Of a DNA stretch of 64,000 bases, positions 1-64,000 are shown one piece after another. A program made the position numbers and the translations under genes. The notes below the pieces were generated by a model that saw nothing but the letters and a program-made list of their open reading frames with translations, did not search any database and had not been told where the DNA came from. The stretch is taken from the NCBI GenBank assembly GCA_964561085.1, contig CAZLNP010000003.1:7351-71350 (forward strand), given 5' to 3'. This stretch comes from an uncultured Candidatus Saccharibacteria bacterium (GTDB lineage: Bacteria; Patescibacteriota; Doudnabacteria; UBA920). How positions within the stretch are numbered: position 1 is the first letter of the stretch; every line of letters begins with the position of its first letter.

Positions 1-360
1 AAACTGATTGCGAAGGGCAAGCTGCTCATCTGTTAAATTTCTTCCCAAAGCATAGTGGCTCTTAATCTCTGCTAAAAACTTTTCGCCTGCTGCGTTTTGG
101 TCATATAAAAGCCTAGCTGATTGCAACGTACCATCAAAGTGCTTCAAGGCAGTAACAAGATCTAGTGGATAGTGGTATAAACCTAAATCCAGGCTTTCTC
201 CTTCAAACTCAAAACTGTCACTTTTAGATTCACCGTTAATCAGGCAAGCAATGTCCCAATCACTATGCTCTTTTGCAACATCTGTTGCTCTTGAGCCATA
301 CAAAATAATTGCTAAAGGATTATATTTTTCCTTGATATGATCAACGATTTTATCTTCCAT
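1..360 (-). CDS. Nucleotidyltransferase-domain protein (partial; 5' part in window, continues past window start)
   Basis: Minus-strand reading frame from ATG at ~358-360: MEDKIVDHIKEKYNPLAIILYGSRATDVAKEHSDWDIACLI... The GS...D.D pattern is typical of minimal nucleotidyltransferases. No stop codon before the window edge. Not in the ORF track because it is truncated. Confidence 0.5.
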   Translation of the reverse strand, partial: MEDKIVDHIKEKYNPLAIILYGSRATDVAKEHSDWDIACLINGESKSDSFEFEGESLDLGLYHYPLDLVTALKHFDGTLQSARLLYDQNAAGEKFLAEIKSHYALGRNLTDEQLALRNQF

Positions 361-366
361 GAATAT

Positions 367-1380
367 CTATTTAATAGACAAAATACTCTTCTTGTAACTA
401 TCCAAGTGATCGAGCGCTACCCCTGTCCCCTTTGCTACACAAAGCAACGGTTCTTCGGCAACGTAACAAGGCACGCCCACTGCCTGAGAAATATAATGAT
501 CTAAATTACGAAGCTGAGCAGTGCCGCCGGTCATAATCATGCCTTTATCTATAATATCACTAGCTAATTCTGGTGGAGTGTCTTGCAAAACAATTTTTAC
601 AGCGCGAACCATTTCTTTTAGCTCTTCTTGAATTGCTTCTACAACTTCGTTTGTAGAAAGAGTGACAGTCTTTGGTAAACCAGAAATGTTATCGCGTCCT
701 TTAATTTCCATTACTTCTTCTTCAGGCAAAGCCAATGCGGATCCAATAGTGATTTTGATATCTTCAGCGGTACGATCACCAATTGCCAAGCTATATTTTT
801 TGCGCACATACTCGATAATAGCTGCATCCAAACGGTTGCCAGCAACGCGAACAGAAGTTGAATTTACAATTCCACCCAAACTCAAAACAGCAACATCGGT
901 TGTGCCGCCGCCCATATCGATAATTAAATTACCGCTTGCAGAAGAAATTGGAATCCCAGCACCGATAGCTGCAGCAACAGTTTCCTTAATTACAAAAGCA
1001 GACTTTGCGCCAGCGGCTACAGCTGCATCAATTACAGCGCGACGCTCAGTAGAAGTTATCCCCCCTGGAACGGAGATCATAACTTCTGGACGGAAAAAGC
1101 GAACTTTCCCTAAAGCCTTATTAATGAAGTAACGAAGCATGGCTTCTGTGACTCGATAGTCTGCAATTACTCCATCTTTCATGGGTCGACTAGCAACAAT
1201 AGTTTCAGGCGTGCGGCCGAGCATCTCTTTTGCTTCCTGACCCACAGCCAAAACGCGGTTATCTTCAAGGGAAATAGCCACGACAGTTGGTTCGTTTATA
1301 ACGATGCCTTTTTTGGGAAAATGCACTAGCGTATTTGCTGTGCCTAAGTCGATTCCGATTTTGCTTTGGAACATATACAT
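367..1380 (-). CDS. mreB: Rod shape-determining actin homolog MreB
   Basis: 337 aa. N-terminus IGIDLGTANTLV and overall actin/MreB-like sequence. Confidence 0.9.
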   Translation of the reverse strand: MYMFQSKIGIDLGTANTLVHFPKKGIVINEPTVVAISLEDNRVLAVGQEAKEMLGRTPETIVASRPMKDGVIADYRVTEAMLRYFINKALGKVRFFRPEVMISVPGGITSTERRAVIDAAVAAGAKSAFVIKETVAAAIGAGIPISSASGNLIIDMGGGTTDVAVLSLGGIVNSTSVRVAGNRLDAAIIEYVRKKYSLAIGDRTAEDIKITIGSALALPEEEVMEIKGRDNISGLPKTVTLSTNEVVEAIQEELKEMVRAVKIVLQDTPPELASDIIDKGMIMTGGTAQLRNLDHYISQAVGVPCYVAEEPLLCVAKGTGVALDHLDSYKKSILSIK

Positions 1381-2739
1381 ACAAGTATAGCTGAGCTAGC
1401 CCTCTTCAGCAACACCCCAAAACCTGCTATAATTAGCACACTTATGAAAAAATCTTCCCGCTATTTATTGATTGGATTCGGCTTTGTCGTATTCTTTGTT
1501 ATTGCTCCCCTGTTAATCTTGTACGTGAGTGGCACAAAACTTCACCTAGATAGCAGGAACGCTAGCTCTACAGGAATCCTAGATGTTAAATCAGAACCAA
1601 GTGGGGCCCAAGTCTCAGTAAACGATGATGAGAAAGGCGCCACCCCGACTACGGTCAGATTCCTTACTCAAGGTGAATACCTAGTAACAATTTCGAAAGA
1701 AGGTTATTACGATTGGAGCAAGCGACTTCCGATAGAATCAGGCCAAGTGAGATTTGCACAAGAAGGTGTAGATGTAGTGCAGCTCATCAAAAAGTCTACT
1801 GAAACTATAATCTCACCCAACAATGTTTCCAGTTTTCTTCTAGCTGGCGATACTATTTGGTTCGCGCAAAACAATAATCTTGTGTACGCTCCACTCAATG
1901 AGCCAACCAAGCAAACTACTCTTAATAATGTTTTCACTGCTCCAGGAAATATATGGCTTTTACGTGATAAGAAACATATTTTAGTTCCTAACGGCAAGCA
2001 GTCTGTACTAATCAATAGTAGCTCAAAAATTGTATCCACTCTTCCTTTTGAAGTAACAAGAGACTGGCAAATCCAAACTCCATCAGATGACATTGTAATT
2101 TATGGTGATGGCGGCACTTTAACTTCGTACAACCTTAATACAAAGGTTTCTACTCAAGTAAAGTCTGGAGTTAGAGCTTTCACAATGATAAACAACACTG
2201 CCTATTTTGCTCGTACTGACGGGGTAATTAGTAGTGCTGTCTGGAATGGAACGAATTTTACAGATGAGCAAGCTATCAGCAATAATGTTCAACTAGATAA
2301 GTCTAATGTAAGTTTAATTATCACAGATAGAAAAGAGCTTTTCTTAGACAATGCTGGAAGTGGTTTTTACAGAGTGGGTCCTGTTTTAGACCAAATCGTG
2401 TCTCGAGTAGATAAAGCTTTGCTTGATCCAATTACAAACGAAATGACTTTGCAAGTTGCAGGTGAACTATGGTTTTATAATTTCCTAACCAACAAGCCTC
2501 AACTTCTAACTCGTAGTACTGAGCAGGTTTCCAGTTTCTTTATCCGTTCTAGTATTGGCTATGGATTTGTTGGAAGCGCTTCCGGCTTAGAAATTGTTGA
2601 AATAGACACTCGCGACAAACAAAACCGTTATAAAATAATTTCTAACAAACCAGTCTACCAAATTGCAATTACTGCAAATCAAAAAACCGTCTTGGCATTG
2701 CAAGACGGCGCGCTAGTGATGCTTGAGTTAAGAGACTAG
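1366..2739 (+). CDS. Membrane-anchored PEGA-domain protein (hypothetical)
   Basis: 457 aa. N-terminal TM helix. PEGA-like segment (ILDVKSEPSGAQVSVND...GEYLVTISKEGYYDW). Remainder beta-rich. Function unknown. Confidence 0.5.
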   Translation: MEHIHTSIAELALFSNTPKPAIISTLMKKSSRYLLIGFGFVVFFVIAPLLILYVSGTKLHLDSRNASSTGILDVKSEPSGAQVSVNDDEKGATPTTVRFLTQGEYLVTISKEGYYDWSKRLPIESGQVRFAQEGVDVVQLIKKSTETIISPNNVSSFLLAGDTIWFAQNNNLVYAPLNEPTKQTTLNNVFTAPGNIWLLRDKKHILVPNGKQSVLINSSSKIVSTLPFEVTRDWQIQTPSDDIVIYGDGGTLTSYNLNTKVSTQVKSGVRAFTMINNTAYFARTDGVISSAVWNGTNFTDEQAISNNVQLDKSNVSLIITDRKELFLDNAGSGFYRVGPVLDQIVSRVDKALLDPITNEMTLQVAGELWFYNFLTNKPQLLTRSTEQVSSFFIRSSIGYGFVGSASGLEIVEIDTRDKQNRYKIISNKPVYQIAITANQKTVLALQDGALVMLELRD

Positions 2740-3146
2740 GCCAAGTGCTCGTCTAAAGCTTTGTTAACCTGAGCATCCGCTTCTTTATTGAATTCCCGGC
2801 GAACATGAACAAAAGTGTAGCCATCAAATTTTTTCAACAATGAAATTACCTTAGCAGCCAGTTCTTGTAGAACTGGTTGTTTTATTTTATAGATTCCTTG
2901 CATCTGCTTGACTATAAGTTCTGAATCCATTTGTATGCGCAAATTGGTGCCACCCAAATTTACTGATTCTTCTAGGGCTTTAATCAAAGCGCTATACTCT
3001 GCCACGTTATTAGTTGTCTCACCAATGTAAGCACCATGGGAATACAACAACTCACCTTTATCATCTTTAATTACTAAACCAATCCCAGCCGGTCCTGGAT
3101 TCCCTCTCGCACCGCCATCAGTATTAATTACTAGTAGTTTCGCCAT
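2736..3146 (-). CDS. rnhA: Ribonuclease HI
   Basis: 136 aa. INTDGGARGNPGPAGIG...AEYSALIKALE, the RNase H fold signature. Confidence 0.8.
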   Translation of the reverse strand: MAKLLVINTDGGARGNPGPAGIGLVIKDDKGELLYSHGAYIGETTNNVAEYSALIKALEESVNLGGTNLRIQMDSELIVKQMQGIYKIKQPVLQELAAKVISLLKKFDGYTFVHVRREFNKEADAQVNKALDEHLA

Positions 3147-5004
3147 TTGTTTGATTAATTATTTCCTTATTTATTTCTGCTGTGGTATTGGACAGGTTCT
3201 GAGCAACAACTTGAAGCTCCTTCTCTGCTTCGGCGATTTCTTTATCTGCTTCGGTAACTATTTGCACTTCTTTCACTTCTTCAAAATGAACATCTATCAA
3301 TCTCATTTTTAACTTCTTGATTCCCTGCCAAGTATCAACCATAAGTTCTCCTGCCACGGAAATCTTTGCACCGTAATCTAACCTTGGCGCTAAGTAAGCC
3401 ATGCTAAACCCAATACAGTCTATAGTCGTGTCGCCTATAACAATTTTTAACTGCAAATGTTGTTGGGTCTGACCAACTGCCTTAAACCCTTCAACCTTAG
3501 CATCGTTAATTGCAAAAATTGGTCTAGTATTGCCCGCTCCATACGGCTCAAGCAATAGCACATCTTCATACGCTGGCAATGTTAAGTCATTTTCAGTAAG
3601 TTCTGCATCTATGTTTAGAGTAGCAGGGCCAGACTCCATAGGATGAGCGTCGGCGTATCTTAATATTGCACCGTACAAAACCTCAAGCTCCGAAGTTTTG
3701 GCAGTTAACCCAGCAGCTTGCTTGTGGCCACCGAACTTTACTAAATGTTCTTGCACAGCCTTTAAGCATTCTACTATATCAAAACTGCTTGTACCCACGC
3801 GAGCAGAGCCAGTACTCTCAGTCTCGCCTCGCTCTAAAACAATCGCTGGTTTGTTGTACAGATCGGCAATCCGGCCAGCAACGATTCCTACTAATCCTTT
3901 TGCCCATTCATCACTATGAAGAAGTAGAACTTTTCTGTCTCCAAGTAACTCCGCTTGCTCACGCGCCTCAGAAACAATTCGATTCGTTAAATCTCGTCGA
4001 CGGCGATTAATATCTTCCAAACGATTCGCTAAAGTAATGGCTTCCGCAAAGTCTGTGGCTACCAGCAAAGCCAATGCAACATCCGCGTGTTCTAAACGAC
4101 CAGCGGCATTAATTCTCGGCGCAATTGTAAAGCCAATAGTCTGACTGTCTATATTATCTTTTAAAATATCGATGCCGGCGTTTTCTATTAACTGACGAAG
4201 TCCAAGCCATTTAGTTTTCTGCATTACTTTTAAACCAAACTTCACTAATATTCTGTTCTCGCCCATCAAAGAATGACAGTCCGCAACAGTACCAATTGCA
4301 ACTAAATCTAACAGCCATTTATCCCATTCAGGCTGATAGTCTTCTGGTTCAATTTGTTTTTGCTCAATAACTTTTTCTGCCTGCATCAGCAAAGCCTTGG
4401 CCAGCTTGTAAGATACCCCAACGCCAGTAATCTGATCATCAGGATAAACTTCTTCGGGGTTCTTCGGATTAATTAGCGCAAAACTTTCTGGAGTTGCTCC
4501 AGTAATCTCGTGGTGATCGGTAATAATTAAGTCAATTTCATTCGCATCACAAAATTCAGCTACATCAACAGAGTTTGTACCACAATCAACAGTAATAACC
4601 AAGTTTACACCTTGATCTTTAATTTTCTGGAAAGCTTCTAAATTTAAGCCATAACCTTCCGCGAAACGGTCCGGAATATAGCTAGCGACGTCCACGCCTA
4701 AGTATCTAAAAGTTTGCTGCAGGACGGCGTTGGCCGTGACAGCATCGGCATCATAGTCAGCGTAAACTAAAATTTTCTCTTTATTCTCAATTGCCTCCCA
4801 AATTCGATCCACTGCAATCCCCATATCTGTGAATAAAAACGGGTCATAGAGATTATGATAGTCTGGGTTCAAAAACCACTCTACTCTATCTTGTGAATCT
4901 ATTCCCCGAGAATACAACAATTGGGTCACTAAACTACGCAATTCAGGAAATTGCTCAAGAATCTCTTTGGGGGCGGCTGGCTGAATTTGCCATTCTTTAC
5001 TCAT
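3124..5004 (-). CDS. recJ: Single-stranded-DNA-specific exonuclease RecJ
   Basis: 626 aa. DHH family motifs (ITDHHE, DADAV), DHHA1-like C-terminal region. Overlaps rnhA by ~23 nt. Confidence 0.85.
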   Translation of the reverse strand: MSKEWQIQPAAPKEILEQFPELRSLVTQLLYSRGIDSQDRVEWFLNPDYHNLYDPFLFTDMGIAVDRIWEAIENKEKILVYADYDADAVTANAVLQQTFRYLGVDVASYIPDRFAEGYGLNLEAFQKIKDQGVNLVITVDCGTNSVDVAEFCDANEIDLIITDHHEITGATPESFALINPKNPEEVYPDDQITGVGVSYKLAKALLMQAEKVIEQKQIEPEDYQPEWDKWLLDLVAIGTVADCHSLMGENRILVKFGLKVMQKTKWLGLRQLIENAGIDILKDNIDSQTIGFTIAPRINAAGRLEHADVALALLVATDFAEAITLANRLEDINRRRRDLTNRIVSEAREQAELLGDRKVLLLHSDEWAKGLVGIVAGRIADLYNKPAIVLERGETESTGSARVGTSSFDIVECLKAVQEHLVKFGGHKQAAGLTAKTSELEVLYGAILRYADAHPMESGPATLNIDAELTENDLTLPAYEDVLLLEPYGAGNTRPIFAINDAKVEGFKAVGQTQQHLQLKIVIGDTTIDCIGFSMAYLAPRLDYGAKISVAGELMVDTWQGIKKLKMRLIDVHFEEVKEVQIVTEADKEIAEAEKELQVVAQNLSNTTAEINKEIINQTNGETTSN

Positions 5005-5022
5005 GTTTGAATAATAGCATAG

Positions 5023-6645
5023 CTACCCGACCTGCTCTAGGGTCGGAAGTAAGCTGACTCCATTCATTTCTTCAGGTTTTGGCAAACCCATTAGCTCTAA
5101 TATAGTCGGGGCAACATCGGAGACAACTCCAACTGGTACGTGACTAGATAGCGCTGAATAATTTCTTTCTTTAGGATTTTCAAATTCAAATTCCTTGGCA
5201 ATTAGCAAGAACGGTACTGGGCTAGTTGAATGTTCTTTATCGATGCCACCACTTTTCAAATTAATCATAGACTCGATGTTGCCATGATCTGCAGTAATAA
5301 TTAATACTGCATCAACCGACAAAACTGCTTCTACTATTTGTTGTAAGAATCTATCGATGTACTGCACTGCTTTAATCCCCGACAACAAATTTCCAGTATG
5401 CCCCACCATATCTGGGTTAGCATAATTGGCTAAATAGAAATTAAAGTTTTCATTTTTAATTTTATCTACAAGGACTTCGGTCAGCTCCGGTCCCGACATT
5501 TCTGGGTGAGCCGCGTAATTTTTATTATTTTCAGGGCTTGTAACAATTTTGCGTTCTTCTCCGACTAAAGGCTCAGTGCGACCGCCGTTGAAAAAAGATG
5601 TAACGTGCGCATACTTCTCACTTTCCGCAATATGAAATTGAGTGAGTTTATTTTTTGAAATAATTTCGGCTAGGTTGTTTTGTAAATTAATCGGAGGGAA
5701 CGCCACGTGCACAGGCAATCCAAAAAAATACTCACTCATGGTAACAAAGTACAAATTAGGAATTACAGCATGCTTGGCAGGGACATCCATCACTTCCGGC
5801 TGAACGAACGCTTGAGTTAATTGCAAGGCACGATCAGAACGATAGTTGAAAAATATCACTGCGTCATTCTCAGTGATTTGAGCTACTGGATGCATCCCAC
5901 TTTCCCCTGCTTCACGCTCAATGATGGCGGTTGGAGGAATCATTTCATCATAAATATTCTGGTTATACGAATTCAAGATAGCGTCCTCAGGAGAATCAGC
6001 AGCAACTCCAGCGCCAGATACCATTGCTTGATACGTCATCTCTGTTTGATCCCAGTGATTTGCTCTATCCATAGCATAAAAACGTCCTGCAATAGTCGCA
6101 ATTTTACCAACACCTATTTCTTTAATTTTATGATTTAGTTTCTTTAAGGTATCGTACGCGTCTTTTTCTCCAGCATCACGACCATCTGTGAACATGTGAA
6201 TATAGACTTGTTCAATTTTTTGCGCTGCCGCTAAGCCTAGTAAAGCAAACAAATGATCTTCACTACTATGAACACCGCCACCACTAACCATACCAATTAA
6301 ATGAAGCTTAGAAGAGTTCTTCTTAACGTGTTCACACGCACCTAACAAAGCTTTGTTATCAAAAAAAGTTCTATCTTGAATAGCCGCATTAATTCTCGGA
6401 AGATCCTGTCCCACAATACGCCCAGCACCAATATTTAAATGACCTACTTCAGAATTACCAACTTCACCCCATGGCAAACCCACCACCGGTCCGGAAGCTA
6501 GTAAAGTGATAGACGGATAGTGCGCAACAATATTATCTAAAGAATCAGGTTGGGCTAAAGCAATAGCATTACCATGACTATATGAAGCAACGCCGAAACC
6601 ATCCAGCACAATCAATACTACTTTTTTGTAAGTCTTTTGATCCAT
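5023..6645 (-). CDS. gpmI: 2,3-bisphosphoglycerate-independent phosphoglycerate mutase
   Basis: 540 aa. N-terminus VVLIVLDGFG and C-terminal ITADHGN, typical of iPGM. Confidence 0.9.
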   Translation of the reverse strand: MDQKTYKKVVLIVLDGFGVASYSHGNAIALAQPDSLDNIVAHYPSITLLASGPVVGLPWGEVGNSEVGHLNIGAGRIVGQDLPRINAAIQDRTFFDNKALLGACEHVKKNSSKLHLIGMVSGGGVHSSEDHLFALLGLAAAQKIEQVYIHMFTDGRDAGEKDAYDTLKKLNHKIKEIGVGKIATIAGRFYAMDRANHWDQTEMTYQAMVSGAGVAADSPEDAILNSYNQNIYDEMIPPTAIIEREAGESGMHPVAQITENDAVIFFNYRSDRALQLTQAFVQPEVMDVPAKHAVIPNLYFVTMSEYFFGLPVHVAFPPINLQNNLAEIISKNKLTQFHIAESEKYAHVTSFFNGGRTEPLVGEERKIVTSPENNKNYAAHPEMSGPELTEVLVDKIKNENFNFYLANYANPDMVGHTGNLLSGIKAVQYIDRFLQQIVEAVLSVDAVLIITADHGNIESMINLKSGGIDKEHSTSPVPFLLIAKEFEFENPKERNYSALSSHVPVGVVSDVAPTILELMGLPKPEEMNGVSLLPTLEQVG

Positions 6646-6649
6646 ATGA

Positions 6650-6877
6650 CTAATCTACGCGACTAAAACGGGGTACTTCAACGTTGTCCACAGTCACAGT
6701 TTCTTCAAAAGAAGGAACAGGCCTGACCCACAAATCAGACATTTCATTTTCGTATAAAGCTTTATAAATTACCACTGGTTCTTCAGTGGTTTCAAATATC
6801 CCAACACCAATAACTTCGTAACGACCACCTTTATAGTGCTCGTAAATACCTGGGGTAATTTTAGTATCAACAGCCAT
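6650..6877 (-). CDS. DUF1653-like small protein
   Basis: 75 aa. GIYEHYKGGRYEVIGVG...VVIYKALYEN...LWVRPV matches the DUF1653 pattern. Start codon overlaps the eno stop (translational coupling). Confidence 0.6.
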   Translation of the reverse strand: MAVDTKITPGIYEHYKGGRYEVIGVGIFETTEEPVVIYKALYENEMSDLWVRPVPSFEETVTVDNVEVPRFSRVD

Positions 6878-8136
6878 TATCTTTTTCCTTTCAATTCCAA
6901 TTCTATCGCCATCAAGCGATTATACTTTGCCAAGCGCTCACCACGAGAAAGACTTCCAGCTTTAATATAGTCAGCAGAAACAGCAACTGCTAGGTCCGCG
7001 ATAAAATCATCCATCGTCTCCCCGCTTCGGTGAGACATAATAACTTGGTAGCCATACTTTTTAGCTAGTTTAATCGCATCTATAGTTTCAGAGACAGAGC
7101 CGATTTGATTTGGCTTAATTAGAACAGCGTTCGCTATTCCTGCAATAATCCCTTTTTCGATTCTTTGCGCATTAGTGACGAATAGGTCATCACCAACAAG
7201 GATTGTTTTATGTCCTAGTGCCGAAGTCAACTTTTGCCATCCGGCGAAATCATCTTCCGCACATCCATCTTCAATAATTTTTAGTCCAAAATCTGCAATC
7301 CATTTTGCATACAACTTGTATACACTAGATGGTTTAAAATTTTTGCGATCTGCGCTAAGTCTATAGATTTCTTTATCTGCATCGAAAAATTCACTCGCTG
7401 CGGCATCTATTCCCAAAGCGAAATCTTTCTTTAATTTGAATCCAGCCTTCTCGATAGATTGCACAAGAACACGCATGGCTTTTTTGTTTGTACCAATCTT
7501 TGGAGCAAAGCCACCTTCATCTCCTACTCCTATGCTCAAACCCTTGCTTACTAACATTTTCTTTAATTCACCGATTACAGCATGAGATTTTTGGATTTTC
7601 TCAGAAAAACTACCACGCAAAGGAATAATGAAAAACTCTTGTACATCTAAACCTGAATCCGCATGCACACCTCCATTAATTACATTTAGCAGTGGTGTTG
7701 GTAACTCTAAGTTTTTAAAATTATATTGATTAGCCAAATGTTTATATAAAGGCCTACCAGCTAACTGTGATGACAAACGAGCAGCCGCTAAGGACACAGA
7801 TAAAATCGCATTAGCGCCTAACTTTGCTTTGTTAGGAGTTTTATCTGCCAAAATCATAAGCTCATCAAGTGCTCTAAGATTACTCAGAGATTTACCTTTA
7901 ATAAGCTTAAATATTTTAGTGTTTACATTCGCACAAGCTTTTTTCACCCCTAAACCGCCATAGCATTTTTTATCGCCGTCACGAAGCTCTAAAGCCTCAT
8001 GGACGCCTGTTGATGCACCACTCGGCACACTGGCAGTGGCATGCACCAAACCTGACCAAATTGTTGTTTCAATGGTTGGATTGCCACGGCTATCTAAAAT
8101 TTCACGCGCTTCTATGCGAGTAATTGTATTTTTCAT
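6877..8136 (-). CDS. eno: Enolase
   Basis: 419 aa. N-terminus ITRIEAREILDSRGNPTIE, SHRSGETMD near the C-terminus. Confidence 0.95.
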   Translation of the reverse strand: MKNTITRIEAREILDSRGNPTIETTIWSGLVHATASVPSGASTGVHEALELRDGDKKCYGGLGVKKACANVNTKIFKLIKGKSLSNLRALDELMILADKTPNKAKLGANAILSVSLAAARLSSQLAGRPLYKHLANQYNFKNLELPTPLLNVINGGVHADSGLDVQEFFIIPLRGSFSEKIQKSHAVIGELKKMLVSKGLSIGVGDEGGFAPKIGTNKKAMRVLVQSIEKAGFKLKKDFALGIDAAASEFFDADKEIYRLSADRKNFKPSSVYKLYAKWIADFGLKIIEDGCAEDDFAGWQKLTSALGHKTILVGDDLFVTNAQRIEKGIIAGIANAVLIKPNQIGSVSETIDAIKLAKKYGYQVIMSHRSGETMDDFIADLAVAVSADYIKAGSLSRGERLAKYNRLMAIELELKGKR

Positions 8137-8322
8137 TTTTATTTCAGGTGACCTTGTTATATTATAGGTCTGAAAAAGATAATGATCTTCCCGTTTAGTG
8201 ATTGCGAAATGTTCTTAATGAATGTTTTGCGAAAACTAACCTGATCGTTATCTTTTTCTTTTTTATTTGTTTCTCTTCTGTCTCTAAAGTGTTTATATTA
8301 TACCACATTTATATCGAAAATA

Positions 8323-8360
8323 AAAAACTGCTTAGCGTAGAATTATGATTTTCTAACTAA
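8323..8360. terminator. Bidirectional intrinsic terminator between pgk and eno
   Basis: Hairpin ctgcttag...ctaagcag flanked by an A-run on one side and a T-run on the other. On the minus strand it follows the pgk stop. Confidence 0.5.
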
Positions 8361-8369
8361 GCAGTTTTT

Positions 8370-9602
8370 TTATTTTTTTATCAAAGCTTCAATGCCCGGC
8401 AACTTATTGCCAGCAAGATATTCAAGCATAGCCCCACCACCAGTAGACACATGGTCGATGTATTCAAATTGATGCGCCTGGCGAATAGCGGCAACTGTTT
8501 CTCCACCACCTGCAACTCCGAAAGCTTTGCCTTTACTGACTGAACCAACTATTTTAGCTAGCGCCATGCTTCCGGTGCGGAATGGTCTTTTCTCAAAATA
8601 GCCAACAGGTCCATTCCAGCAAATTGTTTTAGCAGTTTTTAAAATCTTGGAATATTCTAAAATTGTTTTTGGTCCAATATCACAAATTTTCTCAGTTCTA
8701 CCAATGTCGAAGCGTTCTTTTACAATGGCTGTCTCTTTAGGATTCTGCGTATCGAACACGGCAAAGTCTTTTGGAAGAACCAACTTATCTTTAAAATTTT
8801 TCATGATTGTCCACGCCAGTTGCTGACTCTCTTTTTCCACAACAGATTCACCCACTTCTAAACCTTCAGCGGCCATAAATACGTTTGCTAAACCACCGCC
8901 AACTAAAATTTTATCTGCTTTACGACCTAGCTTTTCTAAAAGCTTAGCTTTATCGGAAATTTTAATTCCACCCATCATCAAAATAAAAGGGCTTTGAGCT
9001 TTATTGGAGATGTAATCTAAATTTTTAATCTCTCTTTCTAGAGACGGGCCCACAAAAGATGGCAGACATTTCGTGATAGCAACATTTGAAGCAGCTGGGC
9101 GATGAGCAACCGCAAAAGCGTCATCTACATAAACTTCACCGAGGCTACATAGAACATGAGCAAACTTTTCGTCATTTGCATCTTCACCCGGATAGAAGCG
9201 CAAGTTTTCAAGCATAACTATATCTTTTGATTGCATGCTCTTTACAGATTCTTGAACGGATTTCTTTTGAATATCTCCCTTAATAAATACAAGATGATCA
9301 ATCGGATAATTTAATTTTTCATCTTCTGTCTCAACAAATTTAACATTAAGCAATTCAGCCAAGCATTTTGCCATCGGCCCTAAAGACATGTTCTCGTTCC
9401 ACTTTCCTTCAGGACGACCTGCATGAGAAAGAACAATTACCTTTGCATTGTGTTTTCTCAAAAATTGAATAGTCGGCACAATAGATTGCACTCTAAAGTT
9501 ATCTATTAGTTTGCCATTCTCATCTACTTCCTCATTTAAATCAACACGCAATAAAACCGTCTTACTTTCAATATCTGCTGATTTTAGGTAATTATAGGCC
9601 AT
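8370..9602 (-). CDS. pgk: Phosphoglycerate kinase
   Basis: 410 aa. VLLRVDLN and SHAGRP near the N-terminus, GGGA...STGGGAMLE in the C-terminal region. Confidence 0.9.
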   Translation of the reverse strand: MAYNYLKSADIESKTVLLRVDLNEEVDENGKLIDNFRVQSIVPTIQFLRKHNAKVIVLSHAGRPEGKWNENMSLGPMAKCLAELLNVKFVETEDEKLNYPIDHLVFIKGDIQKKSVQESVKSMQSKDIVMLENLRFYPGEDANDEKFAHVLCSLGEVYVDDAFAVAHRPAASNVAITKCLPSFVGPSLEREIKNLDYISNKAQSPFILMMGGIKISDKAKLLEKLGRKADKILVGGGLANVFMAAEGLEVGESVVEKESQQLAWTIMKNFKDKLVLPKDFAVFDTQNPKETAIVKERFDIGRTEKICDIGPKTILEYSKILKTAKTICWNGPVGYFEKRPFRTGSMALAKIVGSVSKGKAFGVAGGGETVAAIRQAHQFEYIDHVSTGGGAMLEYLAGNKLPGIEALIKK

Positions 9603-9679
9603 TTTTGTGTTTTTATCCTTGACTTTAAGTAAGTTTTATGATTTAATATAGTTAACTAGTTCGGAGGAACTTATAATCT

Positions 9680-9904
9680 ATGGCAATCAAAAAATTCAAC
9701 GTTCGCATAGTATTCGGGATTATTTTAACTCTACTTGGGTTATCATTTCTCGCAATGCTAGCATGTGGGTTAATGGGAATTATTTCGAAGCCAGGTGAAT
9801 CTCACTTTGTTTCGATTGTATTCTCATCAGTAGGACTTGGTTTACTCGCTGCATGCTGTTTTGTTACAGGAATGGGCGAATTCAAATCAAATTCTAAAAA
9901 CTAA
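9680..9904 (+). CDS. Small two-TM membrane protein (hypothetical)
   Basis: 74 aa. Good RBS (GGAGGAA). Two hydrophobic helices. Followed by a hairpin plus T-rich tract (~9919-9958). Confidence 0.4.
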   Translation: MAIKKFNVRIVFGIILTLLGLSFLAMLACGLMGIISKPGESHFVSIVFSSVGLGLLAACCFVTGMGEFKSNSKN

Positions 9905-9975
9905 ATGGAAGCATTCACGAGCCGACGGTATCCCCCATACCTCGGCTTTTAAATTTACATAATTTTATTTAATCA

Positions 9976-11007
9976 CTACTTAATACTTTTTCCCACTAAC
10001 ACGGCTTGTTCAACTAAACGATTAGAATAACCAAACTCGTTATCGTACCAAGCTACTACTTTAATAAAATCTCCATCTATTACCTGAGTTAAAGAAAGAT
10101 CGATAATACAACTAGCCGGATTACCAACAATATCAGAAGAAACTAATGGTTCATTACTGACAACTAATTTACCCTTATATAAAGGGTGCTCGCTAGCATC
10201 GATGAAAGCTTGATTTACTTCTTCTTTAGTAGTCTTCTTTTTTAGAAGAACTGCGAAGTCAGAAAGACTGCCTACTGGTGTCGGAACTCGGAAAGCCACG
10301 CCATCGAACAAACCTTTCAACTCGGGAAAAACCTGCGTTGCAGAAACTGCTGCGCCGGTAGTGGTTGGAATAATATTAACAGCTGCTGCACGGGCACGAC
10401 GCATGTCTGTACTCTTTCCCCCAGGGGGAGGTCCATCTACTAGATTCTGCTCAGCAGTATAACTATGAATAGTGCTCATCATAATTTTTTGAATACCAAA
10501 TTTGGAAAGCAGTACAGCTGTGACAGGAGTAATACAGTTTGTGGTACAAGATGCATTGCTAATAACAGCTTGGTCTGTGTACTGATCTTCATTAGCGCCT
10601 AACACAATAGTAGGTGTAATGCCTTCATCTTTTGCAGGCGCAGAGATGATTACGCGCTTTGCTCCAGCCTCTAAATGAGCGCTCGCCTTTTCGCTATCTG
10701 TAAATCTGCCAGTACATTCCAAGACTACTTGTGCACCAAGTTTAGACCAAGGTAAAAGCTTTGGCTCTTTTTCAGCAGAAACTGGGTACTTCTTACCATC
10801 GACTATTACATTAGTTTCATCTGAAGTTATTTCATGATTAAACCGCCCGTAATTGCTATCGTACTTAAGAAGATGAGCTAAGACGTCTGGGCTAGTTAAA
10901 TCGTTAATCCCAACAATCTCAATTTCAGAGTTACTTAGAGCAATTTTAAATGCTTGACGACCGATGCGCCCGAAACCGTTTATTCCAACTTTGATTGTAT
11001 TTGCCAT
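9976..11007 (-). CDS. gap: Glyceraldehyde-3-phosphate dehydrogenase
   Basis: 343 aa. INGFGRIGR (NAD binding) and ASCTTNC (catalytic Cys). Confidence 0.9.
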   Translation of the reverse strand: MANTIKVGINGFGRIGRQAFKIALSNSEIEIVGINDLTSPDVLAHLLKYDSNYGRFNHEITSDETNVIVDGKKYPVSAEKEPKLLPWSKLGAQVVLECTGRFTDSEKASAHLEAGAKRVIISAPAKDEGITPTIVLGANEDQYTDQAVISNASCTTNCITPVTAVLLSKFGIQKIMMSTIHSYTAEQNLVDGPPPGGKSTDMRRARAAAVNIIPTTTGAAVSATQVFPELKGLFDGVAFRVPTPVGSLSDFAVLLKKKTTKEEVNQAFIDASEHPLYKGKLVVSNEPLVSSDIVGNPASCIIDLSLTQVIDGDFIKVVAWYDNEFGYSNRLVEQAVLVGKSIK

Positions 11008-11027
11008 TTTTTGTTTTATTTAAATTA

Positions 11028-11258
11028 CTACTGAGCTGTCGGAGAAGAATCTTGAACTTCTAATTGATAGTTTTTAGAGCTGAGTTCGGCGTTTACTCTA
11101 TCATAATTATTTTCTGGGAATGCGATGTATTCTGACTGTCTAATTGTTTGTTGACGCCAATAGAACATCACACCGAAAGAAACGATTGTGATTAATACAA
11201 ATCCAAAAAAACGGAAGCGCGGATTTGAAGTGGTTAGATTTGTACCTTGTATGCCCAT
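11028..11258 (-). CDS. Small single-TM membrane protein (hypothetical)
   Basis: 76 aa. One hydrophobic helix. Lies between gap and fba. Confidence 0.35.
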   Translation of the reverse strand: MGIQGTNLTTSNPRFRFFGFVLITIVSFGVMFYWRQQTIRQSEYIAFPENNYDRVNAELSSKNYQLEVQDSSPTAQ

Positions 11259-11289
11259 ATGTTTGTTATTACTATTATTATACTATACT

Positions 11290-12168
11290 TTAAAGAATGT
11301 TTTGCGTCTTAAACGCTTTTAATTTTTTCAGCGCCGCTTGCTTAACTCCCTCTATTGCAGGGTTCAAAAACTTTCGAGGATCAACTTCATCTGGATGCGA
11401 CGCTAAGAATACTCTTAACTCTTTTGTAAACGCCACTCTCAGTTCAGAATCTATATTGATGATAGCCACGCCGTTAGCAATGGCTTGGGCGATTACATCA
11501 TCTGGAACACCACTTGCTCCATGCAAAACTAGCGGCACATTTACTAAATTGTGCACCTGCCTGATCCTATCTACATCCACATGCGCTTTAACGCCACCTG
11601 TCAGCTTGATAATACCGTGGATTGTGCCGAAGCTAGCTGCGAGAGTATTCACTCCGGTAGCATCAAAAAACTTTTTGGCTTCTTCTGGTTCTGTAAGTAG
11701 AGCTTCGGACTCGGAAACAGAAACCCAGTCTTCTGAGCCGCGGATTTTGCCAATTTCTCCTTGGACCCAAGCACCTTCTGCTTTTGCAAACTCAACCATT
11801 TCTTTTGTATCACGCACGTTTTCGTCATAAGAAAGTCCTGAGTGGTCGATCATCACTGATGAATATCCTAATTCAATTCCCGCTTTCAGTTGATCCATAT
11901 CTTTTCCATGATCCATATGAAGTGCAACTGGAACTTTTGCTTTTACTGCGAGGCTAGCAATGATTTCGAAAAGAGTTTCAAGACCAGCGTACTTAATTGC
12001 ACCTTCACTTGTTTCCAAAATTACTGGTGTGTTCATTTCTTCAGCAGCAGCAATAATCCCTAATGTAGTTTCTAGGTTCATTGTATTAAAAGCCGGATAG
12101 GCAAATTTACCTACCACTGCGCTACCCGTCGGATCGTTCTTAAATAATTCTTTAATGTGTACTAGCAT
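11290..12168 (-). CDS. fba: Fructose-bisphosphate aldolase, class II
   Basis: 292 aa. HMDHG, LHGASG and other class II aldolase motifs. Confidence 0.85.
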   Translation of the reverse strand: MLVHIKELFKNDPTGSAVVGKFAYPAFNTMNLETTLGIIAAAEEMNTPVILETSEGAIKYAGLETLFEIIASLAVKAKVPVALHMDHGKDMDQLKAGIELGYSSVMIDHSGLSYDENVRDTKEMVEFAKAEGAWVQGEIGKIRGSEDWVSVSESEALLTEPEEAKKFFDATGVNTLAASFGTIHGIIKLTGGVKAHVDVDRIRQVHNLVNVPLVLHGASGVPDDVIAQAIANGVAIINIDSELRVAFTKELRVFLASHPDEVDPRKFLNPAIEGVKQAALKKLKAFKTQNIL

Positions 12169-12529
12169 TCGGTTTTTTAAGTAAATCTATAATGATGTGA
12201 AGTATAAATAAGCCTATGAGCAAAATTACCGCGTGCAAAAGATAAGCAAACAATATCTGAGACGTGCCACTAGGAAAAACTGAATTGAGATTATAATCTT
12301 GGATCAATTTAATTGTTGGGTTTGTCAGAATCAGAGGAGGTGTAGATGCTTCAGAACAAACAGCCAAATACATCATTCCAGGTTTCATCTCTTTTGGACC
12401 GCCACAATTAGTTAAAGACAACTTTGAGTATTCGTGTCCATACTCAATCACATTAACATAACCAATAGCGAGTAATAGATAAATTATAGGAATTATCCAC
12501 CACCAATGTTTTTTGAAAAATGCTTGCAT
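12152..12529 (-). CDS. Small membrane protein (hypothetical)
   Basis: 125 aa, hydrophobic. Starts immediately after the PfkB kinase stop and overlaps the fba start by 17 nt. Confidence 0.4.
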   Translation of the reverse strand: MQAFFKKHWWWIIPIIYLLLAIGYVNVIEYGHEYSKLSLTNCGGPKEMKPGMMYLAVCSEASTPPLILTNPTIKLIQDYNLNSVFPSGTSQILFAYLLHAVILLIGLFILHIIIDLLKKPNASTH

Positions 12530-13582
12530 CTATTTCATCTTTCCCACTGTTGCGGCAACTTTAGACTTTGCTTTTTCATTATCTAAAACTACCGGTTTAT
12601 AGGATTTCATTTTTGAAAGCCTGGATTCCAACTGCGAACGAGTAAGCAATCCTTCTTGAGGCCCAACGTGCTGAACTACGCTACCAGCGTTAACTGGACC
12701 CCATCGCAAAGCGTCGTAATGAGTTTTCCCATAAGCTAGAGCAGCAACATACGCAGTTGTAAACGAATCTCCCGCTCCAGTTGCTTCTATACGAGGACCA
12801 GGGAACTGCGGGATATAATAATAACCTTCATCGCTGTGACTATATGCGCCTTTTGGACCATCTGTTAGCACAACTGCTTTAGGCCCAAGCTTGCGTAAAC
12901 GTTTGCATAGTTCTTCTGGGTCATCATAATCTCCTACCCAACTCTGCGCCTCTTCTTTGTTAAGAGACAACAAACCAGTGCGCTCTAATACTAACCTATT
13001 AGCTTTTACTCCAGCACGTAATTGAAAAGTACCAGGGTTAAATGCAAGTTGAGTACCAGTCTTGTCCAAATAAGCAGCTAAATCTTTATAAATCTTTTGA
13101 AAACCCTTTGGCATACTAGTAAGATATACCCATTTTGCTGGAGCTAGTTTTGGAAGTTTGTAGTCGCGATGTTCATGAAAAGCAAAAATAGTGCGCTCGC
13201 CTTCATAGCAAAGCACTGTATGATAGTTAGTACCATGCTTATCATCTATCTTTATGTACTCAGTGGATACTTTTTCTTTCTTCATCTTGTGAATAATTTC
13301 ACGTCCACCAACATCATGCGCAACTACACAAAAATATGCAGTCTTTAATCCAAGCCGACTCGAACCTGTTGCATTATTAGTAGCATTCCCAGCTACACTT
13401 TTATAAAACTTGTCTACCGGAAGCTTATCCCCCCAGTTAATTAACGCCTTCAAATTACCTTTTATACGCTTTACTTCAATATCATGGATAAACAAAAAAG
13501 AATCGATGACTGGATCACCAATAGAGATAATGTCGTACTTTGTTTTCAATTTCTTTATTGGTTTTGCTGGAATTGTTTTCAT
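12530..13582 (-). CDS. PfkB-family carbohydrate kinase (possible phosphofructokinase-like or ribokinase-like)
   Basis: 350 aa. C-terminal GAGDSFTTAYVAAL, the PfkB signature. Embedded in the glycolysis/PPP gene cluster. Confidence 0.75.
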   Translation of the reverse strand: MKTIPAKPIKKLKTKYDIISIGDPVIDSFLFIHDIEVKRIKGNLKALINWGDKLPVDKFYKSVAGNATNNATGSSRLGLKTAYFCVVAHDVGGREIIHKMKKEKVSTEYIKIDDKHGTNYHTVLCYEGERTIFAFHEHRDYKLPKLAPAKWVYLTSMPKGFQKIYKDLAAYLDKTGTQLAFNPGTFQLRAGVKANRLVLERTGLLSLNKEEAQSWVGDYDDPEELCKRLRKLGPKAVVLTDGPKGAYSHSDEGYYYIPQFPGPRIEATGAGDSFTTAYVAALAYGKTHYDALRWGPVNAGSVVQHVGPQEGLLTRSQLESRLSKMKSYKPVVLDNEKAKSKVAATVGKMK

Positions 13583-13586
13583 ATTT

Positions 13587-14576
13587 CTAGTTCGCTTTAC
13601 GGGTTAATACTTTTTTAATTGCTTCTTTAATGGCTTCTGTGTCCATGCCGAATTTCTTCAAAAGTTGAGCTGGTTCGCCACTTTCTCCAAAACTATCTTG
13701 CATTCCGATCATTTCAATTGGCACTGGGCAATGTTGAGCCAATACTTCTGCAATGGCACTACCCGCCCCGCCCATCACCTGATGCTCTTCTAGGGTTACA
13801 ACAGCACCAGTTAGTTTTGCAGCCCAGATAATTGTTTCGGAGTCTATAGGTTTAATAGTATGGTTGTTGATGACTAAGACGTTCATGCCCTGCTTTTCAA
13901 GTTCCAAAGCGGCTTGCAACGCAGAATACAAAATTGGACCGCTGCCAATAAGAGCGACGTCAGAGCCTTCTTTTAAGACGCTGGCTTTGCCTACTGCAAA
14001 TGGTGAATCTTCAGTTGTAATGACAGGAGTTTTTTCGCGACCTAAACGAATGTACGCAGGGCCCGCTGTACCGCCCAAAGCAATTGTAGCTTTGCGTGCT
14101 TCAATAGTGTCGCAAGGCACAACCACTGTCATATTTGGAATTGTACGAACTATTGCAATATCTTCTAAAGCTTGATGTGTGGCGCCATCTGGACCAACTG
14201 ACAGCCCAGTATGATGCCCAGCAACTTTTACGTTTGCATTTGAATACGCCACAGAAACACGAAGTTGATCCCAAGCTCGTCCGGGGCTAAAAGTTGCATA
14301 GCTAGCCACGAAAGGAGTTTTCCCTGCAAGCGCGAGACCTGCCGCAACTCCCATCATGTTTTGTTCTGCAACACCACACTCAATGAACCTTTCTGGATAT
14401 TTTTTTGCAAACTCTAAGATGCGTGTGCTTTCTGCCAAATCTCCTGTTAACGCTACCACATCTTTATTATGTTCACCCAAATGCAAAAGACCTTCACCAA
14501 AACCATTACGGCTTGGAACTTGTTCGATGTCTTCAGCACCAATTTTAGGATTAAGTTTTTGTGTTGGGTTTAACAT
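13587..14576 (-). CDS. Transketolase, C-terminal subunit (pyrimidine-binding plus C-terminal domain)
   Basis: ORF 13587..14633. The likely start is the ATG at 14576 (MLNPTQKLNPK...). Sequence matches the transketolase C-terminal half. Confidence 0.85.
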   Translation of the reverse strand: MLNPTQKLNPKIGAEDIEQVPSRNGFGEGLLHLGEHNKDVVALTGDLAESTRILEFAKKYPERFIECGVAEQNMMGVAAGLALAGKTPFVASYATFSPGRAWDQLRVSVAYSNANVKVAGHHTGLSVGPDGATHQALEDIAIVRTIPNMTVVVPCDTIEARKATIALGGTAGPAYIRLGREKTPVITTEDSPFAVGKASVLKEGSDVALIGSGPILYSALQAALELEKQGMNVLVINNHTIKPIDSETIIWAAKLTGAVVTLEEHQVMGGAGSAIAEVLAQHCPVPIEMIGMQDSFGESGEPAQLLKKFGMDTEAIKEAIKKVLTRKAN

Positions 14577-14581
14577 CTGAG

Positions 14582-14923
14582 TTATGTTAGCAAGATGTAT
14601 GTCAAGAATAATGCTGGAGAGGTTACAAACCAAACAGCAAGCAGTATAACTACTAAAATTAGAGTTCTAGCGACAACAGCCTTTTTAGTAACGCCGTTTT
14701 TCTTTACTTCCTTAAGTATAAACCATCCCCATAAAACTAATATCAGAAGTAATAAAACAAGGCTAATCTTTGTAAGAAAGAGGTTGCTAGCGATTTCAGA
14801 GCGACATTTTGCACCAACTACAGAAGCACATATCTTAGTATTGAGGAGCAGGAAAACTTTATAACGGAATATTGCTAATCCTAAAATGAGAATCGTTAGA
14901 AAATAGTGAAACTTTTTATTCAT
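14582..14923 (-). CDS. Small membrane protein encoded between the two transketolase subunit genes
   Basis: ~113 aa, 3 TM helices. Its ATG (MNKKF) overlaps the upstream transketolase stop (GAGCATGAATAA) and its stop lies 5 nt before the downstream transketolase ATG. Confidence 0.4.
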   Translation of the reverse strand: MNKKFHYFLTILILGLAIFRYKVFLLLNTKICASVVGAKCRSEIASNLFLTKISLVLLLLILVLWGWFILKEVKKNGVTKKAVVARTLILVVILLAVWFVTSPALFLTYILLT

Positions 14924-15824
14924 GCTCACTCCTAATCTGTCCACGCAAAGTGCGCAGTTCTTTTAAAGCTTCAGCAGCTTGCTCTTTTTTAGGCGGTGCA
15001 CCTGCTACATCGGCCCCACCTGGAGGCGCTCCATGCCACTCAAACTTACCTTCCATGTAGTCCACGCCTTTTCCTGGAATAGTATGCGCAATAATTACAG
15101 TTGGTTTTTCGTAAATCGCTTCGGCTTCTTTGTAAGCATTGATAATTGCATCAATGTTATGCCCATCAATTTCTAAAACGTGCCAGTTAAATGCTTCGTA
15201 CTTTGCACGCAACCCTTCAAGAGGCATGACATCTTCTGTATAGCCATCAATTTGAATGTTATTACGGTCAATTATTGCAGTTAAGTTATGCAACTTTTCT
15301 TTTCCAGCAAGCATAACTGCTTCCCAAATTTGCCCTTCTTGCTGTTCGCCATCAGACATTACAAGATACACACGGGATTTTAAATTATCCATCCGAAAAG
15401 CCAAAGCCATTCCCACAGCCTGAGATGCACCCTGCGCCAAAGGACCAGAAGAATTTTCAATTCCCGGCAAAGCTAAATTATGTGGATGTCCATGTAAGCG
15501 ACCGCCAAACTTACGCAAAGTCTTTAATTCATCTACTGGAAAATATCCGGATTCAGCGAGTGTAGCATAAAGTACTGGCGCATTATGTCCACACGAGAGC
15601 ACGAGCCTATCGCGACCAGTCCAATCAGGAATTTGAGGATCATGGCGCATCACTTTAAAGTAAAGTGCAGTGAAAATATCTGCTAAACCTAAAGGACCGG
15701 CACTGTGACCAGAGCCGGCTTCGACTAACATTTTAATAATATCCTGACGGATATCATTCGCTTTATATTTCAGTTCCTGCGGTGACAATGTTTTGGTAGT
15801 TTTGTTTGATGTTTTCTGTTTCAA
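14916..15824 (-). CDS. Transketolase, N-terminal subunit (TPP-binding)
   Basis: 302 aa. GSGHSAGPLGLADI, GHPH and DGEQQEG, thiamine-diphosphate-binding motifs of the transketolase N-terminal half. Confidence 0.85.
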   Translation of the reverse strand: MKQKTSNKTTKTLSPQELKYKANDIRQDIIKMLVEAGSGHSAGPLGLADIFTALYFKVMRHDPQIPDWTGRDRLVLSCGHNAPVLYATLAESGYFPVDELKTLRKFGGRLHGHPHNLALPGIENSSGPLAQGASQAVGMALAFRMDNLKSRVYLVMSDGEQQEGQIWEAVMLAGKEKLHNLTAIIDRNNIQIDGYTEDVMPLEGLRAKYEAFNWHVLEIDGHNIDAIINAYKEAEAIYEKPTVIIAHTIPGKGVDYMEGKFEWHGAPPGGADVAGAPPKKEQAAEALKELRTLRGQIRSEHE

Positions 15825-16413
15825 AAAGTGCGGAACCGACTACAAGATAGTCTGCGCCACTGTGGATTAGCGTTCCTGCGTTTTCCGCATTCACACCACC
15901 ATCTACCTCAATTGTAGCATTTTCAGCCATTTCCCTCAATGCTTTTACTTTTTCGTACGTAGTTGGGATAAAAGGATTTCCCTGTTTACCAGGCTCAACC
16001 GAAAGAATTGTAAAGTGTTCAATGTTATCTGTAAAATATCGCAGAGTTGAAACGTTTGTTTCTGGATTAATCGCAATCCCTGGCTTCATTCCAAGTTTGA
16101 TAATTTTATCTAAAGCCTCTTCTAGTAAAGTTTCGCTAAGAAAGCTTTCGTAGTGGACTATTACTGTAGAAAAACCTGCTTCTTTGTATGCGCCAAAGTT
16201 AGTTGGATGATCGGCCATAATATGCGCTTCCCACTCGAGTTTGTCTAGTTTTGGGACATGGCCCAGATCTTCCACCAGCATGGATTCAGATTCAACGAAA
16301 ACACCATCAGTGAAATCTACCTGAATACGCTGAAGTTTAGGTATGGTCTTGATTTTAGTCAATTTATGGGCGAAATCAAGCGGGTTTTTCTCTAGAATGG
16401 CTGGGATTATCAT
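15763..16413 (-). CDS. rpe: Ribulose-phosphate 3-epimerase
   Basis: 216 aa. IIPAIL, VDFTDG, VDGGVN...GADYLVVGSALF. Confidence 0.8.
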   Translation of the reverse strand: MIIPAILEKNPLDFAHKLTKIKTIPKLQRIQVDFTDGVFVESESMLVEDLGHVPKLDKLEWEAHIMADHPTNFGAYKEAGFSTVIVHYESFLSETLLEEALDKIIKLGMKPGIAINPETNVSTLRYFTDNIEHFTILSVEPGKQGNPFIPTTYEKVKALREMAENATIEVDGGVNAENAGTLIHSGADYLVVGSALFETENIKQNYQNIVTAGTEI

Positions 16414-16448
16414 TTTATAGGTTTTATTGTGGTTTTTAAGCTATAATT

Positions 16449-16477
16449 GACAAAAGAGGAGCTTTATGCTATAATAT
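16449..16477 (+). promoter_or_regulatory. Consensus sigma70-like promoter (TTGACA-17-TATAAT)
   Basis: ttgacaaaagaggagctttatgctataat lies directly upstream of the small membrane ORF at 16527. Confidence 0.5.
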
Positions 16478-16526
16478 TAGAGTTACTAAAGTTAGTTTGA
16501 CACTTCAATTTCCTGGAGGAAAATTT

Positions 16527-16724
16527 ATGTACTTCATCTTTTTGTTTATTGTTGTCGCGGTTGGATATTTCTTGCTGGATTTCTTGATGAATTTTCTGGG
16601 AATTAAATCTACAGTAGGTTATTTCATCGGCGGCATAATTCTATTTTGGCTAGCTTACCCGATAGTGGTTATGTTGATCGAGGAATTACCAGAAAAAGAG
16701 CAAGAGAGTCTAAAGAAGAAATGA
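16527..16724 (+). CDS. Small two-TM membrane protein (hypothetical)
   Basis: ORF 16497..16724. Likely start is the ATG at 16527, preceded by GGAGGA. Followed by a hairpin plus T-run (~16770-16795). Confidence 0.4.
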   Translation: MYFIFLFIVVAVGYFLLDFLMNFLGIKSTVGYFIGGIILFWLAYPIVVMLIEELPEKEQESLKKK

Positions 16725-16792
16725 TCTCAATTGAGAATTCACTCTCGAACTAAGGAGCCTGTCTACTAACACTGGACGGGCTTTTATTTTTA

Positions 16793-17236
16793 TCATTTTT
16801 CCAGTGCACTTATCTTCTTTATCCTTCTCACATGCCTTGCCTCAGTTGAATAAGGTGTGTTTAACCACACATCCATAATTTTTTCAGCATCCTTTTGGGA
16901 AATATAATCTGAAGGTAAACATAAAACATTAGCCATATCATCCTTACGGGACATTTCTGCTTCTTTTACATTCCAAACCAAAGAGGCACGAACATGCTCA
17001 AACTTATTTGCAACAATGCAGACACCCTGACCACTGCGGCAAATTAAAATGCCGACGTTGCGCATTGGGTTTTGTGATACCTTTTTGGCTACCTGTTTTG
17101 CGTAGTCAGGATAATCATCCCCTGCCTTCAAAGTTTTTGCACCAAGATCACTAAACTCTAGTTTCTGCTTTATCAAAAATTTCTTCAATTGGTTCTTTAA
17201 TTTGTAGCCGCCGTGGTCAGCGCCGATGTATATCAT
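16793..17236 (-). CDS. rpiB: Ribose-5-phosphate isomerase B
   Basis: 147 aa. MIYIGADHGGYKLK and ICRSGQG, RpiB/LacAB signatures. Confidence 0.85.
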   Translation of the reverse strand: MIYIGADHGGYKLKNQLKKFLIKQKLEFSDLGAKTLKAGDDYPDYAKQVAKKVSQNPMRNVGILICRSGQGVCIVANKFEHVRASLVWNVKEAEMSRKDDMANVLCLPSDYISQKDAEKIMDVWLNTPYSTEARHVRRIKKISALEK

Positions 17237-17248
17237 ATGTGTTCGGAA

Positions 17249-17935
17249 TTATAATTCTATGATTTTATTAAAATCATCTGGTAAAAGACTAGCTCCACCT
17301 ATTAGCAGGCCAGAAATATGTGGCTCGCTCAAAAATTGAACTGCATTAGTGCTATTTACACTGCCACCATAGAGGATCTTAGGTACGCCATGTTTTGTGT
17401 TTATGTACAATGCAATTTGTTCAGCGTGATCAGCAGTCGCAGCTTTTCCACTGCCGATTGCCCAAACTGGCTCGTAAGCTACCACAACTTTCTTCGGGTC
17501 CACATCTTCTAAATCTTGCTCTAGCTGTGCACCAAGCACTTCCATAACTTCTAAGGCGTCTTCCTGAACAGTTGTGCCGTATCCCACACAAAGGATTGGC
17601 GTAATTTTATACTCAATTAAAGCTTTAATTTTAGCATTGATGAGCGCGTCATCTTCACCAAGAGTGCGGCGTTCGCTATGCCCGATAATACAATATTTCA
17701 CGCCCATGCTTTGCAGTTGAGCAGGTGAAACTTCACCTGTGTATGCGCCTTTAATATGTGGCGAGCAATCTTGCGCACCAACGTGAGGATATTCAATAGA
17801 CTCCAAAAAAGGTAGCGGCGGGCAAATTACCACATCATTCGTTGTGCTAATTTCAATTCGAGACGCCAAAGCCACTGCTTCCCCCACAGTCATTGGGTTC
17901 AATTTCCAGTTTCCTACAATTAGTTTTCTAGCCAT
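17249..17935 (-). CDS. tpiA: Triosephosphate isomerase
   Basis: 228 aa. GNWKLN, IGHSERR, YEPVWAIGSG. Confidence 0.9.
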   Translation of the reverse strand: MARKLIVGNWKLNPMTVGEAVALASRIEISTTNDVVICPPLPFLESIEYPHVGAQDCSPHIKGAYTGEVSPAQLQSMGVKYCIIGHSERRTLGEDDALINAKIKALIEYKITPILCVGYGTTVQEDALEVMEVLGAQLEQDLEDVDPKKVVVAYEPVWAIGSGKAATADHAEQIALYINTKHGVPKILYGGSVNSTNAVQFLSEPHISGLLIGGASLLPDDFNKIIEL

Positions 17936-18518
17936 TTTTTTCTAACTTAGTAATTTTTAAACGATAGACTTGTTGATTTTGGCCTTGAATCATTCGTTTT
18001 TCTAAAGGTTCAAACTCAAACTTTGCGTCATCTATATGACTGTGAACAATTTCTTCAAACACCTCATCATTATACATGGCTTCTGTAATTGGATATATGC
18101 GAACTTCTCCGTTTGGTTTAACCGTTCGCAACATTTCCGAAAACATCGCTCTGTATTCTGATTCAACTCTGGGTAAATACCCTGGTACGCTGGCATGGGC
18201 TAGCTCTATATCGAAAGAGTCATCGGCAAAAGGAAGTTCTTGAGCGAGCCCTGATGTATGCACAGCACCTTCTGGCTTAGTATAGTCTCGATAATCAATT
18301 CCCGGATTTACAGTAAAAAATTCTGCCCCGGTAGCTTTAGCAGCAACAGCTACATCGCCTTGTGGCATTCCTCCAATACCCAGAACTTTCTTCCCTTCAA
18401 GCTCAGATAAATCAATTCCTAAATCACGGAGGTAGGATTCTGGCCTTACGTTAGAATCAATTGCTTCAACAGCATCCATCCGGCTGCCTTCAAATTGTCC
18501 CCGTTCCATATAATTCAT
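17928..18518 (-). CDS. Hypothetical protein, weak class I methyltransferase-like features
   Basis: 196 aa. VLGIGG...LPFADDSFDIEL...LRTVKPNGEV resembles SAM-MTase motifs I/II/III but is not conclusive. Confidence 0.3.
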   Translation of the reverse strand: MNYMERGQFEGSRMDAVEAIDSNVRPESYLRDLGIDLSELEGKKVLGIGGMPQGDVAVAAKATGAEFFTVNPGIDYRDYTKPEGAVHTSGLAQELPFADDSFDIELAHASVPGYLPRVESEYRAMFSEMLRTVKPNGEVRIYPITEAMYNDEVFEEIVHSHIDDAKFEFEPLEKRMIQGQNQQVYRLKITKLEKNG

Positions 18519-19523
18519 TTAAATATCTCCCTTTAAAAACTTTGCAGTTTCTTCCGGTGGCATAGGGTTAACCGGTATACCAGTAGCATACTCGAAACCA
18601 GCCCAAATTGTTAGTCTAGGGAAAATTGTTAGATGCCAATGATAGCTCGCCTCTTCATGAAGCGTATGACGGTCACGCTTCACTGGCATGGTGTGGATAT
18701 AAAAATTCAAAGGTGGATCTGAAAGTTTTGTATATAGCGCTCCCAAAACGCGCTTTAGCACATGAGACAAATGCTCTATCTCTTTCTCAGAGATATCTTC
18801 GTAACGTGCGCCATGACGTTTGGGCATAATCCAAGTTTCGAACGGACTGCGAGAAGCATAAGCTGAGATTACTACGAAGTGATCATCTTCATAGATTAAG
18901 CGATCTTTTTGTTTAATCTCCTCTTTCATGATGTCACAGTAAATACAGGTACCATGATCTCGATGATAATGGTAAGCTCCAGACATTTCAGAGTGAATAT
19001 GCGGGGGCACCATAGGCGTGGTAATTATCTGATAGTGCGGATGCACCAAGCTAGCACCAGAATCACGACCGTGATTATGAAAAACTTGCACGTAGGCATT
19101 TTTCTCATCCTTAGAAAGAGTAAGGATGCGATCTTTAAAATTAGTTAAAGTTAAACCAATTAGCTGTGCGGATTGCATCGCTACTGGTTCGTTGTGCTTA
19201 CGAGTAATTATCACTTCATGATCTCCATAACCAGATCTTGAGAAGTAAAAATCTCGTTCCGAGGTAACAGCCCCTAAGTCTACTGCACGATACTTATTTG
19301 GAATGACTCGCAATTCCCAATCTTTATTATTGGGAATACGGCAAACATCATCACATAAATCTGGGTTTTTATCTTCATTTCCTGGGCAGAATACACAAGT
19401 CTCATCAATTTCAGGTAAACCGGCCATAACGCTATATGTACGAAAATCCTCCGGACGCTTAGCGCGGCCCGGAGCAATTAACACCCACTGCTTTGTAATT
19501 GGATTTTGCCTAAATTGTGACAT
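18519..19523 (-). CDS. Galactose-1-phosphate uridylyltransferase-like (HIT superfamily, GalT branch)
   Basis: 334 aa. Cys-rich N-terminal region (CVFCPG), HPHYQ histidine-triad-like active-site motif, duplicated half-barrel layout. Confidence 0.7.
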   Translation of the reverse strand: MSQFRQNPITKQWVLIAPGRAKRPEDFRTYSVMAGLPEIDETCVFCPGNEDKNPDLCDDVCRIPNNKDWELRVIPNKYRAVDLGAVTSERDFYFSRSGYGDHEVIITRKHNEPVAMQSAQLIGLTLTNFKDRILTLSKDEKNAYVQVFHNHGRDSGASLVHPHYQIITTPMVPPHIHSEMSGAYHYHRDHGTCIYCDIMKEEIKQKDRLIYEDDHFVVISAYASRSPFETWIMPKRHGARYEDISEKEIEHLSHVLKRVLGALYTKLSDPPLNFYIHTMPVKRDRHTLHEEASYHWHLTIFPRLTIWAGFEYATGIPVNPMPPEETAKFLKGDI

Positions 19524-19559
19524 GTGATTGTGATATTTATTTCTTTTGCTATTTCTTCT

Positions 19560-28786: not shown

Positions 28787-29401
28787 TTATATACCGAGGT
28801 TCTTCCGAATCTCGGCCCAATTGTCCTTAGTCGCCTCGTCCATCGCTTTAACAGCACTAGACTTCGCAACCTCTTTATTTGATCTGCGAAGCTTGCCGAC
28901 TAAACCACCCCATTTATCATCGAGCTTTTGCTCATTGTAGCTCATGATTGTTTTGTGGTTGGCCCACTCATCATCATCGAACTCGGCTATCATCTCGATC
29001 TGCAACATGCAGTTTTGAATTCTAGCCTCTTTATGGGAATTTTTTGCTTCCTGATTGTCTATGTCGCCGACATAAGGCTCCCCTAGCATTGCTAGTCTTG
29101 CCAAATTTGCACGATACGGAGTCAGTTGCGAGAGCTTCCTTTCAGCTTCTGAAGCGAGAGCATAATTTTGCTTTGTTACTCTCGCCAATGCAGTAGCGTA
29201 TAGATTCTCGTCGTCAAGCTCTAAATTTCCAGAAACTGCTATGCGAAATTTTTTAACATCCATCGTTGTAATTTCATCATTAAGTTTTTTCGCACCACTC
29301 TTAATGATATCGATTACTGCCGTAGTGGCAGCTCCGCCAGCGACTCCCTTAAGGATGTCTGCTGCGAATTCCGTTAATTTTTTTGTTTTGCTATCTGCCA
29401 T
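28787..29401 (-). CDS. Hypothetical helical protein (island gene)
   Basis: 204 aa. No TM segment and no recognised motif. Confidence 0.45.
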   Translation of the reverse strand: MADSKTKKLTEFAADILKGVAGGAATTAVIDIIKSGAKKLNDEITTMDVKKFRIAVSGNLELDDENLYATALARVTKQNYALASEAERKLSQLTPYRANLARLAMLGEPYVGDIDNQEAKNSHKEARIQNCMLQIEMIAEFDDDEWANHKTIMSYNEQKLDDKWGGLVGKLRRSNKEVAKSSAVKAMDEATKDNWAEIRKNLGI

Positions 29402-29407
29402 AAATAT

Positions 29408-30049
29408 TTACCTCTTCAGCATGAACAGTGCTGTCTGCTTACCACTTGTTGGTTCTGTAAAAAACACTTTGCCGTTTTGATCCATTAAACGAATCAAGAT
29501 ATTAGCCGAGCCGTTTGCATCCGTTTCAATCTGCGAGATTTCATGCGGTTTGCTTTCGACGTCGTCGGCGCCAATGTTAATGGTGTAGTTCTGTCCAGGG
29601 TGTATCAACACACTTTGCTTAGCAGGTTTCCCATGCTCATCAAAGGTTTGAACGAATACAGGAACAAAACCATTAGCCATATGTTTAGAAGGAGTAACTT
29701 TCACACGCTCAATAGCTTCAGCCTTTTTGGCATCCGACTTTTTAAACGGGAATACTACCTCATTGCATACATTGGTTCGAGCAGATTGCTCTACTTTTAC
29801 AGTCAGAGGAAGATCTTTGTCATAGCTGAAATCCTCCACTACGACATCGATCTTATCTAGCTGCCGCGGAAAGTTAACCGTCTTGACGAACTGATTCTGA
29901 ACACTAATCCTTAGACTAATGTTGAAATTTTGCCTGTTCGTGATTGCCACAGAAAAGCGAAGATTCACTTTTCCTTCCGAGCTACCTGATTTTACAACTT
30001 CGGCAGCATTATTAGTTTCGATTGTTATTTGATACTTTGGATCTGCCAT
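29408..30049 (-). CDS. Hypothetical beta-rich protein (island gene)
   Basis: ORF 29408..30181. Likely start is the ATG at 30049 (MADPKYQ), preceded by GAGGT. That ATG overlaps the upstream gene stop (TAAAAATG). Confidence 0.45.
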   Translation of the reverse strand: MADPKYQITIETNNAAEVVKSGSSEGKVNLRFSVAITNRQNFNISLRISVQNQFVKTVNFPRQLDKIDVVVEDFSYDKDLPLTVKVEQSARTNVCNEVVFPFKKSDAKKAEAIERVKVTPSKHMANGFVPVFVQTFDEHGKPAKQSVLIHPGQNYTINIGADDVESKPHEISQIETDANGSANILIRLMDQNGKVFFTEPTSGKQTALFMLKR

Positions 30050-30051
30050 TT

Positions 30052-30555
30052 TTACCTCAGTAGCATCAGAATGAATGCAATCCATAGCCCACCGCATATG
30101 ATTGTAAAGCATAAACGGATAGGTTTGCCTATAAAACCAAGGTCGATAAACCACCAGAACATCATGAAACTTAAAGTCCACAATCCCCGGTAGAACAAAG
30201 ATCGTTCATCGTTTACCAAACCAAAAATGAATAGCAGGACGCAAATAAGCGCTCCTGCTGACCGGATCAAGCGAGTAAAACTTGAATACCATACTTGCAC
30301 ATGAGCTAATGCTCTTATGAAAGATGTTTCTCCTCTGCTAGCTTGACGAAGTCTTCTTGCGTTCTCAATGCGAACCCGCGCTCTTTCAAGCCTAGTAGGT
30401 TGAACATTGTTAGCGTTCCGAACAGGAGCTGCCGCTACCCTTCTATTCCGACCCCTAATTACAGGTGCCGGATTGACGGGCTGTGGCGGAGCTGTGTTCG
30501 GGGTTGAAACGGCATCTAGGTCAATAAGCTGACCGTCATACCAAATTGAAGCCAT
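30052..30555 (-). CDS. Membrane protein with Pro/Arg-rich N-terminal region and 3 TM helices (island gene)
   Basis: ORF 30052..30624. Likely start is the ATG at 30555 (MASIWYDGQ), preceded by AAGGAG. Confidence 0.45.
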   Translation of the reverse strand: MASIWYDGQLIDLDAVSTPNTAPPQPVNPAPVIRGRNRRVAAAPVRNANNVQPTRLERARVRIENARRLRQASRGETSFIRALAHVQVWYSSFTRLIRSAGALICVLLFIFGLVNDERSLFYRGLWTLSFMMFWWFIDLGFIGKPIRLCFTIICGGLWIAFILMLLR

Positions 30556-30694
30556 AACGTTATCTCCTTTTTTTGTTTTTCCGAATATTCTGTTGTAAAA
30601 GAACTGCAAAACTAGTGAAATCACTTGCTTTGCCGTCTTAAAGGAGTTATATCCCCTTTAAAAGGGTAAAACAAATCTATTTAACTTGGACTAC

Positions 30695-30723
30695 ATAATA
30701 GCATATTTTCGGTATTTTGTCAA
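30695..30723 (-). promoter_or_regulatory. Near-consensus sigma70-like promoter, minus strand (TTGACA-17-TATTAT)
   Basis: On the minus strand: ttgacaaaataccgaaaatatgctattat. Drives the operon beginning at 30555. Confidence 0.45.
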
Positions 30724-30742
30724 TAGTAATTCTCACCAAAGA

Positions 30743-30771
30743 TTGACAAAATATCAATTGTGTGATATACT
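30743..30771 (+). promoter_or_regulatory. Near-consensus sigma70-like promoter, plus strand (TTGACA-17-TATACT)
   Basis: ttgacaaaatatcaattgtgtgatatact, divergent and back-to-back with the minus-strand promoter. Leaves a ~200-nt leader before the ATG at 30986. Confidence 0.45.
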
Positions 30772-30985
30772 ATTGCATCGTTCATTGACAACTTGGTAAT
30801 GGTTTAGTTAGCCCAACAAGGCGTTTTCAAATATCCCCTATTTATTTGAGGCTTTGTTAGGCTAACATAGCCTATCTTGATCCATGCTGCTTCCATTCTG
30901 GAAATAGTTTTGATCAGGATTTTCTGCATCTGGGTAACTCCAGCATGTATTCAAAAAAGGATTTTACCATATCATAGGAGAACAA

Positions 30986-32584
30986 ATGAAAAAAATTAAT
31001 TGGAACGCTATTCCTTTAATCGGGCGGTTCTTTTCAGCACCGCAAATCACCGAAACTAATGAACAATCAAATGTTCAAGTTCTTCGGCTTACACCTGCTT
31101 CTGCGGACATCGAAGCTGTAAACATTTCGTTTATACCTGGCAGATTCAGAGAAATCAACGAAACTATTAACGAGGAATTCCTGAGTGAATTCAACGGTAA
31201 TAATTTGGAGACAATCTTTGAAAAAATTGCCGGGAAGGCTAAGGACATCTATAGCGACATCGTTTCTATGTTCAGCGATCTTGCCGATCGTAAACAGACG
31301 GTAGAAACTCTTCAAGGTGAAATTACGTCGGTCGCACTTGTTGCTGCTCACAATAATAGCCTAGAAGATGCGGAGACAGCTCTAAATGAAAGTTGGGCAA
31401 GAGGTTTTAACGAAAAACTCGATGCCGAATCGAAATTAAGCGGTCTCAAAGCCTCGCTGAATGAAGCTGCTGAAGATTTTAGACTCTTCGTTATCGGCAT
31501 CGCCGGTCACGAGAAGGCAGTCATAAAAATTCAGTCTAAGTTAGTCAAAATTGGTAATCGCGTTGCTTTTGCAATCGCCATTATTAGTTTTGAAGCTCTA
31601 CTCGGATTCGAAACCTTTCAAGGTGCCGGAACCGACCAGATGGCGTTAGCTCTTTCCATAGCATTTGGTGGGGCAATCTACATTCTTTCAATCCTCGGTG
31701 CCGACAAGTCTTCTATAGTTTCACATCACACTGATGCGAGAGCGGTATTCAACCGCAACTATCGAGATACCGATTCCAAACGACGCCTCCCCGAAAATCA
31801 AGGTCGGGACAATAACGGCAAAATCGTAAAGTTCTATGAACTAAGCGATAAAACCGTTAAAGCTGCAAAACGCATGACCCTTGCTCTCGGAGCATTAAGT
31901 ATTGCGCTACTTGCTCTTCGCGGTTTTATTATTTACCGTGATGAAACGCTAGGCATTATGGGAATCATCGGAACTGCAGGCTTATTACTGGCGGCGTGGA
32001 TTTTCTACGCATTGGACTACGTCTTCGGACCGAAGTATGAAGCAGAACAGCTTGATGAATACAGTCGGAAATTTGCGACTGTAATGGGACTCGCCCATAA
32101 CATCAAAATGATTCAGAAAGCTACGACGGACAAATACAATAGCCTGATGGACCGCTTGAAACTCGAATATCAAGTTTCAGTTGCCAATGCCAAATCTGTT
32201 CTTAATTATGCTATCGATAACTTTCGCAACAACCGCACTGCCTATGAGAAATTAAGGCGGCAATACGGCGAGGCGATAAAATCTTTTGAAACCGGATTCG
32301 TAAGCTCCTGCGATTTTGCGATCAACAAAATCAAAGAAGCCCATGGCACCAAAATCGGAAAAGTTTCGCGAGCGAGTTTGCTCACGATTCTGACCCATTG
32401 GGTTCCACAGAACGAAACTCTGGGTGATAGAGAATTCGATAAAACAATCGCCAAGCATCCTCTGCCTTCCAAAACAGACAGTGGGCTCACAAAGCCTATA
32501 ACTGTCTGGGCAGATGTTCGCAAAACGATCGAAACGACCGAAACGGAACGGCGCAGACAGATCCTAACCACAAATATCGCGTAA
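30986..32584 (+). CDS. 4-TM membrane protein with long helical/coiled-coil N- and C-terminal domains (hypothetical)
   Basis: 532 aa. RBS AGGAGAA. Two TM hairpins (~aa 190-235 and 295-340) separated by a charged loop. No known motif. Confidence 0.5.
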   Translation: MKKINWNAIPLIGRFFSAPQITETNEQSNVQVLRLTPASADIEAVNISFIPGRFREINETINEEFLSEFNGNNLETIFEKIAGKAKDIYSDIVSMFSDLADRKQTVETLQGEITSVALVAAHNNSLEDAETALNESWARGFNEKLDAESKLSGLKASLNEAAEDFRLFVIGIAGHEKAVIKIQSKLVKIGNRVAFAIAIISFEALLGFETFQGAGTDQMALALSIAFGGAIYILSILGADKSSIVSHHTDARAVFNRNYRDTDSKRRLPENQGRDNNGKIVKFYELSDKTVKAAKRMTLALGALSIALLALRGFIIYRDETLGIMGIIGTAGLLLAAWIFYALDYVFGPKYEAEQLDEYSRKFATVMGLAHNIKMIQKATTDKYNSLMDRLKLEYQVSVANAKSVLNYAIDNFRNNRTAYEKLRRQYGEAIKSFETGFVSSCDFAINKIKEAHGTKIGKVSRASLLTILTHWVPQNETLGDREFDKTIAKHPLPSKTDSGLTKPITVWADVRKTIETTETERRRQILTTNIA

Positions 32585-32598
32585 GCGGGAGAAAAACG

Positions 32599-33666
32599 AT
32601 GAACTTTGAATTAGATGATTTCAACATACCAAACGGCGGGCAGCCGAAAACAAGCCCGCTAGCATTGGTCGGTGTAATTTGTTTCATCCTGCTTGCAATC
32701 GGCGGAGCAGTTAGCATGGTCTACTATCTGGCTGTAAAACCGGCGGCAGACTATCAAGTTAAGGTCAGTTCATTCGGACCTTACACACGGGAATTCGGTC
32801 AACCGCCCGTTTCGATACCTCTCGAAGAGGAAATCTTTAGCCCTCAAAAAGTTAAAGACTATCGGAACGGCGAAGGCTTCTCCTTCGAACTCATCAAAAA
32901 GTTCAAGGGAAAAGTTGACTCGAAAATAACGATCGAACTGAAGCCTTGGGATGAACATCTCGATGGTGGACGCGGAAATCGGGACAAACGACTCGCGGAT
33001 GTCCAGAAAAAACGAGAATCGGCTCGAAAGTTAATAGAGGCTTTCAATTCGGATGAGGCTCGAAAATGGTCGCTCCTCTTGTTTCTTGACGGAACAAGCG
33101 GAACAGGACCTCAGCTCACCGAAGGAGTCAATCAGGGCTTTGCCAGTTTCGGAATCGCCGAATTGTTAAAAAACGGCGACACGGCAACTGTTCAAGCCAT
33201 TATTCTCAATAGTAGCGGAACTACCGAAATCAAGGAAGTTAGCGTTACACGAGACGAGAGTGAATTACAATCACTCAAGGAGTGGTTACTCAAAAAACGA
33301 ACTGATGAAGGAAACAGCGCGCTCGCAACAGGCATATTCAATGTCCTGTCGCAGACGGAAAATCCTTACACTAAATTGGTCATAATCAGCGACGGTCTTG
33401 AAAATAGCGTAGGAACCACAAATTTCTACGCTAAGAAAGATCAGCTTGTTAAGGGCAAAACTGATAAAGCAGAGTGGCAGAAAATCGCCGGGGAAATCCA
33501 GCGACAGAAGGCTGTTCCTGATTTATCAGGGAAGGAAGTGTTGTGGATTCTGTATCCGACTCCAGGCAGCTCAGATGAACTCATCTTCGCTGCTGAGGGT
33601 TTCTGGGCTTGGTTCTTAACAGAACAAGCCGGCACAGTTAAAACTAAGGTCATGAAGCTTAATTAG
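32599..33666 (+). CDS. Membrane-anchored von Willebrand factor A (vWA) domain protein
   Basis: 355 aa. N-terminal signal-anchor (LALVGVICFILLAIGGAVSMVYYL). MIDAS-like LLLFLDGTSGTG, then VIISDGLEN, typical vWA beta-strand motifs. RBS GGGAGAAAAACG. Confidence 0.55.
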   Translation: MNFELDDFNIPNGGQPKTSPLALVGVICFILLAIGGAVSMVYYLAVKPAADYQVKVSSFGPYTREFGQPPVSIPLEEEIFSPQKVKDYRNGEGFSFELIKKFKGKVDSKITIELKPWDEHLDGGRGNRDKRLADVQKKRESARKLIEAFNSDEARKWSLLLFLDGTSGTGPQLTEGVNQGFASFGIAELLKNGDTATVQAIILNSSGTTEIKEVSVTRDESELQSLKEWLLKKRTDEGNSALATGIFNVLSQTENPYTKLVIISDGLENSVGTTNFYAKKDQLVKGKTDKAEWQKIAGEIQRQKAVPDLSGKEVLWILYPTPGSSDELIFAAEGFWAWFLTEQAGTVKTKVMKLN

Positions 33667-33686
33667 AGCTTCTGACTATATCTTTG

Positions 33687-33725
33687 AGGCAGGGCGATGT
33701 TTACATCTCCCTGCCTTACTTTTTA
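33687..33725 (+). terminator. Rho-independent terminator ending the plus-strand island operon
   Basis: Stem gaggcaggg/ccctgcct, ~13-nt loop, T-run. Confidence 0.6.
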
Positions 33726-33778
33726 AAAGATTAAATAATTCGAATTTGGAGGATTTATCAAATTCTTATAAAACTAAA

Positions 33779-33812
33779 CGAGCGTACACAATATGTATAC
33801 GCTCGTTTTTTT
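33779..33812. terminator. Second, near-palindromic hairpin terminator
   Basis: cgagcgtacacaatatgtatacgctcg followed by T7 on the plus strand. It also lies just downstream of the minus-strand gene ending at 33811. Confidence 0.55.
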
Positions 33813-34098
33813 ATTTCAATGCTTCTCGCGCTTCTGCTAAACCAACCTCATCATTAAATTTGGTATCTTTTTTATCTACTACTTCTATAGTCTTTAACAC
33901 CTCTTCCAATAGTGCGCTCTCTCTTTCATTCACCTCGGTAACAGCTTTCATGTAAGCCTGTGCCACGAGCACATGAACTTTACCTCTTTCTTCAGACCCC
34001 GTGTCTTGGCTTAGGTACTGTTTTAACAAAGGCAATGCATCTTCCCAGTGTCCATCCTCCAGAAGACTAAATAATTTAGTTGTGTCAGTATTTTCCAT
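33811..34098 (-). CDS. Small helical (TPR-like) protein
   Basis: 95 aa. Helix-turn-helix repeat-like (ALPLLKQYL...AQAYMKA...). Confidence 0.4.
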   Translation of the reverse strand: MENTDTTKLFSLLEDGHWEDALPLLKQYLSQDTGSEERGKVHVLVAQAYMKAVTEVNERESALLEEVLKTIEVVDKKDTKFNDEVGLAEAREALK

Positions 34099-34102
34099 AA
34101 CT

Positions 34103-35239
34103 TTACATTAAATATTCGTGCTTAAGCAATAGCACTTTTAATAAGAATTTTTTATCTTCAGAAGTACTGCCATCTTCAATTGCCTTTTCAATTTCTGCAC
34201 GAACCATGTCTCGCACATCTTCTGCGGACTGGGTTCCAAGCTCTTTTGATTTTAAATATGGCATTAATTCTTTTTCCAAGCTTCCCAAATCTGAGTCAGC
34301 AATCTGATCAGCAACTTCGCCCATCATCTTGGCTGTTATAACTTTTTCAAACTCTGCCATATACTCATCAAATCCCTCGGTATACTCTTGATCATGAGAG
34401 AAAACCATATTTCTACCATCTTTCTCATCTCTGAATTTAGCCAACGCCTCAAACTCACTTCTAATTTCACTCAATGGAGCATCAAGATTGCCCATTATTT
34501 CCTCAGTTTTCTCCTTTAGAGCTTCCCTGCCTTTAGCCGCCAATTCTTCAGCTACTTCTAACCCAGCTATCAAATCCGATCTAACTTGAGCTAACTCAGC
34601 ATGCATCATTCCAAGATTAGCTTCTGCAAAAGATGCGCTTCCTAACATTTCAGAAGCTTTCTCTAACTCGCGGTCAATACTTTCAACTCGAACTTTAAAT
34701 TCTTCTTTAACTCTTTTGATAGCCTCATCTGGGCGGTCTGTGAAAAATTTCCCTATGAATCCTTTTGCACCTTTTGCTTCTTTCAAAGCATCAACTTTAT
34801 TCTGCAAACCCTCTGCCCCTCCGTGAGACTCATATCTTTTGACTGCTTTACGCTGAGCCTCAAGAATTTTTTCAGATTCTTCATACCTTTCAAGCTGCTC
34901 TTTTATTTCGCCTACTTTGCCTGGGTTTTCTCTGAGCTCTTTTTCAATATATGCTTTAATGGATTCCATTCTCTCTGTAGCATCTACCTCGGCATAACCT
35001 GAAAGCTGTTTTGAATACATTTTATCCAATCCAGTGACGACCCTCTTCTCATTTTCGAAATCAGTGTATCTTTCACTTAAAGTATCAAAGCTAGTTTCAG
35101 GATCCAAATCTTCCAAATCCCCGTGAACTCTGCCCATAAATTCAATGAACTTAGGGTCTGACATTTTTTCTGTATCAAAACTCTCTTTTCCAGCAAAACT
35201 CTTCGAGAGATTTTCCTTTAAATTCTTAAATATTCCCAT
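34103..35239 (-). CDS. Coiled-coil protein, possibly TelA/KlaB-like
   Basis: 378 aa. Entirely alpha-helical with heptad-like, charged content. Size and composition resemble the toxic-anion-resistance TelA family, but no diagnostic motif was verified. Confidence 0.35.
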   Translation of the reverse strand: MGIFKNLKENLSKSFAGKESFDTEKMSDPKFIEFMGRVHGDLEDLDPETSFDTLSERYTDFENEKRVVTGLDKMYSKQLSGYAEVDATERMESIKAYIEKELRENPGKVGEIKEQLERYEESEKILEAQRKAVKRYESHGGAEGLQNKVDALKEAKGAKGFIGKFFTDRPDEAIKRVKEEFKVRVESIDRELEKASEMLGSASFAEANLGMMHAELAQVRSDLIAGLEVAEELAAKGREALKEKTEEIMGNLDAPLSEIRSEFEALAKFRDEKDGRNMVFSHDQEYTEGFDEYMAEFEKVITAKMMGEVADQIADSDLGSLEKELMPYLKSKELGTQSAEDVRDMVRAEIEKAIEDGSTSEDKKFLLKVLLLKHEYLM

Positions 35240-35305
35240 ATATTCCTTAATTTATTATTCTCAATATGATTATAGCAGGCAAAATTAGGCTTGGCTACCA
35301 GCCTT

Positions 35306-37855
35306 TTAAAGCGTCCGCTCCGTCGCAGCCTGTCCTGCCGCCATCATATCTGCTACCTGGCTAGATTCCAGAATCTCTGCTTCTACCTCAGCACGAGGTC
35401 GGCCAAACTTTAACCTAGAAAGTTGTTTAATAGCCCCAGCAGTTTTTGCCTGCTCAGGTGTAGGCTTTGGTAGTGGATAAGTTGCCATGTTAAACGGCTT
35501 ACTCGCTGTCCCATTAATCATCAACTTCACAAAAGCATTGTAGCGATCCACATTCAGCAAATCGAAGTCGTTGAACACAGGCGCGAATTCTTTCGCCATA
35601 GTTTCGGCATCTTCCACACCAATTCTAAATGTCACCATTGAACCAGTGTTTCCGAACACAGCATCACGAAGCTCTTTACTACCAGCTCCTTGTGCACCTG
35701 CTCCTTGAGAAAGCTGTCCTAAAAATTGATGCCCAATAATTAAGTTTAACTTGTATTTACGAGCTTCACTCAAAATACTAGAAAACGCATCGGTAATAAA
35801 GTTTTGGAATTCATCAACATACAAATAAAAGTCTACGCGATCTTCTTCAGGAATATCGGCGCGAGACATAGCAGCCATTTGAATTTTACTAACCAAAATT
35901 AAACCAAGCAACTTTGCATTCATCTCCCCTACTTTTCCTTTAGCAAGGTTAACAAGTAAAATCTTGCGGCCATCCATTACCTCACGGAAGTTAAAAGATG
36001 ATTTCGGCTGACCAACAATGTTGCGCATCATGGAGTTTTCTACGAAGCGACCAACTTTAGAAATCAAATAACCTAACATTTCTGATTTGTGGAAGTCAGA
36101 TGTCTTAGCCATTTCTTTTTCCCAGAAAGCGCGCACTACAGCATCAGTCACTTTACTCACTTTATATTTCTGGAATTCTGTATCGGTAAAGATGCGCGGA
36201 ATGTCGACAATAGTGCCAGGATGTTCTGAGTCTGCCATTAAAGTTAGCATGGCATTACGCATGTTGTGTTCGAACATCGGTCCAAGCATCGCCGGATCTG
36301 TTACGAGTTTATAGAAAATTGAGATCATTTCTTGCACAGCAAAATCTTTTTGACCTTCATTGCTGACTTCAAGCATGTTCAAACCCAAAGGACGTTCTGA
36401 ATCGAACGGTTCAAAAAGAATAACATCTTCTGCTCGCTCCTTTGGAATGTGTGGCAGAATATCCTCAATGAAATCTCCATGAGGGTCGATAATACAAAGC
36501 CCTTCACCGTTCTGAATATCCTGAACGGACATATACTTCATAAGCTCAGTCTTACCAACACCAGTACGTCCTAGAATGTAAGTGTGGCGACGACGATCAT
36601 CTCTTTGCGCACGGATAGGAGTCTCTACGCCTCGGTATATATTACGTCCCAGTAGAATTCCCTCTGAAGGAATATTCACAGGAGCGGGGGCCTTTTTACT
36701 TTGCAACCATTTAATATTTGGGGTTTCCAAAAACGGTGTTGGTAAATGCCAAAGGCTAGTAATTTCTTCTGTATTTAAAATGGACTTCTTCCAGCTACGA
36801 CGATAGATGCGGAACATATAGTCTTTTACTACCGCACTGGTCTTACGAGATTTAACTTTAAACCCATTGAATGGCGGCATGTTGTACTGCAGGAAAGAAG
36901 AAGTAATGCTATTTAAATTCACTGCAGCTGCACCAGGAGTTGTAGATGAAGTGATGATTCTAATATTTGTATTGAATCCCGGACGACTAGCCTTCTCTTC
37001 AAACTTCTTCACCATTTCTTGCTGCATCGGAGTAAGCTGAATAGCGGAATGCATCCCTGTCAAATCTTGATGATGCCCTTGAGTATTTGTTGGTTCGTTT
37101 TTTCCAAAAGCGCTATCCCGTAAAATTCCGAATGATTCAGAGGCAAATTTTGCACCTGCTCCTTTTACAACGCTGTTAGGGTTTTTCCCTTGCTGAATCT
37201 CCAACGCTAAATGACGTGGTTTATGCTGCCAGTGGTGTCCTGCTGGGGACAAGATAAACTGAATCGCTGCGCCTTCGTTATCGCCCAGCTTAGACATAGC
37301 GTTAGTTAGAGCATTCAACGGATCTGTTTCCATGGTCTTATATGTACGAATTGGAAACATGTATGGACGGTTTAACTCCAATTCAGCAGCTGCAATTTGC
37401 CCACCCTTTTGGAATGGATTATATCCCCTAACAATCTCGATGAACGCATGAGGATACTGCGCTTGTAGTTGTTTTTCTACTAGCTCTTGAAGACTTCGGG
37501 GGCAGTTAATATAAAAAGATATCTTTTTTTCTGTGCATGCAATCTCTAAGCTGATGTATTGCTTAGGTTGAAAAAACCAATTATGTGCGCTGATTTCAGA
37601 AAGCGCAGTGAACAACTGCTCAGCAACGCCGATCATATTCTTCTTGGCTTCTGGATTATTAAGTTGATTATTCTGCTTATCTTCAGAATTATCTTTTGGC
37701 ATTTGAATCTCTAAAAACACCCAGTCCTTAGTGCGCGGCAAAATAACTTTACTGTAGTACCAGTGCCTGTGAATATAATAAGCTAGGAATGCCAAAAAAG
37801 CCAATACAAGTATGGCTAAAAATAAACTGGCTATAATAATCGTATTCAGCTCCAT
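35306..37855 (-). CDS. Membrane-anchored FtsK/HerA/VirD4-superfamily P-loop ATPase (T4CP/DUF87-like)
   Basis: 849 aa. N-terminal TM helix. Walker A GRTGVGKT, followed by IIDPHGDF (HerA/DUF87-like). Walker B LYVDEFQNF, then RKYKLNLIIGHQFLGQL (TraD/TrwB-like C-terminal pattern). Confidence 0.6.
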   Translation of the reverse strand: MELNTIIIASLFLAILVLAFLAFLAYYIHRHWYYSKVILPRTKDWVFLEIQMPKDNSEDKQNNQLNNPEAKKNMIGVAEQLFTALSEISAHNWFFQPKQYISLEIACTEKKISFYINCPRSLQELVEKQLQAQYPHAFIEIVRGYNPFQKGGQIAAAELELNRPYMFPIRTYKTMETDPLNALTNAMSKLGDNEGAAIQFILSPAGHHWQHKPRHLALEIQQGKNPNSVVKGAGAKFASESFGILRDSAFGKNEPTNTQGHHQDLTGMHSAIQLTPMQQEMVKKFEEKASRPGFNTNIRIITSSTTPGAAAVNLNSITSSFLQYNMPPFNGFKVKSRKTSAVVKDYMFRIYRRSWKKSILNTEEITSLWHLPTPFLETPNIKWLQSKKAPAPVNIPSEGILLGRNIYRGVETPIRAQRDDRRRHTYILGRTGVGKTELMKYMSVQDIQNGEGLCIIDPHGDFIEDILPHIPKERAEDVILFEPFDSERPLGLNMLEVSNEGQKDFAVQEMISIFYKLVTDPAMLGPMFEHNMRNAMLTLMADSEHPGTIVDIPRIFTDTEFQKYKVSKVTDAVVRAFWEKEMAKTSDFHKSEMLGYLISKVGRFVENSMMRNIVGQPKSSFNFREVMDGRKILLVNLAKGKVGEMNAKLLGLILVSKIQMAAMSRADIPEEDRVDFYLYVDEFQNFITDAFSSILSEARKYKLNLIIGHQFLGQLSQGAGAQGAGSKELRDAVFGNTGSMVTFRIGVEDAETMAKEFAPVFNDFDLLNVDRYNAFVKLMINGTASKPFNMATYPLPKPTPEQAKTAGAIKQLSRLKFGRPRAEVEAEILESSQVADMMAAGQAATERTL

Positions 37856-37879
37856 ATTTATTTTTGTTTTATAAAAACT

Positions 37880-38236
37880 TTACTCTTTTAAATCAGCTGA
37901 TAGTGCCAAAACCTGTTCCATTTCATCGCTTGCATTTTCCAGAGGAACACCATGATTAATGAGACTCTCAAGGACTTCTGCTTCACGGCTTTTTTGTGCA
38001 GAACTGATGACTTCATGAGCTGATCCAGAATCAACTTCAATTGGTGATTCAGTTATTGATTCAGAATTCAAAGCTTCGACCTGCTTTACATCTTCACTAT
38101 CACCTAACTCTGTAGGAAGGCCGAAATCCGGAGTACTAAGTGTTTCCGTAGCCTCGTTGGATTCGACACGCTCTTGATTTTCAATTTTAAAACCATCATT
38201 CTCTACACCGCCGATTTTTCTTTCATCTAACTCCAT
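37880..38236 (-). CDS. Small acidic hypothetical protein
   Basis: 118 aa, highly acidic (E/D/S-rich). Immediately downstream of secY on the minus strand, after a terminator-like hairpin. Confidence 0.35.
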   Translation of the reverse strand: MELDERKIGGVENDGFKIENQERVESNEATETLSTPDFGLPTELGDSEDVKQVEALNSESITESPIEVDSGSAHEVISSAQKSREAEVLESLINHGVPLENASDEMEQVLALSADLKE

Positions 38237-38289
38237 TTTTGTTTCGCTTTCTTATATTTTCAGTTAGTTTTACTAATTTATTATAACAC

Positions 38290-38420
38290 TTTTTCGCCCA
38301 AAATAAAAAACCATAAAGATTTACTAAGCAGGCAGTTGGCTAGCGCGCGAGGTCTGCTACTTTAGGCAGACCGAGACAAAGCGCTGCCTGCGGGTAGATC
38401 TTTATGGTTTTTAAAAAAAT
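38290..38420. terminator. Long compound hairpin / bidirectional terminator after secY
   Basis: Outer stem aaccataaagat/atctttatggtt flanked by A and T runs on both sides. Nested stems gcaggcag/ctgcctgc and ggtctgc/gcagacc. Confidence 0.4.
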
Positions 38421-38433
38421 CGAGTGAAAAAGG

Positions 38434-39714
38434 TTAGTAGCCCTTATAGTCATGCATAGTCAACTGAGCTTCAACCTGTTTGATGGTTTCAATAACCACA
38501 GCTACTACAATCAACATTCCAGTACCACCAAGTGTTAGGGATTGTGTACCAGTCCATTGTTGAACGATGAACGGCAACACCGCTACTAAACCTAAGAATA
38601 AAGATCCTGGCAATGTGATGCGATTCAAGACTTTATACAGGTAAGCTGCTGTCTGTTGTCCTGGGCGAAGACCAGGAACAAATCCACCACTACGTTGCAT
38701 ATTTTCTGCCACATCATCAGGGTTAACAATAATGTTTGTGTAGAAATAAGTGAATGCTACCACCAACACGAAGTAAACTACTCCATACCAAAGCCCTTGA
38801 GTATTAGTGAAGTTAATTACTGCTTGTGCCCATTCAGCTAGCATCGCACTTTTTGCATTCAAGAAGAACTGAGCAATAATCGCTGGGAAAAGCATCAAAG
38901 ATAGAGCAAAGATAATCGGAATAACACCAGCCTGGTTCAAACGCATCGGCAAGTGAGAATCTACTCCCCCAACCTGTCTATCGCCGCGCTGTCGTTTTGC
39001 ATAGGAAACTGGAATATTACGCTGAGCCTCAGAAACTAGAACGATTCCGGCAATAACCAAAATTATGGCTGCTGCGAAAGCGATAATAGTCGGAAGTTGG
39101 CTTGGGTCGTAAAGTTGAATTAATGAGCTTAAGCTAGATGGCAATTGAGCAACAATACCAGCGAAAATGATTAAGGAAAGTCCATTACCAATACCATATT
39201 CAGAAATAATTTCACCAATCCACATGATGAACATTGTACCAGCTGTTACACAAAGAAGGGTTAAGAACCACTGGAAAGGGCTAAATGCACCCAAAATCTC
39301 AGCGCCACCCTGGCTTTGCAGCAAACGAATAGTACCAAAACCAGACACAACCGCTAGAGGAATGGTTAAGAAACGAGTATATTGATTAATCTTAGCGCGG
39401 CCTGCTTCACCACTTTCCTTCTGAAGTTCTTTCAAAGAAGGGACAATCATAGTCAAAAGCTGCATGATGATAGAAGCTGTAATGTAAGGACCTACACCAA
39501 GCATAGCAATAGAGAAGTTAGCTAAACCACCACCAGAGAAGATGTCTAACAAATTCAAGAATTGATTGCCTTGGAAGAATGCTTGCAAACCTGAAACATT
39601 AATCCCTGGAATAGGAATATTAACCAAAACACGAGTAGCCAAAAGAAGCGCGATGACCATGAAGATCTTCCAGCGCAAATCTTTAGTTTTCCAAATAAGT
39701 AGTAAAGTATTCAT
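38434..39714 (-). CDS. secY: Preprotein translocase subunit SecY
   Basis: 426 aa, 10 TM helices. GIMPYI-like motifs (GVGPYITASIIMQLL). Confidence 0.9.
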   Translation of the reverse strand: MNTLLLIWKTKDLRWKIFMVIALLLATRVLVNIPIPGINVSGLQAFFQGNQFLNLLDIFSGGGLANFSIAMLGVGPYITASIIMQLLTMIVPSLKELQKESGEAGRAKINQYTRFLTIPLAVVSGFGTIRLLQSQGGAEILGAFSPFQWFLTLLCVTAGTMFIMWIGEIISEYGIGNGLSLIIFAGIVAQLPSSLSSLIQLYDPSQLPTIIAFAAAIILVIAGIVLVSEAQRNIPVSYAKRQRGDRQVGGVDSHLPMRLNQAGVIPIIFALSLMLFPAIIAQFFLNAKSAMLAEWAQAVINFTNTQGLWYGVVYFVLVVAFTYFYTNIIVNPDDVAENMQRSGGFVPGLRPGQQTAAYLYKVLNRITLPGSLFLGLVAVLPFIVQQWTGTQSLTLGGTGMLIVVAVVIETIKQVEAQLTMHDYKGY

Positions 39715-39807
39715 AATAAGAAGTGATCTTTATATTTCTATTGATATTATACAGGAAAAGCAATAAACGCGCTCTATGTATTAATAGCTGCGCGTTTTAT
39801 TGCTGAG

Positions 39808-40245
39808 TTATTTAGAAAGAGTTCCACCAGCTTTTTCAATGGTTTCCTTCGCAGTACCAGATACAGAAACCTTGAAAGTCAATTTACGGGCAAGCTTTCC
39901 TTGTAAAATCTTAACGCGCTTAGCACCAGTTGGTACAAGACCATGAGCTCTCAATGTAGCTATAGTCACAATATCGCCATCTTTGAAGACAGATAGAGCA
40001 TCTAACTTGATAGCAGTAGCTTTTTCAGCCAAGCTCTTAAATCCACGAAGTTTTGGCAATTGACGAACCAACGGCTGACGACCACCTTCAAATCGAGCTG
40101 GCATCTTTGAGTGACCAGTACGCTTGGTCTGTCCCTTATTACCACGAGTGGAATAAGTTCCGTGTCCACTACCAATACCACGACCGACTACTTTGCGGCG
40201 CTTTGTGGATTTTGGATGTTTACGTAATTGATGAAGTTTGATCAT
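39808..40245 (-). CDS. rplO: Ribosomal protein L15
   Basis: GRGIGSGHG...GNKGQ motif. Adjacent to rpsE with no L30 gene between them. Confidence 0.9.
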   Translation of the reverse strand: MIKLHQLRKHPKSTKRRKVVGRGIGSGHGTYSTRGNKGQTKRTGHSKMPARFEGGRQPLVRQLPKLRGFKSLAEKATAIKLDALSVFKDGDIVTIATLRAHGLVPTGAKRVKILQGKLARKLTFKVSVSGTAKETIEKAGGTLSK

Positions 40246-40275
40246 AAAATTAAGCTTATTTAAAGTGAGCGGAAA

Positions 40276-40779
40276 TTATTTACGGCTAGCTAGAATAGTT
40301 TCTTTGCTGCGCATCAACTTGAAGGCTGCAAAAGTAGCACGAACGTTATTAACTTTGTTGTTAGAACCAAGCATTTTAGAGATAACATTCTTCACACCAG
40401 CCATGTCTAGTACTGAACGAACAGCACCACCAGCAATCACACCAGTACCTGGACGAGCTGGCAACATGATGATTTGGCTAGACTTATACTTTAGCTTGAT
40501 TTCATGTGGGATAGTATCGTTAACCAATGGCAAAGTAATCATGTTCTTTTTTGCTTCGTTTACTGCCTTGTTCACAGCTTCAGCAACGTCATTACCTTTT
40601 CTCAAGCCAATACCAACACGACCCTTGTGATCACCGATCACAATAAGCGCGCGGAAACGCATACGTTTTCCACCACCGGTCACACGAGTTACACGCTTAA
40701 CTTCAACCACTTTTTGGTCAAATTCACGTACAGGTCGTTCGCCACGATTATTAGGTTTTCTTGGTCTCTTGTCCATCAT
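40276..40779 (-). CDS. rpsE: Ribosomal protein S5
   Basis: VKRVTRVTGGGKRMRFRALIVIGDHKGRVGIG. Confidence 0.9.
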   Translation of the reverse strand: MMDKRPRKPNNRGERPVREFDQKVVEVKRVTRVTGGGKRMRFRALIVIGDHKGRVGIGLRKGNDVAEAVNKAVNEAKKNMITLPLVNDTIPHEIKLKYKSSQIIMLPARPGTGVIAGGAVRSVLDMAGVKNVISKMLGSNNKVNNVRATFAAFKLMRSKETILASRK

Positions 40780-40800
40780 AATGTTATTGATAATTTCCTA

Positions 40801-41160
40801 TTAAAACGCTAGTCCACCAGTACGAGCAGCTTCAGCCAATGCCTTCACGCGGCCATGATAACGGTATCCACCGCGATCAAATACTACCGTAGCAATTCCT
40901 TTAGCTTTTGCTTTTTCAGCAATCGCTGTTCCTACTTGAGTAGAAAGATCAGACTTTGCAGCCTTAGTCTTAATCTCAGCAGAACTTGCAGCAGCTAAAG
41001 TTTTACCAGAAGCGTCGTCAATAATTTGAGCGTAAATATGAGATGCTGAACGGAAAACGGTTAAACGCGGGCGTTCTGTAGTGCCGATAACGACACTGCG
41101 GACGCGGGCGTGGCGACGTTCTCGCTTAGCTCTTTTTAAAATTTCTTTATTGGTTGTCAT
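40801..41160 (-). CDS. rplR: Ribosomal protein L18
   Basis: [20 protein letters not shown]. Confidence 0.9.
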
Positions 41161-41177
41161 AAAATTATTTCTCTAAA

Positions 41178-41771
41178 TTATTTTCCGACGGCCTTAACGA
41201 CTTTACCAGCCTTACGGACAATTACTTCATCACTATACTTAATACCTTTACCCTTGTAAGGCTCAGGCTTCTTTAATTCGCGAATGTTAGCAGCCACTTG
41301 GCCAACTAATTGCTTATCAATTCCGGTTAAAGTCACTGTAGTTTGATATTGTAAAATAGTCACTTTAGCTGGATCTTTTTCTACCTTTACTTCCACACCG
41401 GGCGCAATTTCAAAATCAATAGCGTGAGAAAAACCTAAGTTCAATACCAATGTAGTACCACGAACTTCTGCTTTGAAACCAACACCAACAATATCTAATT
41501 GCTTTGTGTATCCAGTACTAACACCATCAACCATGTTTTGCACCAAAGAACGGAACAAACCCCAAAGAGCTTTTTCGCGCTTATCTTCGTGCTTAGCTAC
41601 ATCAACGATAACTTCGTTAGCGCCCTCATTAGCAACAATAGTAACCATCACTTTAGGATGTACTTCTTGAGTTAAAGTTCCTTTCGGTCCTTTTACAGTC
41701 AACACGTTTCCGCTAAGTTCTGCGGTTACGCCTGCTGGTAAGATAACTGGTTTTTTTCCAATACGGCTCAT
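41178..41771 (-). CDS. rplF: Ribosomal protein L6 (197 aa, slightly extended)
   Basis: MSRIGKKPVILPAGV... Confidence 0.9.
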   Translation of the reverse strand: MSRIGKKPVILPAGVTAELSGNVLTVKGPKGTLTQEVHPKVMVTIVANEGANEVIVDVAKHEDKREKALWGLFRSLVQNMVDGVSTGYTKQLDIVGVGFKAEVRGTTLVLNLGFSHAIDFEIAPGVEVKVEKDPAKVTILQYQTTVTLTGIDKQLVGQVAANIRELKKPEPYKGKGIKYSDEVIVRKAGKVVKAVGK

Positions 41772-41786
41772 ATATATAAAATTAGT

Positions 41787-42179
41787 TTACCAAACTTGGC
41801 AGACTACCTCTCCACCCAAGCGATCTTTACGCGCTTGCTTATCTGTTAATAGACCTTTAGATGTAGAAACAACTGTTATTCCGAAACCACCATTTGTGCG
41901 AGGTACGCGAGTAACTGGAAGGTAGATACGTTGACCAGGAGTACTAACACGCTTAATACCTGTGATAACTGGTTCGCCTACTTGATCATACTTTAAGTTC
42001 AACTGTAAAGATTTAACGCGGCCTGGTAGTTCGTTTACACCACTAATAAAACCTTCAGCCAATAGCACGTTTGCTAAGCTGTGTTTGAACTTGGAGTAAG
42101 GCATCACTAATTCACCCTTGCGAGCTGCAAGAGCATTACGGATGCGAGTTAACATGTCTGAAATTGGATCTGTGTACAT
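41787..42179 (-). CDS. rpsH: Ribosomal protein S8
   Basis: DPISDMLTRIRNA. Confidence 0.9.
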   Translation of the reverse strand: MYTDPISDMLTRIRNALAARKGELVMPYSKFKHSLANVLLAEGFISGVNELPGRVKSLQLNLKYDQVGEPVITGIKRVSTPGQRIYLPVTRVPRTNGGFGITVVSTSKGLLTDKQARKDRLGGEVVCQVW

Positions 42180-42193
42180 AGTGGTTATTTAAT

Positions 42194-42388
42194 CTACCAA
42201 GAAGCCTTTGTTACGCCTGGAATCTCGCCACGACTAGCAAGTTCTCGGAAACAAATGCGGCATAGCGCGAAATCTCTCATGAAGCCAGCCTTACGACCAC
42301 ACTTCCAACAGCGTCGAATTACTCGAGTTGAGTACTTCGGCTTCACTAAACTTCTATTAGCTTTTGCGATTAAAGATTTCTTTGCCAT
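42194..42388 (-). CDS. rpsZ: Ribosomal protein S14, zinc-binding type Z
   Basis: 64 aa with C-x2-C...C-x2-C (CWKCGR...CRICFR). Confidence 0.85.
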
Positions 42389-42397
42389 GTTGGTTAA

Positions 42398-42952
42398 TTA
42401 TTGTTTTTCAACTTCTTTGATAAAAGGGAAATTCATTGCTGTAAGTAATGCGCGAGCCGGTTCATCTTTACCTGCGTTAGTCACAATTGAGACTTGCAGA
42501 CCAAAGATGTGTTCAAGCGCATCGTTAGAGATTTCTGGGAACACAATATGTTCTTTCAATCCCAAGTGATAGCTTCCTCGACCATCGAATCCTTTCGGAG
42601 ACACACCTCGGAAGTCCTTCACACGAGGCATTCCTACGCTAATCAGCTTATCTAGGAATTCGTACATGCGTTGGCCACGAAGTGTTGCTGCCATACCGAC
42701 CACTTGCTGTTCGCGGATTTTAAAACCAGCAACTGATTTGCGAGCTTTAGTTTCCACTGGAGCTTGGCCAGCAATCGCAGTTAAGTCTCGTTTGATACTT
42801 TCTACGAACTTGGAATCCTTCAGGAACTTACCGATACCAACGTTGATAACGATTTTCTGAATGCGTGGAACTTCCATGCTGTTTTTGTATCCGAACTCTT
42901 CTTTGAGCTGTGGGACAATCTCTTTATTATATTGTTCTTGTAAACGGTTCAT
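42398..42952 (-). CDS. rplE: Ribosomal protein L5
   Basis: MNRLQEQYNKEIVPQLKEEFGYKN... Confidence 0.9.
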   Translation of the reverse strand: MNRLQEQYNKEIVPQLKEEFGYKNSMEVPRIQKIVINVGIGKFLKDSKFVESIKRDLTAIAGQAPVETKARKSVAGFKIREQQVVGMAATLRGQRMYEFLDKLISVGMPRVKDFRGVSPKGFDGRGSYHLGLKEHIVFPEISNDALEHIFGLQVSIVTNAGKDEPARALLTAMNFPFIKEVEKQ

Positions 42953-42972
42953 ATAATTAAATTTAATCTGTT

Positions 42973-43296
42973 CTAAACAGCTTTCCCACTCTTACGAGCA
43001 ATTCGTTGCTTAGTGCCATCTTCTAGAGTCTGGTATCCAACACGAGTTGGTTTTCCTGAGTTACTATCGATAAGCATTACCTTCGATACATGCATAGCTC
43101 CAGCAAAGGTGATCTTCTGACCAGGTTGACGGGCAGTTTTACCCTTTTCAAACTTGGTATGCATATTAGCATTCTCAACAACAACCTTACCAATGGTAGG
43201 AAGTGCGCGAAGTACTGTACCAGTCTTACCCTTATCTTTACCAGATAGGATTTTAACTGTATCGCCTTTTTTAATTTTCATCTTAAGCTGTGTCAT
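42973..43296 (-). CDS. rplX: Ribosomal protein L24
   Basis: KIKKGDTVKILSGKDKGKTG (KOW motif). Confidence 0.9.
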   Translation of the reverse strand: MTQLKMKIKKGDTVKILSGKDKGKTGTVLRALPTIGKVVVENANMHTKFEKGKTARQPGQKITFAGAMHVSKVMLIDSNSGKPTRVGYQTLEDGTKQRIARKSGKAV

Positions 43297-43304
43297 ATAT
43301 AGAA

Positions 43305-43676
43305 TTAAATAACTTCAGGAGCCATGGATACAATTTTGTTGTATCCTTTATCTCGGATTTCACGAGCGATTGGACCAAAGATACGAGTACCTTTAGGTTC
43401 GCCTTTTTCTTTATCAACAAGTACACCAGCATTTTCATCAAATCGGATGTAAGACCCATCTTTACGACGAATTTCTTTCTTAGTGCGAACAATTAAAGCG
43501 TGAACTTTATCACCTTTTTTAACTTGTCCACCAGGAGAAACCTGTCGTACAGAACCAGAAATGATATCACCAACACCAGCAAAGCGGCGGTGATTCTTTC
43601 CGTTCACGCTGAATACATTGACGATTTTAGCGCCAGTGTTGTCTGCGATTTTAATTAAGGATCTTACTTGTAACAT
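43305..43676 (-). CDS. rplN: Ribosomal protein L14
   Basis: [17 protein letters not shown]. Confidence 0.9.
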
Positions 43677-43707
43677 GTTTTTAAATTAAGTTAGTTAGGT
43701 AAATTGA

Positions 43708-44001
43708 TTAAGCAACTGTTTCTACTGGAGCGTCGCTATGAATTTCTTCGTGAGGAGTCATATTTTTCACGATTGTGAAAGATTTGTCTTTACTCTTTGG
43801 AGCACAAGATTCGATTACTACGCGATCACCAATGTGAGTAGCGTTTGATTCATCGTGAGCTTTGTACTTTTGAGACTTAGTATAACTTTTGTGATACTTA
43901 GGGTGGCGCATGCGCACATCAACCTTGACCACAACAGTCTTTTCCATCTTATTCGAAACAACCACTCCGGTCATTTGCTGTTTTGTTGATTTCTTTTCCA
44001 T
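43708..44001 (-). CDS. rpsQ: Ribosomal protein S17
   Basis: MTGVVVSNKMEKTVVVKVD. Confidence 0.85.
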   Translation of the reverse strand: MEKKSTKQQMTGVVVSNKMEKTVVVKVDVRMRHPKYHKSYTKSQKYKAHDESNATHIGDRVVIESCAPKSKDKSFTIVKNMTPHEEIHSDAPVETVA

Positions 44002-44023
44002 AAGTATTAATTAGTTAACTAGG

Positions 44024-44206
44024 TTAGTTTGCTCTTAAGTAAGTCAGGATACGAGCGATATCTTTGCGAACTGTAGATAGTTCACGAACATTCTTGATTT
44101 GACCCATTCTCTTCTTTAGATTTAACTCCAAAGCTTTTGAACGAAGTGTCTCTAGCTCCTTGCGGAGTTGAGTGTCATCTTTTGCTGATAATTCTTTGTA
44201 CTTCAT
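44024..44206 (-). CDS. rpmC: Ribosomal protein L29
   Basis: 60 aa, L29-like helical protein. Position between S17 and L16 matches. Confidence 0.8.
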   Translation of the reverse strand: MKYKELSAKDDTQLRKELETLRSKALELNLKKRMGQIKNVRELSTVRKDIARILTYLRAN

Positions 44207-44210
44207 AGGG

Positions 44211-44618
44211 TTAATCTTTAATCAAGAATTTAGTTCGCACAGGCAACTTGTGGGCTGCCAAACGCATAGCTTCACGGGCTTGAGCTTCTGTAACTCCATC
44301 CATTTCATACAAGATGCGACCTGTTTTTACAACAGCCACAAAGTGAGATACAGCACCTTTACCGCTACCCATCACAGATTCATTTCCATGATCAGTCATT
44401 GGTTTATCCGGGAAAATTCGAATCCAAATCTTTCCACCACGGTTGATGGAACGAGTCATAGCACGACGAGCAGATTCAATTTGGCGAGCAGTTACGAACG
44501 ATCCTTCTAACGCTTTAAGCGCGAAGCTACCGAAAGCAATTGTGTTGCCAGACATGGATTTGCCTTTGTTATTACCGCGATGGTGTTTGCGGTGTTTGAC
44601 TTTCTTCGGAATTAACAT
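44211..44618 (-). CDS. rplP: Ribosomal protein L16
   Basis: [15 protein letters not shown]. Confidence 0.9.
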
Positions 44619-44657
44619 AATAAACTAATGATTGATAATAGAAATAAATTAGATAAG

Positions 44658-45332
44658 TTACTTAACGTCTTCAGTTACTGTAGGTTTAATCTCTTTGCGT
44701 TCAAACACATCACCTTTGTAGATCCATACTTTGATACCAAGTGTACCGTATGTAGTGTGTGCTGTAGCTTTAGCATAATCAATGTCTGCGCGTAGAGTGT
44801 GCAAAGGGATTTTACCGCTTGATAGATGTTCGGAACGAGCAATTTCTGCACCGTTTAAACGTCCGCCAATTTGGACTTTAATACCTTTAGCTCCAGCTTG
44901 CATAACTGATTCAAGAGATTGTTTCATTAAACGACGGAATGCTACACGCTTTTCAAGTTGTTCAGCAATAGAACCAGCAATTACAGCAGCGTGCATATTC
45001 ACATCTCGGATTTCCTCAATGTTTACTTTAAGCTCTTTCTTGATCTTCAATTTCGTCTTGATTTTCTTCTTGAGCTCTTCAATTCCAGCACCACCCTTAC
45101 CGATAATCAAACCAGGTTTTGTAGTTCTGATGATTACAGTAATAGTACCGTCATTAAGTCGTTCAATATCAATACGAGCAAGACCAGCTTTGCGTAAATG
45201 TTCTTCTAAATATTCACGGATTCGAACATCTTCACGAAGCTGTTCAACATAGTTAGATTTAGAAAACCACTTAGACTTCCAGGTCTCGGTGATATTCAAT
45301 CGATATGAAGTTGGATTAATCTTATTTCCCAT
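44658..45332 (-). CDS. rpsC: Ribosomal protein S3
   Basis: KH domain plus S3 C-terminal domain (GIKVQIGGRLNGAEIARSE). Confidence 0.9.
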   Translation of the reverse strand: MGNKINPTSYRLNITETWKSKWFSKSNYVEQLREDVRIREYLEEHLRKAGLARIDIERLNDGTITVIIRTTKPGLIIGKGGAGIEELKKKIKTKLKIKKELKVNIEEIRDVNMHAAVIAGSIAEQLEKRVAFRRLMKQSLESVMQAGAKGIKVQIGGRLNGAEIARSEHLSSGKIPLHTLRADIDYAKATAHTTYGTLGIKVWIYKGDVFERKEIKPTVTEDVK

Positions 45333-45354
45333 AGGGGTAAGTAAACTTGATGAA

Positions 45355-46005
45355 TTATTTATTTAAGTTCTGCGGACTAGTCTTTTCTTCTACTAGGTCT
45401 GCGTTGTTCTCGTTATGAGTCTCTTTAACTTTAGTATCTTCCTGGTGCTTAGTTTCTACCAATACTTCAGATTCTGGATTAACCGCCGGATTCTCTTCTA
45501 GCTTATCTTTTGGTTCAGGACGAACTACTTTAGGAACAACAGCTTTAGCTTTCTGCTTCTTCTTAAGCTTCACCGCTCGTTCTTCCAAAATAACGTTTAC
45601 ATGAGACATCTTGCGACGGATCATGAAAGCACTACCTCGAGCGCGTGGGAAGGAACGTTGTAGTACCGGGCCCATGTCGCAAGTAAGCTCTTTAATGAAC
45701 AAGCTATCGCGGTTCATAGAAAAGTTATTTTCAGCATTAGCAGCTGCAGATTGCAAAAGCTTTTGTAGCATCACAGCACCCTTTTTATTAGTAAAGGATA
45801 GCTGAGTCATTGCTTCGTTCAAACGCATATCTTTTACTAAGTTAGTAACAAGACGCATTTTACGAGGAGCAATACGAAGGCTACGAGCATGAGCGCGAAC
45901 CAACTGCTTTGGAGCAGGAGTTGCAACTTCTGCTTTTGCTTTAGCAGTAGTAGCTTTAGCAGGAGCTTTCTTTGCAGTATTCAGTTTTTCAGCTTTATCA
46001 GCCAT
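45355..46005 (-). CDS. rplV: Ribosomal protein L22 with long N- and C-terminal extensions
   Basis: 216 aa versus ~115 typical. Core is VRAHARSLRIAPRKMRLV...AFMIRRKMSHVNVIL. N-terminus is Ala/Lys-rich, C-terminus Lys/Glu-rich. Confidence 0.85.
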   Translation of the reverse strand: MADKAEKLNTAKKAPAKATTAKAKAEVATPAPKQLVRAHARSLRIAPRKMRLVTNLVKDMRLNEAMTQLSFTNKKGAVMLQKLLQSAAANAENNFSMNRDSLFIKELTCDMGPVLQRSFPRARGSAFMIRRKMSHVNVILEERAVKLKKKQKAKAVVPKVVRPEPKDKLEENPAVNPESEVLVETKHQEDTKVKETHNENNADLVEEKTSPQNLNK

Positions 46006-46027
46006 ATCTTTGAATTAGTTAAAACAG

Positions 46028-46345
46028 TTATTTCTTCTTAGCAGGTGCCGCAGGCTTAGATGCAGCTGCACTTGCAGCGGCTTCAGCTTTAGCAATCTTA
46101 CCACCATGACGAATGAATTTACGTGTTGGTGAGAATTCGCCAAGTTTGTGTCCAACCATGCTTTCAGTAACGAAAACATCGATGTGTTGACGACCGTTGT
46201 GAACAGCGAAAGTGAATCCAATCATTTCTGGCCCAATCGCTGAATCGCGAGACCAAGTCTTGATTTTATCACCCGGCTTGCCAGCAAGAACTTTCTTGAG
46301 CAACTTCGGATCGAGGTATGGACCTTTTTTTAAACTTCTAGACAT
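46028..46345 (-). CDS. rpsS: Ribosomal protein S19 (Ala/Lys-rich C-terminal tail)
   Basis: [19 protein letters not shown]... Confidence 0.9.
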
Positions 46346-46364
46346 AATGAATTAATTACTTGGA

Positions 46365-47216
46365 TTATTTCGCGTGCTTGTTAACACGGCGCTTAACAAT
46401 TAGACGACCGCTTGGTTTCTTCTTATCACGAGTACGAACACCCATTGCGTGTCGGCCCCAAGGAGTCTTTGGATACTTCATACCGATAGAGTTAGAACCT
46501 TCACCACCACCATGAGGGTGATCTACCGGGTTCATCACTTTACCACGAACGCTTGGTCTCCAACCCATGTTGCGAGAACGACCAGCTTTACCAATGCGAA
46601 CGTTCATCCAATCTGGATTAGACATTGCGCCGATTGAAGCAGTACAAGTTTCGCGAGCACGGCGGATTTCACCGGAAGGCATCTTTAGTAGAGCGTAGCC
46701 GCCTTCAATGTTCTGTAATAGTAGACCGCTTCCAGCACTGCGAGCAATTTTGCCGCCGTGGCCAGGAATTAATTCTACATCGTGGATTACTGTACTAACA
46801 GGAATTGAAGATAAAGGTAAACGGTTGCCTGGCTTAATTTCAGCAGTATCAGAGAAAATTACTGTATCACCTACTTTAAGTCCTTGCGGAGTTAAAATGT
46901 AGCGCTTAACACCATCTTTGTAAAATACTAGTGAGATGAAAGCTGTGCGAGTTGGATCATATTCAATAGTCTTTACAGTAGCAGGAATATCTTTACGATC
47001 AACACGAGAGAAATCTACTAAGCGAAGTTGCTTCTTTGCACCGCCACCTTGATGACGAACAGTGATTTTACCTGTGTTATTACGTCCAGCTTGCTTGCCT
47101 TTAGAAACAATCAGACCTTTTGGAGTCTTAACTGTTTTGCTCAATACTGCATTGTAATCTACAACGCTAGCAAAGCGACGGCCAGGAGTTATTGGTTTGT
47201 ATAGTTTTACTGCCAT
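46365..47216 (-). CDS. rplB: Ribosomal protein L2
   Basis: 283 aa. GGGEGSNSIG near the C-terminus. Confidence 0.9.
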   Translation of the reverse strand: MAVKLYKPITPGRRFASVVDYNAVLSKTVKTPKGLIVSKGKQAGRNNTGKITVRHQGGGAKKQLRLVDFSRVDRKDIPATVKTIEYDPTRTAFISLVFYKDGVKRYILTPQGLKVGDTVIFSDTAEIKPGNRLPLSSIPVSTVIHDVELIPGHGGKIARSAGSGLLLQNIEGGYALLKMPSGEIRRARETCTASIGAMSNPDWMNVRIGKAGRSRNMGWRPSVRGKVMNPVDHPHGGGEGSNSIGMKYPKTPWGRHAMGVRTRDKKKPSGRLIVKRRVNKHAK

Positions 47217-47220
47217 AGGA

Positions 47221-47625
47221 TTATGATGGTTCTACTAAATCAATTTTCTTACTGTCCGGCTTTAAAGTAACGATTGCTTTCTTGTAAGCAGAAGTTGTGC
47301 CAGTTCGACGGCCAAAGCGACGGGTTTTTCCAGCCACTGTGATCATGTTTACTGTCGCAACTTTCACTCCGTAAAGAGCTTCAACTGCTTTACGAGCTTC
47401 AATCTTGTTAGTCTTCGGTAGTACTGTGAATACGTATTTGTTAATTGCATTCATCTTGCCAGCTTTTTCTGAAATTCGAGGTACGACTAAAGCGCGTGAG
47501 CTAGAAGCATCAAGCGTGATAGTTTTTGCAGGAGTTCCTTCAGTAACTACTGCTGTAGCTTCTGCTACAACTGGAGTTGCTTCTGTTTCTTCTGCTGTAT
47601 TCTCTTTTTTAGAAAAAATTGCCAT
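47221..47625 (-). CDS. rplW: Ribosomal protein L23 (N-terminal extension)
   Basis: 134 aa. Core is PRISEKAGKMNAINKYVFTV. Confidence 0.85.
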   Translation of the reverse strand: MAIFSKKENTAEETEATPVVAEATAVVTEGTPAKTITLDASSSRALVVPRISEKAGKMNAINKYVFTVLPKTNKIEARKAVEALYGVKVATVNMITVAGKTRRFGRRTGTTSAYKKAIVTLKPDSKKIDLVEPS

Positions 47626-47647
47626 TGGGATAAATTAGTAGAGTAAA

Positions 47648-48418
47648 TTATTTAACGGTTTCTTTAACTTCTTTTGCTGTTTTAGCAGCAGGAGCTTTCT
47701 TAACTGTGGTCTCCTTAGCTACTGTCTTTTTAGCTGCTGCTTTAACTGATTTTGCAGACTTCTCGTAATTAGCGTTAGCTTTTAGATAAGTCTTTTCAAT
47801 CACTTCTAGGCTCTCCTTAAGGATTACCATTGTATCAGCTTTTAGGATATCTGTTACATTCAAACTTGCTGCTATTGTAGATTCCAGATTTGGGATGTTA
47901 CGAGAAGCGCGGACTAATTCTTGTTGCTTCTTAGGCATTACAAGTAATTGCTTTTTGCCCAAGCCATTTAGCTTGCTCTCAAATGAAGCCATCACTTGTA
48001 CAAAGTTTTTAGTCTTTGCGTTTTCAATGTTCATTCCTTCAACAACAATTAGCTTACCATCATTGAATTTGTCAGAAAGTGACATAAACAATGCTTTAGT
48101 CTTAGCTTTCTTGTTAATCTTCAATGACCAGTTACGATCTGAAGTTGGACCAAAAGTAATTCCACCATGACGCCAGATAGGGCTACGAGTAGAACCTACA
48201 CGAGCGCGGCCAGTACCTTTTTGCTTCCAAGGTTTCTTACCACCACCACTAACCTCACCGCGAGTCTTGGTGTTAGCCAAGCCCTTACGAGCGTTAGAAG
48301 CCTGAACACGTACGGATTCAGCAAGCAAATGAATAGATGGCTTAACACCATAGATCTTTTCATTCAACTCGATTTCGCCGACTACTTCAGCTTTTTGATT
48401 GTAAACAGAAATTTTCAT
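47648..48418 (-). CDS. rplD: Ribosomal protein L4 (C-terminal Ala/Lys-rich extension)
   Basis: 256 aa. GGGKKPWKQKGTGRAR. Confidence 0.9.
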   Translation of the reverse strand: MKISVYNQKAEVVGEIELNEKIYGVKPSIHLLAESVRVQASNARKGLANTKTRGEVSGGGKKPWKQKGTGRARVGSTRSPIWRHGGITFGPTSDRNWSLKINKKAKTKALFMSLSDKFNDGKLIVVEGMNIENAKTKNFVQVMASFESKLNGLGKKQLLVMPKKQQELVRASRNIPNLESTIAASLNVTDILKADTMVILKESLEVIEKTYLKANANYEKSAKSVKAAAKKTVAKETTVKKAPAAKTAKEVKETVK

Positions 48419-48456
48419 AATCTAGATTAATATATAGAGTAAAGATAACTCGCTAC

Positions 48457-49134
48457 CTATTTCTTTTTCTTACCGTTATCTGGAGCAACCTTTACTAAAG
48501 GTTTTGTAACGCCAGTAGAAGTAATTCGGATCATTCCGCCAGTTGCACCAGGGATAGCGCCAGAAACCATCATCAAACCTTTTTCTAGATCAACATCTAC
48601 TACTTGTAGGTTTTTGACAGTTACGTGCTGAGTTCCCATGTGTCCAGCCATTCGACGGCCTTTGTTAACGTGTTGTGGATAACGAGAACCGATGGAACCA
48701 ACGGAACGGGGTTTATCGTGACCATGAGATGCCGGGAAACCTTTGAAACCATGGCGCTTCATAGCACCAGCGAATCCACGACCCTTCATTACACCGATAA
48801 CATCTACCAATTCACCAATTTCGAAAGCGCTTGCATCAAACTTTGCACCAGCTTCGAAAGTAGAAATTTCTTCAGGAGTCATGCGTTTTTCAACGAATTT
48901 ACCGAAGTGTCCTAAATCTTTGCTGTGGCCTGTTTTTGGCTTATTTGTACGCTTAGATCCAGCAATAGCTTGATCAATGCCGAATTGTACAGCGTTATAC
49001 TTATCTTTGCTTGCTTCAGTTTTTACTTGAGTAACAGTCATCGGCAAAACGGATACTACAGTAACCGGAATGCTTTCGCCTGATTCAGCAAAATACTGAG
49101 TCATGTTAAGTTTTTTTCCAACGATGAAGTTCAT
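48457..49134 (-). CDS. rplC: Ribosomal protein L3
   Basis: 225 aa. GVMKGRGFAGAMKRHGFKG. Confidence 0.9.
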   Translation of the reverse strand: MNFIVGKKLNMTQYFAESGESIPVTVVSVLPMTVTQVKTEASKDKYNAVQFGIDQAIAGSKRTNKPKTGHSKDLGHFGKFVEKRMTPEEISTFEAGAKFDASAFEIGELVDVIGVMKGRGFAGAMKRHGFKGFPASHGHDKPRSVGSIGSRYPQHVNKGRRMAGHMGTQHVTVKNLQVVDVDLEKGLMMVSGAIPGATGGMIRITSTGVTKPLVKVAPDNGKKKK

Positions 49135-49359
49135 GTCGTTCTTTTTCTGAAACTGAGTGGTCCGAACTTATAACGGACATCAGTCATCTGGTTAATAAAT
49201 ATAGGCTATAAAAAACAAAAAATGCTGAGCCTATTTGCCCAGCACACAAAAATACTTCTAAATCTAATAAAAGATAGAGGTTTCGTATGTTTGGCAAATA
49301 GTATTTTGATTGGAGCAGCTTTCTGGGCTGCGACCCTCAAAACTTATCTACACGATTGT

Positions 49360-49683
49360 TTAGCTCATTTTGATCTCAACATCAACTCCAGCAGGGAGAT
49401 TAAGGTTGGTCAAGGAATCAATAGTCTTAGCAGTTGGTTCAAGAATGTCGATCATTCTCTTGTGAACGCGCATTTCGAATTGTTCACGGCTATCTTTGTG
49501 TACGAAAGTTGAGCGAAGTACTGTGTACTTCTTCTTCTCCGTAGGTAAAGGAATTGGGCCAGAAATTGAGGCTCCAGTTCGCTTAGCTGTGTCCACGATC
49601 TGCTTCGAGCTTTGATCGATCAATTTATGATCGTAAGCACGAATCTTGATGCGGATTTTCGGTTTGTTAACTGCCTTGTCCAT
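49360..49683 (-). CDS. rpsJ: Ribosomal protein S10
   Basis: 107 aa. [15 protein letters not shown]... Confidence 0.9.
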
Positions 49684-49860
49684 TTAGTCAATGAGCTTGT
49701 TAAGGATTGCTAAAATGTGCTTGTTTATGAGCTATTTTTAGCGTTTAAAAGAAAGCTAAAACGTTGCTTAGCTATTCTTGAGTATTTTAAACGGTTTTTA
49801 CATTAATGTCAAGTTTTTCTGAAGGAAAAGTGAGGATTTTCTTAAAATACTTTGCGAGAT

Positions 49861-49890
49861 TGACAAAACTACTATAAAATAGTATAGTGC
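49861..49890 (+). promoter_or_regulatory. Sigma70-like promoter (TTGACA-17-TATAGT)
   Basis: ttgacaaaactactataaaatagtatagt, upstream of the ORF at 49960, which has RBS GGAGGAG. Confidence 0.45.
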
Positions 49891-49959
49891 AAGGTCTTGA
49901 GCGCCAGTATTAGCTTGAGAATATAGACAGAATTTAGTATTTTTCCGGAGGAGTTATTA

Positions 49960-50517
49960 ATGCAGAAATTAACTATTATAGGCCTGGGTAAGGATGCCCC
50001 GGTCTTTCTAAATGGGTTATTCGTCGTAAACAACGAACGGCTCATCGCTGAAATAAATAGTGTGGAAATGAAAGCGTATTACTGCGATCTTTCTACACTT
50101 GCAGCTCAAGGAGTAACTGACTGTGATCAGTTCGCCTTTGGTTTGATGGAAGAAGTCACAGCGCGAGTTATTCTCTACTCAAGAGTTTTGAATGACTGCA
50201 AATTTGATACGGAGAATGATAGTTTCGGCCATCCAATAGCCGTTAGCTCCGACCGAATTTTGCAAGATGTTGCATTTACACTTGAAGGTCGCCAAACTTA
50301 CATTGAAGGTGCAATTGGTATCAACAAATTACCCATCACGCTCTTCTCGGAGAGTCGTTTTACAGCCGGTAAGTCGCATTCAGAAATACTGATGATGACA
50401 CTGAGACGACTTTTCGAATATGGATTACTGGCGAAATACAACGACAGTATGGTGTTCGGACCAACAAGGAAGTTAATTCACGGCTTAGCGAAAGCGGCAC
50501 GATCCAATCAGTCTTAG
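49960..50517 (+). CDS. Hypothetical protein inserted between rpsJ and tuf on the opposite strand
   Basis: 185 aa. Strong RBS, own promoter, and a hairpin plus T-run terminator at ~50535-50560. Confidence 0.45.
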   Translation: MQKLTIIGLGKDAPVFLNGLFVVNNERLIAEINSVEMKAYYCDLSTLAAQGVTDCDQFAFGLMEEVTARVILYSRVLNDCKFDTENDSFGHPIAVSSDRILQDVAFTLEGRQTYIEGAIGINKLPITLFSESRFTAGKSHSEILMMTLRRLFEYGLLAKYNDSMVFGPTRKLIHGLAKAARSNQS

Positions 50518-50736
50518 TTCAAAAAACTTCTAGAACTACGGTATGCTAGTCAGAAATGGCTAGCTTTTTTATTAACTGAAATTAAAAAACTCCCCTACTT
50601 TCGTAGAGGAGTTTTTTATATAAAAGTAAATTGTTTGGCTGAAATATTATTTATTGAGGAGGCAGTAACGCTAAGCGCAGCTGCGAAGCAGCGTGAGCGC
50701 TGCCTCCGTATAAATAATTTTAAGTCTAAATCAATC

Positions 50737-51924
50737 TTACTTCATAATCTTAACTACAACACCAGCACCAACGGTACGGCCACCTTCGCGAATAGCGAAT
50801 TTGCCTTTTTCTTCTAGAGCTACTGGAGTGATCAATTTAACATTGATGTTTACAGTATCACCAGGCATAACCATTTCTTGACCTTCTGGCAAAATAACTT
50901 CACCAGTCACGTCAGTAGTACGGATGTAGAATTGAGGCTTGTAACCCTTGAAGAAAGGAGTGTGACGTCCACCTTCTTCTTTGTTCAAGATGTATACTTC
51001 AGCTTCAAATTCAGTGTGAGGAGTAATAGAACCGGTCTTAGCCAAAACTTGGCCACGTTCTACTTCTTCCTTCTTTACACCACGAAGCAATAGACCAGCG
51101 TTGTCTCCAGCCATACCCTTGTCTAGTTGCTTGTTGAACATTTCAACACCAGTAACAACTGTCTTAGATGTAGGGCGGATACCAACGATTTCAACTTCTT
51201 CGTTGATGTTGATAACACCACGTTCGATACGACCAGTAACCACAGTACCACGACCTTCAATAGTGAAGATGTCTTCGATTGGCATTAGGAAAGGTTGGTC
51301 AGTAGCGCGTTCTGGATCTGGGATGAAAGAATCCAAAGCTTCTACAAGCTTAGTGATAGATGGTTCACCCATATCAGATGTATCACCTTCAAGAGCTTTC
51401 AAAGCAGAACCACGGATGATTGGAGTATCTTTTCCAGGGAATTCGTACTTTGTTAGAAGATCGCGGATTTCTTCTTCAACAAGGTCTAGAAGTTCAGCGT
51501 CTTGAACCATATCACATTTGTTCATGTAAACAACGATGTGAGGTACACCTACTTGGCGAGCCAAAAGGATGTGTTCACGAGTTTGAGGCATTGGACCATC
51601 AGTAGCAGAAACTACTAGGATAGCGCCATCCATCTGAGCTGCACCAGTAATCATGTTCTTGATGTAGTCAGCGTGACCTGGACAGTCTACGTGAGCGTAG
51701 TGACGCTTTTCAGACTCGTATTCTGCGTGAGAAGTGTTGATGGTAATACCACGAGCACGTTCTTCAGGCGCATTGTCGATGCTAGCATAGTCCTTAGCTT
51801 TCGCGTTTCCGGACTTAGCTAACACAGTTGTGATAGCCGCAGTTAAAGTTGTCTTACCATGGTCTACGTGACCAATAGTACCAACGTTAACGTGGGTTTT
51901 CGAACGATCAAATTGCTCTGCCAT
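50737..51924 (-). CDS. tuf: Elongation factor Tu
   Basis: ORF 50737..51990. The true start is probably M23 ([27 protein letters not shown]). Confidence 0.95.
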
Positions 51925-52004
51925 TTGATACCTTTCGTTGAATATATAGTAAACGGGATGCCCCGAGATACCCTCGCTCTTTCCTCGCAATGATGCGGGG
52001 GAAA

Positions 52005-52025
52005 AGAGAGGGTCTCTCTTTTTTT
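52005..52025 (+). terminator. Short hairpin plus T-run (terminator-like)
   Basis: agagag-ggt-ctctct followed by T6-7. Confidence 0.45.
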
Positions 52026-52095
52026 CGCTAGGAATCCAGGAACATCAGGACTGTTTTCTACTTATTCAAATTTAATTATTGTACAAATAAAATCA

Positions 52096-52113
52096 GCGGC
52101 CGCAAGGCGCGCC
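52096..52113. other. Adjacent NotI (GCGGCCGC) and AscI (GGCGCGCC) sites separated by AA
   Basis: Two 8-bp G+C-only palindromes within 18 bp in AT-rich intergenic DNA: gcggccgcaaggcgcgcc. Confidence 0.9.
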
Positions 52114-52224
52114 AATCACTATGTATTCTAAGGAGTTTTGGAGGTGGTGTCAAGTTGGAATCGCTTTTGCTATTTACTAAAAAAGGTAGTATAACTAAAG
52201 TATTCATACAACGGAGGTGATGTC

Positions 52225-52551
52225 ATGATTCATCATATATACCGTCAGGAATGGCAGAGACTTGTGAACAACCGACTCAAGAGAGCTGGTTATTCATTCC
52301 ATCATTCACCGGAAGCAGCGGAGCTGTATATTAAACAGTTAGCCGATACAGAGGCGAAAAAATCGCCGATAGATCGACTATATGTTAAAGGTGTTCCTAC
52401 TAAAAGGGAAACGACTGAGCAATTCTTTAACGAAGTTAAAGGAAAAGCAGAACGAGCCTTGCAGTATGGGGAATTCCGAACTACAGATCCGACAACTCCG
52501 ATGGTAGATAAATCAGCCATTATCACTTTGGCAACCCTGTTTGCCAAATAG
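52225..52551 (+). CDS. Hypothetical small protein (108 aa)
   Basis: Strong Firmicutes-style RBS GGAGGTG, 6 nt before ATG. Upstream promoter-like TTGCTA-17-TATAAC. Hairpin plus T-run terminator at ~52560-52600. Confidence 0.45.
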   Translation: MIHHIYRQEWQRLVNNRLKRAGYSFHHSPEAAELYIKQLADTEAKKSPIDRLYVKGVPTKRETTEQFFNEVKGKAERALQYGEFRTTDPTTPMVDKSAIITLATLFAK

Positions 52552-52589
52552 AAAAAAGAGCAACTACTTAATTGTAGTTGCCTTTTAAT

Positions 52590-53027
52590 TTATATATCGT
52601 CAAAGTTTGTACTGATTTCTTCATCGACAGATGTTTCCGGAATATCAACTTTTACTTCTGGAGTGCCAGTGTAATTGTATGGCATCGATTTGAAAAGATT
52701 TTGAGCCCGCTTATTAATTAGCGAGTCGATTCGCTCTGCATTACTGGAATAGACCTGAGGCTCTTGTAAATCTGGATTAGGTAGCACGGCTTCTGGCAAA
52801 GCGGCATCAGCTACTGAAATAACTTCTTCCAATTGTGCCTGCAGAATTTCTCGGTTTACTTTCTCTGCGATGTCTTCCGCACTTAATTTGGTTTCTTGAG
52901 GTGCATTACCAGCAATCTTTTTATATTCATCATAAGGAAGGAGTACGCCCTGAACTTTGCCATCATCACTGACAATTACCACTTTCCCCTGCTCCCCAGC
53001 CAAATTTAAGTAATCTTTTATGTTCAT
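52590..53027 (-). CDS. Phd/YefM-like antitoxin-domain protein with acidic C-terminal extension
   Basis: 145 aa. N-terminal GKVVIVSDDGKVQGVLLPYDEYKKI matches the Phd/YefM pattern. No same-strand toxin partner. Confidence 0.35.
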   Translation of the reverse strand: MNIKDYLNLAGEQGKVVIVSDDGKVQGVLLPYDEYKKIAGNAPQETKLSAEDIAEKVNREILQAQLEEVISVADAALPEAVLPNPDLQEPQVYSSNAERIDSLINKRAQNLFKSMPYNYTGTPEVKVDIPETSVDEEISTNFDDI

Positions 53028-53189
53028 ATCTACATGGTAGTCTGAAGTAATAAACTTGGCAAATTTTGATTTAAGTACTAGACTTATGTTGATCTCCTCT
53101 CGAGGTCAATAATTCAAAACAAACCTATTTTAGTGGAATAGAATCAAGGGGGGCTACACTCTATGAAAACTTTATAGTGCGGTTTTACC

Positions 53190-53285
53190 GCATTCCAGAC
53201 TTTTTGGGGACTCAGTTAAATACGACTGGGTCCCGCTTTTTTTATTTAAAAGACCGCTCTGATAGAGCGGTCTTTATCATTTCTA
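53190..53285. terminator. Cluster of bidirectional terminator hairpins between fusA and the insert
   Basis: gggactcag...ctgggtccc followed by GCT7. agaccgctc-tgat-gagcggtct with T-runs readable on both strands. Confidence 0.55.
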
Positions 53286-53300
53286 TATATAAGCTTGAGG

Positions 53301-55436
53301 TTACTGTCCTTTACGAACGTTCATACCAGCACGAGCTTCGATGATTCCAGCAGCAACATTTTTAGGAACTTCAGCATAGTGATCGAATTCCATGATAGAT
53401 GATGCTTGTCCTTGAGTCATGCTACGAAGTTGTGTTGCGTAACCAAACATTTCAGCAAGCGGTACGTGAGCAGTGATGATCTTACGGTTTGTAATATCTT
53501 CCATGTCTTGTACTTTTGCACGCTTAGAGTTTAAGTCACCAATTACATCACCCATGTTAACTTCAGGTGTTGTAACTACAACTTTCATAACTGGTTCTAG
53601 AAGGACAGGATCGCCTTTGCGAACAGCTTCTTGCAAAGCTTTAGATGCAGCAATTTTGAAAGCCATTTCAGAAGAGTCAACTTCGTGATAGCTACCATCA
53701 TAAACAGTAGCTTTGAAGTCTACCAATGGGTATCCAGCGATAACACCATTTGCAGCAGATTCTTGGATACCTTTATCAATTGGCTTGATGTATTCTTTTG
53801 GAATTACACCACCAACGATTGCATCAACGAATTCGTATCCTTTACCAGCTTCCAAAGGTTCAACACGAAGGTAAACGTGACCGTATTGTCCACGACCACC
53901 AGATTGGCGGATGAACTTGTGTTCTGCTTCGGCCATCTTCTTAAAGCTTTCTTTGTAAGCAACTTGAGGCTTACCAACGTTAGCTTCAACTTTAAATTCG
54001 CGCTTCATACGATCTACAAGAATTTCAAGGTGAAGTTCACCCATACCAGCAATAATGGTTTCTTGAGTTTCAGTGTCAGAGCTAACTTTGAATGTCGGAT
54101 CTTCTTCAGCAAGTTTTTGCATCGCAATACCCATTTTTTCTTGGTCAGCTTTTGTCTTTGGCTCAATCGCCATAGAGATAACTGGTTCAGCGAACTTGAT
54201 CTTTTCAAGTTCGATTGGAGATGTTTCTGCACAAAGTGTATCTGCAGTGATAGTGTCTTTTGGACCTACCAACGCACAAATGTCACCAGCGAAAACTTCT
54301 TTAACTTCATCGCGTTGGTCAGCACGCATACGTACGATACGACCAACACGTTCTTTGTTTCCTGAACGAGCGTTCAAAACGTAAGAGCCAGCAGTCAAAG
54401 TTCCAGAGTAAACACGGAAGAAAGCAAGACGACCTACGAATGGGTCAGTTGCAATTTTGAAAGCAAGCGCTGTGAATGGTTCTGCGTCAGATGGGTTACG
54501 AACGAGCTCTTCACCAGTCTTTGGGTTTGTACCCTTAACAGGTTCTTTATCCACTGGAGATGGTAAGAAGTTTGCAACTGCATCAAGCAATGTACGAACG
54601 ATGATACCACGGCCATCACCACCAAATACTGGATAGAATTCACCAGAACGAGTTGCTTTACGGATAGCCATAAGCAATTCATCTTCTGTAAGAGCTTCAC
54701 CGCCCAAATATTTTTCCATCAATTCGTCGTCGAACTCAACAACTTTTTCAATTAATTCATGACGGTACTTTTCAGCCTTTTCTAACATGTCTGCAGGAAC
54801 TTCACCAATAGTGAATTCTTTGTCTGTGTAATCTTTGTATGTGTAAGACTTCATTCCGATAAGATCTACAACACCAATAATGTCTTTTTCAAAACCGATT
54901 GGAAGTTGTACTGGGAATGCATTCTTTGTTAAACGAGTGTGAATAGATTCCAAAGACTTGTAGAAGTCGCCACCAGTTTGGTTAATCTTGTTGATGAAAC
55001 ATGCGCGAGGTACACCATACTTGTCGGCTTGGCGCCATACTGTTTCGGATTGAGGTTCTACACCCATCTTACCGTCGAATACGGTAATGGCACCATCAAG
55101 CACACGCAAAGAACGTTCAACTTCTACTGTGAAGTCTACGTGTCCTGGTGTGTCGATAATGTTGATTTTGTATTGATCAACGCTGTCGCCTTCATGGGCC
55201 ATCTTGATGTACTGGGGTTTCCAGTAACAAGTAACAGCAGCAGACGTGATAGTAATACCACGTTCACGTTCTTGTTCCATCCAGTCGGTAACAGTTTCAC
55301 CTTCGTGTACTGCACCAATGGTGTGGATCATACCGGTGTTATACAAAATACCTTCGGTAGTTGTAGTTTTGCCGGCATCGATGTGAGCGATAATCCCGAT
55401 GTTTCGGGTCGCTTCAATTGGATATTCTCTTGGCAT
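53301..55436 (-). CDS. fusA: Elongation factor G
   Basis: 711 aa. [17 protein letters not shown]. Confidence 0.95.
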
Positions 55437-55459
55437 AATTTATTAAATCTTTATTTCTA

Positions 55460-55963
55460 TTATTTACGCTTGTTTCCAAAACGTGCGAAGTGAGCGAAAG
55501 CTTTGTTAGCTTCAGCCATACGGTGAGTGTCATCACGCTTCTTAACAGCAGCACCAATTTTGTTGAAAGCATCAACAATTTCGTAAGCTAGCTTTTCGCG
55601 CATTGGAGCACCTTTACGAGCGCGGGCAGCATTAATCATCCATTTCATTCCAAGTGCTGTGCGGCGAGGTTCTTGTACTTCCATTGGAACTTGATAGTTA
55701 GATCCACCGATACGGCGACCTTTAATTTCCATCAATGGAGCGATATTTTTTAAAGCGATGTCGAAGATCTGACGGCTGTCAGAAACATCTTGGTCTTTCA
55801 TTTTTTCACCAACAATGTCCAATGCATCATAGAAAATCTTCTGTGATACGGTTTTCTTACCGCGTTCCATTAGGTAGTTAATGAACTTACCGTATTTAAC
55901 GCTAGAAAACTTTGGATCTGGGGCTGGCAAATGTTTTTCGAAACTTCTTGCTCTACGTGGCAT
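55460..55963 (-). CDS. rpsG: Ribosomal protein S7
   Basis: 167 aa. MPRRARSFEKHLPAPDPK... Confidence 0.9.
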   Translation of the reverse strand: MPRRARSFEKHLPAPDPKFSSVKYGKFINYLMERGKKTVSQKIFYDALDIVGEKMKDQDVSDSRQIFDIALKNIAPLMEIKGRRIGGSNYQVPMEVQEPRRTALGMKWMINAARARKGAPMREKLAYEIVDAFNKIGAAVKKRDDTHRMAEANKAFAHFARFGNKRK

Positions 55964-55984
55964 ATATTTAAAGTCTTTCTAGGG

Positions 55985-56407
55985 TTACGCTGCGCTTGGG
56001 CGCTTTGTTCCATATTTACTGCGAGAGCGTTTACGACCGTCAACGCCTAATGTGTCCAACTTACCACGAACGATGTGGTAACGAACACCCGGAAGATCTT
56101 TTACACGACCGCCGCGAATCATTACTACACTGTGTTCCTGCAAGTTGTGACCAACACCTGGGATGTAAGCAAGAACTTCCATCTGGTTAGTCAATTTAAT
56201 CTTAGCTACTTTTCGAAGCGCAGAGTTCGGCTTCTTTGGAGTAGTTGTGTATACCTTTAGACAAACACCGCGCATGAATGGAGATCCAGTCGGCATGGTG
56301 ATTACCTTATTCTTTAGCAAGTTCACACGACGTTGTAACGCCGGAGATTTGCTTTTGGCTTTCAAAGGCTTTCGACCTTTACGAACCAATTGGTTAATAG
56401 TTGGCAT
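55985..56407 (-). CDS. rpsL: Ribosomal protein S12
   Basis: 140 aa. [13 protein letters not shown]...[11 protein letters not shown]. Confidence 0.9.
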
Positions 56408-56502
56408 CTTTCGATGTACCTTTCTTATTTGGGTGACACTCGCCTCTTCGCTTGTCTCTATGACAAACTTAGAAACGTCCCTTTAATAAATAATTTCCAC
56501 AT

Positions 56503-56522
56503 AAAAAACTGACCAGAGTCAG
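56503..56522 (-). terminator. Intrinsic terminator or attenuator in the rpsL upstream region (minus strand)
   Basis: On the minus strand: ctgac-tctg-gtcag followed by T6. Confidence 0.45.
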
Positions 56523-56767
56523 CTCTCGTGGTTTCGTGATTTGGTACTGCGACGAAGCCTATGCCGCTGACGCCAATTAAGGCGATCTTCCCAAATATAC
56601 GAACAATGTGTCGGTAATTCCTTTGCCAATTAAGGCACTGATGGGGCTTCAATGAATTGTATGTGGATTATAGCTAAACTGCTGGTTTTGGTCAAGTTGA
56701 CAAAATACTAATAATATCCCACAATCTGATTAGTTCACGTTAGTTCAATAAGAAATAGGGGGAAATC

Positions 56768-57322
56768 ATGACTGTTCCAAATTCAAATACCAAACCTAAT
56801 CTCACAAAAGAGAAGTTTTTTTATGTTTTAGGTGAAGAAGTTAGTCGTCTGGTTGGAGGACGCTACTATCCATTTGGAGTTGAAAGCTTGCCAAGCTTGC
56901 GTATATATCAAAAAGAGAATGGCACTACTACCATCATAGGGCCTTATGGGGAAGTAAATATGAGGAAAGACGACACCTTAAGAATGGACCTAGAAGGTAA
57001 CTTGCGTTTTCTAAAGGGTCCATCGCGCATGGATAATCCTTTCCAAAAGGTTATGGTAAGATCTCGTCTGAAACCTGACTTACTCAAACTCTCTAATAAG
57101 GAAGAAGAGGACACACCTGTTGAAATTCACTACCCTTTTATGGCGGTCATTTTTAGTTCCAACGGAAAAGAAAGAAAGATATTTCCTGAAGGGAACCACA
57201 TTTCATACCGCATAAGCTCAAGTTGGGAAGTCGTAATGACGTATGACTCCAGAACAGAATCCGTTTGCGATATAATTGTTCGCTCTCACGCGAAATCAGA
57301 GGCTGCTGACATCCTCTTATGA
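56768..57322 (+). CDS. Hypothetical protein, paralog A (shares RKDD...LKGPS region with the next gene)
   Basis: 184 aa. RBS AGGGGGAAA. Terminator at 57485-57516. Confidence 0.45.
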   Translation: MTVPNSNTKPNLTKEKFFYVLGEEVSRLVGGRYYPFGVESLPSLRIYQKENGTTTIIGPYGEVNMRKDDTLRMDLEGNLRFLKGPSRMDNPFQKVMVRSRLKPDLLKLSNKEEEDTPVEIHYPFMAVIFSSNGKERKIFPEGNHISYRISSSWEVVMTYDSRTESVCDIIVRSHAKSEAADILL

Positions 57323-57484
57323 AAGTTTACAGAGGCTGATCTTCTAAAAAAGCGGTCGGGAATGTTTGACGAGTATGAGCAAGTTGAATCTCAAGAAGAA
57401 AGTGATCTGAAATATTTAGAATGGTTCCTAAGAACTAGTAGTTCTTCTACTTTAGAGGCAACTGGTTCATAACAATAAGCAGAG

Positions 57485-57516
57485 GCTGTCTCAAAAGGAC
57501 AGCTTCTTTTTTATTT
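57485..57516 (+). terminator. Rho-independent terminator
   Basis: gctgtc-tcaaaag-gacagc followed by a T-rich run. Confidence 0.6.
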
Positions 57517-57535
57517 ACTAAATATTATGCGCGTA

Positions 57536-57564
57536 TTGACAATAACCATGAAATTAGGCATAAT
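57536..57564 (+). promoter_or_regulatory. Sigma70-like promoter (TTGACA-17-CATAAT)
   Basis: ttgacaataaccatgaaattaggcataat, upstream of the ORF at 57616. Confidence 0.45.
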
Positions 57565-57615
57565 TGATATTCGTTTTGATAGTTCTTTTAATTAAAAATA
57601 GCGAGGGGTAATGAA

Positions 57616-58254
57616 ATGCGAGTACCGGCTACGGAAGAAATGAGAAAACGCCAATATATTTTGGCCAATGAAGTGTTTGGACTATACGGCTTATATCACT
57701 TATTCGGAAATAAAGAGCTGACTAAAGTTGAGATAGCTCCAATGGAACGCGGACTAACAAGCATCGTAGCTTTTGGGAGCGAGGTGCAAATCAGAAAAGA
57801 TGACTGCTTTGGGCTAGATCCAAAGACTCAGAAGATATGGCTAGTTAAAGGGCCAAGCTGGTATCCTAACCAATTCTTAAAAGTCGCGGCGCAGTGCAAG
57901 TTTAATACTGAAACAGTTACCTTTGCCGATAGAGTTGAAGTGAATATTCTCCGAAACCAGACGGCCTTAACCTACAATTCACTTGCGCCACAAGAGCATC
58001 GATGTAGCCTCTACTACGGAAATAATTGTCCGAAAATCTTTGACGTCGACTTAGCGGTAATAAAAAATAACGACAGCGCAAAAAGACAAGTTGTCTCTAT
58101 AGCTGTAAAAAATAACTGCTGTCCCAATACCGTATTCTGGCTCAAAGAAATTTGCAGAATTCACGGGTGGTATAAAGAGCCCTCAGGGGCATTCGATGTC
58201 TTTAGGACAAACGTCGCAATTAAAGAAGGCTTGCATTTTCAAGCCCATGCTTAA
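57616..58254 (+). CDS. Hypothetical protein, paralog B (Cys-rich C-terminal half)
   Basis: 212 aa. Shares G-EV-RKDD-----L-KGPS----F-KV with the 56768 ORF. Terminator hairpin at ~58270-58300. Confidence 0.45.
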   Translation: MRVPATEEMRKRQYILANEVFGLYGLYHLFGNKELTKVEIAPMERGLTSIVAFGSEVQIRKDDCFGLDPKTQKIWLVKGPSWYPNQFLKVAAQCKFNTETVTFADRVEVNILRNQTALTYNSLAPQEHRCSLYYGNNCPKIFDVDLAVIKNNDSAKRQVVSIAVKNNCCPNTVFWLKEICRIHGWYKEPSGAFDVFRTNVAIKEGLHFQAHA

Positions 58255-58301
58255 TAGCACTGCAGGACTTAGCAAAACCGCTAAGTCCTGTTTTTTATTT
58301 A

Positions 58302-64000: not shown

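What the first reader, a model, noticed from the sequence alone, without database searches (positions are those of the whole stretch)
33811..38433. Coiled-coil (TelA-like?) protein plus membrane-anchored HerA/T4CP-like ATPase directly downstream of secY, where adk-map-infA-rpmJ usually sit
In most bacteria the spc operon continues after secY with adk, map, infA, rpmJ and rpsM. Here secY is followed by a compound terminator, a 118-aa acidic protein, an 849-aa protein, a 378-aa all-helical coiled-coil protein and a 95-aa TPR-like protein. The 849-aa protein has an N-terminal TM anchor, a ~400-aa unknown domain and a C-terminal P-loop ATPase (Walker A GRTGVGKT, IIDPHGD, Walker B YVDEFQNF, RKYKLN..GHQ). 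This resembles HerA/DUF87 and type IV coupling proteins. The block could be the motor of a DNA- or protein-translocating apparatus, possibly linked to the adjacent island, or a remnant of a conjugative or competence element.
Basis: partly seen in the sequence, partly recalled or inferred. Interest (0 to 1): 0.5.

Follow-up and report, generated by a model that had tools for sequence, protein, structure and literature searches.

The report
Core coupling-protein-like ATPase with hypervariable neighbours
Next to secY, this candidate-phyla-radiation bacterium carries a membrane-anchored motor ATPase related to conjugation "coupling proteins"; it is as conserved as SecY itself and is not a relic of a mobile element, while the small genes around it are among the fastest-changing in the region.

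Summary

**The 849-aa protein.** It has one N-terminal TM helix, a roughly 360-aa DUF8128 domain and a C-terminal ATPase.
- By sequence, the ATPase is closest to VirD4/TrwB type IV coupling proteins (T4CPs).
- By predicted fold, the DUF8128 domain is closest to the N-terminal domain of VirB4.

**It is not a conjugative remnant.**
- Homologues at 49-100% identity lie in conserved synteny in 84 Patescibacteria loci.
- Their identity tracks SecY (r = 0.90).
- A second strain differs at 145 codons, all synonymous.

**The neighbours.** The 378-aa protein shows no TelA signal. It and the 95-aa protein form a pair kept directly 3' of the ATPase only in the nearest sub-clade.
- The pair is 19-24% identical in a strain whose ATPase is 100% identical.
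- Its relationships disagree with those of the ATPase, so cassette alleles are being exchanged.
- The 118-aa acidic protein also evolves fast.

**Function.** My best reading is a vertically inherited translocase or coupling ATPase. It most likely serves the chromosomal Patescibacteria type IV secretion system (T4SS) encoded elsewhere. The flanking fast-evolving genes would be accessory or cargo candidates. Function is inferred, not shown.

**Prior knowledge.** Orphan T4CP homologues in Patescibacteria are already published, and DUF8128 is already in Pfam.

The parts
38290..38433 (-). Long hairpin plus U-run directly 3' of secY; probable intrinsic terminator that separates secY from the block.
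   Evidence: RNA fold of -57.9 kcal/mol, z = -8.69, 0 of 200 shuffles as stable; sequence read.
38280..38288 (-). Extended -10 box TGtTATAAT ahead of the 118-aa ORF; candidate promoter for the 118-aa and ATPase genes.
   Evidence: Read directly from the sequence. It was not listed by the two-hexamer scan, so it rests on sequence reading only.
37880..38236 (-). p118: acidic protein (pI 4.1) that ends 24 nt before the ATPase start. It is fast-evolving and its position is conserved.
   Evidence: ORF and pI. Against strain L086, 31 differing codons are synonymous and 33 non-synonymous, with 22% nucleotide difference and the same length. An ORF lies directly upstream of the ATPase in 76 of 84 loci, but it is only 13-21% identical in the loci aligned. 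No Pfam, NCBIfam, PHROG or PADLOC hit.
35306..37855 (-). 849-aa DUF8128 plus T4CP-like ATPase; the central, ultra-conserved gene.
   Evidence: Family and PDB matches; structure models and fold searches; conservation and synteny.
37772..37840 (-). Single N-terminal transmembrane helix (residues 6-28), followed by H/R/K-rich sequence, so the rest of the protein is predicted to be cytoplasmic.
   Evidence: Sequence; AF2 models one long helix over residues 5-44. Topology is inferred from the positive-inside rule.
36656..37738 (-). DUF8128 domain (residues ~40-400): tandem alpha/beta sheets whose fold is closest to the N-terminal domain of VirB4/TrwK.
35456..36628 (-). T4CP-like ATPase domain (residues ~410-800). 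It carries Walker A (36548-36571), Walker B (35798-35821), the RKYKLN..GHQ motif (35726-35761) and a helical insertion at residues ~500-620 that is almost invariant.
   Evidence: Pfam TrwB_AAD_bind over residues 420-725. TrwB 1e9r at E = 7e-7 over residues 416-724. Foldseek to TrwB with target-normalised TM 0.5-0.6, plus DotL and Cagbeta. Invariant columns in the 47-sequence alignment.
35269..35297 (-). Promoter-like site (TAGCCA, 17-nt spacer, TATAAT with TG) between the ATPase stop and the 378-aa start.
   Evidence: Best-scoring site of the scan, 10 of 12 matches. This is a consensus match only.
34103..35239 (-). p378: acidic, K/E-rich protein of a small, hyperdivergent family kept directly 3' of the ATPase in the nearest sub-clade. 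It is not TelA.
   Evidence: Only 4 homologues among 5.8 billion proteins. A collinear 9-member alignment shares an MGxF N-terminus and an LLKVLLxKY C-terminus. It is 19-21% identical to the L086 copy although the ATPase is 100% identical. No TelA hit.
33811..34098 (-). p95: small acidic protein with one TPR/PPR-like hairpin. Its start lies 4 nt after the p378 stop, and it always accompanies p378.
   Evidence: Pfam TPR_19 at 17.6 bits, below the 25-bit cut-off, and SctY at E = 0.005. A profile against PDB hits designer PPR repeats and the 99-aa TPR-like chain 2kc7. It is 24% identical to the L086 copy. Partners of 91-99 aa in L086, L006, L007, L014, L089 and L091, and 116 aa in L029.
33776..33808 (-). 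Terminator-like hairpin (15-bp stem) plus T-run that ends the p378-p95 pair.
   Evidence: sequence read.
24962..35305 (.). Variable insert between the ATPase and its usual downstream neighbours (p218, GtrA, dnaX). It holds p378/p95, two plus-strand membrane proteins (30986-33666), a recurring p257-p204-p507 module (27346-30181) and a GT2 glycosyltransferase.
   Evidence: In many related loci p218 starts 100-1500 nt after the ATPase. Nucleotide similarity to strain L086 stops exactly at the ATPase stop codon. The modules recur with very low identity.
24305..24961 (-). p218: a conserved protein of unknown function and the most widely conserved downstream neighbour of the ATPase.
   Evidence: Found downstream of the ATPase in 57 of 84 loci at 44-75% identity. 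More than 8000 homologues and no Pfam family.

Best explanation
The 849-aa gene encodes a membrane-anchored P-loop translocase of the VirD4/TrwB coupling-protein lineage, within the FtsK-HerA superfamily. Its architecture is unusual: one TM helix, then a cytoplasmic DUF8128 domain whose predicted fold resembles the N-terminal domain of VirB4, then the ATPase with an all-helical insertion.

It is a vertically inherited core gene of a Doudnabacteria-like Patescibacteria lineage. It is not part of a mobile element.

Inferred mechanism: like other members of this superfamily, it assembles as a ring at the membrane. It uses ATP to recognise a macromolecular substrate (protein or nucleic acid) and feed it to a membrane channel. 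That channel is most likely the chromosomal Patescibacteria T4SS encoded elsewhere, whose gene cluster lacks its own coupling protein.

The three small neighbours evolve quickly. They are p118 upstream, apparently in one transcription unit with the ATPase, and the p378/p95 pair downstream with its own promoter-like site and terminator. They are best read as strain-specific accessory factors or cargo. The p378/p95 alleles are exchanged between strains by recombination that breaks at the ATPase stop codon.

Shown: family assignment, architecture, conservation, synteny, the selection pattern and cassette discordance. Inferred: oligomeric state, substrate, link to the T4SS and the roles of p118, p378 and p95.
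For: **Family**
- Pfam TrwB_AAD_bind and DUF87 score above their cut-offs and T4SS-DNA_transf is at its cut-off.
- NCBIfam TraD/VirD4-type models are the best hits, though far below their cut-offs.
- TrwB and DotL are the best PDB sequence hits. TrwB, DotL and Cagbeta are fold matches with target-normalised TM 0.46-0.6.
- The catalytic motifs are invariant in 47 homologues.

**Architecture**
- DUF8128 sits N-terminal to a T4CP-type or P-loop (DUF87) ATPase match in all 8 diverse members tested. Seven of them hit TrwB_AAD_bind.
- With the DUF8128 model alone, the top 12 Foldseek hits are all VirB4/TrwK. With the full-length model, the top hits are also VirB4, aligned over about 950 columns.

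**Core gene**
- There are 84 loci at 49-100% identity. L15-secY lies upstream in 38 of them. p218, GtrA and dnaX lie downstream in 57, 44 and 50.
- Identity correlates with SecY (r = 0.90; means 73.4% against 74.3%). It exceeds L15 in 27 of 34 loci and DnaX in 50 of 50.
- Against strain L086 there are 148 nucleotide differences in 145 codons, with none non-synonymous.
- No relaxase or VirB genes appear in the Pfam-annotated neighbourhoods. No relatives were found in IMG/VR.

**Link to the T4SS, from the literature**
- 5,713 VirD4-like T4CP homologues were found in 2,918 Patescibacteria genomes, and only 148 lie near virB4 (PMC12102498).
- The essential Saccharibacteria T4SS cluster lacks a recognisable coupling protein (PMC10633639).

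**Neighbours**
- The gene order is kept in at least 8 assemblies.
- p378 relationships disagree with ATPase relationships. Window against L086 is 100% for the ATPase but 19% for p378. Window against L089 is 85% but 41%. L086 against L007 is 83% but 34%.
- Nucleotide similarity ends at the ATPase stop codon.
Against: - No T4SS channel genes (VirB4, VirB6, pilins) lie in the 64-kb window or in the flanks examined. The proposed partner is therefore unseen here.
- The one experimentally probed Patescibacteria T4CP homologue, in Southlakia epibionticum, was not essential while the T4SS was (PMC12102498). I could not test whether that homologue carries DUF8128.
- The canonical T4CP N-terminus with two TM helices is absent.
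- The VirB4-like N-terminal domain could instead mean a VirB4-type role.
- Adjacency to fast-evolving genes may simply reflect an insertion hot spot.
Confidence: 0.5

Rival explanations
1. It acts on its own as a housekeeping nucleic-acid translocase, for example in DNA or RNA uptake or in chromosome handling at the membrane, and is independent of any T4SS. It would work like FtsK or the archaeal Ced importer ATPases.
For: - Its conservation equals that of SecY.
- It keeps synteny with dnaX and with p218. Two source annotations call p218 an AbrB/PrlF-like DNA-binding protein.
- The helical insertion that binds DNA or substrates in TrwB is nearly invariant here.
- There are weak NCBIfam hits to CedD and CedB.
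- Patescibacteria depend on imported nucleic acids and are naturally competent (PMC10633639; bioRxiv 10.64898/2026.06.21.733656).
Against: - The CedB/CedD and HerA hits cover only the P-loop region and lie far below their cut-offs.
- No FtsK_SpoIIIE hit was found.
- Synteny among core genes in these small genomes need not reflect function.
- No channel partner such as ComEC lies nearby.
Confidence: 0.2
2. It is functionally a VirB4-type assembly or energising ATPase of a T4SS-like or pilus machine, rather than a substrate-receptor coupling protein.
For: - The two-domain architecture and the fold of the N-terminal domain match VirB4/TrwK best in Foldseek.
- On the Natrinema plasmid pNVE500, a homologue sits in a cluster with a pilin gene and a second, 1102-aa T4CP-type ATPase. 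Two such ATPases could divide the VirB4 and VirD4 roles between them.
- In Bacillus phage G, the homologue gp156 lies next to gp155, which is annotated as VirB-like.
Against: - No sequence match to VirB4 families was found. There was no CagE_TrbE_VirB or AAA_10 hit, and VirB4_plasma scored only 13 bits.
- A sequence profile of the family finds TrwB, DotL and HerA in the PDB but not TrwK.
- Patescibacteria already carry a separate, monophyletic VirB4 (PMC12102498).
Confidence: 0.15
3. The block is a decayed remnant of a conjugative, integrative or phage element inserted after secY.
For: - T4CP-type ATPases are typical of mobile elements.
- The whole-protein family matches phrog_5156 at E = 4e-91. 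Distant homologues occur in large Bacillus phages and on plasmids.
- A 10-kb variable island with uneven GC content lies next door.
Against: - The ATPase sits at the same chromosomal place in dozens of species-level genomes.
- It evolves in step with SecY.
- It shows 145 synonymous and no non-synonymous codon changes between strains.
- All catalytic motifs are intact.
- No integrase, relaxase or att-like repeats were annotated nearby.
- The IMG/VR scan found nothing.
- The phage and plasmid homologues are only 19-31% identical.
Confidence: 0.03
4. The 378-aa and 95-aa proteins have no functional tie to the ATPase. They would be the first genes of a general insertion or variation hot spot, for example a surface, toxin-immunity or defence cassette, that happens to abut it.
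For: - They have their own promoter-like site and terminator.
- The region between the ATPase and p218 holds unrelated variable genes in other clades. Examples are DUF5663 with a 1500-1742-aa kinase-domain protein, and a PP2C-VWA-kinase set.
- A second hyperdivergent module, p257-p204-p507, lies further along.
Against: - The pair is always the first thing after the ATPase stop codon, on the same strand. In the four loci measured (window, L086, L089, L091) the gap is 31-66 nt. This holds across at least 8 assemblies, even though the rest of the island differs.
- PADLOC gives no defence hit above noise.
Confidence: 0.3

Closest known systems
Type IV coupling proteins (VirD4 / TrwB / TraD / DotL; Pfam PF10412, PF02534, PF12696)
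   Same: The RecA-like P-loop domain carries a helical insertion and all catalytic motifs. These proteins give the best sequence and fold matches for residues ~410-800, and they are also membrane-anchored at the N-terminus.
   Different: This protein has one TM helix instead of two, and an extra ~360-aa DUF8128 domain between the membrane anchor and the ATPase. It is a chromosomal core gene with no relaxase or mating-pair genes nearby. It evolves as slowly as SecY, whereas T4CPs of mobile elements are generally regarded as fast-evolving, which is my own background knowledge rather than something tested here.
VirB4 (TrwK of plasmid R388; PDB 7o42, 8rtd)
   Same: The overall two-domain plan is shared: an N-terminal alpha/beta domain of about 400 aa followed by a C-terminal ATPase. 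VirB4 is the best Foldseek match both for the whole model and for the N-terminal domain alone.
   Different: There is no sequence-level match to VirB4 families. No VirB3, VirB6 or VirB8 genes lie nearby. TM-scores are low (0.25-0.38) and the model quality is moderate.
Orphan VirD4-like T4CP homologues of Patescibacteria (Quinonero-Coronel et al. 2025, PMC12102498)
   Same: The same phylum, the same kind of HMM-level assignment and the same location away from virB4. The authors themselves raise exaptation to another function.
   Different: That paper does not mention DUF8128, the VirB4-like N-terminal fold, the secY / p218 / dnaX synteny, the extreme purifying selection or the hypervariable flanking cassette. 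I could not confirm that their counted homologues are this family.
phrog_5156 / Bacillus phage G gp156 and SP-10 BS_SP10_203 (uncharacterised)
   Same: These share the full-length architecture. The PHROG match covers residues 65-835 at E = 4e-91, and phage G gp156 aligns over residues 102-795. A small ORF lies directly upstream in SP-10.
   Different: They are only 19-25% identical, are carried by phages and have no known function.
Variable effector modules downstream of the T7SS ATPase EssC in Firmicutes (recalled from my own knowledge as an analogy; not tested here)
   Same: A conserved secretion-type ATPase gene is followed directly by strain-variable gene cassettes, and similarity breaks at the 3' end of the ATPase gene.
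   Different: It belongs to a different ATPase family (FtsK/SpoIIIE type). Here the break falls exactly at the stop codon and not inside the gene. No secretion of the downstream proteins has been shown.

Membership tests
Type IV coupling protein (VirD4/TrwB/TraD) | P-loop nucleotide-binding domain that matches the T4CP family models above their curated cut-offs. | tested here: met
   PF10412 scores 35.3 bits against a 20.5 cut-off, and PF02534 scores 20.1 against 20.1. TrwB 1e9r gives E = 7e-7 over residues 416-724. The NCBIfam equivalog models (TraD and others) are hit only far below their cut-offs, so the protein is not an equivalog of any named T4CP.
Type IV coupling protein (VirD4/TrwB/TraD) | All-alpha domain inserted in the nucleotide-binding domain. 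| tested here: met
   AF2 models helices over residues 500-614 between strands of the ATPase core. Foldseek to TrwB gives target-normalised TM 0.5-0.6 over about 430 columns. The model has moderate confidence.
Type IV coupling protein (VirD4/TrwB/TraD) | N-terminal membrane domain of two TM helices directly preceding the ATPase. | tested here: not met
   Only one hydrophobic helix (residues 6-28) is present, followed by the 360-aa DUF8128 domain.
Type IV coupling protein (VirD4/TrwB/TraD) | Genetic association with a relaxase and/or mating-pair formation genes (VirB4 and others). | tested here: not met
   None was found among the scanned ORFs of the 64-kb window. None appears in the Pfam-annotated flanks of the related loci returned by six look-ups. 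The rest of the genome could not be searched.
Type IV coupling protein (VirD4/TrwB/TraD) | Hexameric ring with a central channel; substrate-dependent ATPase activity. | not testable with these tools
   Only monomer models were possible.
VirB4 | N-terminal domain with the VirB4 fold, preceding the ATPase domain. | tested here: inconclusive
VirB4 | Sequence match to VirB4 family models (CagE_TrbE_VirB, AAA_10, NCBIfam VirB4). | tested here: not met
   No Pfam hit. VirB4_plasma scores 13.2 bits against a 590-bit cut-off. The family profile does not find TrwK in the PDB.
HerA | HAS-barrel N-terminal domain, a full-length HerA match and a NurA partner. | tested here: not met
   The DUF87 hit covers only residues 411-483. 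helicase_HerA scores 13.3 bits against a 970-bit cut-off. No NurA-like neighbour was found.
FtsK/SpoIIIE | Match to the FtsK_SpoIIIE motor domain, plus a gamma domain or multi-TM N-terminus. | tested here: not met
   No FtsK_SpoIIIE hit at E of 0.1 or better. The only related hit is a PHROG 'FtsK/SpoIIIE-like' match at E = 0.009 over residues 271-368, outside the ATPase domain.
DUF8128 (PF26449) | Match to the Pfam model. | tested here: met
   The annotation is precomputed on the 100%-identical protein P0001 and on 119 of the 120 listed homologues. The model is absent from the local Pfam copy, so I could not rescore it.
TelA (PF05816), for the 378-aa protein | Match to the TelA family model or to a TelA-like structure. 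| tested here: not met
   No TelA hit at E of 0.5 or better for the protein or any of 8 relatives. The family profile against the PDB gives only coiled-coil noise.
TPR-like repeat proteins, for the 95-aa protein | TPR-type helical hairpin repeats scoring above a family cut-off. | tested here: inconclusive
   TPR_19 scores 17.6 bits, below the 25-bit cut-off. The family profile hits designer PPR repeats through residues 6-36 only, and the 99-aa TPR-like chain 2kc7 at E = 0.011.

The most novel reading that the evidence does not exclude
The DUF8128 ATPase is the missing substrate receptor of the Patescibacteria T4SS, which is essential in the one species tested. The hyperdivergent p378/p95 pair directly after its stop codon would be a strain-specific effector with its small TPR-like chaperone or adaptor. 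Strains would swap this pair by recombination anchored in the invariant ATPase gene. The conserved LLKVLLxKY C-terminus of p378 would act as the recognition signal. That would make this locus a cassette system for host-interaction effectors in epibiotic bacteria, analogous to the EssC-linked effector modules of type VII secretion.
Probability: 0.12. Interest if true: 0.75.

Novelty: new variant of a known kind. Interest (0 to 1): 0.5.

Why it matters
The T4SS is essential in the one Patescibacteria species tested. Its gene cluster has no recognised coupling protein and no known substrates.

This locus supplies a concrete candidate for the coupling role. The candidate is a coupling-protein-like ATPase that is as conserved as SecY, lies at a fixed chromosomal place and has a VirB4-like N-terminal domain.

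The locus also supplies a short list of candidate partners or cargo, namely the fast-evolving genes welded to its two ends.

Separately, a protein with a VirD4-like ATPase sequence and a VirB4-like architecture bears on how the two T4SS ATPase families diverged.

If none of this holds, the locus is still a clear example of an insertion and allele-exchange hot spot next to an invariant core gene.

Tried and rejected
- **TelA for p378.** No hit by Pfam on 9 family members or by a PDB profile.
- **HerA-NurA, FtsK/SpoIIIE and terminase readings of the ATPase.** Only P-loop-level or sub-threshold hits.
- **Anti-phage defence.** PADLOC gives only superfamily-level hits for the ATPase (mad8 at 52 bits, HerA, DndH) and nothing above noise for the neighbours.
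- **Phage or mobile origin.** The PHROG and phage or plasmid homologues are real but only 19-31% identical. The IMG/VR scan found none, although its patterns suit close relatives only.
- **Homology between the two kinds of upstream small protein.** The near-clade kind is acidic and 110-145 aa. The distant-clade kind is 160-180 aa with a conserved WLKLIPGVNKFFLEQEAKIKTDKI C-terminus. An HMM of the second finds nothing in the first, with a best E of 0.04.
- **p204 as a member of the recurring 'small' module protein family.** Not detectable; it is equivalent by position only.
- **Tools and data that were unavailable.** The afdb50 fold library was not on the machine. The supplement of PMC12102498 does not list the complete relative genome GCA_016699995.1. 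There are no tRNA genes in the window to mark an integration site.
- **Caps.** As a result p378, p95, p118 and p218 have no structure models.


Full report
**1. Observation**

The minus strand carries five ORFs at the stated coordinates:

| Gene | Coordinates | Length |
|---|---|---|
| secY | 38434-39714 | 426 aa |
| p118 | 37880-38236 | 118 aa |
| ATPase | 35306-37855 | 849 aa |
| p378 | 34103-35239 | 378 aa |
| p95 | 33811-34098 | 95 aa |

- The 144 nt after secY fold into one long hairpin of -57.9 kcal/mol (z = -8.7) followed by a U-run.
- An extended -10 box (TGtTATAAT, 38288-38280) then lies before p118.
- p118 ends 24 nt before the ATPase start.
- A promoter-like site (35297-35269) and a 15-bp-stem terminator (33808-33776) bracket p378-p95.
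- The signals therefore suggest three units: secY and upstream genes; p118 with the ATPase; and p378 with p95.
- No adk, map or infA was found among the ORFs scanned, which covered nearly all ORFs of 110 aa or more.
- The rest of the window is an ordinary small-genome mix. It holds the S10-spc ribosomal operon, tuf and fusA, glycolysis and pentose-phosphate genes, mreB, recJ and dnaX.

**2. What the 849-aa protein is**

*Sequence evidence for residues ~410-800*
- Pfam gives TrwB_AAD_bind at 35.3 bits (cut-off 20.5, residues 420-725). DUF87 scores 31.6 bits (cut-off 23.2) and T4SS-DNA_transf is at its cut-off.
- NCBIfam's best hits are TraD/VirD4-type coupling proteins, all far below their equivalog cut-offs.
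- The best solved-structure relatives by sequence are TrwB (E = 7e-7, residues 416-724) and DotL, followed by HerA.

*N-terminal domain*
- Precomputed Pfam on the identical database protein names the N-terminal ~360 aa DUF8128 (PF26449).
- This domain has 2074 cluster representatives at E of 1e-3 or better among 1.84 billion.
- In all 8 diverse members tested it is followed by a T4CP-type or P-loop (DUF87) ATPase match. Seven of the 8 hit TrwB_AAD_bind.

*Structure models*
- The full-length AF2 model has pLDDT 69.4. It shows a long N-terminal helix, an alpha/beta domain, and a RecA-like domain with a helical insertion at residues 500-614.
- Foldseek against the PDB ranks VirB4/TrwK first for the full model. 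E is 1e-13 over about 950 aligned columns, but TM is only 0.25. TrwB, DotL and Cagbeta match the C-terminal half with target-normalised TM 0.46-0.6.
- A separate model of residues 40-400 has pLDDT 68.7 and pTM 0.66.
- With that model, the top 12 Foldseek hits are all TrwK/VirB4, with E from 4e-5 to 3e-3.

*Reading*
- The protein has a coupling-protein-like ATPase by sequence and a VirB4-like two-domain plan by fold, anchored by one TM helix.
- The residues after the helix are basic, so the bulk of the protein should be cytoplasmic. That topology is an inference from the positive-inside rule.

**3. It is a core gene, not a remnant**

- The large protein search found more than 4700 relatives. 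The top 120 are all 70-100% identical and about 850 aa long.
- I collected 84 loci. Eighty are GTDB species representatives and four came from contig look-ups. ATPase identity across them is 49-100%.
- The record titles are mainly Doudnabacteria, Falkowbacteria, Magasanikbacteria, Kerfeldbacteria, Buchananbacteria, Parcubacteria and 'Patescibacteria group'. Many are labelled uncultured Saccharibacteria.
- tblastn with the window's proteins gave these neighbour counts. They are lower bounds because many contigs are short.

| Neighbour | Position relative to the ATPase | Loci (of 84) |
|---|---|---|
| L15-secY | upstream | 38 |
| p218 (window 24305-24961) | downstream | 57 |
| GtrA | downstream | 44 |
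| dnaX | downstream | 50 |

- ATPase identity tracks SecY identity (r = 0.90; means 73.4% against 74.3%). It exceeds L15 in 27 of 34 loci and DnaX in 50 of 50.
- One strain (L086, GCA_964609785.1) encodes a 100%-identical protein despite 148 nucleotide differences. All 145 differing codons are synonymous.
- In the same comparison secY has 43 synonymous and no non-synonymous codon changes.
- The 47-sequence alignment is 80% identical per column. The helical insertion, which is variable in plasmid coupling proteins, is almost invariant here.
- No integrase, relaxase or VirB gene appears in any annotated flank. An IMG/VR scan found no relatives.
- The same architecture does occur at 19-31% identity elsewhere. 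It is found in large Bacillus phages (phrog_5156, E = 4e-91; phage G gp156; SP-10) and in Firmicutes, actinobacterial and haloarchaeal replicons.
- In phage G the homologue lies next to a gene annotated as 'VirB-like'. On Natrinema pNVE500 it lies in a cluster with a pilin and a second T4CP-type ATPase.

**4. The neighbours**

*p378 and p95*
- The four genes are not one conserved unit across the family.
- p378 has only four homologues among 5.8 billion proteins.
- By tblastn, p378 is found in one related locus, p95 in two and p118 in one.
- In many loci p218 begins 100-1500 nt after the ATPase. In the window the two are 10.3 kb apart, so 24962-35305 is a variable insert.
- In other clades the same slot holds other genes. 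Examples are a DUF5663 protein with a 1500-1742-aa kinase-domain protein, and a PP2C-VWA-zinc-ribbon-kinase set.
- Within the nearest sub-clade, however, the order p118, ATPase, p378-like, p95-like is kept. It holds in the window, L086, L089/L090, L091, L006, L007 and L014, and partly in L029.
- The p378 relatives align collinearly. They share an MGxF N-terminus and an LLKVLLxKY C-terminus but are only 14-44% identical.
- Pairwise identities show that the cassette and the ATPase have different histories:

| Comparison | ATPase identity | p378 identity |
|---|---|---|
| Window vs L086 | 100% | 19% |
| Window vs L089 | 85% | 41% |
| L086 vs L007 | 83% | 34% |

- Nucleotide similarity between the window and L086 stops exactly at the ATPase stop codon.
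- The cassette is therefore exchanged among strains, or kept as old alleles, independently of the ATPase.
- No TelA signal was found for any of the 9 family members, and the PDB profile search gave only coiled-coil noise.
- p95 has one TPR/PPR-like hairpin at its N-terminus and a sub-threshold SctY-chaperone hit.

*p118*
- p118 keeps its length between strains but differs at 22% of nucleotides, with 33 non-synonymous and 31 synonymous codon changes.
- An ORF sits directly upstream of the ATPase in 76 of 84 loci.
- In the near clade it is acidic (mostly pI 4-5) and mostly 110-145 aa. In the ~50%-identity clade it is 160-180 aa with a strongly conserved C-terminal helix.
- I found no detectable homology between the two kinds.

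*Rest of the insert*
- A second recurring but hyperdivergent module lies deeper in the insert: p257, p204 and the membrane protein p507 (window 30181-27346).

**5. Mechanism**

*Shown*
- An intact ATPase of the T4CP lineage that is membrane-anchored and under extreme constraint.
- A fixed chromosomal position.
- Fast-evolving genes abutting both ends.

*Inferred from what is established for the FtsK-HerA / T4CP / VirB4 superfamily*
- It forms a ring at the membrane and uses ATP to engage a macromolecular substrate and pass it to a channel.

*Which channel*
- The literature reports 5,713 VirD4-like homologues in 2,918 Patescibacteria genomes, and only 148 lie near virB4. The authors leave open that these homologues were exapted to another function (PMC12102498).
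- The essential Saccharibacteria T4SS cluster lacks a recognisable coupling protein (PMC10633639).
- The most economical reading is that this ATPase serves that T4SS from a distance.
- I give the whole statement a confidence of 0.5. The family assignment and the core-gene status are far more secure than the T4SS link.

*Main rivals*
- An autonomous nucleic-acid translocase (0.2).
- A VirB4-type energising role (0.15).
- Whether p378/p95 are tied to the ATPase at all is a separate question. I put 0.3 on their being merely the first genes of a hot spot.

**6. Comparison and novelty**

- The protein works like a coupling protein or VirB4.
- It fails two defining features of canonical T4CPs: the two-TM N-terminus and linkage to relaxase or mating-pair genes.
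- It also fails the sequence criteria for VirB4.
- It is a member of Pfam DUF8128, a family of unknown function.
- Orphan T4CP homologues in this phylum are already published, so the gene itself is not new.
- A full-text search for 'DUF8128' returned no paper. The two Patescibacteria T4SS papers I searched for coupling-protein and synteny terms (PMC12102498, PMC10633639) describe none of the following:
  - the VirB4-like N-terminal fold;
  - conservation and synteny at the level of SecY;
  - the allele-shuffled cassette anchored at the stop codon.
- I rate it a new variant of a known kind, with interest 0.5.

**7. Limits**

- Both structure models have moderate confidence, and their alignments were shallow in diversity (70% identity or more).
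- The rest of the genome could not be searched for T4SS genes.
- No structure models were possible for p118, p378, p95 or p218.
- Promoter and terminator calls are consensus matches, apart from the secY hairpin, which has strong fold statistics.
- Taxon labels come from record titles. Several titles name unrelated phyla (Gammaproteobacteria, Acidobacteriaceae, Binatia). I take these to be binning or labelling errors, which is an inference.

Noticed in passing
window 24305-24961 (- strand): The 218-aa protein p218 has more than 8000 database homologues, all the scored candidates, and no Pfam family. It is the most consistently conserved downstream neighbour of the ATPase (57 of 84 loci, 44-75% identity). 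Two JGI entries call it an AbrB/PrlF-like antitoxin or DNA-binding protein, and its sequence looks like two AbrB-type half-barrels after an N-terminal helix.
   Followed up: partly
window 35306-40419 compared with L086 3-5695: Divergence between the two strains rises towards the variable region. L15 differs at 0.9% of nucleotides, secY at 3.4% and the ATPase at 5.8% (all differing codons in secY and the ATPase are synonymous), and p118 at 22%. Similarity is then lost completely at the ATPase stop codon. This is the pattern expected next to a locus under balancing or diversifying selection, or next to a recombination breakpoint.
   Followed up: partly
L086 2134-2709 (between secY and p118): The sister strain has an extra 576 bp, holding a 123-aa ORF, between the secY terminator region and p118. 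This stretch is absent from the window. In L002 the same gap holds NUDIX, HAD and Zincin_1 genes plus a DDE transposase. The upstream side of the ATPase is therefore also an insertion site.
   Followed up: no
window 27346-30181 (- strand): A three-gene module (p257, beta-rich; p204; p507, a multi-TM membrane protein) recurs in L086, L006, L013 and L063 at very low identity. An HMM of the relatives matches p507 at E = 1e-24 and p257 at E = 8e-11. p204 is equivalent by position only. This is a second hyperdivergent module in the same insert.
   Followed up: partly
L064-L084, ORF directly upstream of the ATPase (e.g. L070 5469-5960): In the ~50%-identity clade (records labelled Falkowbacteria, Magasanikbacteria, Buchananbacteria and Parcubacteria) the upstream partner is a 160-180-aa protein. 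It has a disordered acidic or proline-rich N-terminus and a strongly conserved C-terminal helical domain ending in WLKLIPGVNKFFLEQEAKIKTDKI. It has no detectable homology to p118.
   Followed up: partly
L003 10583-16119; L010 8595-13453; L011 4740-9552: In another sub-clade the ATPase is followed by a ~101-110-aa acidic protein of one family (DUF5663 where Pfam annotation was available, L003/L004) and a 1492-1742-aa protein (protein-kinase domain annotated in L003/L004). The layout is again a small acidic protein with a large partner directly 3' of the ATPase.
   Followed up: no
window 25001-27000: GC content drops to 0.33-0.34, against about 0.40 elsewhere, over the 737-aa GT2 glycosyltransferase gene. 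The 1-kb windows at 28-29 kb and 32-33 kb rise to 0.46. The uneven composition fits a mosaic, horizontally exchanged insert.
   Followed up: no
L085 (Bacillus phage G 90859-93336) and L088 (Natrinema versiforme pNVE500 456032-459124): Distant full-length homologues of the ATPase sit next to a 'VirB-like' gene in phage G. In a haloarchaeal plasmid they sit inside a cluster with a pilin gene and a second, 1102-aa T4CP-type ATPase.
   Followed up: partly
window 30986-33666 (+ strand): Two convergent plus-strand ORFs have no family hits. p532 has several hydrophobic helices and K/E-rich regions that look like coiled coil. p355 has an N-terminal TM helix and DGTSGT...ISDGLEN motifs reminiscent of a vWA MIDAS site. 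The sister strain has a PP2C-VWA-zinc-ribbon-kinase set at the equivalent place.
   Followed up: no

Follow-up and report, generated by a model that had tools for sequence, protein, structure and literature searches.

The fusA-tuf spacer of an uncultured Saccharibacteria bacterium: two small genes and a predicted structured tuf leader with a NotI-AscI site pair in its 5' hairpin

We analyzed the region between fusA and tuf in a 64,000-nucleotide stretch of DNA (the window). Both genes are on the - strand. The gene for EF-G (fusA, 711 aa; 53301-55436), recognized from its ORF and translation, forms the upstream boundary of the spacer, and Pfam EF-G domains are recorded on the fusA homologues in two related loci, L008 and L012. 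The gene for EF-Tu (tuf, 395 aa; 50737-51924), recognized from its translation, forms the downstream boundary, and the EF-Tu proteins of relatives were 90-99.7% identical to that of the window. The start of tuf at a TTG at 51990, an extension made by the ORF caller, is an artifact; the true start is the ATG at 51924, with a Shine-Dalgarno sequence (GAAAGG) at 51931-51936. The spacer extends from 51925 to 53300, and its length of 1376 nt agrees with the gap of about 1.38 kb reported in a preliminary description of this DNA.

All 16 matches among genome contigs were Saccharibacteria or Patescibacteria MAGs. G+C content was flat along the segment, and its codon and G+C usage was native. We put the probability at roughly 0.85 that the segment occurs naturally in the chromosome of an uncultured bacterium of Candidatus Saccharibacteria (Patescibacteria) and that this fusA-tuf order is normal for the clade. 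At the level of sequence comparison, the natural origin, conservation, synteny and RNA-type covariation of the segment were demonstrated, as was purifying selection on its two small genes, ORF145 and ORF108.

The intrinsic terminator of fusA (AAAGACCGCUC-UAUCA-GAGCGGUCUUU followed by UUAAAUAAAAAAA; 53249-53275, - strand) was found in a terminator scan and also scores on the + strand. Its position is common to L008, though the remaining spacer is non-homologous. The adjoining non-coding DNA (53063-53248) is strain-specific, being shared by the window and SRR12762285 alone. It contains a + strand terminator-like hairpin followed by seven T (53207-53234) and a small hairpin (53178-53192), and had no protein or DNA similarity to other loci; the ORFs that relatives have here (68-218 aa, on the opposite strand) are unrelated. 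The cluster of terminators that had been described ahead of fusA is present in the form of the terminator-like hairpins at 53207-53234 and 53249-53275. The whole segment had also been called foreign to the str operon. This does not apply to most of it, and only the 273-nt spacer between fusA and ORF145 is strain-specific.

ORF145 (145 aa; 53027-52590, - strand) encodes a conserved, lineage-specific protein. Its N-terminal beta-hairpin and helix are Phd/YefM-like, two other helices are conserved, and its acidic C-terminus, DEEI..NFDDI, is invariant. We identified 64 homologues, with identities down to 33%. In all loci examined, they were located on the operon strand, with fusA and tuf on either side, so that the comparison of this spacer among relatives, which recovered ORF145 homologues in every one and the ORF108 family in about two thirds, did not bear out the view of the segment as an insert. 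The dN/dS of ORF145 (0.047, compared to L008) indicates strong purifying selection. A promoter scan predicted TTGCCA, 17 nt and TACCAT upstream of ORF145 (53034-53062, - strand). As just 6 nt separate the -10 box from the ATG, a leaderless mRNA is predicted. There was a TAnnnT ending 5-8 nt (mostly 6) before the ORF145 ATG in 19 of 20 loci, compared to 3.6% of random positions, and a Shine-Dalgarno-like motif in 1 of 20. ORF145 is probably translated from a leaderless mRNA, with its inferred start at the A of the ATG.

The designation of ORF145 as Phd/YefM-like was correct insofar as there is an ORF with a weak Pfam match; the match is below cut-off, and membership in the family is not established. 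ORF145 matched Phd/YefM (PF02604) with E = 4e-4 and 20.5 bits (cut-off 29.8) and TIGR01552 with a score of 16.7 (cut-off 20.8). The Pfam match was seen in 8 of 38 members of the ORF145 family, in all of them below cut-off, and alignment with hhalign to approximate YefM and Phd sequences gave E of about 0.07. Profile searches of PDB, and searches with PADLOC and PHROGs, gave nothing credible for the proteins of the segment. The AlphaFold2 model of ORF145 had a pLDDT of 62 and a pTM of 0.19, values too low for a fold search; AlphaFold2 models of the segment's proteins were of low to moderate confidence.

ORF108 (108 aa; 52225-52551, + strand) encodes a small protein and is oriented opposite to the operon. 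Members of its family are 79-111 aa long, share the motif M.Y..+..W...YS.H.S.E.A..FI and occupy the same slot in roughly two of every three loci. The family is fast-evolving. The dN/dS of ORF108 was 0.44, versus 0.047 for ORF145. ORF108 had no match to a toxin, PADLOC, Pfam or PDB family, and neither ORF108 nor ORF145 matched a marker family. A WGR-like identity for ORF108 was considered and rejected, as it had no profile support. The upstream region (52167-52219, + strand) contains a predicted promoter with a -35 box, TTGCTA, at 52167-52172 and a -10 box, TATAAC, at 52190-52195, and a putative ribosome binding site, GGAGGTG, at 52213-52219. The ORF108 and tuf promoters are back to back, and in the alignment the -35 box of ORF108 reads TTGACA on the + strand in relatives. 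ORF145 and ORF108 share a bidirectional terminator (52559-52582) that was scored on both strands and is kept in independent assemblies. The promoter-like element, GGAGGTG ribosome binding site, 108-aa ORF and terminator of the preliminary description are thus all present, at 52167-52582.

The tuf promoter (TTGACA, 17 nt, TAGAAT; 52125-52153, - strand) had 11 of 12 consensus matches in the promoter scan. Upstream of tuf, 19 of 20 related loci have TTGAC-N17/18-TAnAAT, followed by a fixed 7 nt and then GATTGG. In every case a hairpin begins at the G of GATTGG, 8 nt past the -10 box, with a free energy of -8.9 to -15.3 kcal/mol. In the window this hairpin, P1 (GAUUGGCGCGCC-UUGC-GGCCGCUGAUU; 52091-52117, - strand), has 11 bp and one bulge, and its stability in RNAfold was -12.9 kcal/mol in the tuf sense versus -9.7 antisense. 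It begins at G52117, the predicted first transcribed base, and we infer that this is the start of tuf transcription. Conserved U's follow P1. Among relatives, the left arm, GAUUGG, is invariant, the apical sequence differs, and the right arm changes solely by A<->G or C<->U exchanges that keep G·U pairs. An unchanging left arm is more than a purely structural element would require. Because distant relatives keep P1 with other sequences and with G·U wobbles, P1 appears to act as RNA in the tuf sense.

A 5' hairpin is not a general design of promoters in this genome: 22 promoters predicted in the window had a mean MFE of -5.1, versus -3.9 for random positions, and tuf and one other were alone in reaching -9 or below. 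The first genetic systems developed for these bacteria rely on the tuf promoter of another Saccharibacterium for strong expression (PMC10633639). If a structured leader, consisting of a 5' hairpin and a conserved core, is present in that region, then the design of expression cassettes would be affected.

P1 accounts for the pair of rare restriction sites that first drew attention to this segment. The 18-mer GCGGCCGCAAGGCGCGCC, consisting of NotI, AA and AscI, is present in a single copy at 52096-52113, and it holds the sole NotI site and the sole AscI site of the window. Its sequence along the tuf strand is GGCGCGCC-UU-GCGGCCGC. The AscI site (52106-52113) is the 5' arm of P1, and the NotI site (52096-52103) is made up of the last two loop bases and the 3' arm. 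From its position in the predicted structure, the 18-mer is the G+C-rich arms of a hairpin in the tuf leader, and no linker. It was not found in any of 100 shuffles, even when three mismatches were allowed, and its expectation under an iid model is 8.9e-8 copies per window. The earlier estimate of about 1e-7 was therefore arithmetically sound, and its null model was wrong, because the 18-mer sits in a selected G+C-rich RNA stem; 8-mers of all G and C are far likelier in such a stem than under iid. We found the exact 18-mer at the same place in six independent metagenome or MAG assemblies (Logan SRR12762285 and ERR14149686; ENA ERZ2272274, ERZ2270693 and ERZ2271133; NCBI GCA_013558295.1) that were 94-100% identical to the window elsewhere, with substitutions flanking it. 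In L017, at 89% identity, the hairpin is kept and there is neither a NotI nor an AscI site.

Downstream of P1, RNAalifold of the 17 leaders identified a core (51957-52046, - strand) comprised of two helices. The outer helix, P2, is formed by GAUGUUCC (52039-52046) paired with GGGGCAUC (51957-51964). It encloses a conserved unpaired block, CUGGAUUCCU (52030-52039), a run of A's (52018-52026) and a long hairpin, P3 (51965-52018). Stems are preserved in L024 and L027, which have apical insertions. Pairs were counted on the very 17 related leaders from which the consensus structure had been derived, and the pairing figures and the difference between sense and antisense are therefore inflated: the basal 8 bp of P1 were paired in 136 of 136 cells, including 32 G·U pairs and two compensatory pairs; 93.5% of cells in the core were paired, compared to 40-59% with the partners slid; and G·U pairs numbered 93 in the tuf sense versus 19 antisense. 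The core had 11 pairs with compensatory changes, and its covariation score was reached by 0 of 500 shuffles. The MFE of the leader was -62.8 kcal/mol (z = -4.1).

The leader element is unique in the window, and in relatives it is always directly upstream of tuf. A cmscan of 49000-57000 against Rfam at E <= 5 gave chance matches alone (best E = 0.76). In a metagenome scan with the leader core AGMGAGGGTATCTCGG, four of the 120 matches listed were true tuf leaders, and the others listed were chance 16-mer matches. The two elements that had been taken for a foreign rare-cutter linker and insulator terminator turned out to be pieces of this conserved 5' leader of tuf.

These features suggest the following layout. 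Transcription of fusA would end at its own terminator. The lineage-specific ORF145 comes next, on the operon strand and from what is predicted to be its own promoter, and it would converge with the fast-evolving ORF108 on the one bidirectional terminator common to both. ORF108 would diverge from tuf, which appears to be driven by a strong promoter of the sigma-70 type and to have a structured 5' leader about 190 nt long. In the most likely reading, P1 would be a 5'-terminal stem-loop that shields the abundant tuf mRNA from decay that depends on the 5' end, and thus a putative stabilizer or regulator of this mRNA. The P2/P3 core, with its invariant sequence blocks, would be a binding or folding element that tunes the translation or stability of tuf.

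On this basis we propose, tentatively, that the leader may be a new kind of cis-regulatory RNA, specific to Saccharibacteria, that sets EF-Tu synthesis in response to a signal related to translation, such as a nucleotide, a ribosomal protein or EF-Tu itself. ORF145 would then be a new translation-associated factor of these epibionts, whose genomes are reduced, and ORF108 its rapidly evolving partner. Taken together, this is possible and by no means probable. Such a reading of the leader takes in P1, the invariant CUGGAUUCCU, the A-run and the sequence-invariant P2/P3 core. The structured leader and the ORF145/ORF108 gene pair appear to be modestly new, and the conserved, probably leaderless ORF145 and the candidate leader RNA, which Rfam does not contain, offer small, testable starting points for the study of how translation is controlled in this phylum of minimal genomes.

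The hairpins could instead be mainly terminators, with P1 and its U-tract a promoter-proximal attenuator of tuf, and P3 and the A-run a + strand stop for antisense transcription toward the tuf and ORF108 promoters. The preliminary description had reported a hairpin-T7 terminator at this location; the hairpin at 51965-52018 and its seven T's on the + strand are real, and the hairpin is P3, the main stem of the leader. Read on the + strand and followed by seven T, P3 had a free energy of -37.9 kcal/mol (z = -4.1), compared to -33.9 in the tuf sense. Followed by U5-7, it is a canonical terminator in the window, and together with the A-run, which is conserved in 17 of 17 leaders, it makes a textbook + strand terminator in every relative. 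There is no + strand gene upstream of it. The invariant U's after P1 also fit termination, as do the convergent genes located downstream of tuf in several loci, such as ORF185 in the window. However, structure alone suffices for termination, yet the sequence of the P3 stem is nearly invariant across deep divergence. Wobble pairs favor the tuf sense, and the P2 pairing around P3, which a terminator does not need, covaries. The tail of P1 has just 2-5 U in the 8 nt past the stem, and the terminator scan did not call it; moreover, efficient termination at +30 would be crippling for a gene expressed at high levels. We therefore regard termination as an unlikely main function. Terminator activity and the leader model can coexist.

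It is improbable that P1 functions as an operator at the DNA level, with an inverted repeat (ATTGG...CCAAT) past the -10 box that would be bound by a repressor, for which the neighboring Phd/YefM-like ORF145 would be the candidate. Phd/YefM-type N-terminal domains bind palindromic operators, the repeat covers positions +1 to +27 relative to a strong promoter, and ORF145 is always linked to tuf. However, the half-sites are asymmetric: the left is invariant and the right varies (CCAATT, CCGATT, CTGATT, CCAGTT, CCGGTT), in a manner that preserves G·U pairs in RNA and breaks the symmetry in DNA. In addition, the spacer between the arms is variable in length and sequence, and the family assignment of ORF145 falls short, as described above.

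We would be comparably surprised if ORF145 and ORF108 were a mobile toxin-antitoxin or addiction island inserted in the str operon. The weak similarity of ORF145 to Phd/YefM, the co-occurrence of two small adjacent genes in about two thirds of the loci and the variable orphan ORFs around them are consistent with such an island. However, the two genes are convergent and not co-transcribed, ORF108 is outside every toxin, PADLOC, Pfam and PDB family searched, ORF145 occurs without ORF108 in about one third of the loci, and there were no repeats, integrase, or plasmid or phage matches. The position of ORF145 is fixed over identities of 33-98%, which together with its dN/dS argues for vertical inheritance rather than mobility.

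Finally, the proposal that the segment is an engineered cassette, a cloning-vector remnant or assembly contamination, in which NotI-AscI is a synthetic multiple-cloning linker with an insulator terminator and an expression unit on its flanks, draws on the minute iid probability of the 18-mer and the modular-looking order of hairpin and T7, rare cutters, promoter, ribosome binding site, ORF and terminator, and is so improbable that it can be set aside, given the identical 18-mer in six independent environmental assemblies with diverged flanks, the conservation of both supposed parts across species as tuf leader elements with covarying hairpin arms, the native codon and G+C usage, the lack of any blastn match to 51925-53300 among 72,556 plasmids or 50,697 phage records, and the fact that published Saccharibacteria cassettes hold hph or reporter genes at neutral sites and not these ORFs (PMC10633639). 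By the test that the preliminary description had set, the cassette reading is refuted. The fallback that had been offered, a natural segment with a coincidental site pair, is right as far as it goes. Rare-cutter site pairs can form inside natural G+C-rich RNA stems, and an iid probability is therefore no evidence of engineering, which removes a false alarm.

Several known systems can be compared to the elements of this spacer. Like synthetic NotI/AscI polylinkers, the 18-mer has two 8-base rare-cutter sites 2 nt apart; unlike vector polylinkers, it is found in wild metagenomes, within a covarying hairpin and with no vector sequence around it. ORF145 resembles Phd/YefM antitoxins (PF02604, TIGR01552) in its N-terminal ..VVI....G...GVLL...EY..L beta-hairpin and helix, after which the C-terminal region is long and partly disordered. 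In contrast to them, it does not have the first strand and helix of the domain or a co-transcribed toxin, it adds two conserved helices and the invariant acidic tail, and it has a fixed housekeeping location.

Hairpins that stabilize mRNA from its 5' end include those of the E. coli ompA 5' UTR and the B. subtilis aprE and ermC leaders. P1 is similar in being a stable hairpin that starts at the predicted 5' end of an abundantly expressed mRNA, or one to two bases from it, with an apical part conserved as structure and not as sequence. It differs in having an invariant left arm and conserved U's after the stem, neither of which classical stabilizers need. The hairpins at 52559-52582 and 53249-53275, and P3 with seven U on the + strand, fit the consensus of Rho-independent terminators; unlike such terminators, P3 is inside a larger covarying structure, is conserved in sequence and is located upstream of tuf at a constant distance from its start codon. 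The tuf leader differs from ribosomal protein leaders in that it had no Rfam match and no rRNA or tRNA mimicry was identified. Like leaders of the L10_leader, L20_leader and S10 types, it is a structured, conserved 5' UTR that precedes a translation gene in the str/S10 region, and it shares with them covarying helices and invariant unpaired blocks, a combination that suggests a protein ligand for the tuf leader.

The str operon occupies the minus strand of the window in the order rpsL (56407-55985), rpsG (55963-55460), fusA (55436-53301) and tuf (51924-50737). Because the true start of tuf is the ATG at 51924, the fusA-tuf spacer extends from 51925 to 53300 (1376 nt). G+C content was flat throughout this segment. 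In various relatives, the slots between rpsG and fusA, fusA and ORF145, ORF145 and tuf, and tuf and rpsJ were filled by unrelated orphan ORFs, mostly on the opposite strand. In the window, the tuf-rpsJ slot holds ORF185 (185 aa; 49960-50517, plus strand), which is convergent with tuf, has its own terminator (50545-50564) facing that of tuf (50618-50583), and had no match in Pfam, NCBIfam, PADLOC or PHROGs. ORF185 was also present in one relative (L008), and other orphan ORFs fill the slot in other relatives; variable small genes on the opposite strand are therefore interspersed through the str/S10 region in this clade.

The 273-nt spacer between fusA and ORF145 is strain-specific and non-coding in the window. 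There, a promoter-like site (TTGGCA-17-TAGACT, 53056-53084, plus strand) faces a strong plus-strand terminator (53207-53234, plus T7), and the sequence could specify a transcript of ~150 nt (53091-53241) divergent from ORF145. The only coding content of this putative transcript is a four-codon mini-ORF after a AAGGGGGG motif, and the region was found only in the window strain and SRR12762285. In several relatives this slot, bounded by fusA and the ORF145 homologue, encodes members of another small conserved family (69-73 aa; MS...YFVCA...) on the opposite strand (4518-4739 in loci L016 and L030, 4698-4919 in L017, 4665-4874 in L027); no member was found in the window.

We aligned the region upstream of tuf from the loci around ORF145 homologues and from 16 Saccharibacteria or Patescibacteria MAG loci. 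A conserved promoter, TTGAC-N17/18-TAnAAT, followed exactly 7 nt on by an invariant GATTGG, was present in 19 of 20 loci. A hairpin (P1) began at the first G of GATTGG in every sequence, with folding energies of -8.9 to -15.3 kcal/mol. P1 in the window (52117-52091) reads GAUUGGCGCGCC-UUGC-GGCCGCUGAUU; its 5' arm is the AscI site, and the NotI site consists of the last two loop bases and the 3' arm. The apical sequence was GGCGCGCAUUCGUGCUGCC in L017, GGCAAACAAUCUUUGCC in L015 and GGUGGAAGAAUUUUCACC in L030. The basal eight pairs were formed in 136/136 cells of the alignment, with double changes at two pairs, and variation in the right arm was confined to changes yielding G·U (32 cells). Because such changes are mismatches in duplex DNA, we infer from the alignment that selection on P1 acts at the RNA level and on the tuf strand, and that P1 is neither a DNA palindrome nor active on the plus strand. 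Its folding energy in the window was -12.9 in the tuf sense vs -9.7 in the antisense.

The remainder of the ~190-nt tuf leader has a core of two helices. P3 is a long stem (51965-52018), preceded on the tuf strand by a conserved A-run and an invariant CUGGAUUCCU, and is enclosed by P2, in which GAUGUUCC (52039-52046) pairs with GGGGCAUC (51957-51964). RNAalifold predicted P1, P2 and P3 from 17 leaders. In the alignment of these leaders, 93.5% of cells held a standard pair, compared to 40-59% when the partners were slid, the structure having been predicted from the same related sequences in which pairs were counted. Compensatory changes occurred at 11 pairs, and the covariation score was reached by none of 500 shuffles. 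There were 93 wobble pairs in the tuf sense and 19 in the other, and the tuf sense folded ~2-3.5 kcal/mol better on average. Two relatives (L024 and L027) had large insertions precisely at the P3 apex. The entire leader folded at -62.8 kcal/mol (z = -4.1), occurred once in the window, and had no matching Rfam family.

The preliminary description had taken P3, read on the plus strand, for a hairpin-T7 terminator. P3 may have a second role as a plus-strand terminator blocking antisense transcription, which is compatible with the leader model: the conserved A-run makes it a canonical plus-strand terminator in every relative, and in the window it is slightly more stable on that strand (-37.9 vs -33.9). 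The P2/P3 core, which includes the unpaired CUGGAUUCCU and the A-run, is invariant in sequence; because terminators do not conserve their stem sequence, it would more probably be a regulatory element bound by a ligand or protein than just a terminator. By eye, a purine run, AAAAGAGAG (52018-52026, minus strand), directly 5' of P3 is complementary to CUCUCUUUU (51998-52011) in the P3 5' arm, and could form a weak, short-loop hairpin competing with P3; most relatives have one mismatched position in this pairing.

In the region upstream of rpsJ (49684-49812, minus strand), a near-consensus promoter (TTGACA-17-TAAAAT, 49812-49784) is followed by a promoter-proximal hairpin, AGCUAA-GCAACG-UUUAGCU, and a U-rich tract, a layout like that of tuf P1 but with a weaker hairpin (-5.2 kcal/mol). 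Upstream of rpsL (56408-56695, minus strand), a TTGACC-17-TATAAT promoter precedes a ~250-nt leader in which CCUUAAUUGGC occurs twice, together with a hairpin resembling a terminator, GCUGACUCUGGUCAGUUUUUU; this leader, which may serve the str operon as a structured leader or as an attenuator, had no Rfam match in a scan of 49000-57000. Overlapping the 3' end of tuf and its terminator, at 50585-50742 (minus strand), was a sub-threshold Rfam match to the Bacteroides sRNA BTnc231 (E = 9e-4; 32.8 bits, gathering score 80.4), probably noise caused by the terminator.

ORF145 (52590-53027, minus strand) had 64 database homologues, with identity down to 33%. The family is marked by an N-terminal block, MNLKDFLQLAGQQGKVVV.GEDG.VKGVFLP.DEYQKL, by two conserved helices and by a C-terminal DEEI..NFDDI that is invariant. 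Its similarity to Phd/YefM is real yet below threshold, and no toxin partner is present. Compared to the L008 orthologue, dN/dS was 0.047, close to that of tuf, and in all loci with enough flank the gene was flanked by fusA and tuf and lay on the operon strand. A -10-like TAnnnT ended 5-8 nt (mostly 6) upstream of the ATG in 19 of 20 loci vs 3.6% of random positions, usually with a TTGCCA or TTGACA box 17 nt upstream or an extended TGn, and only one of 20 loci had a Shine-Dalgarno-like motif. Given this spacing and the rarity of such motifs, the ORF145 mRNA is probably leaderless. Two MAGs labelled Candidatus Doudnabacteria (L029 and L030; DAOLDG010000009.1 and JBBSJS010000013.1) have the Saccharibacteria-type fusA-ORF145-tuf order and EF-Tu 90-96% identical to that of the window; probably the MAGs are mislabelled or these contigs mis-binned.

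ORF108 (52225-52551, plus strand), which shares a bidirectional terminator (52559-52582) with ORF145, appeared orphan-like in an initial search, with three close matches. When an HMM was applied iteratively to the retrieved loci, 13 distinct and strongly diverged variants emerged, in roughly two thirds of loci; all of them lay between ORF145 and tuf, on the opposite strand. A profile search added six database members. Because in-frame dN/dS (0.44) was below that of the other frames (1.5 and 0.83), ORF108 is a genuine but fast-evolving gene. Its structure model is a small b-b-a-b-a-b sandwich, for which no informative structural neighbour was found.

The features first described were all confirmed: the hairpin with its T7 tract, ORF108 together with a GGAGGTG RBS and a terminator, ORF145, and the hairpins adjacent to fusA. 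Confirmed too was the rarity of GCGGCCGCAAGGCGCGCC (52096-52113), which contains the sole NotI and sole AscI sites of the window, has an iid expectation of 8.9e-8, and was absent from shuffled sequence even with three mismatches permitted. Looking up both ORF products by exact sequence retrieved short contigs of unrelated assemblies in Logan (SRR12762285, ERR14149686), ENA (ERZ2272274, ERZ2270693, ERZ2271563, ERZ2271133, ERZ2271246) and NCBI (GCA_013558295.1). The 18-mer was identical in all contigs spanning the position. None of these contigs is a copy of the window: L003 was 96.3% identical (29 mismatches, many within tuf), L006 was 98.3% identical with substitutions clustered right beside the 18-mer, and L008 and L009 were 94-97% identical. 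The possible engineered cassette of the preliminary description is refuted, since the 18-mer recurs in six independent assemblies with diverged flanks, an outcome which that description had itself named as speaking against engineering, and the segment had no blastn match among plasmid or phage collections. Published Saccharibacteria cassettes, which place hph or reporter genes under tuf and rpsJ promoters at neutral sites, are unrelated to ORF145 and ORF108 (PMC10633639). The segment is of natural origin: a fusA-tuf region of ordinary, lineage-specific type, from a Saccharibacterium. The NotI-AscI pair results incidentally from a G+C-rich RNA stem and is, because P1 apical sequences differ in relatives, an accident of one sublineage's all-G/C stem.

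These comparisons demonstrate conserved promoter-hairpin geometry, RNA-type covariation, conserved synteny and purifying selection. Modestly new are an undescribed structured tuf leader and a conserved, probably leaderless gene, ORF145, often with a fast-evolving partner, ORF108. ORF145 probably acts as a small dimeric regulator or adaptor, with a partner that would dock on the conserved helices and acidic tail at its C-terminus; the gene's invariable association with fusA and tuf hints at a possible translation-related function. With tuf transcription predicted to start at ~G52117, P1 would be a 5'-terminal stem-loop, and most plausibly it would shield the very abundant tuf mRNA from 5'-end-dependent decay, by analogy with the ompA, aprE and ermC leaders, in which a 5' stem-loop protects the mRNA.
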